Positions 1 to 64,000 of a stretch of 64,000 nucleotides of DNA are shown here, piece by piece. The stretch covers positions 28,396,001-28,460,000 of the forward strand of contig CM069141.1 of the NCBI GenBank assembly GCA_035221665.1, written 5' to 3'. The notes below the pieces were generated by a model that saw only the letters and a program-made list of their open reading frames with translations, did no database searches and was not told where the DNA came from. How positions within the stretch are numbered: position 1 is the first letter of the stretch; each line of letters begins with the position of its first letter. The position numbers and the translations under genes were made by a program. Origin of the DNA: Okamejei kenojei (taxonomy: Eukaryota).

Positions 1-204
1 AGACTATAACCCAGGACCTTTGGATTTAAATAATATTTAAAGTGGTGTAGAAATAAATTGCAATCCAGTTTAATATATTCAGGTTAGAAATTCACCAAGT
101 GCTTTGGTTTCCTTCCACATCCTAAAGACCTGCTGGTAAGTTAATTAACTCCTGGCAATTACTTTTTCATGTAGGTTGAAGGAATCAAAGGGAGTGATGG
201 TCTT

Positions 205-517
205 GTGTGTGGGAGATCATGTCTCACCGCTTTATTTGAGTTTTTTGAAGTAACAAAGAATGGTGAGGGCAGATGTAGTCTATATGAACTTCAGGAAGGC
301 CTTTAATAAGGCCTTCCACATGGTAGGCTGCTCTGGAAGGTTAGATATCATGGGATCCAGAATAGTCTTCATGGTAGGAAGCAAGGGGTGGGAGTGGAAG
401 GTTGTTTTTCAGACTGGCGATCAGTGTTGAGGTGTGCCTCAGGGATCATTTCTGGGCCCAGTGTTGTTTGCTATTTATACCAACGATTTGGATGAGAATG
501 TACGGCATAATTAGTAA
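205..517 (+). mobile_element. Degraded CR1 LINE reverse-transcriptase fragment
   Basis: Frameshifted remnants of GRSCLT..EFFE, DVVYM.F.KAF.K, GVPQGS.LGP.LF.IY.NDLDE motifs; cut off by the next insertion. Confidence 0.85.
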
Positions 518-1027
518 ACAATCACAATCGGTTTTATTCGTCACATTGCACACAAAGTGCAAGTGAAATTAATTTGCCAGCAGCGGTATAATGATAAAGA
601 ACACACAAAAACACAATAATAATTTAACACAAACATCCACCACAGCATTCATCACTGTGGTGGAAAGCACGAAAATTTGGCCAGTCCTCCTCCATTTTCC
701 CCCGTGGTCGGGACCTCAACCCTCCGCAGCTGCGGGTGTCCAGACGTCCAGACAGGTAAAAGTCCAGGTAAGTCCAGAATTGTCTCTTCCTCACCTGGAG
801 ACCGCGGCTTCAGGTTGGTGTAGGCCGAAGGCCGGTGGTCGAAGATTTAAAGTCAGAAGCACCGCGGACCGCAGGGCCGGCGGTCGAAGCTCCCCTCCAG
901 GGGTGATGGTAAGTCCACGCCGGGCCCGCGGTAGAAGTAGGCCGCGGGCCGAAGGTCAGAGCTTCTTCTCCCGGGTCCCTACGAGGGATCCCGGGCTGCG
1001 GACGCAGGCTGTACACAGGCTGTACAC
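518..1027 (-). mobile_element. Non-autonomous GC-rich retroposon with Rex/Babar-type 3' tail (copy A)
   Basis: On - strand: CpG-rich body, hairpin 636-664, terminal TCAC-TTGCAC-loop-GTGCAA-T-GTGA stem-loop, AATAAA and short repeat tail; patchy homology to 4225-5076. Confidence 0.75.
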
Positions 1028-1390
1028 GGAACATTTTAGAGCTATTTGTTATCTCTTCATCTAAATTTATAAAACCATAGGGATCCCATTTCAAAACAGA
1101 ACTACCTTATTTATGTGGATTATTTCAGAAATCTCTCAAAACATTGCACATAGATTATTCTTATGTTAACAAGGTACAATGCCGAACGTCAGCTTTTTTT
1201 GGTCATTTTTGTGCAAATGTATAGTGGAGCTGACTTTCCTTTTTGGATGTTTTCTTCTTTAAGAGAAACCAATTGGGGGAAAAAAATGTAATTCTATCAA
1301 TTTTGTTACGATTGAGGCTTTACCTTGTACTTTTGCTCAAAATAAGCGTAATATCTGAAAGGCAAACCAGTACTTGCCCTGCAATGAAGT

Positions 1391-1548
1391 GTAGTTTAGT
1401 TTAGTTTATTATTGTCACGTGTACCAAAGTACAGTGAAAAACTCAGTTTGCATGCTATCCAGTCAAAGAAAAGACTATACATGAATACAATCAAGCTGTC
1501 CACACTGCAAAGGATAAAGGGTACACCATTGAATGCAAGATATAACAT
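1391..1548 (-). mobile_element. Rex/Babar LINE 3' UTR and tail
   Basis: (CTAAA)n tail, AATAAA, TCAC-TGTAC-loop-GTACA-C-GTGA stem-loop; homologous to the 3' UTR at 12297-12430. Confidence 0.75.
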
Positions 1549-1864
1549 TGAACAATGTTTAAAATTAAGGGGATAATTGTTCAATGGCCTCAGGAGCACA
1601 TACAGGATTGCTACCACATACCCCTCAAATGATTATTCATATTCATCACTCTTCCACACAGATAAACCCATCATACAGATCAGTCGCAGACTGATATTTA
1701 CAGAAGTTAGTAGTGACAGCAATTTGTTGAAATCATTGCAACCGATGTAGCAAAGATATCAAAGTTTTGGTAAGTCCATTCCATGCTTCTTCCAAGATGA
1801 TATTAGGACAGAGATTTCAGTGATGTTGAGAGACAAGAATAGTTCATATTGTTCTCAGCATGTT

Positions 1865-2175
1865 GAATTTAAGGGGAACTTTATGAGACCTAAAACATTG
1901 ACATTTTGGTTTAACAGAATGCTTCTGGTTAAAAAGATACACATTTAAGATAATTAGAAAAATATTTAGAAGAATTTACTTTTTTTTCCTCATGTAGTGA
2001 GTTTTCAAATGGAATTGGTTAGATGAAAAGTAATGTTCTAAACGGAATTTTATATATACTTAAAAACACATTTGCAGAGCTTTGGGAAAGGAACAGAATA
2101 GGACTAGTTCAATAACTCTTTCCAAATGTGGACACAAGAATGATGTGCCAAAAGAACTTGTTCAGCTGCAAATAA
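1865..2175 (+). mobile_element. Highly degraded CR1 3' end
   Basis: Patchy similarity to the CR1 3' ends in this window (TTAAGGGGAACTTTATGAGACC..., GGACTAG...GGACACAA...GCCAAAAG). Confidence 0.55.
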
Positions 2176-3092
2176 CACAAGATGCTCTCTGTTTCCCAGC
2201 CTCCCTCTAAAGCTAACATTAAACTTGTCTATTCATTGTGCATCAGTGCTAAGATTTATTTAACATCATTTGTGTGAAGAGCCTTAAGACGTTTTACTGT
2301 ATTGAAGATGTTATTATATAAATAAAGCTATTGTTGCTCATTCTTTGAATCGGTTTGTGAAAGGGCAAAACAGAAAAATACTCTGTATTAAAGTTTAATG
2401 AACCAGAATAAGAAAGTGTTTGGAAGGATGCAATGTGTGTAGAACCTAGTTAAAAAATAAATGCACAAATAAGAGTAAAATCTAAGATACAGAAAAAGAA
2501 TATATGACAAAATGAAATCTATTTCTAAATTCTGTTTAAAAATTCAAAGCATGATTCATAATGACTTATTCTGGAGTTTTTTTTAATAAGTTGGGAATTT
2601 TTACAATACATTAGAAACATTGGGATATTTTGAGAATGCAGCATATTATGCAGTTTATCTTTTTTGGTAAAATGGAAAATTATTAAAAAGATGGCCAAAT
2701 TAGACAAAGTAAATTTTAAACATTTGCAAATTCTCCCTCTGCCTACAACCATGGCAAATATCCAAAATATGTTACGGGGAAGAATACATCATTGCGATTT
2801 TTTACAGACATGCCGGGCAATCACCACATTATTTAATAAGTTGTAGAAATCCTTCAAAACTGGCTTTTATAAGACAGAAGTTCGTGGTGGAAGGATGTTA
2901 TTCTGGCTGAAGGTCTGTGACCAGTGACGTTCCGCAGAGGTCTGTGCTGGGACCACTATGGTTTGTGATATATATATGAACAATGTGGATGTAAATGTAG
3001 ATGGGTTGGTCAGTGAGCCTTTAGATGTCAACAAAATTGGAGGAATTGTGTATCGTGAGGGAGGCAGTGAAAGTATTCAGCAGGGTATGGAT

Positions 3093-3840
3093 TACATGGT
3101 AAATGGTAGGGAATTGAGGAATGCTGTGGAACAGAGGGATCTAGGAATAACTGTGCATAGTTCCCTGAAGGTGGAATCGCATGTAGATAGGGTGGTAAAG
3201 AAAGCCTTTGGTGTGCTGGCCTTTATAAATCAGAGCATTGAATATAGGAGGAGGGAAGTAATGTTAAAATTGTACAAGGCATTGGTAAGACCAATTCTGG
3301 AGTATGGTGTACAATTTTGGTCGCCTAATTATAGGAAGGATGTCAACAAAATAGAGAGAGTACAAAGGAGATTTACTAGAATGTTGCCAGGGTTCCAGCA
3401 ACTATGTTACAGAGAAAGGTTGAACAAGTTAGGTCTTTATTCTTTGGAGCGCAGAAGGTTAAGGGGGGACTTGATTGAGGTCTTTAAATGATGAAAGGGA
3501 TAGACAGAGTTGACGTGGATAAGCTTTTCCCATTGAGGGTAGGGAAGATTCAAACAAGAGGGCATGACATGAGAATTAAGGGACAGATGTTTAGGGGTAA
3601 CGTGAGGGGGAACTTCTTTACTCAGAGGGTGGTGGCTGTGTGGAATGAGCTTCCAGCAGAAGTGGTGGAGGCAGGATCGATTTTAACATTTAAAAGTAAA
3701 GTGGATAGGTATATGGACGTGAAGGGAATGGAGAGGTATGGTCTGAGTGCAGGTAGATGGGACTAGGGGAAAACAAATGGTCGGCACGGACTGGAAGGGC
3801 CGAGAGGGCCTGTTTCCGTGCTGTAATTGTTATATGGTTA
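3093..3840 (+). mobile_element. Young 5'-truncated CR1 LINE (ORF2 C-terminus and 3' UTR, (TATATGGT)n tail)
   Basis: ORFs 2958-3491 and 3488-3766: KALVRPILEYGVQFWSP, RRLRGDLIEVFK, RGNFFTQRVV; one frameshift; near-identical to 52031-52290. Confidence 0.95.
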
Positions 3841-4224
3841 ACTACAGAAATGGGAAGAGTAATGGCCGATGGAGTTTAATCTGAGGATAATGTGAGGCGT
3901 TGCAATTTGGGAGGTCAAATGTAAGGGGGAAAGCATACAGATAATAACAAGACCTGTAACAGCATTGATAATCACATGGATCTTGGGGTTTAAGTACATG
4001 ACTCCCTGAAAGCAGCCACAAAGGTAGACAGTATGGTAAAAGTGGTGTATGTTATGCTTGTCCTCTTTGGGCAGGGCATTGAGTATAAGAGTCAGGAAGT
4101 CCCGTTGCAGCATTATAGGACTTTAGTCAGGCTGCATTTGGAATACTGTATACAGTTGTGGGTCGCCTTGTTATAGGAGAGGTTTTGGAGGGGATGCACC
4201 AGTTTACCAGAATGTTGCCTGGAT

Positions 4225-5076
4225 ACAAGGATACAAAGGACATTTATTATCACATACACCAATTGGTGTAGTGAAATTTGACTTGCCATGCAGCACACAG
4301 ATAAAGATAAGATACAACATTAAATAATTTAACAATAAACATAAAAACATCCCCCCACAATGGTTCCCACTGTGAGGGAAGGCACAAAGTCCAGTCCCCA
4401 TCCCCATGCCCACCCATAGTCAGGAATATTGAGGCCTCCGCAGTCGCCGCTACGGGGCCCGATGTTTCAGGCCCTTCTCACCAGGTGATGGTGCTCCAGT
4501 GTCGGGAGAATCCTCTCAGCGGCTTGGGACACCTAGAACGGCCGTTTCCTTACCGGAGACACCGGCTTCCGAAGCCGACAGGCCGCGCTGGATGGAGCTC
4601 CAACACTGACGATCTCGCTGAGAGATCCCAGGCTCCCGATGTTAAAGTCAGCGCCGCAGCTGGCCACTCCAGAGACCCGCAGCTCCGCGATGTTCACCTG
4701 CGGTCTCAACATTCCGGAGCTCCAGCGCGGCGACCCGGGCAAGGCATTGCCCGCTCCGCGATAGCGCTCCAGCGCTGTGCCGCCGCCAAAGCCATGGTTC
4801 TGGCCGGTCCCCTCAGGAAATGCCGCTCCAGACCCGTTGCTAGGCCGCAAGGACGGGTCAAAGATGCTGCCCGGAGAAAAGCCGGATCTCCGACCAGGTA
4901 GGTACCAGGAAAAGCAGTTTCCCCCTACCCCCCCCCCCCCCCCCCCCACACACACATAAAAAAGACTAGAGCTCCAAACAAAACACTTTTTAACACACTA
5001 AAAATAAAAGAAAAAAGTGAAAAGACAGACAGCTACAGGCTGGGCAGCCATATCCAACTGGACGGCGTCCCTGGAC
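4225..5076 (-). mobile_element. Non-autonomous GC-rich retroposon with Rex/Babar-type 3' tail (copy B, ~850 bp, possibly full length)
   Basis: Cleanly interrupts CR1 between ...GCCTGGAT and TAGAG (GGAT at 4221-4224 and 5077-5080); 3' stem-loop, AATAAA and (TTGTATCC)n tail; no RT similarity. Confidence 0.8.
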
Positions 5077-6231
5077 GGATTAGAGTGCATTAGCCAGAGG
5101 GAGAGGTTGAACAAACTTGGATTGTTTTCTGTGGCATTTTCGGAGGCTTAGGGGAGACTTAATAGATGTATGGAAATATATAAAATTATGAAAGGCAGAA
5201 AGTCAGACCTTTTTCCAAGGGTGGAGATGTCACAGACTAGAGAGCATAGCTTTACGGTGAGGGTCAAAATTTAAAGAAAATGTGCGGGGCACGTTTTCTT
5301 TTTACACAGAGAGTGTTTGGAACATGCTGTTGGCGGTGGTGGTGATGGTGATGGAGGCAGATACGATTGGGGCATTAAAGAGATTTTTGGTTAGATTCAG
5401 TGGATATGCAGTGAATGGAGGGATGTAGATCACGTGCAGGTAGAGCAGATTTGTTTAACCTGGCATCATGTTTGGCACAAAAATTGGAGGCCGAATGGCC
5501 TGTTCCTATGCTATACTGTTCTATGCTCTATGTTCATTTTTGTATTTAGATTTGAGTGATTGTCATTGGAACAGCCAGTCAGTATTGCTTTTATCTCTCA
5601 TGTACTAATTATAATTTTTTAGTGGACCTGTTCACTTGAAATCACATAATAAACATGAATGTGTCAACTTAAGTTTTACTTTAACTTTTAACTAAGTTTT
5701 AAGTTAACTTTTGCATTAGACAAATTCACACAGCTGGAACCCTGACAAATTAATTAATTTAATATTGTTATTAAGCCATTTGCAGTAACTTTAAAGATCT
5801 CATAAGTATAGTCTTCTGAAACTTACTGGAAATGGGCTTTAAATATTTAGTTATTATCCATAAGGCATAATTTCAGTGCCAAATTATTCCAGTTATTACA
5901 AAACTCAGACTCGCCAAATCAAATCCATATCAATGACATAAAACAGGAAAAATCCTTGTGCTAGTGTACAGAAAGAAACCTCAAACCTCCAGCTTTGTTC
6001 TTGTATCAAAATACATCAGAGGATATAATGGGTTCATCATTTTTTATGTCTTTAAACATTTTCTGCATGTCTGGATTTCCAAACATGTTTAAAATATAAA
6101 TAAATTAGGAACAGAAATTGGGGTGCATAAAACCACCATATTTTGTCCAATATAGTGTTTCCACAAACAACACACGTGGAGTTCACTTGATTAAATTCAA
6201 TGTGGCAGCTCATTCCGTTAACACCCTTTGA

Positions 6232-6432
6232 ATTCATGGAAAATGGGTGTTGGTGGCAAAGTCACCATTATTACCCACCCCTAATTGTCCTAAAAAAATT
6301 AGTGGCTTGTTAGACTATTTCAGAGAAATGTCAAGCAGTGACCATGTTGGGATCACATACGGGACAAATTGTGTAAGGGTTGTATGTAACCCTTCCCTTA
6401 AGAACATCAATGAACCAGATGGCTTGAAAACC
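6232..6432 (-). mobile_element. Old SINE 3' part (second chondrichthyan SINE family)
   Basis: Reverse complement matches the CATCTGG.TC..TGAT.T.CTT...AAGG...CAAGCCA segment of 61055-61318. Confidence 0.55.
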
Positions 6433-6959
6433 TAGGTTTTAAATAAAAGTTGGTCAGTGGATAGTACACTTTAACTTTTTTCAAAAACCTGTTTTGATAA
6501 TATGTCTGAAGTGAGGATGTCCAAGGCTTTGCATCATCCGGAGGTCAGAGCAGATGAATGAAAGTCAAATACTTTCTGGCAATTATGCATACACCATGAC
6601 ATCAAATCGTGTGCAAGCCTGTTGTATAAAATCAAGTGTAAAATTTGTGCTCCGAAATTGAAGCCTGTGAACTATGTGGGCTTCCAACCTCAGGGCAGCT
6701 CGTAGTGTTGAGGCCTTCCTCATGTTGATTAAAAAAACGGTTGCTCCTACCTGACCAACTTCATTAAATTACCTCCTTAAAGACTACTTCAAGTTCAACA
6801 CTGCCTCGCTACCTGTGTCTTCAGCCTACACCAACATCTTTCACATCCTTGGAACAACTCAAAACAGTTTATGCATCATGAATCATTCTTAAACCTTGCT
6901 CATTTATGTAGACAAAGGTGATATACATTTCATACAACCATTACTTTTTCATTGTCAAA

Positions 6960-7795
6960 GTATCCCACCTGACCCCCCCCATCCCCCCCCCCCCCCCCCC
7001 CCCCCCCCTCATCCACCACCTCTCTGACACCACCCAGGTCCTTTATTCACTCTGAATCATCTACATCACTACTCTGACCAAACCAGGTCTATCCTTTGAC
7101 CCCATCCTGAGTTCTTGATCATCTGACTTCCAAGCCTCCCTTACTAATCAACCCATCCAGACGTCTCAATCGTATCTCCCCCCACGCTGGCCACCTTGTG
7201 TATGGTCTCCTGCACTGCTCAAAAAGGCTCAATATCCGCTCGGTCCGCAATAACCAAGCCGACCTCCCAGTGGCTCAGCACTTCAATTCCCCCTCCCATT
7301 CCATATCCGACCTCTCGGTCCTGGGCCTCCACAGCCAGAGTGAGCAACACCGCAAGTTGGAGGAACAGCACCTCATATTCCGCTTGGGGAGTCTGCATCC
7401 CCTGGGCTTGAACATTGAATTTTCTCAATTCTGTTAACCCTTGCTGTCTCTGCCCCTTCCCACCTCTCCCTCAGCCCTCGGGCCCTGGCATTCCCTCTCT
7501 CTCCATCTCCCTCCCCCACCCTAGTCGCAGTAGCTTCTCATTTTCACACCACAAACAGCTTACAATAGCTTGTTCCCTTTATCATCGATAATTTTTTGCA
7601 TATCTTTCATTCATTGTTCTTTATCTCTCCACATCACCGTCTGTATCTCTCGTTTCCCTGACCAGTCTGAATAAGGGTCTCGACCCGAAACGTCGTCTAT
7701 CTCCTTCGCACCTTAGATGCTGTTGCACCCGCTGAGTTTCTCCAGCCTTTTGTGTACCCTCGATTCTCCAGCATCTGCAGTTCCTTCTTTAACTC
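6960..7795 (+). mobile_element. Penelope-like element: internally deleted ORF remnants, GIY-YIG C-terminus, pLTR with hammerhead motif
   Basis: IPPD..LSDT N-terminal remnant; ORF 7198-7437 DLPVAQHFNSPSH..RKLEEQHLIFRLGSLHP.GLNIEF; CTGAATA-AGGGTC-TC-GACCC-GAAACGTC at 7667-7694. Confidence 0.85.
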
Positions 7796-8044
7796 AATGC
7801 AAGCCACCTGTTCTGCTGAGCATTTTCAGCATTTTCTATATTTGTCTGTCTCTGCAGTTTTATTTGATTTTCATTAAATGTTTTACATTGTACCATTCCA
7901 CCATGGGTTTTTTAAAATATTTTGGTCCCTGGTTAAATAAGTCCTTCTTAACAACTTTATCTGCTTTTTCTGTTGAGTTTCATAGATACTTGCATTGTTC
8001 ATCAGTACTTCATGGGGTTCTGTCATGTATACCAGCTCCATTAA

Positions 8045-9660
8045 TCCTCCCAAATTATTAGACCTTATTTTTCGGGATTAATTTCCATCTACCTTTGCCT
8101 TGCTCATCTTATCAACTCATCAATGTCATTCTGTAGCTGAAAACTGGCCCCCACCCCGCTCCCCCACTATCAACACCACCCACACTTTTTCTGTAAACTT
8201 CAAACTTATTAATCATACATCTTGCATTCACAAATTGATTGGTTAAGTATACAATAAATAAGAAACACAACACTGATCCCTGTCGTATACCACTGGTCAG
8301 AAGCTTCCATTTATAAAAATAACCTTTCATTACATTCTCTCTTATCAATAAAACAATTTTTTATCCAATTTGTCATATTGCATTGGATCCTGTGGCCTCT
8401 TACCTTACGAAGAAGTGTCCTATGTGGCACTTTGGTAAAGGTCATAATAATATCCGTGTAGAGTACATCGACCTACTTTGTTACTCCTTTAAACAATTTA
8501 ATAAAATTAGTAAAACTGGATCTCCCCATGACAAAGCAAAGTTGACGATCCTCGTTTAATCTCGTCTACCTCGCTTAATCCCCGTCTCTCCACCTGCCGT
8601 TAATTGGAACAAAATTCTGAAGGACAATTAATTTCCTTGTCCATGGTGTCAAACTCACTAACATATCTGTAATTATATATCTTATCTCTGCTACCCTTCT
8701 TGAATAAAGGCAGCACATTCAATATCCTCCAGCCATCCGGCACCTCCACCTTGATCAGCAGAGTGATGATAATTTCAGTCATGGCATCAACAAATTCCAC
8801 AGTTTTGTCCCATAATTGCCTGGGATATTGCTCATCTGGACCTGAGGATTCATCAACCTATAACCTTGCTCAGACATCTAATACCACCTCCTTTTCATTG
8901 GTAATTTGTTCTGGCATCCTATTGTTTCCCTCCCCAAATTCTCCAATATTCTTTATGTAGTGAATACAGACAAATGTTCACACACTTCTGGTTTTGCAGA
9001 TAAATTGCCCTTTTGGTCCAACTCTTTCTGATTAACTTCCTGCCCTTTAACCTTCATAACATGCCTGTAGATCTTTTTTAATCATGCATGTCTGTGCTAT
9101 TTTATGCCCCCTTCTAATTAGTTAAATTACTGTGGGGTGGTGCCACTACCCACCCCCAGCTGACGGCTACACTTTCTGTACCATAGGCACTCTCCTGTTT
9201 TCAGTTCTCTAAACCTGACATAACCAATTTGCTTTACCCGATCCTCAACATCTCTTGACATCCAGGATCTTTGTATTAGTTAGCCTTGCCTTTAACCATG
9301 ATAGAGACATCTTAACCCAGAACTCTCACTATTTTTTTGAATGCTTTTTTTACCAGTTGCCTGGTAACTGCTTTGCCATGTCCTGCCTTATCATATTGAA
9401 ATAAACCTTTTCCCGCATTAGTTTCCGCTTCACCTCCACCTATACAGGACCTTAATTTCCAGTTTATCCTTATCCTTCTACACAAGGACCTTAAAACAAA
9501 GTTCTCATCACTATTTCCAAAATGTTCCGCAACTGATACACCCATCCCTTCTCCAGCTATATGTCCAAAGATTGGGTCTAGTACAGCCACTTATCTTGCA
9601 GGATTATCCACATACTGGTTCGGAAATCAGATGCTAGATGCACTCTAACAATTTCCACCC
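8045..9660 (-). mobile_element. Old CR1 LINE ORF2 (endonuclease C-terminus through RT), degraded
   Basis: ORF pieces AVLDPIFG..EHFGNSDEN (EN), VPDGWRILNVLPLFKKGSRDK..NYR, LTSGIRQGSVL. Confidence 0.85.
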
Positions 9661-9696
9661 CACAAAGCCATTCACATTAAGGCAATTTTAAAGCAG

Positions 9697-10012
9697 TTTT
9701 GTTTCGTTTCATTCCGTTTCATTTCGTGTAGTGATACAGTGTGGAAACAGGTCCTTCAGACCACCGAGTACTCGCTGACCAGCAATCTTCACACATTAAC
9801 ACTATCCTACACACACAATGGACAATTTACAATTTTACCAAAGCCGTTTAGCCTACAAACCTATACATCTTTGTAGTATGGGAGGAAACCAGAGCTCCCG
9901 GAGAAAACCCACACGGTACGGGGAGAATGTACAAATTACATACAGACAGTATCCATAATTGGAATCGAACCCGGGTCTCTGGCGTTATAAGGCAGCAACT
10001 CTACTGCCACCT
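9697..10012 (-). mobile_element. HE1/V-type tRNA-derived SINE
   Basis: B-box GGTTCGATTCC, V-domain-like GGTTTCCTCCCA..C..AAAGA, CR1-like tail CCTGTTTCCACACTGTATC. Confidence 0.85.
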
Positions 10013-10068
10013 TCTGAACCTTGTGAATTTTGTAGTCGGCAGGGCAGTACTCTGCATATCGCCAACTT

Positions 10069-10300
10069 GGACAATGTTACATTTTTATCAAGCCAATTAA
10101 TCAAGCCAATTAACCTACAAACCTGTACGTCTTTGTAGTGTGGGAGGAAACCGAAGATCTCAGAGAAAACCCATGCAGATCACGGGGAGAATGTACAGAC
10201 TCCATACAGACAGCACCCGTAGTCAGGATCGAACTCGGGTCTCTGCCGCTGGATTTTGCTGTAAGGCAGCAACTCTATCGCTGTGCCACTGTGACCGCCC
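10069..10300 (-). mobile_element. HE1/V-type SINE, 5' two-thirds
   Basis: Same head and central domain; internal tandem duplication TCAAGCCAATTAA x2. Confidence 0.85.
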
Positions 10301-11182
10301 TTATTTGGGGGAAGTTTAAATTCCCAACTCCTTTTGTCATAATATTTTTACAATTCTCTAATTTCCCAAAGTATCTGTCCATCTGTATCCTGCTGCCTGT
10401 TTGAAGCTCATTTGAAGTCCTTTATTGGATTCCTTGATTAATATTGCACCATAATTTTGTTTACATTTCCTTCAATATTATCATTATTGTAAAAAAAACC
10501 TTGGCATAATTACACTGATTTTATTTCCTATTTATCAATATTCAAGAAATCAAAATGCTGCTGTAGGTCATGATTGTACAAAACTACAGATAAGAAACAT
10601 TGTTCATGTGATATAGAAATGTCTGCTACAGTTCATACAGAATTCTGGTCTTTGTAATAAAAGTATTTCCACCTTAGCCTGCCTGAGGAATTTCTGGTTA
10701 AGGCAGTTGGTAATTTAGTATCACTTCATTCCAAATGGGGAAAGACTTGTACTGTCAACACACTGAGAATTAACTCCCCAACATAATTTCTTTCAGTTCT
10801 CGTCCAATCTAAAATACAGCCTTTCATCCTATAACATTGGGCTGCATTCAAACCCGTGTCCCAGAGGTAAAAAGAGCATGATTGAATTGCTCTCACCACC
10901 CAGTTTTGTAATTGTTCTCAGTTAGTAAACATTATTTTAAGTGTATGCAGTCATTCCTGCTATTGTGGCATTTCCAAGAAATATATAAAACATTGTTGTG
11001 AACAAATTTCACACTGTCTTTTCATGCGATGCAGATGTGCAAAACTAGTGAAAATAAATTTAAGCTAATGACGGTATTTTATTTAAACCTTTCTGAAAAA
11101 AGTCATCAGCCTTAACTCTAGTCCATTCACAATATTTGAATAATTGAATTGCCAGCAATATCTTGACATCTACTTTTGTTTA

Positions 11183-11665
11183 AAAAGAAGACACAAAGTG
11201 CTAGAGTAACTTATCGGGTCAGGCTCCATCTTTGCAGAATATGAAAGGGTGGCATTTCGACATAGCACAAAACAGTTAAACATTGGTTTAACTGTTCTGT
11301 GCTAACTTGAAATTCTGGTACAGGCAAAGTCATGTCTATAGAAGATTGCATAATGGTTTCCAGATGTATGATTATCCAGTAGGAAAATTGGCTACATAGA
11401 TTAAGCTTAAGAATCAATTGGCAATGTAAACTGATCATATTTATGTACAGGAAGGTGCACAACAACTCGACACAATTGCTTGGGTAATGTCGAGGAAAGT
11501 TGGCCAAGTTTCCTGCTCACAATTTTTATCCAACTGGTCCAGCAACAAGAATTCCTGTTAGAACATTGAGCAAGAAGTGAAAAAAAAAGACACAAGATGC
11601 TGGAGTCAGGCAGGATCACTGGAGAACATGGATAAATGATGTTTTAGTTTGGGTCCCTTCTTCAA
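11183..11665 (-). mobile_element. Two short Penelope pLTR fragments (11183-11260, 11580-11665)
   Basis: GACACAA..TGCT.GAGT...CAGG motif shared with other pLTR copies; degraded hammerhead at about 11637-11664. Confidence 0.65.
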
Positions 11666-12296
11666 GAAGCTAATCTTGAAGAAGGCAGCGATGGCCAACA
11701 AAGTCATTGTTCTTTGATTCTGCAGCGGTGCAGCTTTGGTCCAGTCCTATCCAGAATAATCAGTGGTATCCTTATTATCTAATAATTTAGCAGAGGGGAC
11801 TGTCCAAATGAAAGTATAGCTGATTCCAAGCAGGAGAAGCCTGAGTTTGGAGGAAAGCTCTGTCACACTTGTGGATATGTTAAAGAATGGGACAGGACAA
11901 AGGGTAGGATATTAATCATGCAGTGGATAATAGGGAAACAAAATTACCAATGGTGGTTATTTGAGCTGATGTATATTTGGGGCAACTAGTCTAGAGATCT
12001 GCATCTGACATATTCCAATTTATTTCAACTTTCATTTTAATTCATGTACAAAATGCGTTTATGTAATAAAGGTTTTGACAGAAAATGCTACTTTTCATTT
12101 CATTCTCTTACTTGAAATCAGGATATACCAGTAATTGCTAATCCAACAGCTAAAATGCAATTAAAAGTCATCTTTGACTTTGCATGATGATTGCTAAATG
12201 TTACACACTTCCACAGATGCTCATTGTCCTAAAGAATGAATGAAGGCACAATATTGCAACATTGAAATTCAGCTAGATAGTTTTTAGTCTCATGTT

Positions 12297-12845
12297 GTTA
12301 AGTTTATTGTCACATGCACGGAGGTGCAGGGAAAAGCTTGTTAGTGTGTGCAGTGGAAAGACTACACATGATTACAATCAAGGCGTTCACAGTGTACAGG
12401 ATAAAGGGAATAATGCTTTGTGCAACATAAAGTCCAGTAAAGACTGATTAAAGATAGTCTGAGGGTCTCCAATCGAGTAGGCGGTAGCTCAGAACTGCTC
12501 GCTACTTGGTGATAGCAGCTGGGAAGCAACGGTCTCTGAATCTGGAGGTATGCGTTTTCTCACCTGATGGGAGAGGAGAAAAGAGGGAGTGCCCAGAGTG
12601 AGACTCATCCTTGATTATGCTGGTGGCCTTGCCGAGGCAGCATGAAGTGTAGATGGAGTCAATGAAAAGGAGATTGGTTTGCGTGATGGTCTGGGCTGCG
12701 TCCACAATTCACTGCAATTTCTTGCGGTCTTGGATGGAGCTCTTCCCAAACCATGCTGGAATGCATCCCAATAAAATGCTTTCTAAGCACTTCTGTATAA
12801 ATTGGTGAGACTTGTTTGAGACTTCTTCCTAAACCTTCTAAGCAA
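12297..12845 (-). mobile_element. Rex/Babar LINE 3' fragment
   Basis: ORF 12502-12705 SIIKDESHSGHSLFSPLPSG..TSRFRD.CFP, typical Rex1/Babar ORF C-terminus; 3' stem-loop and AATAAA. Confidence 0.85.
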
Positions 12846-13787
12846 GCAGCGACATTATAACTAAATGACTGGTAACAAATTTAAGCAAACAAGGAAAATA
12901 ACATAAAAATAGGAGATAAAGATGGTGTAATAAAAATATATATATATATTCATGCTGTATTATTTGAGGCAGGAAGGGACATTTTGAAAGAGAGCAAAAT
13001 TAGAAATCTCTCTTCAATGGATCCATTGTTCAAGATAGTGTTTATTGATTCAGAAAAGAGCAGGATATGATCAGCTCTTTGCTGGCATTAAATGTGTGGA
13101 TAATGATACACAAAAGGGTAGGGAAGATGTGTGGGTGGTGAATTTACCTTTTCTTTGGCTTTCTGCTGTCTGTCTTTACACTACTGTTGCAGATGAATGG
13201 AAAATGACTAATTCTAAGTGATGTAAGCGCTCTGATGTCCTGCTAACCTTGTCTACACTGGACATTTGATGCCCTCGATGTGTCTGCATGGTTGGTTAAT
13301 TCAAATTCCTATTCACATGTTCAGTAAAACTCACACTTTCCTTTGATAAAATTATAATTATAGTTAAGAAGTGAACATTTACATGCTTTTTGAGAATTGA
13401 AAAACAAATACATGTTTTTGTATAACTAAAATTAATTTTGTACAAATTCTGCACTGAATTATTTATTTGTTTAAAATTAGATGCTCATGACCAATTATAT
13501 ATGCATCCTGCTGAAAATATATTGGAATATATTTTAAATTTATAATTTATATTTTCGAATACTTGTATGCATCGCACATATGTTACTTTCAGTTTAGTTT
13601 CTTAATACTTGGCATCAGATATATGAGAAAAAGTCAAATAAAATAATTCCAAAACATTTTGGAGTAAAGGTTATCATGTAACTAGGACTAGAGATTAATA
13701 ACCTGCAAATGTGAAGGGGAAAAGCAAGCCAGAATTACTAATTTCTCAAATATTTTCTCAGTCACAGGAAGAGCATTTATAATGTTT

Positions 13788-14100
13788 TAAAGAAGGAACT
13801 GCAGATGCTGGAGAATGGAGGGTACACAAAAGGCTGGAGACACTCAGCGGGTGCAGCAGCATCTAAGGAGCGAAGGAGATAGGCGACGTTTCTGGTCGAG
13901 ACCCTTCTTCAGACTGGTCCGGGATCAGGGAAACGAGAGATATAGATGGTGATGTGGAGAGATAAAGAACAATGAAAGATATGCAAAAAAGTATCGATGA
14001 TAAAGGGAACAAGCCATTGTAAGCTGTTTGTAGTGTGAAAATGAGAAGCTAGTACGACTAGGGTGGGGGAGAGAGATAGAGAGAGAGGGAATGCCAGGGA
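13788..14100 (-). mobile_element. Penelope pLTR with intact minimal hammerhead core (13885-13912)
   Basis: Highly similar to the reverse complement of 7485-7792; CTGAAGA-AGGGTC-TC-GACCA-GAAACGTC. Confidence 0.85.
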
Positions 14101-16587
14101 ATTTATAACATTGCTATTCAAAGAGATTGTAAATGCCATTCTCATTTTTTATCTCTGTAATATACAAGACGTGTTCCCCTTGGGATCTTGAAATGACACC
14201 CTAGTAGCATCTAACACAGCAATGGAGCTAGGGGTTTCTGCTTTAACTTAATTTTCTTTACAATGTCTGTTTCAGAAACTGCGAGTTTAAATCTGTTCCT
14301 TATGTCTTGCACAAAGAAAATTCAATGCACGTAATGAGAAGGCATTGTGCAAAAAAGAAACTGTTTGGACTGCGTAAAATTCCAAAGCCAACTGGAATTC
14401 TGTGTACTTGAGTAATTTAAAGCTTGTCAGTCTGCTTTCCCTTTTTGTGGCTATAATCTCTAGATCCAGAGATTGTCCGCAGGGAGATGGAGGAAGTTAG
14501 TTGTTATAAACAATCTCTGAGGCAGTTCACTCATGTTCCCAGGCACAAAGCTGGCACTGGTTACTGAGCCTCTCAGTTTTAATGATTTCCACATGGATGA
14601 AGGGAGGTTCAAGCCAAGCCTACGATATCGTCAAAAAACTCCAAATTTAGAAGAAATATGAAAATTGCCAAATACGGCTTCCTTAGTGGGTAAAATAAAT
14701 CCTCTGCTCAACTGCCACAGGTCACAGCAGGGTTCATATGACTTTGTGTGGCCAATAGAATTCATTCGGTGGTCTGTCAGTTGTGGCATGTAGCGGGATT
14801 GACTCCTTTTCAGTTCATATAAGGTAATAGAAAAAGGTTTTCCAAAGGAAGCAGCATAGAAAAGTATTCAAAAGGCTCACAACATGTAGAAATTTCTAGT
14901 GTTGTTGTTTGGTGCTCAGTGACTGTATTTATATTCAGCAAGAGAGAAACTCAGACTATCAACAGTTTCAACAGGTGTGACTCCAAAGCAGAACGACCAC
15001 CAGAGGTATGTACCATTAATCCTTGTATCTGTGTTCTTGAACCGTGTCATGTCCAGGAAATTATTAAATTTAAACTTTAATCAGTTAAGCTTATGACCGA
15101 TTGTTAGGAACTTTAAACTATTTTCTGCATCATCAGTTCAGTAAAAGTTGTGATTTTCCTCTCTCGCTGCTGCGGGATGATGCAATCTTACAATATGTCT
15201 ACAGCTATGAATAATTCAGCCGTTTTCAAACTTCACATACCCACAAGCTTTTATTGTTCTTAGCCAATGTGGAGTCATATTTTCCTCTGCTTTAGCACTT
15301 GAGAACTGCAAAAGGAATCTCTGATGATTCCCATCTGTTTTATGCATCATTTGCAGAGTGCAGAAACGCTTCTCAGAACCAAAGCAGCCCATCCATTATA
15401 CATTTTAATGCAATTCTTTATGTTCTGATACAAGAGAGATTTACACTGAAACCTACACAGAGCTGTGTGATAATGAATAGGTCGATACAAAAAATGCTGG
15501 GAAATTTGAAAAAGTTTCAACTGAAATAAGATCCACTGGTTATTGCAAACTTTTATACAAACAAATAATGTAATACACAGGGGTGGTTGTCCCTGGAACA
15601 GAATACTAATTCCAGATGGTTCCAGCTGTCTGCAGAATTTTTTTTTTGATTTTCAGCAAAACCATTAATCTTTTTCTCTCAATCCAGCAAAAAAACAAAT
15701 TGCTTTAAGTATTAATAGATACAGATCTGAGGATCTGCTAAAAGGAATGCATTCATTGTCAATATTTTAATTTTATTAAGAAAAAATGGAAACAAAATAA
15801 ACATCGCTGTTTTAAAACTGTTAGCAACCATCTCCAAGTATATGAAAAATAACACATCTGAACAAGGGTGTCCTTAACTGCAATATTATTTGATTTCTAA
15901 AATTAGTGAGATCATAAAGGGAGTAATTGTAGAATATACTCAAGATGTGTTTCCATATTGAAGATTTCAATGATTATGCACTAGACCATTAATTCATTTG
16001 CAGTCTGAAGAAATAGTACAGTTTTACTGTTGCACATTTAGGTTAAATTTAATTTGTTAAATTAGGCAGTAAAACTATCCAGAGAAAAGCTAGATCTGTT
16101 TACCCAATTATTTGTAACTAAGTTGTGCATTCTTCTGCTGCCTCAGTTATACCCACCCTGCCTCAAAGATGCCAAGCTAGAACAGATGGGTATGTTATCG
16201 GGGTCATGAGGATCACGTTTTTATACTTAGACCCGGTTCTATTGTCAAGGGGCACTTTTACCATCTGGCATCATTATGAGCCCCTGCCAACTTATAACCC
16301 TACTTAATGGTAATTAAAAAAACATGTATTTTTAACTTGAAAATAATTCCATAAATTAATCAATAATAACTAACTGCCTGGAGATTCAGAAATAAATTCC
16401 AAAAGATGATAGACAAGGAAGGTAGAATGAAGGCACTTACTGCATATCAAAATTGTATTGTTTTTGTCTACAAACTAAGTTTACTCATTTTCAAATGGAA
16501 CGTTAGTTGGAACTTACCACAACATCTTGCTGAAAAAAATACAGAACTACTCATCTAGTTGTTCAATACAGAATATATCAAAATGTA

Positions 16588-17400
16588 AACATAAGAAATA
16601 CTATTTGGCTATTCTGGCCATCAGGCCTATTCCACATTTCCTTTGCTCTACAGACCTCATCCCTATCTCTTTTAACATCCTTGTGTTAATTGTTCCCCTT
16701 TATTAACAAATGTTTATCTCTCTCTCTTTCTCACTCACAAATACATACAACCACTGACCATTTAATATCATTTTGAAGAAAAGTTTCAAAGATTCAGAAA
16801 ATTTAGAATAAAGAGATTTTCTTCTCATATCCTCTTACATCTAAGTTCCTTAATTCAGAGTGTTTGATTTCTGATTCTTGACTCCCCTTGCCAGGTAAAA
16901 CAACCTTACAATGTACTTTTTTTCAAGCTTCGGAAGAATGTTATGTTTTTGTATGAGATTGCCCCTCATTTTTCTTATTTCTAGGGAATTGTGATATACT
17001 CAATCACAAATTTTCAACAATATCCCTAATCAACTTTTGATGCACTTTTTGAGGCAAGAATGTATTTCCTTAGCTAAAAAACTTAATTTGTACTTAATGT
17101 CTCGTATGTTCTCACCAGGGCCCCATGTAATTGTCATGAGAATTTTAACTCTTTTACCTCAATCCCTTTGTGATAAAAGCTAATATACCACTTAGTTTGC
17201 TAATTGCTTGTTGCGGCTGCACATCAACTCTCTGTGGTTTAGATAGAAAGACACACTGGTTTGATTAAAATAACATTTTCCGATCACTCATCATTAAACA
17301 AAAAGTTCTTTGTTGCAAAAGTGGATTACATAATACATCATATTTTAGGGTGCTATTTGCCATGTTCTAGCCCTGTACTTACCATCTATATCCTCTTGAG
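16588..17400 (-). mobile_element. Old degraded CR1 3' region
   Basis: Collinear patchy similarity to 38004-38757 (AAACATAAGAAA tail, GAGATTGCCCCTCA, CTCACCAGGGCCC, AAAAGCTAATATACCA). Confidence 0.7.
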
Positions 17401-17605
17401 TTCTTCTCACAACAATATCATTGATGTACACATTTATACCATTTTCATTTATCTGTGTGAGTGTAACACAAAGATTGTCTCCATAACAGCAGAGAAACTA
17501 GGAATAAAAACTGTTATTTTTGTTATATTACTAACCCTTCAGATTTTAAACATCAGTTCAACTCATGGAAAGAGCAAATGGAATATATCCTTATAAGTGG
17601 GCCAT

Positions 17606-17897
17606 GTTTAGTTTAGAGATACAGTGTGGAAACAGGCCCTTCAGCCCACCGAGTTCACACTGACCATTGATTACCCGTACATTATTTCTATGTTATCCCA
17701 CTTTCGCATCCTACACACCAAGGGTAATTTAAAGAGGCCAGTTAACCTACAAACCTGCATGTCTATGGAATGTGGGAGGAAACCGGAGCACCCAGACAAA
17801 ACCCATGCAGTCACTGGGAGAATATACAAACTCCGCAGTCAGGATCAAACCCGGGTCTCTGGCGCTGTGAGGCACCAGCTCTGCCATTGTGCCGCCT
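17606..17897 (-). mobile_element. HE1/V-type SINE, full length
   Basis: A-box/B-box head, central domain, CR1-like tail with (CTAAA)n. Confidence 0.9.
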
Positions 17898-18296
17898 TGT
17901 AAGTGTCTGTAAATTCCAAACTGAAATAATCTTCTCAAATAATATAATAAAGGGAGAAATTGAATGTTGAAGTTGGATGTTGACTTTATCAGCACAAAGA
18001 CCATTGTACTAATTTCTAAATGAATGTCCTGATGTGATTTTTATGTCAATTGTTTCTCTTTTGCCGCACACTCAGTATCCTTTGACTCCAGGTTGATGAA
18101 CATTTCAATTGTGACACTCACCATTTCCTTCTCCATCCCATGGGGAACATGGGCTAGCCTCTGTCTCTGTACACATAACCCTGCTAAAGCAGGGATGAAT
18201 GTAGGATTTCCAATGGTTTATATGAATCTGCTGATCATTGTCGAAAAAGACAGCATTTAAAAATGTGATTATTTAAAATATATATTAAATCAAATT

Positions 18297-18737
18297 AAAA
18301 TAGAAACAGATTGCTGGAAACATTCTGCAGGTCAGGGAGCACCAGTGGATAGAGGAAGGTATTGTCATAACTGGGAAAGAGAAACGGGTTTACAGAAACA
18401 ATGGGGAAGGATGAGTAGGACAAAGGGGGTATCTTGGAAAGGGTGAGGCTACGGTTCCTGTGCCATTTTATAGCTTTGGTTCATTTTCTCTCCCACTAAC
18501 TGTCCCAATTCACCTATCAACAAATGACCAGTACCGTGTATTCCCATGAGAGTCCTGGCTTCAACCTATTAAAAAATATGTTCTATGTTCCTCCCCCACC
18601 TTCCTTGAAACTTAAAACTGAATTTCTCTTACCCATTCCTAATGTACAATCCTTGTTGTTCTTTCCATAGATTTGTTTCACCTGCCAGTATTCCAGCACT
18701 TTCTACTTCTTTGTTATTTTAGACTTCCAGCATTTGC
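18297..18737. mobile_element. Old Penelope pLTR pair in inverted orientation
   Basis: TGCTGGAAA...GCAGGTCA at left and CACCTGC..TTCCAGCA..CCAGCATTTGC at right. Confidence 0.55.
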
Positions 18738-19104
18738 GGGGTATTATAAATTTACAACAAAATACATGCTTTTCTTGGAAATTCACGTATGATAATGGCT
18801 TTAAATATGTTTCCTTGATATCAATGCTCAGGACGGACCATAGTATTTTGAAGGGATTAGGCCAGTAAAAATCACCATATGTACAGCAGTACAGTCCACG
18901 GCTTCATATAGATCTACAGTTTAAATAAATTGACATTTGAACCTGCTATCTCCACAATCACACTCTCCATTAATATGCAACTTGGTTATGATATGCCTGA
19001 TGAAGTTATTTATATTAATATTTGTAAAGCTTCAGATGGCAACATACAATCTGTACAAAGTCTATGTAATTCTAATAACAAGATCCATTATTGAATTACT
19101 TGTT

Positions 19105-19318
19105 GATAAATATTTTTTATTAATTGTAAATACATATTAATAGAAAATACTTCTTACATACATTCTTAATATTATTAATATTAACATTTAAGACTTATTT
19201 ATATTTCTATACATTTTTTTTATAAGTAAGAAAAGATAAAGAAAAATAACATAGAGATAAGAAATCAAAAATAAAGATGTAAATGGAGTATTAAAAAGTT
19301 ATCCATCACCAGTATTGA
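19105..19318 (-). mobile_element. L1-clade 3' UTR fragment
   Basis: Reverse complement shares TATAGAA.TA.AAATAAG, AATATTAAGAATGTATGT and TTAATATGTA.TTAC..TAATAAAA with the L1 3' UTR at 60290-60520. Confidence 0.7.
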
Positions 19319-20844
19319 ATTACAGATGTGAAACACTAAATACTGTAACAGTGAAAGGCCATTTAACATTGGATGCTCCTGAACTTTACCCAAAAGAAAG
19401 ACTATCATTTAATATTGACATCTGTGTGAGGGGAAAAAAGGCTTAATAATGTAGCTTTGGAAAACTGCTAACTTAAGAGTAATTTTTAGCTTCAGTGGGA
19501 AATGAGGTGAATTGCAAAGAATGCCGTTGTAAAAGCAGGAAATGTGCTGGGAACCAGGGGAGCCTCCTCTTGATGTAGCCCAATTCCTGTCTTGATGAAT
19601 ACAACAGATCAAATGGCAAGTTATACCTTAAAAGGCAATGGTTCAATCTATGCAGTAGTTTTGCTTTTATTTGTATCTGTAGGCTGGGCAATGAGTATTG
19701 AGCACAGATTAATTTACCTTTCTCAGTTAATGGCTATTTATAATAACTAATCCGGTTTGTTGACATTTACCACATAAACTTCAATAAATCATTTATTTTT
19801 TTCTGCCGGTTTTATCAATGTAAAAATGTGAAGCCAACATTGTTTGACAGCAAAACCTGCAAAAAGCGATAAGATTACAAGAAACCTATTATAACCTGAA
19901 TATTTATTTTAGTTTCATCATCTTGGCCATTTAAACTAATTTACTTATTCTGAATATTTTATTTTTTTATAAGTAAGAAAAGATGAGTTATGATTATCAT
20001 CTCTAGTCTGACACATTTTTTCAGGGTTAGTAGGTAGAATATTCAATGACTGTTCAACCTTTGGCGTTCTCCCATTAAGTTCTGAAACGTAGACATCAGC
20101 CTTATTCACACCCCTTCAGGTTTAAGATATATATATTGAATTTTTGTGTTGTGGGGTAAAATTATCCATTTAGTACTTTGGTGGGAGAAGGTACTGGAGA
20201 TGAGGACTGACAGTGTGCAGGCTACTGTGGGAGTTGGATGATGGACCAGCTCAATGCTGAGTGTGCAACCTCTCACAAGTCAACCATTAACATGCAAGTG
20301 ACCATATTTGGTGACCTGTCATCGCTAAACACATCAGTAGGAGCAATGTCATGGGTGGCTAGCTCTACTTAAAATCCATTTTCAGTACTGACATCTTAAG
20401 ATGGAGCTTCATTGTGCACCAAGAGCAGAAGTTGGCATCAAATCCAGAGTGAATCTAACCAATAAAATACTGTAAAGAGACACGGTATGAGAAACAAATT
20501 ACTTCCAAGGTTTTCAGTGATTACTTTGTGACCTTCATAAAATAGGTTAAATATAGGAATGGTATGAATGCTCTCCTTTCCTTCCTTCCAATCTCACGAT
20601 ACAAATACATCCTTTAGATATTCTGAGTGCAACCCGGGCAGACAATGGGGCAATGGAAAGACAGAACTGAAGAAGAAGTAATAGCGCTTGATTTTCACGC
20701 TTGCAGGCATCAGCTCAGATGTTAACATTTTCATGAGGAGAGTGCAGACTCTGGCAATGAGTGGTCTACATCCAGGGGAGGGGGAAAGAATAGCTCTGGT
20801 GTAGAACACAAATATTCTGCTCCAGATGACAAAAACCTCAGAGG

Positions 20845-21257
20845 TCAAGTTGAGTTTATTGGGGCATGCACAAGTACTGAGGTACAGATGTAGTAAAAAA
20901 TCTTCCTAACAATAGCATCATAGGCAGATAGACTCAGACAAACCACAAAAACAAATTACACATACATCACACATTAAATTATCAAAATAAATAAAATTGT
21001 ACAAAAATAACAAGACATTAGGGTAAAACAATTAGGAACAAAACAAGTCCTTAATAGTGTAAGAGGTGACTGTAGTGTTCCATTTTTAAGGTATGAATAG
21101 GGTTGTACAGGGTTTAAGAACCTGATAGTTGTAGGAAAGTAGCTGTTCCTGAACCTGGTGGAGTGGAACTGTCTTCAGGCTCCTGTACCTCCTCCCTGAG
21201 GGCTGCAGTGAGAAGAGTGTATGTCCCGGATGGTGGGATCCTTGATGCTTTCTCCTT
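20845..21257 (-). mobile_element. Rex/Babar LINE 3' fragment
   Basis: HHPGHTLFSLQPSGRRYRSLKT motif, AATAAA and short repeat tail. Confidence 0.85.
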
Positions 21258-22404
21258 GAAATAGCACATGACGAGCACAATGTTTACAAGCCTGACAAAG
21301 AGCTTATGTCCAATCTTGAAGAGCATCGAGGTGACTGACTTTGTAGAATCATGGTGTAGAATCAGAAGGGTGCAGTTTCCATCACAGCACAAATTTGCGA
21401 CTGCCAATGTTTCGGTGTGCTAAGTGGAAGCTCAGGCCACATCTTTACAAATGTAGACTACTGCCACTGAAGTCGGCGCTGCAGCCGCACGTCTACAACA
21501 GCTCACTAAAGTGATGATGTCCAGGACGCAGGAATGGAATTAGTCCATTCGGCCCATCGAATCTGCTCTCCCGTTCAAACTGCCTCCCAGGTTGAGATAA
21601 GACAACTCTATCATGTCCTTTAGGGACAACTGCTTACGATCAATGTCCAATGTCACGTGTGCAATCACATACACTTAACGTCCAGCAGCTTCCATTAGTA
21701 TTTATGCAGCCATTGGGATAGCATTGCTTCGGACCATTAGAATTGGTAAGGGCACACACAAGTCAGGAACAAAGAAGACGCACAGGGTGATTAGTTGACT
21801 TATATTGTGTTTGCCATTGTAGATATATAAATTTGATTTGGAATATTTATTTTCTCTTAGCCTCACTTACGTATTGAGGGCAGATGACCATTGTGACATC
21901 TACCATTAGAGATAAGGTAAAATTTGATACTCCTGGTGAATGTAGAATTGTGATTGAGATTCCAGCAACTATACATGTTGGAGTCCATCTGGTGCCTAAG
22001 TTGTCCTCAGCCGTGTGTCATTCACGCTGTGGCAAGGACTAACCAGGCCACTGGGAATCTTCACACCCTGACAGCCAAGTAGTGCAGGACTCCTCTAGAC
22101 CTGACCAGGCAGCAAGTCGATGGTCGACTTTCTCTAATTAATGTGATTGCATGGCTTTCATTCTGCACAAGCTGAACAAGTGTGTTTAGGTCACACACAG
22201 GATTGTCAGCCAAGACAACAATGGATTGCTCTTATCGCCAAATGGCCAATATTTTGCTTGACTGCATCTGCCTGAGCAGACTTCAACAGAGACATCCATG
22301 ATTGACTATCTATGGTCACACACTGAGGCAGACAGGGACATGATAGAAAAGCAAGCAGTGCTCACATATTGTGGAATCAGTGGCATCCTGATACAGCCAC
22401 ATCT

Positions 22405-22573
22405 CTGCTGATCCATTCTCTCGTCCCATACTAGATTCTGACGTAAGAGAAGAAGGGTCTTGACCTGAAACGTTACCCATTCCTTCCCTCCAGAGATGCT
22501 GCCTGTCCCGCTGAGTTACTCCAGCAAATGTGTCCATCTTTGGTTTAAACAAGTATCTGCAGTTCCTTCTTAC
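22405..22573 (+). mobile_element. Penelope pLTR fragment
   Basis: GAAGAAGGGTCTTGACCTGAAACGTT...GATGCTGCCTGTCCCGCTGAGTTACTCCAGCA...TCTGCAGTTCCTTCTTAC. Confidence 0.8.
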
Positions 22574-22748
22574 TCAATTACATATACTGCAATTGTTTCT
22601 TTCCAGAAAAAGAGAGCTTCGATGGCCATCTTTACACAATAGCACAAGGTAATTTAAGGCATATTGCAAATATCCCCAATGTTAGCTGGAAACACATATA
22701 AACAAAATTCACTGTTATTATTGCCATTCAAACCTCTAAGAATGAAGT

Positions 22749-23060
22749 AGAAAAAAGGAACTGCAGGTACTGGTTAACAAAAAAAGGAAACAAAGTGCTG
22801 GAGTAACTCAGCAGGTCAGAGAGCATCCCATTCTTTTGTCTCATACCTTCTGTTGTCCAACCATCTGCCTATCAAAATCCTCCCGGCCTGTGTTTACCTA
22901 TTACTTGCCGCACTCCTGCCCCTCCTCTCTTCCTGCTTTCTCCCCCCTCCCCTCCCACAATCAGTCTGAAGAAGGGTGCCAACCCGAAAAATCACCTACC
23001 ATGTTCCCCAGGGATGCTGCCTGATCCACTGAGTTACTCCAGCACTTTTCATCCTTTATT
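22749..23060. mobile_element. Mini Penelope element with inverted pLTR arms and 12-bp TSD
   Basis: TAAGAATGAAGT at 22737-22748 and 23061-23072; arms AAAGTGCTGGAGTAACTCAG / CTGAGTTACTCCAGCACTTT; hammerhead-like motif at about 22966-22993. Confidence 0.85.
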
Positions 23061-23249
23061 TAAGAATGAAGTGGTGTCTGCAACAGACAACCATTTGCTG
23101 CAAGGATTTCCTTAAAGCACAGACATCACATACATTGTTTTTCACTCATGTTCAGGAAGGAGAAATCTAGCTAGAGATGACCTAATTATTCACACTCTTC
23201 TTTTCTCCTTCTTCCTCTTCGTCTACTCTAATGCACACCTCTTTTAAGT

Positions 23250-23590
23250 TCATAAATCATAGGAGAAGTAGGCCATTTGGCCCTTCAAGTCTACTCCACC
23301 ATTCAATTATGGCTGATCAATCTTTCCCTCTCAACCCCATTGTCCTGCCTTCTCCCTTAACTCCTTCACTAGTCAAGAATCTGTTCATATCCGCCTTAAA
23401 AATACCCGATGACTTGGCCTCCACAACTTTCTGTGGCAATGAATTCCGCAGATTCACCATCCTCTGACTAAATAAATTCCTCGTCATCTCCTTTTATTCT
23501 GAGGCTATGCCCTCTGGTCTCAGACTCACCCACCAGTGGGAAACATCCTCTCCACATCCACTCCATCCAGGCCTTTTACTATTCGGTAAT
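23250..23590 (-). mobile_element. CR1 3' end
   Basis: Similar to 38004-38380 and to the reverse complement of 63262-63472. Confidence 0.8.
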
Positions 23591-26272
23591 ACCACTTCTC
23601 ATTATTCAGTAAGACAACGAACGTCTCATTCTTCGAGTGGTATTGTATTTCAAAAGGCATGCCTACTAATTCCCTTGTGTCTGCAAAATACTGGTTCTTG
23701 CAGAAGTTTTTCTTGCAAAAATTCCTTCAGTGCCTGCCACACCATTCCTTGTTGACTTTTGCAACTTGAAACTGTCACACAAACAATAAATTAAGTAGAA
23801 CCCAACCTGTAATTTGCAGAAAATCCCTTTATGTGATGCTGGTACAGTCTCTTTCTTCCTGCTAAATGTATATTCAGCTGGATAAGGCTAAGAGAGAGAG
23901 TCATTTCTAGAGTTGTGAAAGCATTAATATCAATTAACAATGTACATTGGTTCACTGCCTATTTCCAGTGGATAGTCACTCTTTGCATTGTAGTGCTCTC
24001 ATCATCAGAACCACATATTGATTCATATAACACTCAAAATAAACAAACGGGAACAGTTTATTACTGCATATCTTTGGGGATTTTGTTTTGACAGCATAAT
24101 TAACAGTTTTGTTTCTCACAACAAATTTCATCTGATTTAAAAAATGACAAATGGTGCTTTATTGTTGGAATTATTCTTACATGGAAACAAATATTTGAAG
24201 TTTAACAAAGCATTGATACCAAAACCAGTTATCAAAATTATGTTCTATTGTGCAAGCATTTTTTAATAAAGTTGAAAAAAATAGTACTAAACTAAACCTG
24301 ATATATTTTCATATTAGATTTTATTTTAAATTGAATTGTTTGGATGATTTGTTTTCAGATCATATTGTTTAGGTATTTATATTCCCTAAATTACTCCATT
24401 ACAAAATAAAATCTCTAAGAAAATAATTTCTAATACATATTACGGAGTCGCAGAATTTAATCTTAATTCTACAGATCTAATTTTCTTATACTAATTTGCA
24501 CCAGGGAAAAGGTGATAACATTTTTTAAACATTGAACTTTTTGTGCCTGCAACTATTACAATTTTCACTGTTCTGTGAATGTTACAGAGAAAATTCATGA
24601 CACACAGCAACAACCTTGTTCCTTGAAGGCCATGTACAGTTTTATACCGATTTTGATTTTTTTTTTCGTGTTTGTACGATCATTAAAATAAAAATGTACT
24701 TTTGGTACTGGAAAATTGACACTGTATAGCTGAAGATCACTATTAATAACTGCTAGCCCCATGAGAATAAATATTGGTTAATGTTTGAATAATGTGTTTA
24801 GTTTAACTGGTTACGCATCTGGTCTGGAATATAGTTACTTCACAACATAAATAATTTTAAAATCAGCAGTAACTTTTACCCTGCTGTTGCCTAATCCTTA
24901 ACCTATTGAAATTGCCCAACTACATTATTATACTAAACTAATTTGAAAATTCAGTACCATTCAGGAACTATGTGCTCTATTAAACTCTCTCCACGCAGAC
25001 TTCCTTTTTGTTCTTTACCGCAGTTGCATGCAAAAGAACAATTAACCTTAAACTAGTAAAATTCTTTCACATAAAATGTTACAACATGTTCTATAGTGTG
25101 GGGCTTCCTGAAGGGAAATCACGTCCCTTGGCTTTAATGGTTTTGTTTTAAACGATTGCCAATCAGTATATGCTGCATATTGTTTTGGGCAAATTTCCAG
25201 GGGTTACATATTTCCTTAACAAAATTGACTGATTTATGTCCAAACTCGCATTTCTAAATCACTTAAAAATTAAATCATTTAGTTTCTCCTCCTCGCCACT
25301 TTAACTTGTAGAGTTCCTTCCATTGGAAATGTGAGGCAAAAACTGCATACAGTTTAATAATAGTAAGTGCTAACACAAAGCTGTTTAAGCTTCAAATTGT
25401 GGTCTTTAAGAAAATCAATCCAAATACGTGAACACTAATGGCAACTCCTTGAATCTCACTTTTGAAACTACATTTTTAAGCGTTGCATGTTTGTAAAGAG
25501 CTGGCTTCTCATTATCATTAAAATGGAAATAACAAAAATAAATATGCACAGAAGCATTGATGCTTTGTTCCCCAGGGCAGAATGCAACACAAAAGCCAAA
25601 AGTACGTCATTTCTGTTAACTTCAATGGATTTAAAGTTATATAAAAAGCAAGATAAATGAACTCTAAATGGAACTTAAACCAAAAATAGTTGAAAACTGA
25701 CAAATGAATCAGCGTATGTAGTGAACAGACAAACTGAAATTTTCAATGTAACCTTTTATTGCTTTAAAGGGCATAAGTGATTGACCCACTAAACATTCAG
25801 CCCAATTATTGAATCACTATTTAGCAATTTGAATTTCAAATTGATACATGGAGAGGCATAATATTTTCATTTACGAACAATTCATTAACATTCAGGATGG
25901 TCTTAACAAGTGGCAGAGAACAGGCAGGTAGAAGATTCTGATTGCCTAATTTGCTGCTTAACACCCCAAGCTATTTTAAGCTATTAAAAGGTTCTGGGAG
26001 TGCAGGAAGTTGTTTTGGTCCCATGTTTAACAGGCAGATGACCAGACCTCATGGGTGGTGGGGGGGGGGCAGTGGTGAAGGAGTGGTGTCCCCAGGAGGT
26101 CAAGGGTAGGAATATTCAGAAGGGCTGCAACTTCCAGCTGCTTTGCAGGCAGTCTATAGTGGTCATTTTAAGATTTTTGGTTAGAATACTCAGTGCCTGA
26201 AACAAATGTGCAGATCACGTGCATTGTATTCAACAGTTACTTGCATCTCAAAACTGCAATTATTGTCTGGTG

Positions 26273-26476
26273 GTAGACACAAAATGCTGGAGTAACTCAG
26301 CGGGACATCTCCGGAGAGAAAGAATGGGTGACGTTTCGGGTTGAGACCCTTCTTCAGTCTCTACCCGAAACGTCACCCATTCCTTCTCTCCAGAGATGCT
26401 GCCTGTCCCGCTGAGATACTCCAGCATTTTATGTTTACCTTTGATTTAAACCAGCATCTGCAGTTCTTTCTTACAC
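26273..26476. mobile_element. 204-bp palindromic Penelope-derived mini-element with hammerhead core and 14-bp TSD
   Basis: TSD ATTATTGTCTGGTG at 26259-26272 and 26477-26490; ~75-bp inverted arms; intact CTGAAGA..GAAACGTC on - strand at 26330-26357. Confidence 0.9.
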
Positions 26477-27711
26477 ATTATTGTCTGGTGCACATCATTA
26501 GACAAGAATTTAAATATTATAAGTGGTCTCCAACATTATACAGACCCCTTGAATCTATAAACATTTCCAGGCATAATAGTTGGAATGTAAACTATCAAAA
26601 GGACACAAAATGCTGGAGTAACTCAACACCTTGTGTCCTTTTGTACATTAACCAGCATCTACAGCCTTTGTTTCAATCTAAACTTCCAGATTATTTATAC
26701 CATGGGAAGAAAGTTAAAATCAACTATATTAAATATACAAGGACAATCTTCTAAGAATCCTTTCTGAGGAAAAGCTCTAATATTGGTATAGTAATTTTAC
26801 AAAAGTCCAATAAATGTCTCTGGTATGCTTTTTTTTTAGTCACAGATATTTGTGCCCAGTTAAATATGAAAATATGTTCTGTTTTGATCATTTGGGGCTG
26901 ATATTATTAATATGTTTTAAGATAAAAATATTAAATGTACTTTTTGAAGTTCAAACAATAAAAGAATGTGGTAACTTTATTTTAAATACTATCCTGTGTT
27001 ATTACTGGGCCGTTTCCTTCAGATCCTACATTTCTAACTTATTTCATAGATAGAAATTACCCTTGTATAGAAATTATCCGTGCAACCAAAACTTTGCAAC
27101 TCACTACCTTGCTATTAAGCTGCTGATTTTAAGTTATTCTGCTCCGATGCTGATGCATCCAATGTATGATAAAAATTATACTGAAAAGTTTCAGTTATAA
27201 AATATGATAAATAAATTATATAATAACTATAAATAAATGTTCCTGAAAAAGCTCTAAAGTTGGAATTATTTATTTGCATATTTTCCTTTTTAAATTGTCT
27301 ATTTAAACCGTCAATAATCGGAATCAAAGGCAGTTTGTGGTAAAATATTCAATGTTTTATAGCCCTTTATATGGGAACAGTCCAGTAATTATTTTTTTCA
27401 TGTTCCTGATAATAATTTTGATCCTTCAAATGTTAGCGCTTTACCGATAAATTTATCCCGGCACTGGCATCAAACATGACAGCATCTTGTAACACCCATT
27501 CTATTGAAGTCAGTAAAATGAATTTCTGAGGCAAAATACAGTAACTTAATGTTACTATTTTGTGTGATTTTGGAACCTTGAACTCTAATTATTCAATAAC
27601 CTATATTATACAAAATGAAAAAGATCCAATATTGTAGGTATTGATATATATCTCATTCTGCTATGACTTTGTAAACTTTTGCATTACATTCATGGCTCCA
27701 ATATCTTTCTT

Positions 27712-27855
27712 ATAGAAACATAGAAACATAGAAAATAAGAGGAGGCCATTTGGCCATTCGAGCCAGCACGGCCATTCATTGTGATCATGGCTGATCGTCC
27801 GCTATCAATAACCCGTGCCTATCTTCTCCCCATATCCCTTGACTCCACTAGCCCC
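27712..27855 (-). mobile_element. CR1 3' tail
   Basis: (ATAGAAAC)n tail and 3' UTR similar to 38004-38150. Confidence 0.8.
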
Positions 27856-28996
27856 TGATGTCAGGGTGTCTACAGTTGTATCCAATTTTGTAATACTTCC
27901 ATTTCCATTCAACGCATATGCCTATAAACCACTTAATCCCATTATCATTTTATGATGTTGCTTGCCTGCATTCACATCGTTAAAGCTTTGTGACGGCTAC
28001 TTCTCCCGTCGCCAATGTTGCTTGACCTACTGAACAATTCTGGTACTTTCTGTTGATCTTTCTCCTTCCCTTTTCTCTTTTTACACTCTGTCTCCTCACT
28101 ATCTTTCATCCCTCCCTCCACTCTGCTGCAGCTTATCCCATTTGGAAACTATTTCCATTTGTTGTAGTTTTTCCTCAAAGTACAATGCCTCACAATTGTC
28201 TCCAATAAAATGCATCCAAAACTCATCTGTCTATTTTGTTGTATTTCATAGTTTTCATCCAGTATTTCACTTCAATCTTCTATTTTTGTCCAACAGACTT
28301 TTCGGAATTATTAGCAATCTTTTACATCTTTAGTCTTGATAACTAAATCCAAATTATCTAACAAAGTACCATCAATCACTAATTCCAAAACACAACCTAC
28401 ATAAATTTAGGCAAGTCATCCTTCTAGCCATGAGGTTACATTCTCTTTCATACCTTATTGATTGAACATTTAATGTTTGAATATATATTCTACTTATTTT
28501 ATAGAATATATGAATTCTCTGTAAAATCCATATATTCAATGGCATCCATGAGCTCAAGAGTAACATACGTGTGTCCCTTGAAATGTCAGAATATTTTACA
28601 GCAATTTTATAAGAACAAACATATTGAAGACATGTGAAGTTCAACTACTTTGAATACTTCAGCGAAAAGGACATTGGCTTTTTCTATCAGTAAATTCATT
28701 GTAAAAGTATGCTGACCCATGATCTTCACTTTTATCACCAGATAATTATTTTCCAGCCAGAAATCCAATTACTTCATGCAGATGCTGTTTTATATTACAG
28801 ATTAAACTTAGAGTTCAAATAACTGAACATAGCTGAAATGTTTAGACTGAACCTGATATTTATGCAGCACTAGTGGAAAGGGTATTTGAAGTTTATTCTA
28901 AATTCTTCCTTTAAAATATCTGGATTTTAGAATGTATTGTGGATCCATTGTTGAATTAAATTTCTGCCGGTAATGCAAGGATAAATCTATATATTA

Positions 28997-29896
28997 TAGA
29001 AACATAGAAAAATAGGTGCAGGAGTAGGCCTTTTGGCCCTTCGAGCCAAAACCACCATTCAAAAGGATCATGGTTGATCATCTAAAATCTGTATTCGTTC
29101 CTGCCTTTTCCCCATATTCCTTAATTCCTTTAACCCTAAGAAATAAATCTAAACGGCCTGTCCCACTAATGCGTCTTTTCAGTGACTCTCTTTGACCTTC
29201 AAGGTTGAGGGCACTCGCCTGAAAAACCTTGAGCTGGATCGCCGTCAGCGATGAAATCGCGAACACACACACACACACGAACGAACACACACACACACAC
29301 GAACGAACACACACACACAGGGACCAGGGAAAGCTGGGGAGCGCTGTCTGAAATTCACACCTGCGATGAACAGGAAGGTAAAAGATGGCTGACACAGTAA
29401 CGGTAAGTCCTTTAGGGTGGGGGGGGGGGGGAGAGAGAAGGGGGGAGAAGGAGTGGAGACACTTTTAAGAAGCCAGACAACTTTTAATAAAGTTTAGCGG
29501 GCAATTAACATTACTGGTCGGTTTACGTACCTTTTTTTCTCAACAAGCTTTACCTTTGACTACCTTCAATTAGCTTTGATTGCCTTTGATTACCTACAAT
29601 AGCATTACGACCTACTATGACATACCTCGACTAAAACTACGAATAAAAAAATATCGATTTTTTTTCCATGGCGACCTTTTTTTACACACGGGCATTTTTC
29701 AGCATGTTGAAATATACGCCGCGACCTAGCTGAGGCCTTGAGTACGCGGGGACTACTCTCTGGCATGAAGAAGAGTTACATAGACCTTCTAGGACCTCAT
29801 GTCGACCATGCTGCGAGTATGAGTCGAGGGCAAACTCTTCTAAACTTGCGAATTAGGTCGCCGCAGTGGGACAGGCCCTTAACTCTCTCTTGAAAA
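28997..29896 (-). mobile_element. CR1 3' tail interrupted by a MITE
   Basis: CR1 sequence ...AAATCTAA / CTCTCTCTTGAAA resumes after the MITE. Confidence 0.8.
29153..29879. mobile_element. Non-autonomous PIF/Harbinger DNA transposon (MITE, 727 bp)
   Basis: 15-bp TIRs A(C/G)GGCCTGTCCCACT with one mismatch; TAA TSD at 29150-29152 and 29880-29882; no ORF. Confidence 0.9.
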
Positions 29897-31732
29897 TTAT
29901 GCCATGTACCTTTTGTTCTTATGAAAAACACTGAATATACCCCATGCATAAAAAAACAATATTGCATGTTAATTCTTTGGAGTAACGATGCTCTATGTCT
30001 GTCTGTGATTTTGGCTGTACAGTCAATTTAATAGGTAAATATTACTTTTAAAAATCTAAATGAAACATAATTTAATTTGATCACAAAAACTGTAAGATCT
30101 GAAGCCATGTTCAATAGAAAATTGTTCTGATGTCTTTTCAATTTTCAAGAAGGAAGTTACATTCCAGATATTTGACCTTTAAGTTCATCAAAACAATTTA
30201 GAAAGATTTAAACCATCTGGTTTACTGCACTTATTCATTCAAATTCTTTTCATAGCTGGTCACAGAGCTCTTGATCTGTTGGTCGAAATGCATTTATAAA
30301 CAATCCTAAAATACTAAACTTGTTGGTTTGATGCATCTCAGTAATGGATAGACCTTTCAAATATACTTGTTATGACAATAATTCTTCCATAAAAATGGAA
30401 AAAAAAACAGAAATACTGGAAATCTTTTATCTCAAACTTTTACTTTTTCTCTTTCCACAGATGCTGCCTGACCTACTGAGCATTGCTAACATTTTTAGTT
30501 TTTAATTCAATCACTTTTTCAGGTTGATAATCATATATTTTTAAATATCTGTTTATATCACTGTTTTTCGTGATGTTCCAAGTTTGCATAGTAAAAATAA
30601 CTATTATTAATATTTAAAAAAAAGAAAAAAGTTTTGATTAAAAACCTGGGAGATTACATTATTTTTAAAGAATACATTCCATCCTGTCTCTTCCTTCTCA
30701 TCTTTATCTTGGTTTCATTATATTAGGATATCCACTGCAAAGTGTATAGAATACACAAATTAAAAGCCAGTGCACAGACTGGCACGTCCCAATGGCTCTC
30801 CAAAATGGCTTCTTTTTTTATAAAATCTCAACGAACCTACTTCCAGAATATTCTGACTTTTGTGAACTAATAATAAATGGAAAAAATAAATAGTCACGTA
30901 TCATTTTTTTTCACCAGGTTAAAGAGGAATATTTTGAAATAACATTGTAGTCACAGAAGAGGATAGAATGACATGCCTGCTATAAAATAATATTGTAATA
31001 TTGGTCATTAGCAGTTTTATTGCTGCAGCATAGGAAGAAGAATGAAAGCATCCAAGTACATAGGGACATTAAAGAATATAAATAGTTCTTAATATCTAAG
31101 AATATGTGGCAATGATTATCACGGCAGGACAGTCAGGATTGCTTGAAGGGGCAGAAACGCAATGAGACTGCAAGTGCTTGAGATACACTATTGGCCAAAG
31201 AGTGACAGCCAACCATATACCAAACACTATTAATATCGGAGAAGATCAACAAAGCCATCCGTTTTATCGTACAGATACTATAAAATAACCACTTAGTATT
31301 CAGTGCATTTGATACATCTGCCTTTATAATAAAAGATTGGCATGACAAGATGAATTAACAATTAATTAATTCAATTATATTTTAATGCTTAAGTATGCAT
31401 ATAACTTAGCGAGTAAATGAAAAAATTCTCATTTTGTTTGTGCATTAACACAAAGTGTTCATGTTGTATCCATATGTGAATCCATTGGTAAGTTTCAAAG
31501 GATTCAAACATTCATAATATATCTTTGTTCAATCTTAAATGATCGTATCAATGCAAGAATTTACCGAGCCAGGCTGAATTCCTGAAATTTTTACATTTAT
31601 TTGTAACTGTTTACTGAGCAAAATTAAGTTAACCATTACTTAACTTATCAATATTGTTGCATAATTTTTTTACTGGTGCTTCTAGTTTTGATTAATATTG
31701 TTTTGAAGTTAGACGTTAGAAGTTAGAAGTGT

Positions 31733-31820
31733 GGGGTTGCATGGTGGCGGAGCGGCAGAGTCGCTGCCTCATAGCACTAGAGACTCGGGTTTGATCCTGA
31801 CTATGGGTGTTGTATGTATA
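31733..31820 (+). mobile_element. HE1/V-type SINE tRNA-like head only
   Basis: TGGTGGCGGAGCGG A-box and GGGTTTGATCC B-box. Confidence 0.75.
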
Positions 31821-34800
31821 CTTGGTCTAATGAGATAAGGATTAATAGGAAATATTTTATCCTTTCATTGTATGTGTCATTGTGACTTCAAACTTTTTTT
31901 CATAAATTCCACATCAGGACATTTTAATGTAATCTGTAACTTCCGAAACAGAATGTGTCTGATTTATAGGCTCAGAGTTATAGTGCATGGAATTATGCCA
32001 TTTGGCCTATCATGTTCACACTCACCAATGGGCACCCATCTGTACTAATCTCACCTTCTTGCGCTTGACCCATTACTCCCTATGCCTAGGCAATTCAAAC
32101 ACTAATTTAGAAACGACTTAAATGCTATCAGTGCTGCTGCTTCCAATGCTCTCTCAAGCAGCTCCTCTCTTAATCTTTTACCCTAACTCTAAATCTATGT
32201 CATTTTATGTTGATATACCTCTGGTACATGCACATTTGGTGTATGAAAATATCTGTTCCAATCTCTAATGTCATGTCATCCAGACTTGCCTTCCTAAATG
32301 TCAACAAATCTTGCCTCAGATAGTATTCATTATTGGATATTGGGCACATCATTTTTCTCCGATAGCCTTACAACGTCAAAACATTGGAATTACTGATGGT
32401 GGGATGAATTTGGCTTGTGAAAATCCCTGTTGGGGGACATTGATTATTTTACCTACCATGTTTTTGTGATGCAACTTGATTTTTTCAGATTCTGCTTCCA
32501 TTACCTCATTATGTTCATGACAACATTGCACTATATTAACATTACTTTTTAATTTGCAAACTGGCTATTTCTACTTCACTACAATATTTATGCCTTGACC
32601 TTAATAGATCACACAATTTCTGCAAGATGCACCACAGAAGTCTCCAGTTAATGGCAAATTGCTGACTCCTTTTTTTGTTTCAATTACGAGTCACTCTGCC
32701 TCACCAGCTGGACTTCTAGGGCTTGTTAATTTTCCTTATGCCATAGAATCATTAACAGGTTTATTTCCACATTTACATCAAGTCAACCACCATCATATGT
32801 GTAACGGGTATTAAAGAATCATTGCCACAGGTATGTACTTTGTAGGATATGAATAATAGAATAAGGTACATAATTTGTAGAATATGGATTTGAAATAATG
32901 CAAAATTTAACAACAGCAAATCAGTAGCCTACATTACAACCACTGAATTTTAATATCCAAGGATAATTGGCTTTCCACCATTTTCTACAATTACACACTG
33001 TTAAGATAGATCCTGAGGACCTTTTGTTCTCTGATGATATTACATTTCTAGTTACTCCAACAGAAAAACCACAGGGCCATGCGAGTCATTAGATGTAAAC
33101 ATTCCATAAGATCCAATGGATACCACGGAATCCCTGGAATGGGCACATGTTTTCTTTTTGTTTTTTTTACAATTCCAAGGGCAAAATGTTTTCCAATCAA
33201 ATTGCCTGAATTCATTCAAAAACTGTTTGTGTTCAATCCAACAATTTCAAAATAAAAATACTTTAAAAGGGAAAAATGTTCAGAGGAAAGGAATTGTTCT
33301 GACCTCTTGCAAAGAAACGTCTCATAGTCAGACTGGGTTTAGTAAATTTCATATGTTCTATGCTTTACAAGTTGTGGTATTCCAATTTACAGTATCCCTA
33401 CCAAAACCACAAATTCCTAGATCCTTTGGTAACCTTCCAATAACATGATTAAGGCACTCTGAATCATGGGTGCTGGAATCAGGCTTTGACCATATACGGA
33501 ATTGATTTTCTTTCAGGGAATGGAAAATGTTATGGTATTTTTAGTTAACATTAAGCTTCGGATGAGATCATCAATAATCTGCCTCAATATCAGAACCATT
33601 TTTATTGCATTTTTGTACAACTTGTCCTTTTTTTTGCAACATAACTTGCACTGCATACTTAATAAAGTTGGACTGTAAATGCTTTTCATCCTTTCCTATG
33701 AACATAAAAGAGAATTAAATATGACTTTTTCTTACCCATTAAGGGATGTATTAACATACACAAACTGCACAGCCTTGTTTGGCAGAATATTACTTACAGA
33801 CAGCCTTGTATATTAACAGCAAGGCTGCCAATATAATTACTATTTAAGGACGAGAAACTGAAGCTTGGAAATAGTTTGTAAATTAAAAGGAATTTGTTTA
33901 TCTAGGATCAAAACTTGATATGCATTTTGATTTTACCGTATCTTAATTGCATACAGAACAAATAATTACAGTTTAATAAAATTAATTTGCTGTAAATTCC
34001 ATGTATAGATTTCAAGTTGGCTGATGGACTTTAATAGGGAAACTACTAAATTAACACAATAAGTAACACATTCCTTTGAAAGACGTTGAAGGCTTTGAAC
34101 ACTATTTGGCTTAAAATTTTACTTTGTAATGTTCAGCATTGGTATTAGTTTCAAGATAATATGCTTTACAGATGTTATACAATAGAACACACATTCTGCC
34201 AGCTACACAGAAAGCTGAAAGATTCAATGAATAATTGGTTAAACTGTTAATAAACCTGGTATGTAACAAAGGAGGCTGAAAAATGATATTGTTATCTTTT
34301 GTACTCAAAAAAGCTAACTTCAACTTTAAGAAATGAATAATTACCTAAAGAGTACATAGCATCAATCAAGAAAAAATATTTGCATTCTTGGAAAACAACA
34401 TTAATAACATTTTGCCTAGCAAGCATGTGTAGTTGATATATGTTTACACACCCCTTAATATAAATTACAAATTATAGTTATTGATCAAATGTTTCAAAAA
34501 TGTAATTTATCATATTTTAAGGCACTCTGAAACACTCTTGTGAGACTTTTCAGTGATTAGAAATATTTGCATTAGGAGACTGTGAAATGTAATCACTTTC
34601 TAACCACTTGATTTTCTGCCTGAACTTTGTCTATGCTATTAGGGCAAGTTCATCTGCTAGCCAGAATGATGGACGTGGATATCTGTTGCAATCCTCAGAT
34701 TTAAGTATCTTCTACTATTTGGACTAAAAACAAGGCTAAAGTGGCGAGGATAACCTTTGTAATGCATGTGATCACCTGAACCCATAAGAAACACATCTCC

Positions 34801-35910
34801 GTCTGGGATGTAAATTCAGAACTACTACTCCCATCTCAAAGCATACATCCCACTGACAGTCATTTATCCAAAGCAAATACTGCACAAAGTGTAACTGGCA
34901 TCTTTATTCCTTCCTTCACCTGGGGATATCCAAAGTAGCAGTTGAACCACATGTGTTCTGATGTAGAGGCGGGAAAGCCATCATTAAACTTTCACTATAA
35001 ATCTACTGTGAAAAACATTTCATCTCAACTTATCTGAAAGTATACTTTATCTTATCAATTCTACTTATTCCTTGAACAATATTGCTGGTGTGAATTCAAC
35101 TATGTGCACCAATGGGACTACACTGTTTATCACGGCATCATATTCAATGGTGTATAATTAATATTGTGCCCATACTAATGCATTGATTTATTTCATATAC
35201 CTCAAGATATTTTTGCAGATTCATAATAGTAATCATTGTTTAAATTATCCATACTGAATAAAATAGTTACAGCAAAGCCATGTGGTCTCAAGATGCACTT
35301 TGAGGTGAGACGTAAACATTTACTCTCTGTTTTAAGCCGATTTCCTCACACTATCTAAATAACATTTTCCATTCTTCTCTGCATACACTTCCCTTCCCTC
35401 TTTGAGATCCCTTGTTGTTCACTATTTTGATTTTGTTTTTAGTCAAATTGTCATTGTCCAGCACCTTTGCAATGCCACACGCAAAATAAACCCTTTGTAG
35501 CCTTATAGATCCAAAGTGGAACAATGCTAAAAAAAAATTATGCCTGTCATAAAATAACAATTCCATGGGTAATGTAGATAAATCATTAGCAAATAATTGA
35601 CTTAAATAAATATTGGTAACAGCATGTGATATTTCAACATTTATTTAAACAAAAATTTCAATTCTATCCAAGGTTCATAAGCATTTTGTCAGGGAAGATA
35701 AGCAGTCAGTTTTCAAAATGTTATACATCATGTGATGTATCACATGAATTATGAGGCATTCATCTTTTTCATGCTAGAACTGTTAAGTTTTGTACAACTT
35801 TTCCAAATCTTGTTTGTGGAGAAGTAAATGTCCCCACAACAAAATTCCCTAGCTTGTCACTATGGAAAAGGGATTCCAGATTGCCGTCTGATTCAATCTG
35901 TTGGATTAAC

Positions 35911-36030
35911 AAAGGGTCCAACCCGAAACGTTATCTATTCATGTTCTCCAGAGATGCTGCCTGAGCTGCTAAGTTACTCCAGCACTTTTGTCTTTTTTTA
36001 AAAATCAAAATCGGCAGATCCTTGTTTCTA
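35911..36030 (+). mobile_element. 120-bp Penelope pLTR insertion with 7-bp TSD
   Basis: GATTAAC at 35904-35910 and 36031-36037; starts inside hammerhead stem II. Confidence 0.75.
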
Positions 36031-38003
36031 GATTAACGCTGCCAATTGCTTAGGGGACACCTTTAACTCCAAGTGTAGTTACTCGGAAGTAAAATCAGCC
36101 ATTTTCATTTACTAATGCATTGCCTTTGCAGTGGCGTAGCAATCTCTCCCCTAAACACCCTGCTTCTCTGGTCTCATTTCCCAATTCCAGACACCAGAAT
36201 AGAATCAAAATCATGTCCAAAGTTAAGAGACAGTAAATATTCAAATTAAATTTGAACTGCAAACTGACCAATGTGGTTATATAAGTTTATCTTACATAAA
36301 CAAAATGAAACAAAACGCTGGTGTAACTCAGCAGGTCAGGCAGTATCACTGGAGAAAAAGAATAGATGATATTTCAGGTCATAACCCCTCTTTTTCTCAC
36401 TTTATCACAAGCGCACGAGGTATATTGTATGCACAAATAGCTGGGTGACAAACAAACAATTATTAGAGATGAGATGGTAAATATTCACCTGATGAAGAGT
36501 TCCTAAAGTAAGCAAAAGTACTGGAGATGCTGCAAATGCATTTTTTTTAAATTGCAAGAGAGAGAGAGAGATCTGAAATTCTAACTCTGCTTCTCTCTCT
36601 CTGTTTACTGGCTAATTGCCGTGGATTTTCAGGGTCTGTTTTTATGCCTACAAGACGTTCCTTTATGCCGAAGATTGCACATGGAGCCCCTAAGCCCCCT
36701 CAGCACATGAAGTTGAGTAAATGAGGAAGAAAGCAAAGGGCAAGGAGTCATTTTCCATCCTTGCAGCTAAATGTTCTGAAGGTCTTTCAGTAAAAACAGT
36801 TACGGAGAACTTGTAGAAATATTTTATCTAAAGAGAGTGAATTAAACTGAAATTGTTTGCAACACTAATGAACTTTGACCAATCACCATCTCTACATTTT
36901 TTTTTACTTTCTCCTTTGGAACTAGAATTGTAGGTATTTGTTGGCAGAATACAAAAAAAGAGGAATTTAAATGCAGCCAGAATAGTAAGGTTGATGAAGT
37001 AGATTCTTAATAACACACATAAAATATTCAGTCCACAATTGCATTAATTGGTGTTGAAGATTTCAACCCAAAAATGTGGAAAATCATTCTATCATATATT
37101 TTACCGTGGGTTGAAACGCATTGAGTATATCTATTTGATATTATTGTAGCTCATCTTTGATAGGTTGTTCGGTAGTATTATTAACTTTCTTACTTAAAGC
37201 ATAATTCAACAATCCCCATAAAAAGAATTCAATTCCAACAAGAGCAAAATTCCATCAAACTACATCAATCTGTCTTGATAGTATAATAATATTTGACAAA
37301 CTATTCACGTTTGAAATCCTTGTATTTGTGGGAGAAATATGACTTTCATTTAGGGTAACTGAACAAAAAAGTCATTCAGCTGTTTAGCACAAGAATAACC
37401 ACATCATTCATATGTATTCAGTTCTCAATCAAAATGAAATGAATTCCTTCCTACACAAAGTATACAGCAATTCTCAACAACCAAAGCAAGATTCCCCTTA
37501 CTTATTACACCATGGAAGTAGTAAGTTAGGTTATTATTTTATTACTCAAACAAAAAATCAATGATTCTAAAATTAACAAGTGCTGTGTCATTAACCATAA
37601 CAAATTACATACTCTTCAAATCAATGTTAACAATGAATATATGTCCCTGTCTGCAGTTAATGTGCCTTGCTGGGTGTGTCCAATCCATTTGCAGTAATCG
37701 TGCAAAAAAGCCTTTAAATGTTTCCTCTGAGAAACAGGAATTACCTAAGATGATTATAGTTAATTAGGAAACTTTACAGTAATTGGTTCATAATGACATA
37801 TTATACATAGTTTGTAAAATGTAAAAATGTATCTTCAAATATCTTTCCTGACTAACTGAAACAGGCATAAAAATCACATCTGAAAAATGGAAAAATTATT
37901 TTTAAACAAAGAATTCCCAGGCAAGTATTTTTTTTGTAAAATCTTGTCACCAGCTTCCAGCATCAAGAATATTCAGAAAATAAATATCCCTGGATACTTT
38001 GTA

Positions 38004-38757
38004 AACATAGAAACATAGAAATTAGGTGCAGGAGTAGGCCATTCAGCCCTTCGAACCTGCACCGCCATTCAATATGATCATGGCTGATCATCCAACTCAG
38101 TATCCCGTACCTGCCTTCTCTCCATACCCTCTGATCCCCTTAGCCACAAGGGCCACATCCAACTCACTCTTAAATATAGCCAATGAACTGGCCTCAACTA
38201 CCCTCTGTGGCAGAGAGTTCCAGAGACTTACCACTCTCTGTGTGAAAAAAGTCTTTCTCATCTCGGTCTTAAAGGATTTCCCCCTTATCCTTAAGCTGTG
38301 ACCCCTTGTCCTGGACTTCCCCAACATCGGGAACAATCTTCCTGCATCTAGCCTGTCCAACCCCTTAAGAATTTTGTAAGTTTCTATAAGATCCCCTCTC
38401 AATCTCCTAAATTCCAGAGAGTATAAACCGAGTCTATCCAGTCTTTCTTCATAAGACAGTCCTGACATCCCAGGAATCAGTCTGGTGAACCTTCTCTGCA
38501 CTCCCTCTATGGCAATAATGTCCTTCCTCAGATTTGGAGACCAAAACTGTACGCAATACTCCAGGTGTGGTCTCACCAAGACCCTGTACAACTGAAGTAG
38601 AACCTCCCTGCTCCTGTACTCAAATCCTTTTGCTATGAAAGCTAACATACCATTCGCTTTTTTCACTGCCTGCTGCACCTGCATGCCTACTTTCAATGAC
38701 TGGTGTACCATGACACCCAGGTCTCGCTGCATCTCCCCTTTTCCTAATCGGCCACCA
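38004..38757 (-). mobile_element. Young 5'-truncated CR1 LINE, open ORF2 C-terminus
   Basis: ORF 38097-38783 LVRPHLEYCVQFWSP..RRLRGDLIETYK..FFTQRVV; (TTCTATGT)n tail; candidate TSD TTTGTA at 37998-38003 and 38758-38763. Confidence 0.95.
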
Positions 38758-39049
38758 TTTGTAGATAGATGCTGACAGTGCATTAGGATTCATTTTTTTT
38801 AGCAACAGAAATGATTGAACCATTTCAGCACTGCTTTTCATTTTCACTGTTCAACAAATGAATAAATTCACTAGAACTTAAGCATTACTATCTTAATTGT
38901 AAATTGTAATTTTCAGCCCTACAACAGCTGGAAATTAACTATCAATAACATTTGCAAAAAAAATCATCTAAATATGCTGTTCATTTGCTATGTCTTCAAG
39001 TACTAAAGTTATACAATGGCAAGATTATTTTTAAAATTGTAATAGTTTT

Positions 39050-39362
39050 TAGTTTAGTTTAGAGATACAGTGCGGAAACAGGCCCTTCGGCCCAACGAGT
39101 CCGCATCGACCAGTGATCCACGGTCGACATTGACACTACCTTACACAAAATAGGGACAATATTTGATTTATACCTAACCAATTAACCTACAAACCTGTAC
39201 GTCTTTGGATTGTGGGGGGAAACCAAAGATTTCAGAGAAAACCCACGCAGGTCACAGGGAGAATGTACAAACTCCATACAGACAGCATCTGTGGGGCAGG
39301 TTCGAACCCTGGTTTCTGGCTCTGTTAGGTAGTAGCTCTACCACTGCACCACCCTGCCGCCC
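39050..39362 (-). mobile_element. HE1/V-type SINE, full length
   Basis: Head, central domain, CR1-like tail, (CTAAA)n. Confidence 0.9.
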
Positions 39363-39404
39363 TATTTGTGAACTTTATCCAGATTTTTCTTCGGCAGACT
39401 CTTA

Positions 39405-40730
39405 GGATCAGGGATGGCATGTTACTATTGTGGGCTCTAAAGTGGCTAATGAAGCGTATGTGGGAACCACAAACTCTTCCAAAGTTGGGTCAGCAGATAG
39501 CTAAAGGGCAGGTAGTTCAATTATTTGGGTAGTGTGCTCTTTTTCTATTCTGTAGCTTGATGACTAAACTGGGGTGACCTTATATCTAGAATGGGGATAA
39601 CATATGATTATTGAATCATGGTGTCATAAAGCACAGAAACGGGCTCTTTAGCCCAACATCCATGACAACCAAGAAGCCCCATCAAAGCTAGTTCCATTTG
39701 CCCATGTTTGGCCTATAAATCTTTCTAATTCATGTATCTGTCTAAATATTATTATTATACCTGTATCAAAAAAATTCTTGGGCAGCTTGTTCCATATATC
39801 CATTGCTATCTGTGTGAAAAAAGTTGTTCCTTAAAGGCATCTTTTCCATAGCAGGGTGACCAAAACTGAATACAATACCCACCAGAATGTCACAAAACAT
39901 CCAAACTTCTATACTAAACTATTCAATATGGTTTTAATCATTTCTTATGTATCATGAGAAAGATTCGAAAATCTGTCTGGGTAATGACGCATCGTGAGTT
40001 GGCAATAGACTGCGGCATAATTGGATCTGTTGTGGATTTGTTGGTTAGGTTTGCATGCTAGCATGAATCTAATGAAAGATACAAATTAATTTCTGTGGGC
40101 AAACAAAGCTATGTTGAGCAGCTCTCCAGCCTCTAGGAAAGCATAATTGAGCAGGAGCCTGATGATGACTCGCTGCGACAGACCTCAGGGAATTTACTTT
40201 ACAATTACCACAATTCGATCTGCCTACTGTCTTGCAGATGGAGCCTTGTTGCTAGCCAATGGTTATTTTGGCTTCTGTACAATCGGCATTATAGTGAGAT
40301 TGGACTGGATCATTTATTATGGGATGGGGTCAAAGGTGCTCATCTCAAAAGTAGTCACAGCTGAGGAGTTTTTTCAAGTGTTTCTTCCAACAAGCATTGA
40401 CAGCCTTTTTGTCTTTGAAAAGCCCATCTCCTTTCTTGGCTCTCTTGGGGGATATGGGTGGGGTGGCTTCGGTGTGAAGCCTTGATACCACTAATGAATC
40501 CATGCACATTATTGGAGAGCTGGTGGACCTCATGTGCTCCCTTCGTCCATCACTGGTTCTTCAGGTCGTGGGTTTTCTGTTTATCTCTGGGTTTAGGTGC
40601 TTTAGAGATGTTTCTTTTCCCTGCGGCTTGGTGGAGGTTTCATCCAAGTATTAAAAGGCTGGAATGATATCCATATCACGTGTGCCATGTACTGATAACT
40701 ATTGGACTACCTCCTAATTCAGTTTGTATT
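39405..40730 (-). mobile_element. Degraded RTE-clade LINE (interrupted by CR1 at 39612-39912)
   Basis: RAKKGDGLFKDKKAVNACWKKHLKKLL matches the RTE EN-RT linker; RTE-like 3' end at 39405-39560. Confidence 0.7.
39612..39912 (-). mobile_element. CR1 3' fragment with internal deletion
   Basis: CACAGAAACGGGCTCTTTAGCCCAAC tail; GGTGACCAAAACTGAATACAATAC (EYC.QFWSP). Confidence 0.7.
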
Positions 40731-40789
40731 CTCCATGAATGTGGCACCAAAATACTAGCAGAGGGCTCTGGTGAGAAAATTCCATTTCT

Positions 40790-41103
40790 GACCTTTCACC
40801 ATAGCAAAGATATTTAAAATCAGAGAGCATAGATTGATGCTAAAGGATAAGAGGTTTAGAAAGGATCTGAGTAAGAACTTTATTCACCTAGAGGGTGGTT
40901 GGAGTATGGGCCACATTGCCTGAAGGGGTGATGCAACCGGGTATTCTCACAAAATGCATATATCTCTACACTTGAATTCCTAAGGTTTTGGAACACTGTG
41001 GGCCAAGTGTTAGAAAGTGGGATTTCATCAAGAAGGTTACTTGATGGTTAACATGGGCATGATGAGCCAAAGAGCCTTGTTCTGTGCTGGGTGACTCTGT
41101 GAT
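40790..41103 (+). mobile_element. Old CR1 3' end
   Basis: AAGAACTTTATTCACCTAGAGGGTGGTTGG...GAGCCAAAGAGCCTTGTTCTGTGCTG tail. Confidence 0.75.
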
Positions 41104-42834
41104 TCAACGTTGCAGATGAGCTACACTCATCAAAACCGACAGCTCCCATTCGACTTGTGCCATAGTGTCCACAGCATCCAAATGCCCTGAGGATCACCAT
41201 AACTAATCCCATAAAGACAATTTTGGCTTCGCTGCCAGACGGCACCAGAGCTGGTTTGATAAAATGCTAAGATGATCCAGAAGCTATATGACCACAAATG
41301 CAAGGCATTCTTGAATTTGAAGCTCCACCACATACTGTTATTATCGCAACAATGGCGTGACATATCCCAGCCCGCTTTTTACAGACAGGATACACATTTG
41401 AACTGTGGGAAAGCAGAAAAGATGTCTGGAATGGGAGACGGGAATTAGAATAACATGAACTCTTGAGCAGTTGAAGAGTAAAGCATTTCCTTTAATGGTG
41501 TTGAAATTTAGTACTATGTCTGGGTTTATACACGAAAAGGGGTTTGGCTTCACTGACAGTTGCTGTTTTTTTTCACTGCAGAAGCTTCATAAATCCTTAG
41601 TCCCACAAACCTTAACAAACACCCAAGATAAATTACATTGCCTTTGCATTTTCTTTGTCTTTCAAAAGTTCAAAACAAATTAACTGCCTTTGCCTTGATT
41701 TTCATTCAGTCATTTTTTTGCAATTGAAGAAATACATGTCAGCAAACGTTTTTCTAGAAAGAAATGCCTGATCCAAATTATTTTACATTCTGCGTATTTA
41801 GAATATACATTGGTTATGACCTGTAGAGGAAAGAATCACTCTTTTGCCCCCTGGTTTAGCTCACAAGGGCATAACTAGCAACTTATATTTATTTTGCAAA
41901 TGGAAAAATATGAAAAGATGTATTTTTTATAGTGTGATATTGAAATGCTGCATTCAGATAAGGGAAGAGAAAGTCTATTAGAAAAGGCCACTTCAACTGG
42001 CATGCTATTATTTCCTACAACATACAGGGATTTATTATAGAGATATATAATAAAACCAAAACTATCTTACCTTTGTTTTCTTAATACTTGTACGAACAGC
42101 ATGACATCTACTTCATATTGGAAACCATTCATTGCCTTTCCTCGCTTGAATCTCAAGTGCAAGTAGGAACACATATAATGCTTTTACAAATTGTAGCATA
42201 ACTACAGTGGCTTTTGTGCATAATCATGTAAGTACTGACACATATACAATAATATGCAACTTTTCCTACTAGATTGATACCACTCTAGCAACCTATTTTC
42301 CTCCTTGCCATGATGCACCCTGCAAGATTTTTGTTTCCTTTGAAGCTAAAATTCACCTTTAGTTTACGCTCCAAACAAAATATATCTGTCATATTAATAA
42401 TATGATTTTCCTCTCCTCTTCTCCCCTGGGATTGAGAATGAATTGCATTCACCCAAGCTGAGGAATTCTGATGGTATACTTCAATTCTGATAATATTGCT
42501 CGTTGTTACACATCAGTTACCAAGCAATTTTGAGAAGCTGAGTTCTTGGTCCATTAGGAAGGAAATCTAAGATGATAGGAGGCCAAGTTCTGTTGCACAG
42601 CGCGCACACACACACACTTGGGGGATACATGGATACTTTCCCCTGTTCTTTGCCTCTGCACCCATCACTTTAAACACTTCCCCCCGCCCTGTCCACCATC
42701 TTCTCCATTAGTCGCCCCTCCTCCATCTGTCCACACTGTACATTAAAAGATAATCTAAGTTGGCCGAATAATGGACCAAAGTTTTAATTGGCTTCAATCA
42801 TGTCCTTGTGTAGTTAATGTTTGTAGTTGATTGA

Positions 42835-43150
42835 TTGAAAGACACAGCATGGAAACACCCCTTTCAGTTCGCCAATTCCATGCTGACCATTAATCAACCA
42901 TTCACACTTGTTCTAAGTTATCCCACTTTCTCATCTATTCCCAACACATTGAAAGCAATTCTACAGAGGCCAATTAACCTACAAGCCCACACGTCTTTGG
43001 GATGTGGAAGGAATCCGGAGCACCCGGAGGAAAACGTAGTTGTAGGGAGAACTTGCAAACTCCACACAGACAACACCCGAGATCAGGATCGCACCCAGGT
43101 CTCTGGTGATGTGAGCCGGTGGTTCAACCAGTTGTGCCACTGTGCCGCAC
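42835..43150 (-). mobile_element. HE1/V-type SINE, full length
   Basis: Homologous to 17606-17897; a 55-bp piece of the same family lies at about 44235-44290. Confidence 0.85.
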
Positions 43151-45599
43151 TTGCAGGTTCTCAGCCAAATTAAACACCATCCTATAGGTAACCAAATTTC
43201 CTTCAAGGAGCTGAGGATCACTGACAAGGCCTATGGTTCCTGAGAACGTGGCGGTAGCCCTCCTTTCAATGATGCAGTCACATTCAAGAGACTCCCAAAG
43301 AAATTCAAGAATTTATACCCAGTTACCTGGCTTATCTTATTCTGCATGATCAAATAATTCAAAGTTGTCTGGAAAGATAACATCAAAGTGGCAGAATAAA
43401 TGGACCTGCCAGTAAATTACTCATCGACATCTTTATAGTATGACAGATATACCATCACTGAAAATAAACAAGGGATCACTTTAACTGCAATGTGATTCCA
43501 ACACACAAGTTCCATGAAACACAATTCATAATGAAAACTTCTGAATATCATCCTATATTTGTACAGTATTCAATGGGCAAGTCATAATACAGGAAAAGGA
43601 CAGCAGTTGGCCTGTTTTCAGGTTTAGGTGAGATACAGTCACCAAATCTATCAAACTATTCTGGCTGTTGTCATACAAATGCTATTCACTACGTCCACAT
43701 TACTTTTTACTTGCGGATATTTTAAGATGGGAAAATATTTAATATTTGCTGAATGCAACACCGTTGGAAGAATTTGACATGTTTAAATAACAAGACTTTG
43801 CAAGATATTTTAATACTAGAAATAACTGATGGTAGCAAAAGAAGGAAATTATATAAATTTTAGATTAAAATAATCTACCGGAATGACTTGTGTTGGTTTT
43901 TAATTCGGTCTCATCAGAATAACAAAAGGAGAATTAGATAAGAAAAGTAATGACAAAAGATATTAAGCATAGTCTGGGCTGTTAATTTTTTCCCCAAAAC
44001 ATTGTGTGTGGAATAGGAGTTAGGAATTTTTAGACAAGTTTGTATCAACTAGATCACACTATTAAAAGGTCAGATTGTACATTGTTTTTTGGGCTTGAGG
44101 TTGAAGGGTTGACCTGAATATACAATATCCACAATGGCCAAAGACACTTAGCCCCCCCCCCCCCCCCCCATTGTTTCCTTTCTAATTGAAAGAATATGAT
44201 TTGTAATCATTGGAGGCAATTCTGCAGAGACCAATTAACCTACAAGCCCACACGTCTTTGGGATGTGGGAGGAATCCAGAGCACCCGGAAATATGACCAA
44301 CATATTCTAGTGCAAGTAAGGTGACCTTGAATCACATAACTTCCATGTGAATGACGTGCCTACACAAAAATGCCTCCAAACATGCAATTGTGGCAGCAAT
44401 TGATGTGGAACCCACAATTAACACTACAGGTGCAACAATGGAACCTTGAAAATGTAACTGGAAAATATCTTGGGTTTTGAGCACGAAAACAGATCAGAAC
44501 AGAAGAAAAGAGGTTGGCTTGAGAGCTTAACTGCACCATTGATGTGATGCTCATGACAGAAGAAATAATGGAACTAGATTGTTTATCGAATGGCAGCTTA
44601 GACCCTTGGTTTATTTTTGATGGGTGTCCGTCTCTGAGATCTAACCAAGGTAAGAGTGGCAAAGTCATATCATTCCCACTGCCATATCATTCCTGATACA
44701 CTTCACTATTTTCAGCTGTGGATTAATTAAATTGATTGCTTAGTCAAAACCTACAATATCTAACCACTAAATAATTTAATGGTAATTATGTATATAGTCT
44801 GTCTTTAACAAGTTCAAAGATTTGGCTTGGTCAATAAAAGGTCCCCTTTCTCTATCACTCTAAATTAAATCAAACTGGTTTATAACTACATTAATAAATT
44901 ATATATATTATCCACTGACACAAATGTTTAAAGAGCAATCACACAAGACTTCTAAAATAGCTTCAACTTATTTTGGATAAAATCTTCTGTTTATTATCGG
45001 TCATTTTACCACGTAGGGTTGAGCTTCAGTATGTATGTGTCTAATAACTAATATTTTCACTATTAAGTTTAGAAGTGTAATGAACCAGTAACCCATAAAA
45101 TGGTTCATATTCCTATTCAAATTTCATTGGAATGCTGGTTAATCTCACAATTGCCAAGTTACCAGTGACCTAATAGTCCAAAGAACAAGCTTTACACCTT
45201 CCTAAAAAGCAGCAGTACTCCTTCAACATTCGTTAAGTGCTCACATAGAATCTTGAGACATACGAGAATACAGATACCTGGAAAGTTAATTCTTAAGGAG
45301 ATCAATTTATAACCACTGAATGATTGGAGATTGTCTCATACCGAAGAAACAGATTAGAAATGACACTCTAGAAGCACATGGAACAAGTTTTGTTTTGGAC
45401 AATCTAATTTCTCATCAGTTTCAAAAGTTGTTAGCTTCATTCTTGCTATTGCATTAGGCTTGACATACAGGACCTCATCTTTATTCTCAGCACAATTAGG
45501 ATTCAACAACTTCAGTTAATTAATCTACTGCTGTCATTTACATCTTCCCTCGAACAATATTGTGTTTCTTTTACTTGTTCCAAGACAGTTTATTTTGCC

Positions 45600-45825
45600 T
45601 TGTGTCATTATCACGTTTGCATTTAATCTCTTTTCTAACCCACATCTGACCCTTTGTTCTCTCACCCCGTCAACCCTCTTCGGCCTTTCCCTGCAACGTC
45701 AAGACTTGTTTATCCCAAACTTTTCTCCGTTCTGATGAAAGGTCATTAACCTAAACTGTTAATTCTGCTTCTCATTCCACTAAAGCTGCTTGACCTGTGA
45801 ATATTTGCAGCATATTTTGCTTTCT
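45600..45825 (+). mobile_element. Old Penelope pLTR with degraded hammerhead (CTGATGA..)
   Basis: TTCTGATGAAAGGTCATTAACCTAAAC...GCTGCTTGACCTG...CAGCATATTTTG. Confidence 0.6.
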
Positions 45826-45859
45826 TGACATGAGAAACTAAGCTCATTTTCCTTGAAAC

Positions 45860-47455
45860 AGGAAATATTAAGCGTGGTTTTAAAAAAGTTGTTTAAAATC
45901 GAGAAGGTTTTGATAGAGCAAGGACAAAGAATCAATAATCAAACAACACAGATTTAATACCATTGGCAAAAGGAACAGAGACAGTCAGAGGAAAAATAAT
46001 TATACAGCAAGTTGTTATGATCTGGAAATACTGTTTGGAAGGTTGATAAAGCAGATGTAATACTTGTGTAAGGGAAATAGATCAGCGATTGAAAAGGAAC
46101 TATTTGCTGAATTATACTGATAGAAGCAAGGGATTGGGATTAAGTGGCAATTCATTCAAGGAGATAGCATCAAAATGATCAAGTGAATGGCCTCTTATGC
46201 TGAATGAGTTGAGAATGACCAAACTCTTCTTCCTTACTAAAACATATGCTTTCCATGATTTATATTGAATTTAATCCACTGTGGCTATATATTCTTTTCA
46301 GAATAATGAATACAAAATACATTATTTAATGTAAAATAGATTACTTATTCAATTCAGGAATCAAACAATGAAACCCAGCTTAAACAATAAATAATATAAT
46401 TCTTCTGGAATCTCAAAGAGTGAGGACTTAATAAAAGTGCTGCTATTTACTGGATGTACATTAATACCAAAAAGGTAATGCAGATAAATTAATTTAGGTG
46501 ATAAACAACACATTTAGAGTACAATAAATAAAAAGTCTTGCTATAATATATGGAGTTTTGTCAAGACCTCAATTGGAGTAACTGCCTGTAGGTTTGATCT
46601 TACCCAAGTGAAATAACTGACTGAAATAATAAAAGTTTGCTAGATTGATTCCTGGAATTAGAGGTTTATGTATGGGAGAGATCAAGAATAATATATTTTT
46701 TAAATTATCTTAAGCTAAAAAAGAGAAATATTGCACATTGAAATATATAACATTCTTAAGGAGTTTAACAAGGAAGATGCTGAGAAGCTATTTCCCTAAA
46801 ATGGACATTCTAAAATTTGGACTCAAAGAGATTTAGAGTTGCTTCTCAGTTCCCCGTGATATACTCGAATACAAGTGCAGTTACTTCCATGGAAGGAAAT
46901 TTCAATTTCAAAAATGTCATTTCACGCCGTCATTTCTGCATTGCACATTTAAAACATGCAAACTTGTATATCACGGTTTTTAAGCCAAGGGCGTGGTCAG
47001 TTAAGAATGATATGAGAAAATGTCCATTTACTCACAGGGTTGTGCAAGCAGTGTTCATTGGATCTTTGACTACAGCTTGCAGTCATATAATAGAGGATGT
47101 AATGGAGATAGAGCTATTAAAAGACAGGCTTTATAACCTAAAGCAAAACTCTGAACTAAAGCAGTATCAGATACTTGACTCTTGCTCAAGGTAAACTTAA
47201 ACCAACACATTCTACAGTGGACTTTTAAATTCCTCTTCCCCAGAATATTTGAGTATATTCACAACAGATTTACAATATTCAAACTTGTATACCACAGTTT
47301 TTAAGCCAAGGTCTTGCCAATTAGGAAAGATATAGAATGTTTGTATATTCACAGATATCGATTTTTATGATAAATGCATTGTGCGAAATGGGATAGGGTG
47401 GGAATTGATACATTCAAGATCTCATTAAATGGCAATGTCTTATCTCTTTATGTCA
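45860..47455 (+). mobile_element. Two old degraded CR1 3' regions (45860-46210, 46440-47455)
   Basis: GTCAAGACCTCAATTGGAGTA (VRPQLE), TAGATTGATTCCTGGAAT (RLIPG), TTTACTCACAGGGTTGTG (FTHRVV), GAATGGCCTCTTATGCTG tail. Confidence 0.65.
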
Positions 47456-49064
47456 TGAGAATCTGGTTCTTTCTATTTAGCTAGGAACATGGAAAACATT
47501 GCTTCTTAAGGGTCGATAACTTAGCCTGAACCATCTGGTCAACAAACTAGCTGACTCCTGGGAGAAATGCTAAATCTCACATGGGAAAATTGGTGCTTTG
47601 CTCCTGCATGTCAAAAAAAGATCATGACCCAGGAGTGTGGGAATGGAAGGAAAAAAAAACTGCAGCACATCAGTAACTTATACAGGACATGAAAGCAGAA
47701 AACATAGACTTTAAAAAGAAGAGCTGTAGCTAAGGCTCGCGTGGTTACTGTATTAAATGTGATTGATATCAATTTATTGCTGGATTGTTGAGAAATATAG
47801 GTTTGGTCTGAAATACACACTGGCATCATATCATTTTCTGGATAATCATTTAATGTCTTTATATAATCAATATTTAACATCAACCGCATTTCACAAAGTT
47901 ACAATGAATGAACTAAATGGATTCAGCTTTATTCCTGTCACTCCCAAATGTTGACTTAATTTGATTTTGCAGTGACAAAAATATTCGGTTGATAAAGCCG
48001 ATTCAATTAGCCTGGCAAACTGGCAGATTAGATATGCACTTTTCTTAATTTCACTGGGGGTTGACATTTAACCATTTCCCATTTTTTTCTCCCCCACAAA
48101 GGTGTGACCACCCACGACTGTGCACTAATGGGCAAGGAACCAGAACATCCTCAGTGGGCAGCCAACACAAGCACAAAGGGGAGAGGCCATCGACAGTGAG
48201 ACACTGGGAAAGAGAGTCTGGCTAGAAGCTAATTTCATTATTTCCACAATTTGCTTTTGTTATTTACATTTGAACAGGAAGTAAAGTTTTGAAAATAATA
48301 TAATACAGGCCAGATTGCATCGAGTGAATCATACATGTTGCCTCAAGGTTTTCTTCATTTGCTCATTTTACTGAAAGGAGAATCGTGTAGATAACAACAT
48401 GTTGCTTTCAAATATTCCTCAGTTCACAAAATGTGAGAGAAACAAAGTAATTTTCTACAGCATATTATAACAAAGCCAACTCATATACAATTATCACATG
48501 AACAAGGGAAATTATGTCCGCTTCAATGATAGTAGTGTTTTAAATACACGCATGCTCATTAAAATCAGATTTTAGCAGAATTTATTTGATTTGAATGGGT
48601 TGATAAATCACCCATTTAACTGTATAGGTTATTTTGGAAACTAAATGGCCTGAAAACTTTCTACCTGAAGTAAAATGTACAATTTACAGACAGCTTCTCT
48701 GAAAGGTATGAGTGGAAGCAAGACATTTCTTTGTGTGGCTCAAAGAAGTACTGTTCCTACTTCTATAGAAAAGGATAAAAATAAAAGTTTAATGAGCCAG
48801 TTTATACTGATAACTAACAGTTTTGTGGAGAAGCTTTGGCCAGTGATACAACACATTCTAGACACTGGTGTCTGCACATTGCTACATGGAGGTCAGATGC
48901 TGACCATCCAAACTTATCACTGGCCTCCTCATTTAGTTCAGAGGATGATCTGGATTGCATTGAGCTGAGGTGTCAGAAACATATCATAGTTTTGTTTCTC
49001 AGCTTTATGTTGACCATTGTAACCCATCCCCTTTTAACTTAATGGCATCACTGATATGAATGGT

Positions 49065-49155
49065 TTAGTCTAGTTTAATTTATTTTAGTTTAGTTTAGTT
49101 TATTGTCACCTGTACCAAGGTACAGTGAAAAGCTTTTGTTGCCCGATAACCAGAC
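49065..49155 (-). mobile_element. Rex/Babar LINE tail
   Basis: (CTAAA)n, AATAAA, TCAC-TGTACC-TT-GGTACA-G-GTGA stem-loop. Confidence 0.75.
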
Positions 49156-49386
49156 TGGACTCCAGAATGTTCTTAATAATTTAACTTTAACATTTACATC
49201 AAACACATTTATCTAAATATTTAATCTTACTGCAATCATTTTAACGTTACTAATTGTTTAAAAATAGATGGAAAGGCCTCTGCCCACCAGAAGCCATCAA
49301 GCTTGGCTAGGTAGGCCATAGGTTTTGTCACCCGATGCCCAAGTAACACCCACTTGGAGGTTTGGCCTTGACTGCAAGTTCATAAG

Positions 49387-50808
49387 GTAGACAAAAGTGC
49401 TGGAGAAACTCAGCGGGTGTGGCAGCATCTATGGAGCGAAGGAAATAGGCAACGTTTCGGGCCGAAACCCTTCTTTAGACTGATGTAGGGTTGGGGGGGG
49501 TGGAGGAGCGGGAAAAAGAAAGCAAGAGGAGGAGCCAGAGGGCTGAGGGAGAAGTGAGGGAAGGAGACAGTGAGGGCTACCTGAAATTGGAGAAGTCAAT
49601 GTTCATGCCGCTGGGGTATAACCAATCCCCATCTACAGACACACTCCACCGCCTAGTGGAGCTGGTCCTTACCCTTAATAACTTTTCGTTTGACTCCTCC
49701 CATTTCCTCCAAATACAAGGCGTAGCTATGGGCACGTGCATGGGCTCTAGCCATGCCTGCCTCTTTGTAGGGTACGTTGAACAATCCTTGTTCGAGACGT
49801 ACCAGGGCCCCATCCCCGACTTCTACCTCCGCTACATCGACAACTGCATTGGTGCTACCTCCTGCACCAACACACAACTCGCTGACTTCATCCATTTCAC
49901 CACCAACTTCCATCCGGCACTCAAATACACCTGGACCATTTCCGACACTTCCCTACCATTTCTTGACCTCACTATCTCCATCGCAGGTGATAGGCTTCTG
50001 ACCAACATCCACTATAAACCCACTGACTCCAATGGCTATCTAGACTACTCTTCTTCCCACCCTGCTTCCAGTAAGGACTCTATCCCCTACTCCCAAATCC
50101 TCCATCTACGCCGCATCTGCTCCCAGGATGAGGTGTTCGACACCAGGGCGTCGGAGATGTCCTCAGTCTTCAGGGAACGGGGGTTCCCCTCCCCTGCTAT
50201 GGATGAGGCTCTCACCAGGGTTTCTTCCATACCCCATAACACTGCTCTCCGATCCCCATCCCCGCACTCATAACCAGGGCAGAATCCCCCTTGTCCTCAC
50301 CTTCCACCTTACTAGCCGTCACATACAACAAATAATCCTCCATCATTTTGCCACCTCCAACGTGACCCCACCATTTGCCACATCTTCTCCTCCCCTGTCT
50401 GCTTTCCGCAAAGACCGCTCCCTCCGTTACTCCCTGGTCAATTCGTCCCTTCACACCCATACCACCGCCTCCCCGGGCACTTTCCCTTGCAACCGCAAGT
50501 AATGCTACACTTGTTGCTTTACCTCACCCCTTGACTCCATTCAAGGACCCAAGCAGTCTTTCCAGGTGCGACAGAAGTTCGCCTGCATCTCCTCCAACCT
50601 CCATCTATTGCATCCGCTGCTCTAGATGTCAGCTGATCTACATCGGTGAGACCAAGCTCGATCCACAACAACCAACCTGATCTCCCGGTGGCTCAGCACT
50701 TCAACTCCCCCTCCCATTCCGAATCCGACCTTTCTGTCCAGGGCCTCCTCCATGGCCATAGTGAGGACCACCGGAAATTGGAGGAGCAGCACCTCATATT
50801 TTGTCTAC
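49387..50808 (+). mobile_element. Penelope-like retroelement, RT and GIY-YIG pseudogene with inverted upstream pLTR
   Basis: LTLNNFSF..QIQGVAMG..YLRYIDN (YIDD mutated), LPFLD, HYKPTDS; IYCIRCSRCQLIYIGETK; stop and frameshifts; 49387-49620 inverted; ends GTAGACAAAA / TTTTGTCTAC. Confidence 0.93.
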
Positions 50809-51336
50809 TCCAGGCAGAGGAGATGCAAAGTAAACTTTTGTCATGGACCAGAACAAGCATAATCAAGCCCACTCACTGTCACCATCCAGTCATAGCTCGC
50901 AATAGATACTGCAAAGAGTTCCATGTATTATTTTTAGAAACCCAACATACAAGTGTGGAAAATCCATTAAATCCAATGCAGGTAGGTGTCCTGGGTAATT
51001 TACTTGACCACATACCTATTTTGTTTTGGATCAGAGAGGCAAAAATTATTCCTTCAGTTAGTATATCAATGTTTCTAATTACTGACATAAATCTGTATCT
51101 TCACGTTAATTAAACCTGAAGGAGAAACCAGCATGGATGATTACTGTATAGGGATTACCAGGCTCTAGTATATCTAATTCAACTTGAAGCACAAAGTGCA
51201 TTCTCTCAATAGTTTATCTTTAAAATTGTCCTCCCCTCAACTGATCCATGCTTCAACTCATCAACTAAGGCCTAATTCTCCCCATTGCGGGTTCCCAGAA
51301 TGAACAATCAAGATTGAGGCCTGACATGTGAATCAG

Positions 51337-51399
51337 CCAGAGGTGCAGTGCTGCATCTCTGGTCAGTTGTGAGTCTGAGATGAAGCACTGTAGCTCTGG
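51337..51399 (+). ncRNA. mir143: pre-miR-143 hairpin
   Basis: 3p arm TGAGATGAAGCACTGTAGCTC (51376-51396) and 5p arm GGTGCAGTGCTGCATCTCTGGT (51342-51363) match vertebrate miR-143 as I recall it; basal stem CCAGAG/CTCTGG; CNNC (CAGC) at 51413. Confidence 0.98.
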
Positions 51400-52030
51400 A
51401 GGATGGATACTGCAGCAAAGGCCTTGAAAGAAGAGTGTGGCACCACCGCACAGCATGGACGTAATACCATCTGTAAACTCTTTGTTGCTTCAATGAAGTA
51501 CACTTGATATTGTTGGTGAGTTTTCTATTTTTGCAAAGAAATTTGATGCAAATACCAATGATATATTTATTATTGAATAGTATTTCAAAAAGTATATTTA
51601 AAATTTTAACGTTTTCAAAGTTTTCAGTTGAATTTTACATTCTAAAAATATAATCGCAGAAATAGTGGCAATAAGTGCAAATCTTTCATGAAAATTGCAT
51701 ATTGCTTTGATTTCAAGCTTATAAAAGTTCTACGAGCTGGATTTTAGATAGATATTTGCTAAGAGATGCTGCATTTCTCCTTACGAACAAACTTGTTAAA
51801 ATATGTCCAAACAGTCGGACTTCATTAGTACAAACCCATGGGAACATACAAAATGTTCCTTATCAGAAGGTCATCTTCTCATGATTCGAGCTCTTTTCCT
51901 GTCCATAATTGAGCTTTTGCTGAGACCAGGGAAAATATTTGTAACAAGAAATTTGCTTGAAGATTAAAAGAACAACATCACATTATGCACTGTATTTACT
52001 GGTTGTTCAGTGAAAAGTGTATCAGTGCAA

Positions 52031-52290
52031 ACAGAAGTTTAGGGGTAACGTGAGGGGGAACTTCTTTACTCAGTGTGCTGTGTGGAATGAGCTTCCAGCA
52101 GAAGTGGTGGAGGCAGGATCGATTTTAACATTTAAAAGTAAAGTGGATAGGTATATGGACGTGAAGGGAATGGAGGGGTATGGTCTGAGTGCAGGTAGAT
52201 GGGACTAGAGGAAAACAAATGATCGGCACGGACTGGAAGGGCCGAGAGGGCCTGTTTCCGTGCTGTAATTGTTATATGGTTATATGGTTA
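52031..52290 (+). mobile_element. Young CR1 3' end between miR-143 and miR-145
   Basis: Near-identical to 3583-3840; (TATATGGT)n tail. Confidence 0.95.
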
Positions 52291-53677
52291 AATGTATTGT
52301 GGCTCATTGTGATTTCATACTAATAACAGTCTGTTAACTTGAAAAGGATGCCATTTGTTATTGTCACAGACTACTGGCAATCTATGATAAATAATCCTAA
52401 ATGTTATTCTTCCCACAGCATTATTAGATTGCATGTTTTTCATCTCTTTAATTGATAGTGCAATATTTCAGAATTTAGACATAATTGCAAGATTCTTATC
52501 TAACCAGGAATATCAGTTAGAGACTTTGAGTCAGTGGTAAGGATAGTTTATGGGCAAATACTCAACTAGCAGAGATCCCATTTTTAAGGAGGCAACTCCC
52601 AATACATTTCCTGCCCTTCTTCCGTGAGATGAACTCTAAACTAACAATTCGCAGAAGTACTCTCAATGTAGCTGCAAAGAAAGTAACATATTCCAGTAAT
52701 GCACAATGGACTAGAAATTCACTCCCTGATCAGTAATGCACTTGTAGGTGTATAACAGCAGTTATACACTATCTCTGAAATTTGCTTCTATTGACTTTCA
52801 CAGAATCAATTATCAGAAACATTGCAGAATGAGCAACTACTGTTATACAATGCCTTTAGTTCCATCTACCAGGATTTTTAATTGTACGAGGTTTTGTTTG
52901 AATTAAAATTAGTTTAAGGAAGAATCGTTCCTTTACAAAATCCTCACTTCAGTAGTTACACGTTTGAATTTAGTATAATAAAGGTATATAAGAAGAAACA
53001 AACATGATAGGAATAATGATAGTCCCTCTTAATAGTCCGTTTCCAATGTGCCAAATAAATGAAGAACTAAAATCCATTAATAGTCATTTTTGATACTTTT
53101 GGTAGAGCCAGGCCCCCCAACACCAGATTTCAGGTTTGTTGGCTTTAGATACATTTGAAGGTTCCCCAGCTTCAGGTCAAATTGGACCACCGTAGCAGTT
53201 TGCATTTAAGTATTTGAGAATGTATGCTAAAAGTTGTACACATAGACAAAGGGGCTGAGAACTTTCAACACCGGATCAAGTGGGCACATGCTCCATTTGT
53301 GTGCAATGGTCACTTAAGGTAGCAAGATTATTGTTGGTCCTTCATTCTCAGCTTAATTCATAGCAGAACACACTTTTAAATTTGGACAAAGAAAATGATC
53401 ACGACCAAATCTACAACCATATAATATCAGATCTTATAATTACCTTTGAAGAATTACCAATCAGGTCAAAACTGTACAGGCAAGATCAGTTTAATTTGGC
53501 ATCATGTTTGGCACATACTGTGTTGTACTGTTTTATGTTCTATATTAAAACTATACATATTGGTTATCTGAAATGAAAGTAGGATAGTTGGAAGTGTAAA
53601 GCGATTTGCTTACCATACGAAAGAAAGATTTGGAGGTAATTCCTCAGATCAAGCAGATTAAATGATCCCAAACCAAG

Positions 53678-53770
53678 GTCTGAAGAATGGTCTCGACCTA
53701 AAACATCACTTATTCCTTTTCTCCAGAGATGCTGCATGACCCAATGAGTTACACCAGCATTTTGTTTCTG
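53678..53770 (+). mobile_element. Penelope pLTR fragment with inactivated hammerhead
   Basis: CTGAAGA-ATGGTCTCGACCT-AAAACATC (GAAA lost) followed by pLTR sequence. Confidence 0.75.
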
Positions 53771-54422
53771 TATTCTTTCAGATGTTGATTTACTTACTCA
53801 GCGCTTCTCATTTTATTCATTTTATTTTAAGGATATAAAGTTGAACTTTATGGGACAAGATTCCCGAGGGAGAATCTTCACTAAGTAGCAATGAGAGTAC
53901 TGAGTGTGCAACTCGACATGTTTGATTCGCTCTGCTCACAATTTTCTTGTCATTAACTTTAGTGAAGTGTCACCCCTTACAATTTGATCGTCAAGCTGCG
54001 GAAGGAGTGAAGCCCCAAGAAGATTTTCTCCATATATTAGAATATAGAATTTAGTCCAACTCACAAAATATTTCAGTGGCTAGTATATTTGTTTAAAAAA
54101 AAATTTGTGACCATTGGACAAACTGCTGTAATAATAATAATGTTAAAATTGTTTAATGTCCTAGAGCTTCTAATCATAAATCATTAGAAGTGAACCCCAA
54201 ACCATTGATGTATGTGGCAACATTTCCAAAGCACATCTTGAACATTATATCAACATTAAGGTTTAAAACCATTTTAAGTGAGTTATGTTTACACATTTCA
54301 ACAATAAATTTACAAAGTGAGTGATTTCAGATATTTTGCTGTAGGTGATGAGAGAAGGAATGTAACATAATGTTGCTCTCTGGAATGGTTTGTTTATCCA
54401 CAGGCTTCTGATCTTCTATAGA

Positions 54423-54506
54423 CCTTCTCCTCAGGGTCCAGTTTTCCCAGGAATCCCTTCTGTACTGATAAGGGGATTCCTGGAAATACTGTTCTTGGGG
54501 GCAAGG
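54423..54506 (+). ncRNA. mir145: pre-miR-145 hairpin
   Basis: 5p arm GTCCAGTTTTCCCAGGAATCCCT (54436-54458) and 3p arm GGATTCCTGGAAATACTGTTCT (54474-54495) match vertebrate miR-145 as I recall it; CNNC (CAGC) at 54512; clustered with miR-143. Confidence 0.98.
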
Positions 54507-54633
54507 CTTGGCAGCTATCCAATGAGGAAAACTCCAAAGCAACAAGTTCATAAAAGCCTCTGGGTCACTGTGGGAAAGTGGATCCTTTACATTATATTTG
54601 TGAGAACATGCTCCAAATGTGAAAACTTAGTGC

Positions 54634-54649
54634 AATAAATATAAATAAA
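54634..54649 (+). terminator. Candidate polyadenylation signals of the pri-miR-143/145 host transcript
   Basis: Two AATAAA (54634-54639, 54644-54649) in non-repeat DNA about 130 nt after the miR-145 hairpin. Confidence 0.45.
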
Positions 54650-54886
54650 AACAAATTGTATATCATTGAACTCAGTGTCCGATTCTATTTTTAAAGTATC
54701 ACTTACGTCAGCAGATTCTGGATTTCCAAACAGAGGGAAAGAATTCTTAAATATTCACCATTAATTAAAAAATACTAACCTATGCTTCTCACAAGTCAAC
54801 TATTGCAATTTGAGGAGACAATGTTCAACCAGTCTCCATGTTGATGTACATTTTGCTACAGAATTTTGTGACTTAAAAGTGCTGAA

Positions 54887-55095
54887 AGTTCAAGCGAGTT
54901 TATTGTCATATGTCCCTGATAGGACAATTAAATTCTTGCTTCGCTTCAGCACACAGAACATAGTAGGCATTTACTACAAAACAGATCAGTGTGTCCAAAT
55001 ATCATTATATAAATACATACACACATGAATAAATAAACTCATAAAGTGCAAACAACACATAATGGGTTATTAATGATCAGAGTTTTGTCTGATGA
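54887..55095 (-). mobile_element. Rex/Babar-type 3' UTR and tail
   Basis: TGTCC-loop-GGACA-T-ATGA-CAATAAA stem-loop plus short repeat tail. Confidence 0.65.
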
Positions 55096-55163
55096 AAAAA
55101 TAGAGAGAGATAGTTTGAAAAGCAGGACATCGAGCATGGTAATCTCTGGATTACTCCCAGTGT

Positions 55164-56018
55164 CATAGAAACATAGACATAGAAAATAGGTGCAGGAGTA
55201 GCCCATTCGGCCCTTCGAGCCTGCACCGCCATTCAATATGATCATGGCTGATCATCCAACTCAGTATCCTGTACCTGCCTTCTCTCCATACACCCTGATC
55301 CCTTTAGCCACAAGGCCACATCTAACTCCCTCTTAAATATAGCCAATGAACTGGCCTCAACTACCTTCTGTGACAGAGAATTCCACAGATTCACCACTCT
55401 CTGTGTGAAAAATGATTTTCTCATCATGGTCCTAAAAGACTTCCCCCTTATCTTTAAACTGTGACCCCTTGTTCTGGAGTTCCCCAACATCGGGAACAAT
55501 CTTCCTGTATCTAGCCTGTCCAACCCCTTAAGAATTTTGTAAGTCTCTATAAGATCCCCCCTCAATCTTCTAAATTCCAGCGAGTACAAGCCGAGTCTAT
55601 CCAGTCTTTCTTTATATGGAAGTCCTGCCATCCCAAAAATCAGTCTGGTGAACCTTCTCTGTACTCCCTCTATGGCAAGAATGTCTTTCCTCAGATTAGG
55701 AGACCAAAACTGTACGCAATACTCCAGGTGTGGCCTCACCAAGACCCTGTACAACTGCAGTAGAATCTCCCTGCTCTTGTACTCAAATCCTTTTGCTATG
55801 AATGCCAACATGCCATTCGCTTTCTTCACAGCCTGCATGCCTACTTTCAATGACTGGTGTACCATAACACCCAGGTCTCGTTTTATCTCCCCTTTTCCTA
55901 ATCGGCCACCATTCAGATAATAGTCTACCCTCCTGTTTTTGCCACCAAAGTGGATAACTTCACATTTATCCACATTATACTGCATCTGCCATGCATTTGC
56001 CCACTCACCCAACCTATC
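55164..56018 (-). mobile_element. Young 5'-truncated CR1 LINE
   Basis: DRLGEWANAWQMQYNVDKCEVIHFG...LVRPHLEYCVQFWSP; same subfamily as 38004-38757. Confidence 0.95.
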
Positions 56019-56022
56019 ATGT

Positions 56023-56320
56023 GTGACAAGGTAGCGCAGAAGTAGAGTTGCTGCCTTACAGCACCAGAGATCAGGTTCAATCCTGACCATGGGTGCTATC
56101 TGTATAAAGTTTGTACATTCTCCCTGTGACTGCATGGGTTTTCTCCGGGTGCTTCGGTTTCCTCCCACATTCCAAAGACATACAGGTTTGTAGATTAATT
56201 GACTTCTGTAAATAGTCCTTAGAGTGTAGTATAGAACTAGTGTACAGGTGATCACTGGCCACTGTGGTCTCAGTGGACCAAAGATTCTGTTTCCACATTG
56301 TATCTCTAAACTAAACTAAA
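56023..56320 (+). mobile_element. HE1/V-type SINE, full length
   Basis: GGTTCAATCC B-box, central domain, TGTATCTCTAAACTAAACTAAA tail. Confidence 0.9.
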
Positions 56321-56344
56321 CAATGGGGGAAGGTTTAGAAGGTT

Positions 56345-56440
56345 AATTCAGATGAGTACATGGTTGAGGAGGTGGTACAGGAGTCAAGGATTCATTTTTT
56401 GGATCATTGAGATTCCTTCTAGGGGCAGAGGTGACCTGTT
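56345..56440 (+). mobile_element. CR1 ORF1 esterase (SGNH-like) fragment
   Basis: MSTWLRRWYRSQGF.F, frameshift, then DH.D.F.GRGDL resembles the CR1 ORF1 esterase segment. Confidence 0.55.
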
Positions 56441-56441
56441 T

Positions 56442-56650
56442 ACACACATACACACACACACAAAGCCATTTAATCTACATACCTGTATGTCCTTTGGAGT
56501 GTGGGAGGAAACCGAAGATCTTGGAGAAAACCCACGCAAGTGATGGGGAGAACCTACAAACTCCATACAGACAGCACCTGTAGTCAGGAAAGAACCCGGG
56601 TCTCTAGCGCAGTAAGGCAGTAGCTTTAGGCTGTGCTTCCATGCTGCCCG
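56442..56650 (-). mobile_element. HE1/V-type SINE, 5' part
   Basis: Homologous to 10069-10300. Confidence 0.85.
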
Positions 56651-56882
56651 TGTGGTTGGTCCACTTTGGGTTTCTGGCCAATGGTGATGCCCGGGATATT
56701 GATGGGATGGGTGGGTGTGGGGAAAGGATCAGCGATGGTAACACCATTGAGGGTCTAGGGTCACACGTTAAACTCCATTGTTGGAGATGACCATTGCCCA
56801 AGACATGAATTATGTCAATTCTACAGATCACTTATCCGTCCATGGCAGAAAGTTGCATACATTTTGTTGCATGCCAACATCT

Positions 56883-57284
56883 ATCAATCAATCAAATACT
56901 TTTTGTCATTCAAAAATACACCAACAAATGCAAATCTGAAGGAAATTTCGTTGCATCTGGCTCACCGTGCAACATAAAATAACAAAAGGATAAAATAGAT
57001 AAAAAGATAAAATAGATAATAGTGGCGGCACATTATATGGAATTCAGGAGTCTGATGGCTCGAGGGAGAAGCTGGTGCAGAACCTGGCCGTTCTGCTCCA
57101 TATACTGCGATGACTCTTGCCATAGGGCAGCAGTGTGAACAGTCCATGATGGAGATGTGTGGGGTCTTTTATAATGCTGTTGGCCTTGGACAAGCAATGT
57201 TTGCACGCAATGTCCCGGATTGAAGGAAGAGAAGTCCCGATGACCTTTTTCAGCCGTCCTCACCACTCTCTGCACGGACTTCCA
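56883..57284 (-). mobile_element. Rex/Babar LINE 3' fragment
   Basis: QRVVRTAEK...IIKDPTHLHHGLFTLLP.G...SFSPRAIRLLN; (TGAT)n tail. Confidence 0.85.
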
Positions 57285-57632
57285 GTGGACTGCTTTATTT
57301 GCTGAGAAGAATTAAATATCATGCAATCATCAATATTGAGCATTCCCGCTTCTGACCACCTGCCATTGGTGATGGTAGGCATCCAAGGAACTCCTAGAGA
57401 GACCTCATAAGGCTATGTTCTTTCAGCTCATCAACAACAATCACCTTCCTTTGGTAGATGTACAGCACCAACCACTGGAATATTATTCCTGTTGATTCAC
57501 ATTGACATTTTTTTCCTGAATTCTTTGATGTTAGATGCAATCACTTTCTCCTCAAAAATTCAGCAACTTAGTCCATTTTGGATCAAGGCTATGATGAGGC
57601 TTGCAGTCCATTAGTCTTGGCGAAGCCTGACT

Positions 57633-57943
57633 AGTTTAGTTTAGTTTAGTTTAGAGATACAGCAAGGAAACGGGCCCTTTAACCAAATGACTCCATGTCA
57701 ACCATTGACCACCCATTCACGCGAGTTCCATGCTAACCCACTTTTTCATCCACTCCTACACACACAGTGCAATTTTACAGAAGCTAATTAACTTACAAAC
57801 CCACACTTTGTTAGGGATATGGGAGGAAACTGGAGCACCTAGAGGAATCCAACACAGGGAGAAGGTGCAAATTTTGCGAAGAGAGCAACCTAGATCAGGA
57901 TCGAACCTGGGTTTCTGGCGTGAGACCCAAAGCTGTGCCATTG
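57633..57943 (-). mobile_element. HE1/V-type SINE
   Basis: (CTAAA)n tail, central domain, GGTTCGATCC B-box. Confidence 0.85.
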
Positions 57944-57974
57944 TTATCGAATTGAAGAGTTACAAATTGTAAAG

Positions 57975-58565
57975 CCAGAGGAAGAAATAGTGGAGGGAGA
58001 GGAGAGTAATAGGTGTGAGTCCAGGTGTGGAACAGGGAATGGCTGGCGGAAAGGAGGGTGTGGAAGAGAAAGGAGAGGGAAAGGGCGTGGACCTATTGGA
58101 GATTACCTAAAATTGGAGAATTCAATGTTCATTTCATTGTGATGTGAGCTACCCGATTCCTCCAGTTTGCGTATGGTCTCACTCTGCCAATGAGGGAGGC
58201 CCATGACAGAAAGGAGAGTATGGGCATGGGAAGGAGAGTTAAAATAGCTAGCAACCGGGAGTTCTGGTAGGCCCTAGCCAATTAGTCCGAAGAAGGGTCC
58301 TGACCAGAAACGTCACATATTCGTGTTCTCCATGAATGCTGCCTGAACCCCCCCCCCCCCCCCCCCCCCCCCCGGTTACTCCAGCATTCTGTGTCTTTTT
58401 TTTGTAAACCAACCTCTGCAGTCTGAAAAGGTGCCGACCTAAAAGGTCACATATCCATTTCATCCAGAGATGCTATCTGACCCGCTTAGTTACTCCAGCA
58501 CTTTGTGTCTATTTTTGGTATAAATCAGCATCTGGAGTTCTTTGTTTCGGCAGTTCCTTGTTTCT
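57975..58565. mobile_element. Penelope element: inverted GIY-YIG 3' end plus two tandem pLTR/hammerhead units
   Basis: - strand ..MNIEFSNFR terminus (about 58100-58275); + strand units starting about 58283 and 58421. Confidence 0.8.
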
Positions 58566-59257
58566 TCACTTTGCTACTGTTCGAGAGTTAACGGATTGGG
58601 CAGGATTAGTAGTTCAATGGTACTTTGTGTGAATTGGATACATCCTGCTTCTTGTGAACAGGACACACCTGGATTATTTTCCAAATCAGTAGCTAGATAC
58701 CACTATTGTAATTATACTGCAGAAGGTTGGCTACCAACATAGTTTGTTTGGGAGCACTGGAACTCAGTGCTACAGCTGGGATGCAGTCTGCTCTAGTAGC
58801 CTTTGAAATAGTTCTTATTCTGCAATCTAGTGACACAGAATGTATCCCATTAATGAGGCTGATTCATGTTCTCGTTCACAGATAATCTAGCCCACATTTG
58901 AAAATATGCAATTCACTTCAGGTGAAGTTAAGGATAGAAATTTAAAAAAAAACAGATGAAGATGCTTGATTGTATTTAGTCGTCACTACAATAAAAATGG
59001 CCATGGCAGCCATTTGTGCCGTGGGTTCTGCCTTCTGTTCAATTGCAGGGATGGGGAGAGGCAAGTTAAAGCCATTATTAAAACACTTGCAGAACGTCTA
59101 GCATCTGGCCTAAAAGTAGTATAAACATTTTCATGCATGGAAACTGTAAAGTATTGATACAGTATTTATCTAGCATTGAAAGCTGGCCCGTCAATTTCCC
59201 CTTCTCCTTATATCATATCAACATTTGACTTCTGGGTGACTTTGAAGTTCTCGTTAA

Positions 59258-60534
59258 AAAACATTACAATTACAGAATGTACCACTAGCTCTTCCAATAG
59301 TAAACAATATTTCTTTTAAACCTTCATTGATGGACAAAGGTTTCTTAAAATGGAAGAACTATGGAATAAATAAGATCGGTGATCTTTATAGGGAAAACTT
59401 ATTTCTCTCATTTCAGGAATTACAACAAAATTATGGATTACATTTTAAAGAATATTTTCGATATCTACAAATTAGAGATTATGTTAAATCAAATACACTG
59501 GATTTTCAGGAATAGAAAGACAGAAATTTTAGATGAATGTTTAAATAAACATCCGAATACAGAGAAATTAATATCATATATTTATAATATTTTATTGGAA
59601 AATGATTTACCAAATACGGATAAATATAGACAAGCATGGGAAAATGAACTAGGTCAAGTAATCAGTAGAGAAGTATGGAATGAAAGTTTACAATATATAC
59701 ATCATTGTTCATTAAATGCTAGACACTCCTTGATACAATTTAAAGTTATACATAGATTACATCTCTCAAAGTCCAAATTAAATAGAATTTTCTCAAATGT
59801 GTCCGCAATATGTGATAAGTGTCAACAATTAGAAGCTAATTTAACGCATTCATTCACAAAATGTATAAAAATCACTAATTTTTGGATAGAAATTTTTTAA
59901 ATAATCTCAATTGTAGTTAATGCAAAGTTGATTCGAAACTAATTATATTGGGAATACTGGAAACAAATCAGATATTAACAACACAACAAATAATTTTTAT
60001 CGGTTATAGTTTAATAATTGGTAAAAAATTAATACTAAGATTTTGGAAAGGTCCTACTTCCCCCACAACTAAAATGTGGATTACAGAAATGTCGGAGACG
60101 TTACACTTGGAACGATTAAGGCTTGCCCTGATGGACAGGCTGGACCAGTTCAGAGGAATATGGTCTCCATTTATTGAATATTTAAAGGGTCAAGATGGTC
60201 CGGTTCGAAGCCATGACGGAGGCCTGAATGTATGAATGGATGAAGAATTATAGACAATAGATCATAAATATATCTCCATTGAAGAATATCTTGTTTAATA
60301 TTCCACTCAATCAGTTTATCTCTCTCTTTTTTTTTTCCTTTTCTTTTTCTCTTTTTTATTTCCTACTACTATAAAATAAAAAAGAAAATTATAGAAGTAC
60401 AAATAAGATTGATTGTTAATTTAAAAAAAATATTAAGAATGTATGTGACGTTAATATTTTCTTTTGTTTTAATTAGATTTTATATTTCTTCTTAATATGT
60501 AATTACTTCTAATAAAAATATCTTACAAAAAAAA
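59258..60534 (+). mobile_element. 5'-truncated L1-clade LINE (ORF2 C-terminus, 3' UTR, polyA) with 14-bp TSD
   Basis: LIQFKVIHRLH..CDKC....ANLTHSFTKC zinc knuckle; AATAAA at 60511 and A tail; TSD GAAGTTCTCGTTAA at 59244-59257 and 60535-60548. Confidence 0.93.
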
Positions 60535-61054
60535 GAAGTTCTCGTTAATTTTTATTGTCCTTCAATAAAAACTCCTATATTAACAGAAAATAAATATTTC
60601 TTCCTGATGTTTAGGTACACTTGAGAGGGAACAATCTCAATTTTATTTTGCGGTGCTGGGACCAAGTCCGTTCATAATGACATGTTTCAAATTATAGTAT
60701 TCTGCATTTTTATGTTTGATGGAGCAATCTGCCTCAATATAAAATATTTTATTGAAATTAATAACTTTTTGGCAGGAAGCAAGTCTCCAGAGGGAGAAAG
60801 ATTATGGCTGGCTTTCCCCAAGCCTGACAGACCCAGAGGTAATAAAAAGTGTTACAATGGCATTTCGTGAAGGTCTTTTGCAAGAATGAAAAATGCTTGT
60901 GGCTCCGTCACCAGTTTATTTTATGAGTGTGAGGCCCCTTACAAGGCCTTCAATTGCTCTGTGGAGCACATTACATTGCCTTTTGCCACTATTTATCATT
61001 TTCAAGAAAGTGATGTATTGAATGATCACAAAGTTTAAGCAAGTAGATTGAGGT

Positions 61055-61318
61055 TTAGATAGAGCTATTGTATAATTACTGAATTATTGGTCTAAAGACA
61101 CAAGTTCAAATCCCACTTTGACAACTGAGAACTTAAATTTAAGAAGACTTAAAGAAATCTCAAATAAAAAATAGAGACTGGATTTTTGTAAAAACATATC
61201 TGGCTCGCTGATATCCTTGCTAAAGGAATACACCACGCCTATATATGTCACCAGATTCTTCAACAGGATTGACTTGTGACAGGTCTCTGAGAGTGCCCAA
61301 CAAGCCATCACGTTCAAA
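61055..61318 (+). mobile_element. Old tRNA-derived SINE (second family)
   Basis: AGTTCAAATCCC B-box; body homologous to 6232-6432. Confidence 0.6.
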
Positions 61319-61319
61319 G

Positions 61320-61417
61320 ATAGAAACAAAATGCTGGTGCAACTCAGCGGGTCAGGCAGCATCTCTGGAGAAAATAAATATGTGACCTTTTGGGTCGAGA
61401 CCCTTCTTCAGTCTGAT
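61320..61417 (-). mobile_element. Penelope pLTR fragment
   Basis: CTGAAGAAGGGTCTCGACCCAAAAGGTC (mutated hammerhead) plus pLTR. Confidence 0.8.
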
Positions 61418-62573
61418 CTCCTTGTATCAACAGGGCATAACATTTTCAGAATGCTTTTATTTGATCAGAAAAGTTTGTAAGTCATAATAATTTATTAGCA
61501 ATTCACTAATCCCATTGGTTTTAATGGGTAAAACAACATTGTCAAACTTTGCGACACATTGTCCATTAAAAATAGTAAACATTCTGTCACCGCATCTGAT
61601 TATACTATATAGTAAAATTATTAGAACTTGCTGGTAAATTGTCTGTGACATTGCTCATGCTTACTTGAAAACTTGAAATATGTTAGTATTTATCTAGCAC
61701 TGAAAGCTGGCCCGTCAATTTCCCATCCATTGATCGCCATCTCTGGATCACATTGATCGCCATCTCTGTCCATGCATTGCCTTCCACCCATTTCCACCCC
61801 ATTCCCTACTCCAAAACCTTTCTGTGGTCCATGACCCAACTGCATGTTGCAGTCCACAGGCCTCTAGAATACTGTTGTACTTTGTTCAAAACTGCGAATA
61901 GACATGTTTCATATTTTTCCTCTGGTTAAATGTTCTGAACAAAAACATGCAATGGAACATTCTTCTCGACAACATAACAGGGTTAGAGACTAACAACAAA
62001 CATTGGCATTCGCGGCAAATGTGTCAGTACTGTAAATCATGAGCATCTGGGTGGGTTAGAGAGATGCAAGGATTTTGTCTGGCACACGTTTGGTATCCTC
62101 CAACCTGTGCTATCAATCACAAACATCTCCTTGCCCTGTCAAGCCACATGCAATTTGGGCAAAAGAGCAAAGTGATGGTAAATGTGCATTCTGAGGAATT
62201 CTATCCTATTACAGTGAAATATAAAACAAAGATAACAACAGCTAACACAACTCTGCAGCATCAAACAGGGCAGCATTTACTTTTTGGGTGCAATTATATT
62301 TGCTTTCCAAAGTGAAGCTGGGGTTTAATCTTATGTGGAAACCAATTTACATAATCTTCCATAAAAATATGCTCTAGCAACTTTTCAGAAGACCGGAAAC
62401 ATTGATTTTTTTTCCCTTTTCCACTGAATTATATTTCTGCATTTAATTGTACGTTAACCTGGTGCAGATCTATTAATGCAGCTGGAAAATCACACAGAAA
62501 ACACAGCAAATTACAAACAAAGATTTTTAACCAATGCTTACATCATTACCACTGAAGAACTTAATTTTGAAAT

Positions 62574-62664
62574 TAGACACAAAAAGCTGGAGTAACTCAG
62601 CTGGTTAGGCTGCATCTTTGGAGAGAAGGAATGGGTGATGTTTCGGGTTGAGACCTTTCTTCAG
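62574..62664 (-). mobile_element. Penelope pLTR fragment with near-intact hammerhead
   Basis: CTGAAGA-AAGGTC-TC-AACCC-GAAACATC at 62637-62664. Confidence 0.8.
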
Positions 62665-62982
62665 AAGTGATTGAAAATGAAACATATTTACTTATTCAAT
62701 TCATATCCCCCTTCTCAGTTGCAGAGCACATTAAATACTTGATATCTGCTCTGGAGTTCGCAGGGTGACTGGGACTAGTTAACATTATATGACTGTATCA
62801 CCAAATCCCATAACCCACTGTATTATTGCTGAGGGACTAAGAAAGTGAGGTATGTTACTGGAATACAGCAAAGCAGCCAGGACCCCAGATCCAACTCCGG
62901 ATCCTGCCCCTCATGCGTAATACAATCCATTTAAAAAATAGTCTAAATTTTAGGTTTGGTACCTACTCTTTAAGTGACCTTC

Positions 62983-63160
62983 AGGGGCAACACGGTAGCG
63001 CAGCGGTACAGTTGCTGCCATACAACACTTGCAGTGCTCGAGACCCGGGTTCACTCCCGATTACGGGTGCTGCCTGTACGGAGTTTGTACTTTCTCCCCG
63101 TGATCTGCGTTGGTTTCCACACTCCAAAAGACGTACAGGTATGTAGGTTAATTGGCTTTG
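62983..63160 (+). mobile_element. HE1/V-type SINE, 5' part
   Basis: GGTAGCGCAGCGGTA A-box, GGGTTCACTCC B-box, central domain. Confidence 0.85.
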
Positions 63161-63261
63161 TCTTTATATAAAGACTCTGTTGTTCTTTGAGCTAAAGGAA
63201 TAGTTAGAAAATCTTTTAATAATTGAAAACATTTCAACATAACACGAATAATTGTTGTTTA

Positions 63262-63472
63262 CAGTGTGGAATTCATCGCCACAGACAGCTGTGGAGGCCA
63301 AGTCATCAGGTATTTTTAAAGTGGAAATGGACACGTTCTTGATTAGCAAGGGTGTTAAAGGTTATGGGGAGAAAGCAGGAGAATCGGGTTGAGAGAGAAA
63401 GATGGATCGGCCACAATTGAATTGCGGAGCAGACGTGAGGGGCCATATGGCCTAATTCTGCTCCTGTGACAT
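63262..63472 (+). mobile_element. CR1 3' end
   Basis: VWNS.PQ.AVEAKS.GIFK.EMD.FLISKGVKGYGEKAG plus 3' UTR. Confidence 0.85.
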
Positions 63473-64000
63473 GAAATATTTTAATTATTACGTTTTCTTC
63501 CGGCATTAAAATCTCTATTAAAATAAAGGGTCAGGTTTGGCATGTGCAAAGTCTAAGCTGGCATAGGATGCACAAACCTATTGCCCAGCACATCACAGCA
63601 CAAACTCAAGCACTCCATTTGATGTTCAGCATGAAAGATACTAACAGATTTGTATGCTGGAATCCATTAGCAAGTTTAGACCATCCATGCTCGTATACAT
63701 AGAAAGTGAAGTCCCAGATTTATGTGGGGAAATCCCCCATGGTTCATCACAGAACCTTTCTGGTAAGCAGAACGTTACTTCTTTACTTAAATAGTTCAAC
63801 ACTGATGAAATACAGGCACAGTTTGAGACCAATTCACAAAGGCTTTGATCCTGGAAATTGTTAGGAGCAGACTGCTGCAGAACATCTGCTTTGGAGCTGG
63901 CTTTGTAACCACTGGGAAAGTTTACAATGTCTTAAAAGTGTTTTTTTTTTTTATTCTTAACTTTTCTTTAACAAAAAAGCATTGATGTGACTGCTTTGCA

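Follow-up and report, generated by a model that had tools for sequence, protein, structure and literature searches.

A large retroposon superfamily without protein, with Rex1-type ends and two conserved hairpins, in Okamejei kenojei

A LINE prefers the transcript that encodes it, and what is understood of how a non-coding RNA overcomes this preference comes mainly from Alu and SVA. What the conserved bodies of SINEs do is an open question, one that bears on the two hairpins – H2 and H3 – discussed here. The closest described systems include bipartite, ORF-less, non-autonomous LINEs such as RIME, NARTc, the R2 SIDEs, Bov-A and derivatives of Vingi-1_EE, which have LINE-type 5′ and 3′ ends, are presumed to be transcribed by Pol II and are mobilised in trans; the sources given in the relevant part of that 2018 paper are RTE, Ingi, Vingi and R2 only (PMC5786205). 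The VNTR composites SVA and LAVA, as portrayed in part of PMC4432496, are non-autonomous and LINE-mobilised, carry a subfamily-specific GC-rich central repeat array and have internal domains that set the efficiency of mobilisation. Excerpts of PMC5786205 and PMC3747384 describe CORE, V and Deu SINEs, together with HE1 of sharks and rays, as conserving an internal domain through exchange of tails, and record one Rex1-partnered SINE, from a sea anemone (SINE2-5_NV with Rex1-24_NV). Lastly, bird SINEs that lie upstream of bipartite RTE elements are described, in a passage of PMC7245038 (see also PMC4844689), as having a non-tRNA, GC-rich head of unknown origin.

The element described here occurs as two copies, A and B, in a 64,000-nucleotide stretch of the Okamejei kenojei genome (the window); all of its features lie on the minus strand. 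It appears to share the traits just listed with each system – a LINE-type 5′ end, Pol II transcription and mobilisation in trans being presumed – and departs from each. Unlike the bipartite LINEs, its partner appears to be Rex1, and between its ends lie ~600 nt with no match in the Rex1 copies examined and with helices of their own that seem to be under selection. It differs from SVA and LAVA in lacking an Alu-like domain, a SINE-R part, a poly(A) tail and long target-site duplications; it has instead a Rex1 tail of the stringent type, hairpin-forming units of ~70 nt and an unrelated origin. The tail-exchanging SINEs carry Pol III boxes and heads derived from tRNA or 5S, none of which occurs in this element, and its length is ~850 nt; whereas the bird SINEs are partnered by RTE, its GC-rich part is placed between LINE-type ends (for the birds, part of PMC7245038).

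A and B are copies of one large, abundant superfamily of ~850-nt, protein-less retroposons. Copy B (4225–5071) is a full-length member of family B, ~845 nt long, recognised by a common discrete 5′ end and tail; copy A (518–1005) is a 5′-truncated member of family A, whose full length is ~860–910 nt. An earlier sequence-only reading had carried A to 1027 and B to 5076. The head of family B starts at 5071, and family matches to A begin at 1003–1005 (query base 26–28), the remainder (1006–1027) being an 11-nt word present twice where the copy was truncated, outside the family. A pattern fixing only the flanks of H3 gave 10,916 genomic matches against six for its control, and a B-type pattern 1,318 against none; extrapolated, these pattern counts put the genome total at probably ~35,000 CpG-rich copies. 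That A and B are multi-copy is clear from the genome search, in which the 40 best of 7,799 first-look candidates are 84–91% identical to B; scans of metagenomes and viruses gave 0 matches. Superfamily copies have fixed 5′ ends and are frequently 5′-truncated, with discrete family 5′ ends bordered by unique flanks, and 19 copies revealed no regular target-site duplication (shared flank word 4.9 nt versus 4.1 nt in the null). CpG-richness, as first read, holds: observed/expected is 0.7–0.96 in four 250-nt intervals within the copies and mostly 0–0.6 outside.

We built 15 subfamily consensuses, 13 of them full-length. Since these 13 are collinear, with pairwise identities of 50–87%, A and B – originally thought to be mostly unalignable – can be aligned: their consensuses are collinear at 63% identity, and a family-A profile matches B with E values of 7e-29 (5′ half) and 3e-16 (3′ part).

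The 3′ ends resemble those of Rex1 retrotransposons, and it is likely that the copying enzyme is borrowed from Rex1. Each copy ends in a stem-loop with AATAAA, of Rex1 type in B (533–568 in A, 4243–4276 in B), followed by a microsatellite (518–532 and 4225–4242). Across the superfamily the last ~35 nt fall into three types, and the RT-linked Rex1 family that is matched differs from type to type. Every one of the 13 consensus tails that were correctly cut has a match to such an RT-linked end (p ≤ 0.007), and the remaining two match Rex1 ends after recutting (p < 0.001), making 15 of 15; the best-matching tail family yielded short 3′ fragments only. The partner Rex1 ORF comprises endonuclease, RT and PF09004. 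Integrity of the element is evident from both directions: H3 was found 275–691 nt downstream in 26 of 30 copies selected by H2, none of which reached a Rex1 ORF, and 29 of 30 copies selected by the pre-tail motif carry H3 or its 3′ arm upstream.

The hairpin H3 was the centrepiece of the sequence-only reading. In A (636–664, 12 bp) it stands exactly as first written and folds far better than shuffles (z −3.8); in B (14 bp) it is equally real and again folds far better (z −3.0), with the 5′ arm one base longer than had been given (4350–4380, not 4350–4379). Its distance to the end of AATAAA is alike in the two copies, as claimed, at 103 nt for A and 107 nt for B, and the pair changes between them – one A-U to C-G, four swaps between Watson-Crick and G-U – are as described. 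The strand specificity read from wobbles that work on the minus strand alone is borne out for B (−22.7 versus −13.1 kcal/mol) and not confirmed for A, whose plus strand also folds well, at −16.8 kcal/mol (z −5.1); a G/U-rich strand by itself biases folding toward the sense strand through composition. A purine-rich tract precedes H3 (684–703 in A, 4389–4415 in B), and in B a U-rich linker with the pre-tail motif follows it (4277–4349). An outer helix between tract and linker appeared in single folds and was dropped, being absent from the consensus fold.

Over the 15 consensuses H3 is paired in 180 of 180 cells while its loop varies from 5 to 21 nt. Stem columns have an identity of 0.92 against 0.66 elsewhere, and the 5′ arm is the most conserved 12-column window. 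By hand count on the tree, all nine subfamily-level changes keep pairing, compared with 31 of 74 at copy level (p 4e-4); four of the nine fall on CpG and may be decay, and excluding them leaves five of five (p ~0.013, calculated by hand). All 14 non-Watson-Crick cells are G.U on the sense strand, with no C.A, and an unpaired C.U intermediate is confined, genome-wide, to 21 copies with long loops. The covariation proposed from A and B survives in reduced form, with a single true compensatory double change in H3; the evidence for selection therefore lies mainly in arm conservation, the free loop and one-sided changes that keep pairs. Pair-level measures did not rise above shuffles (175 and 166 of 500), which ignore relatedness. 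A hint at one locus (L127) that Rex1 might target H3 was set aside: only five further junction matches exist genome-wide, close to the number that a rough estimate predicts by chance.

A second hairpin, H2, was absent from the first reading and covaries more than H3. It was identified by covariation, has a U/C-rich loop and forms in 12 of 13 consensuses; in B (4856–4895) it is partly decayed, and this copy taken by itself has no folding advantage over shuffles (z 0.07). RNAalifold recovers H2 unaided. Double-change cells number 31 against 14.8 in shuffles, a value that none of 500 reach, and one pair occurs as U-A, C-G and G-C; pair-level measures were again not above shuffles (389 and 203 of 500), with the same disregard for relatedness. 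Pairing was kept in two hairpins while the remaining sequence drifted, which suggests that the RNA fold aids the spread of the element.

Upstream, B begins with a head hairpin (5042–5071) laid out as in the 5′ end of Rex1, a GC hairpin and then a U-tract. The comparison with Rex1 5′ ends that had been proposed for B gave p 0.34, and heads of A and B together ranged over p 0.08–0.99 with no significant match; two other subfamilies have heads that do match an autonomous Rex1 5′ end (p 0.001 and 0.008; two of seven heads, one Rex1 family). Full-length Rex1 5′ ends were seen in two families, neither among the three best tail-matching families, and an N-terminal protein search for more returned 150 of 150 listed matches from one family. 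Next come a U-rich tract with T runs (4955–5023), a G-tract ending in GGGGAAAC (4917–4947) and a GC- and CpG-rich body of degenerate ~70-nt hairpin units (4416–4848), the homology of the units in B resting on alignment. An internal repeat at ~70-nt spacing exceeds all 30 shuffles in seven of ten consensuses, B not among them. The GC-rich body of ~600 nt and H3 are absent from every sampled Rex1. The conserved flanks and third block (787–811 in A; 4546–4569 in B, within the last ~70-nt unit) are present in both copies, as reported, although the 5′ splice-site-like motif noticed in the block is peculiar to A: GTGAG occurs in two of 30 family-A copies, most having GTGGG. A look-alike of the U1 5′ end, ACTTACCTGG (764–773, with a similar word at 4894–4903), and the 5′ splice site lie at non-homologous places, are not conserved across subfamilies and were discarded.

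The superfamily does not belong with the Pol III SINEs; it does have the LINE-derived 3′ tail that counts among SINE criteria. Pol III terminates at T runs, and such runs lie at 46 (A) and 67 (B), no more than 70 nt from the element start; those in the U-rich tract of B would stop the enzyme. As the first reading had it, simple patterns find no A/B box pair (15 of 15 consensuses). No tRNA-derived head was found by ARAGORN (0 tRNA in 30 loci), and no 5S-, 7SL- or snRNA-derived head, SRP/Alu sequence or other relevant family by Rfam (20 loci, with window positions 1–6000 also searched for relevant families and heads). HDV-like ribozymes have the topology of a nested pseudoknot; an HDV-like head was rejected, with no Rfam match and head hairpin loops of ~4–14 nt, too short for such a fold. 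The observation that RT similarity is lacking was upheld in window positions 1–8000, where no Rex1 protein match occurs; the 15 consensuses have no sense match to Rex1 proteins, and their ATG-led ORFs reach at most 176 aa and none is common to subfamilies. Of the original proposal – a non-tRNA SINE-like or bipartite element mobilised by Rex/Babar LINEs, with selected RNA structure – the non-tRNA, non-coding character, Rex1-type ends and selected structure fit all tests that were run and are retained; the element is not a Pol III SINE, nor does it seem simply bipartite, because ~600 nt of its body are unmatched in the Rex1 copies examined.

We consider it reasonably probable that this is a composite, SVA-like element, transcribed by Pol II, mobilised by Rex1 and carrying RNA structure under selection, the role of the hairpins being inferred. 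As read from sequence, Pol II transcription would start at the head, and the Rex1 protein would recognise the last ~35 nt before target-primed reverse transcription. At a junction they have in common, AAATT, the last segment would have been switched at least twice among the three types of Rex1 tail. H2 and H3 may serve as sites for a host RNA-binding factor and have no part in normal LINE cis-recognition, since autonomous Rex1 RNAs are without them, and recognition of H3 would be sequence-specific, given that its sequence is conserved as well as its pairing; this is the weakest step, to which we give somewhat less than an even chance.

A competing account takes the element for a strict bipartite derivative: a Rex1-like LINE, extinct or outside the sample, would have lost its interior, so that its long 5′ UTR – now head, body and H3 – came to abut its 3′ end, with hairpins inherited as promoter or translation elements. 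LINE promoters can have CpG-rich repeated units, as the body does, and head and tail are both of Rex1 type. ORF-less bipartite LINEs are moreover already known (part of PMC5786205). We nonetheless regard such a derivation as unlikely: 5′ UTRs are ~100 nt and body-less in both sampled autonomous Rex1 families, the pooled profile matches the tail alone (E 0.25) in four full-length Rex1 copies from two families, 0 of 30 H2 loci lead into a Rex1 ORF, and selection on translation signals would lapse in 15 ORF-less subfamilies. Scarcely credible, and refuted for the sampled families, is the notion that the copies are mere pieces of the ordinary 3′ UTR that an autonomous Rex/Babar LINE carries; the two have the terminal stem-loop and the microsatellite tail in common, but BLASTN finds no match in 30 Rex1 loci, the family 5′ ends are discrete with unique flanks, a Rex1 ORF abuts the head in one of 102 loci (a nested insertion), and the Rex1 3′ UTRs seen measure ~120–320 nt.

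The conserved blocks might also work at the DNA level – an internal promoter or enhancer would have them as palindromic protein sites or as sites for transcription factors, folding being a by-product – an idea helped by the conserved sequence of H3, by the folding of A on both strands and by a core, CACAGTG...CACTGTG, that is an inverted heptamer pair. Sense-strand G.U in all 14 non-Watson-Crick cells, arm spacing of 5 to 21 nt, H2 covariation that includes transversions and the position of H3 ~700 nt downstream of the start make this quite improbable. Recombination signals consist of heptamer and nonamer 12 or 23 nt apart; read off the alignments, no nonamer stands at either distance from either heptamer, and a RAG heptamer pair was rejected. 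Very improbable, finally, is a post hoc idea in which the element steals nascent enzyme by docking on Rex1 mRNA, with the 3′ arm of H3 serving as antisense guide. In two of five Rex1 families the best duplex (about −21 kcal/mol) falls on the same K-T-S/A-T-I-V codons, yet it is not significant there against dinucleotide shuffles (2/30 and 4/30), a third family has its best site elsewhere, with the antisense strand scoring about equally, and changes in seven subfamilies keep the hairpin while weakening the duplex by 4–7 kcal/mol.

Returning to the composite Rex1-mobilised element, a literature search – as distinct from Repbase and Dfam – found no description of it. With it, Rex1 would join the few LINE clades from which ORF-less Pol II derivatives are on record, and a repeat that automatic libraries would likely label Rex-Babar or unknown would be explained. 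The bolder claim, possible but doubtful, is of an independently evolved, SVA-like class of structured Pol II RNAs (~850 nt) in cartilaginous fishes: the first ORF-less parasite on Rex1 ends, with at least three partners acquired through swaps of the last ~35 nt alone, and with H3, a new sequence-specific RNA element, and the covarying helix H2 enabling capture of LINE machinery in trans. The 15 subfamilies form a natural mutagenesis series – two helices, a rare unpaired intermediate, switched tails – and the question of how such an RNA overcomes the preference of a LINE is therefore directly testable. Copies are ~6% diverged from consensus, and families A and B may for that reason be extinct.

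Both retroposon copies in the window, A (518-1005, minus strand) and B (4225-5071, minus strand), proved to be multi-copy in the 2.76-Gb source assembly, as the sequence-only reading had expected, with pattern matches and candidates counted in thousands. The window spans G000:C11:28396001-28460000, and its repeats resemble a cartilaginous fish's. Family A gave 3,397 candidates; family B gave 7,799 at first look, the best 40 of which (B itself excluded) score 84-91%. Family-B copies mostly begin at one G-rich 5′ end and finish with AATAAA and a microsatellite. A is 5′-truncated, because most other family-A copies extend ~400 nt further upstream to a fixed start of their own. Copies lie ~6% from their consensus (13 A and 28 B copies). 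The longest word common to both flanks averages 4.9 nt, compared with 4.1 nt in mismatched pairs (19 B copies, tail ends crudely cut), and there is therefore no regular target-site duplication. Both regions are CpG-rich and devoid of protein similarity to Rex1 (the Rex/Babar-type LINE presumed to be the partner), just as first described. Around B lies a decayed LINE, which we take to be CR1-like, matching an ORF from locus L131 at 3836-4161 and 5053-5422.

The view that A and B are mostly unalignable has to be abandoned. A family-A profile matches B at E 7e-29 and 3e-16, and the 13 consensuses usable over their full length align collinearly with 50-87% identity, A and B sharing 63%; judged by their sequences, the two are members of one superfamily. 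Pattern searches gave 9,289 matches for the stem with a gap of 10-25 nt (control 0), 1,318 for a B-type pattern (control 0) and 10,916 when only the flanks and the outermost letters of the stem were fixed (control 6); the stem is discernible in every one of the 100 listed among the 10,916. Ninety of these 100 loci were fetched and clustered; 80 fell into clusters of at least three, which together with A and B yielded 15 consensuses. Allowing for divergence at the fixed pattern letters, we estimate ~35,000 copies. Contigs from four organisms with different labels contain family B over 29 of 30 length bins; since near-whole length was found in all four, the family is older than their split.

From 5′ to 3′ the element comprises a GC head hairpin, a U-tract, a G-tract, a hairpin termed H2 (4856-4895 in B), a GC-rich body, a purine tract, the hairpin H3, a U-rich linker, a terminal stem-loop, AATAAA and a microsatellite. 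In the body, ~70-nt units that each contain a small inner hairpin form a degenerate array, accompanied by shorter units; its internal repeat stands above all 30 shuffles in 7 of 10 consensuses, B not being one of them, and folding z scores of five bodies range from -1.6 to -3.3. The third conserved block belongs to the last ~70-nt unit, and in some subfamilies its GGTRAG is part of the inner hairpin's loop. The 5′ splice-site-like motif seen in that block does not hold for the family: a splice-like form was seen in only 2 of 30 copies of family A.

H3 is present at 636-664 in A and 4350-4380 in B, the latter one base longer than originally given, and its like distance from the 3′ end is borne out (103 nt in A and 107 nt in B to the end of AATAAA). 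Against shuffles it folds at z -3.8 (A) and -3.0 (B). Of the supposed restriction to the minus strand there survives a strong preference in B, A folding on either strand; in 14 of 15 consensuses the fold is more stable on the sense strand, partly an effect of composition. All 180 consensus cells are paired, with loops of 5-21 nt, and identity averages 0.92 in stem columns versus 0.66 elsewhere. Subfamily-level changes preserve pairing in 9 of 9 cases (hand count) versus 31 of 74 single-copy mutations (p 4e-4), the latter drawn from 104 copies (77 of 90 picked by flank, 27 of 60 A/B copies) after exclusion of singletons, three copies with indels and those that could not be parsed; a point against selection is that four of the nine fall on a CpG. 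As to the covariation attributed to H3, the A-U to C-G change (in B and its sister subfamily c13) is a true double change, but the sole one, and pair-level counts do not exceed shuffles. Its C.U intermediate occurs in only 21 long-loop copies genome-wide, ~7 with one common loop: a small, short-lived lineage. A further subfamily, at L313, has C-G at pair 5, G.U at pair 10 and a TTTCGTT-type tail; its pair-keeping changes are independent and stand outside these counts. In one family-A copy, at L055 (~1858-1895), H3 lies at the centre of a local inversion-duplication, the outcome expected if the template was switched at a folded hairpin.

H2 covaries better than H3. Across 33 copies, their relatedness uncontrolled, double-change cells number 31 (shuffles 14.8) and the covariation score is 0.316 (shuffles 0.196), each value being reached in 0/500 shuffles; two pair-level measures do not surpass shuffles in the same copies. 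One pair varies among U-A, C-G and G-C, another among A-U, U-A and C-G. RNAalifold recovers the core unaided, and H2 folds in 12 of 13 consensuses; in family A, pairing with a repeat further upstream can give a different hairpin.

The connection to Rex1 lies in the ends. RT-linked Rex1 copies (endonuclease, RT and PF09004, the last of which we take as a marker of Rex1) end in a stem-loop, AATAAA and a microsatellite. Element tails are of three types, led by TTTCAC, TTTCGTT and TTCCTC, each nearest to a different Rex1 family, the match being confined to the last ~35 nt from a common AAATT; mapped on the subfamily tree, they suggest at least two tail switches. Differences between the terminal stem of B and the nearest Rex1 stem are paired changes. 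Both autonomous Rex1 families recovered at full length start with CAAGATGGCG, a GC hairpin and a U-tract (UTR ~100 nt), and the heads of subfamilies c3l (p 0.001) and c1 (p 0.008) match one of them; five other heads, A and B among them, match more weakly or non-significantly, yet share the layout. Most tails, B's included, are nearest to an abundant Rex1 family (10,164 candidates) with 3′ ends in the window at 1392-1521 and ~49081-49134 (minus strand); almost all of the 30 copies fetched for that family are short C-terminal pieces. A young Rex1 family is represented by at least 150 5′-intact copies, some with open frames of ~990 aa (G000:C19:45689617, C1:150982828, C7:23212288 and others).

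Such tails might be taken for ordinary Rex1 3′ UTRs; 30 Rex1 C-terminal loci gave no match to either copy, and body, H2 and H3 were not found in four full-length Rex1 copies. A Rex1 ORF adjoins the head in 1 of 102 hairpin loci, a nested insertion. H3, or else its 3′ arm, lies upstream at 29 of 30 loci selected by the pre-tail motif, the remaining one being cut short inside another repeat; from H2, H3 is reached within 275-691 nt at 26 of 30 loci (four not clearly), and a Rex1 ORF is entered downstream at none of the 30. A Pol III SINE is rejected by the finding of no tRNA in 30 loci and no relevant Rfam family in 20; the reported lack of tRNA-type A/B boxes extends to all 15 consensuses, none having a box pair. 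T runs occur within 70 nt of the element start.

With this anatomy, its behaviour as copies, Rex1-type tails and constrained helices, the element is real, multi-copy and structured. It is best read as a non-autonomous retroposon dependent on LINEs, one that would operate in the manner of SVA and belongs to neither SVA nor Pol III SINEs. Pol II transcription would start from the head, and Rex1 would mobilise the RNA in trans via the terminal stem-loop, with tails presumably switched on occasion. H2 and H3 may be handles for a putative host factor that stabilises the ORF-less RNA and brings it to the enzyme, a role analogous to that of internal domains in SVA/LAVA (PMC4432496). In the available portions of the literature, ORF-less bipartite LINEs are reported only from RTE, Ingi, Vingi and R2 (PMC5786205), Rex1 is described with no mention of a derivative (PMC6274825), one tRNA-headed SINE pairs with Rex1, in a sea anemone (PMC3747384), bird SINEs have GC-rich heads (PMC7245038), and a ray genome preprint lumps L2/CR1/Rex (10.64898/2026.10.27.761883). 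The literature searched yielded no account of the element; subscription journals, Repbase, Dfam and supplements may contain one.

Within the 3′ arm of one superfamily member's H3 sits an inserted Rex1 copy (L127, G000:C4:4203200-4211200, minus strand); five other such junctions were found genome-wide, about chance level. The 3′ arm of H3 and its flank are near-complementary to the K-T-S-T-I-V codons of the Rex1 RT region (L121-L134), not significantly so, which could hint at an origin of H3 from an ORF fragment. Another repeat, at ~7150-7790 in the window with relatives at 13787-14099 and 50656-50800, may derive from a Penelope-like element, whose endonuclease end it resembles.
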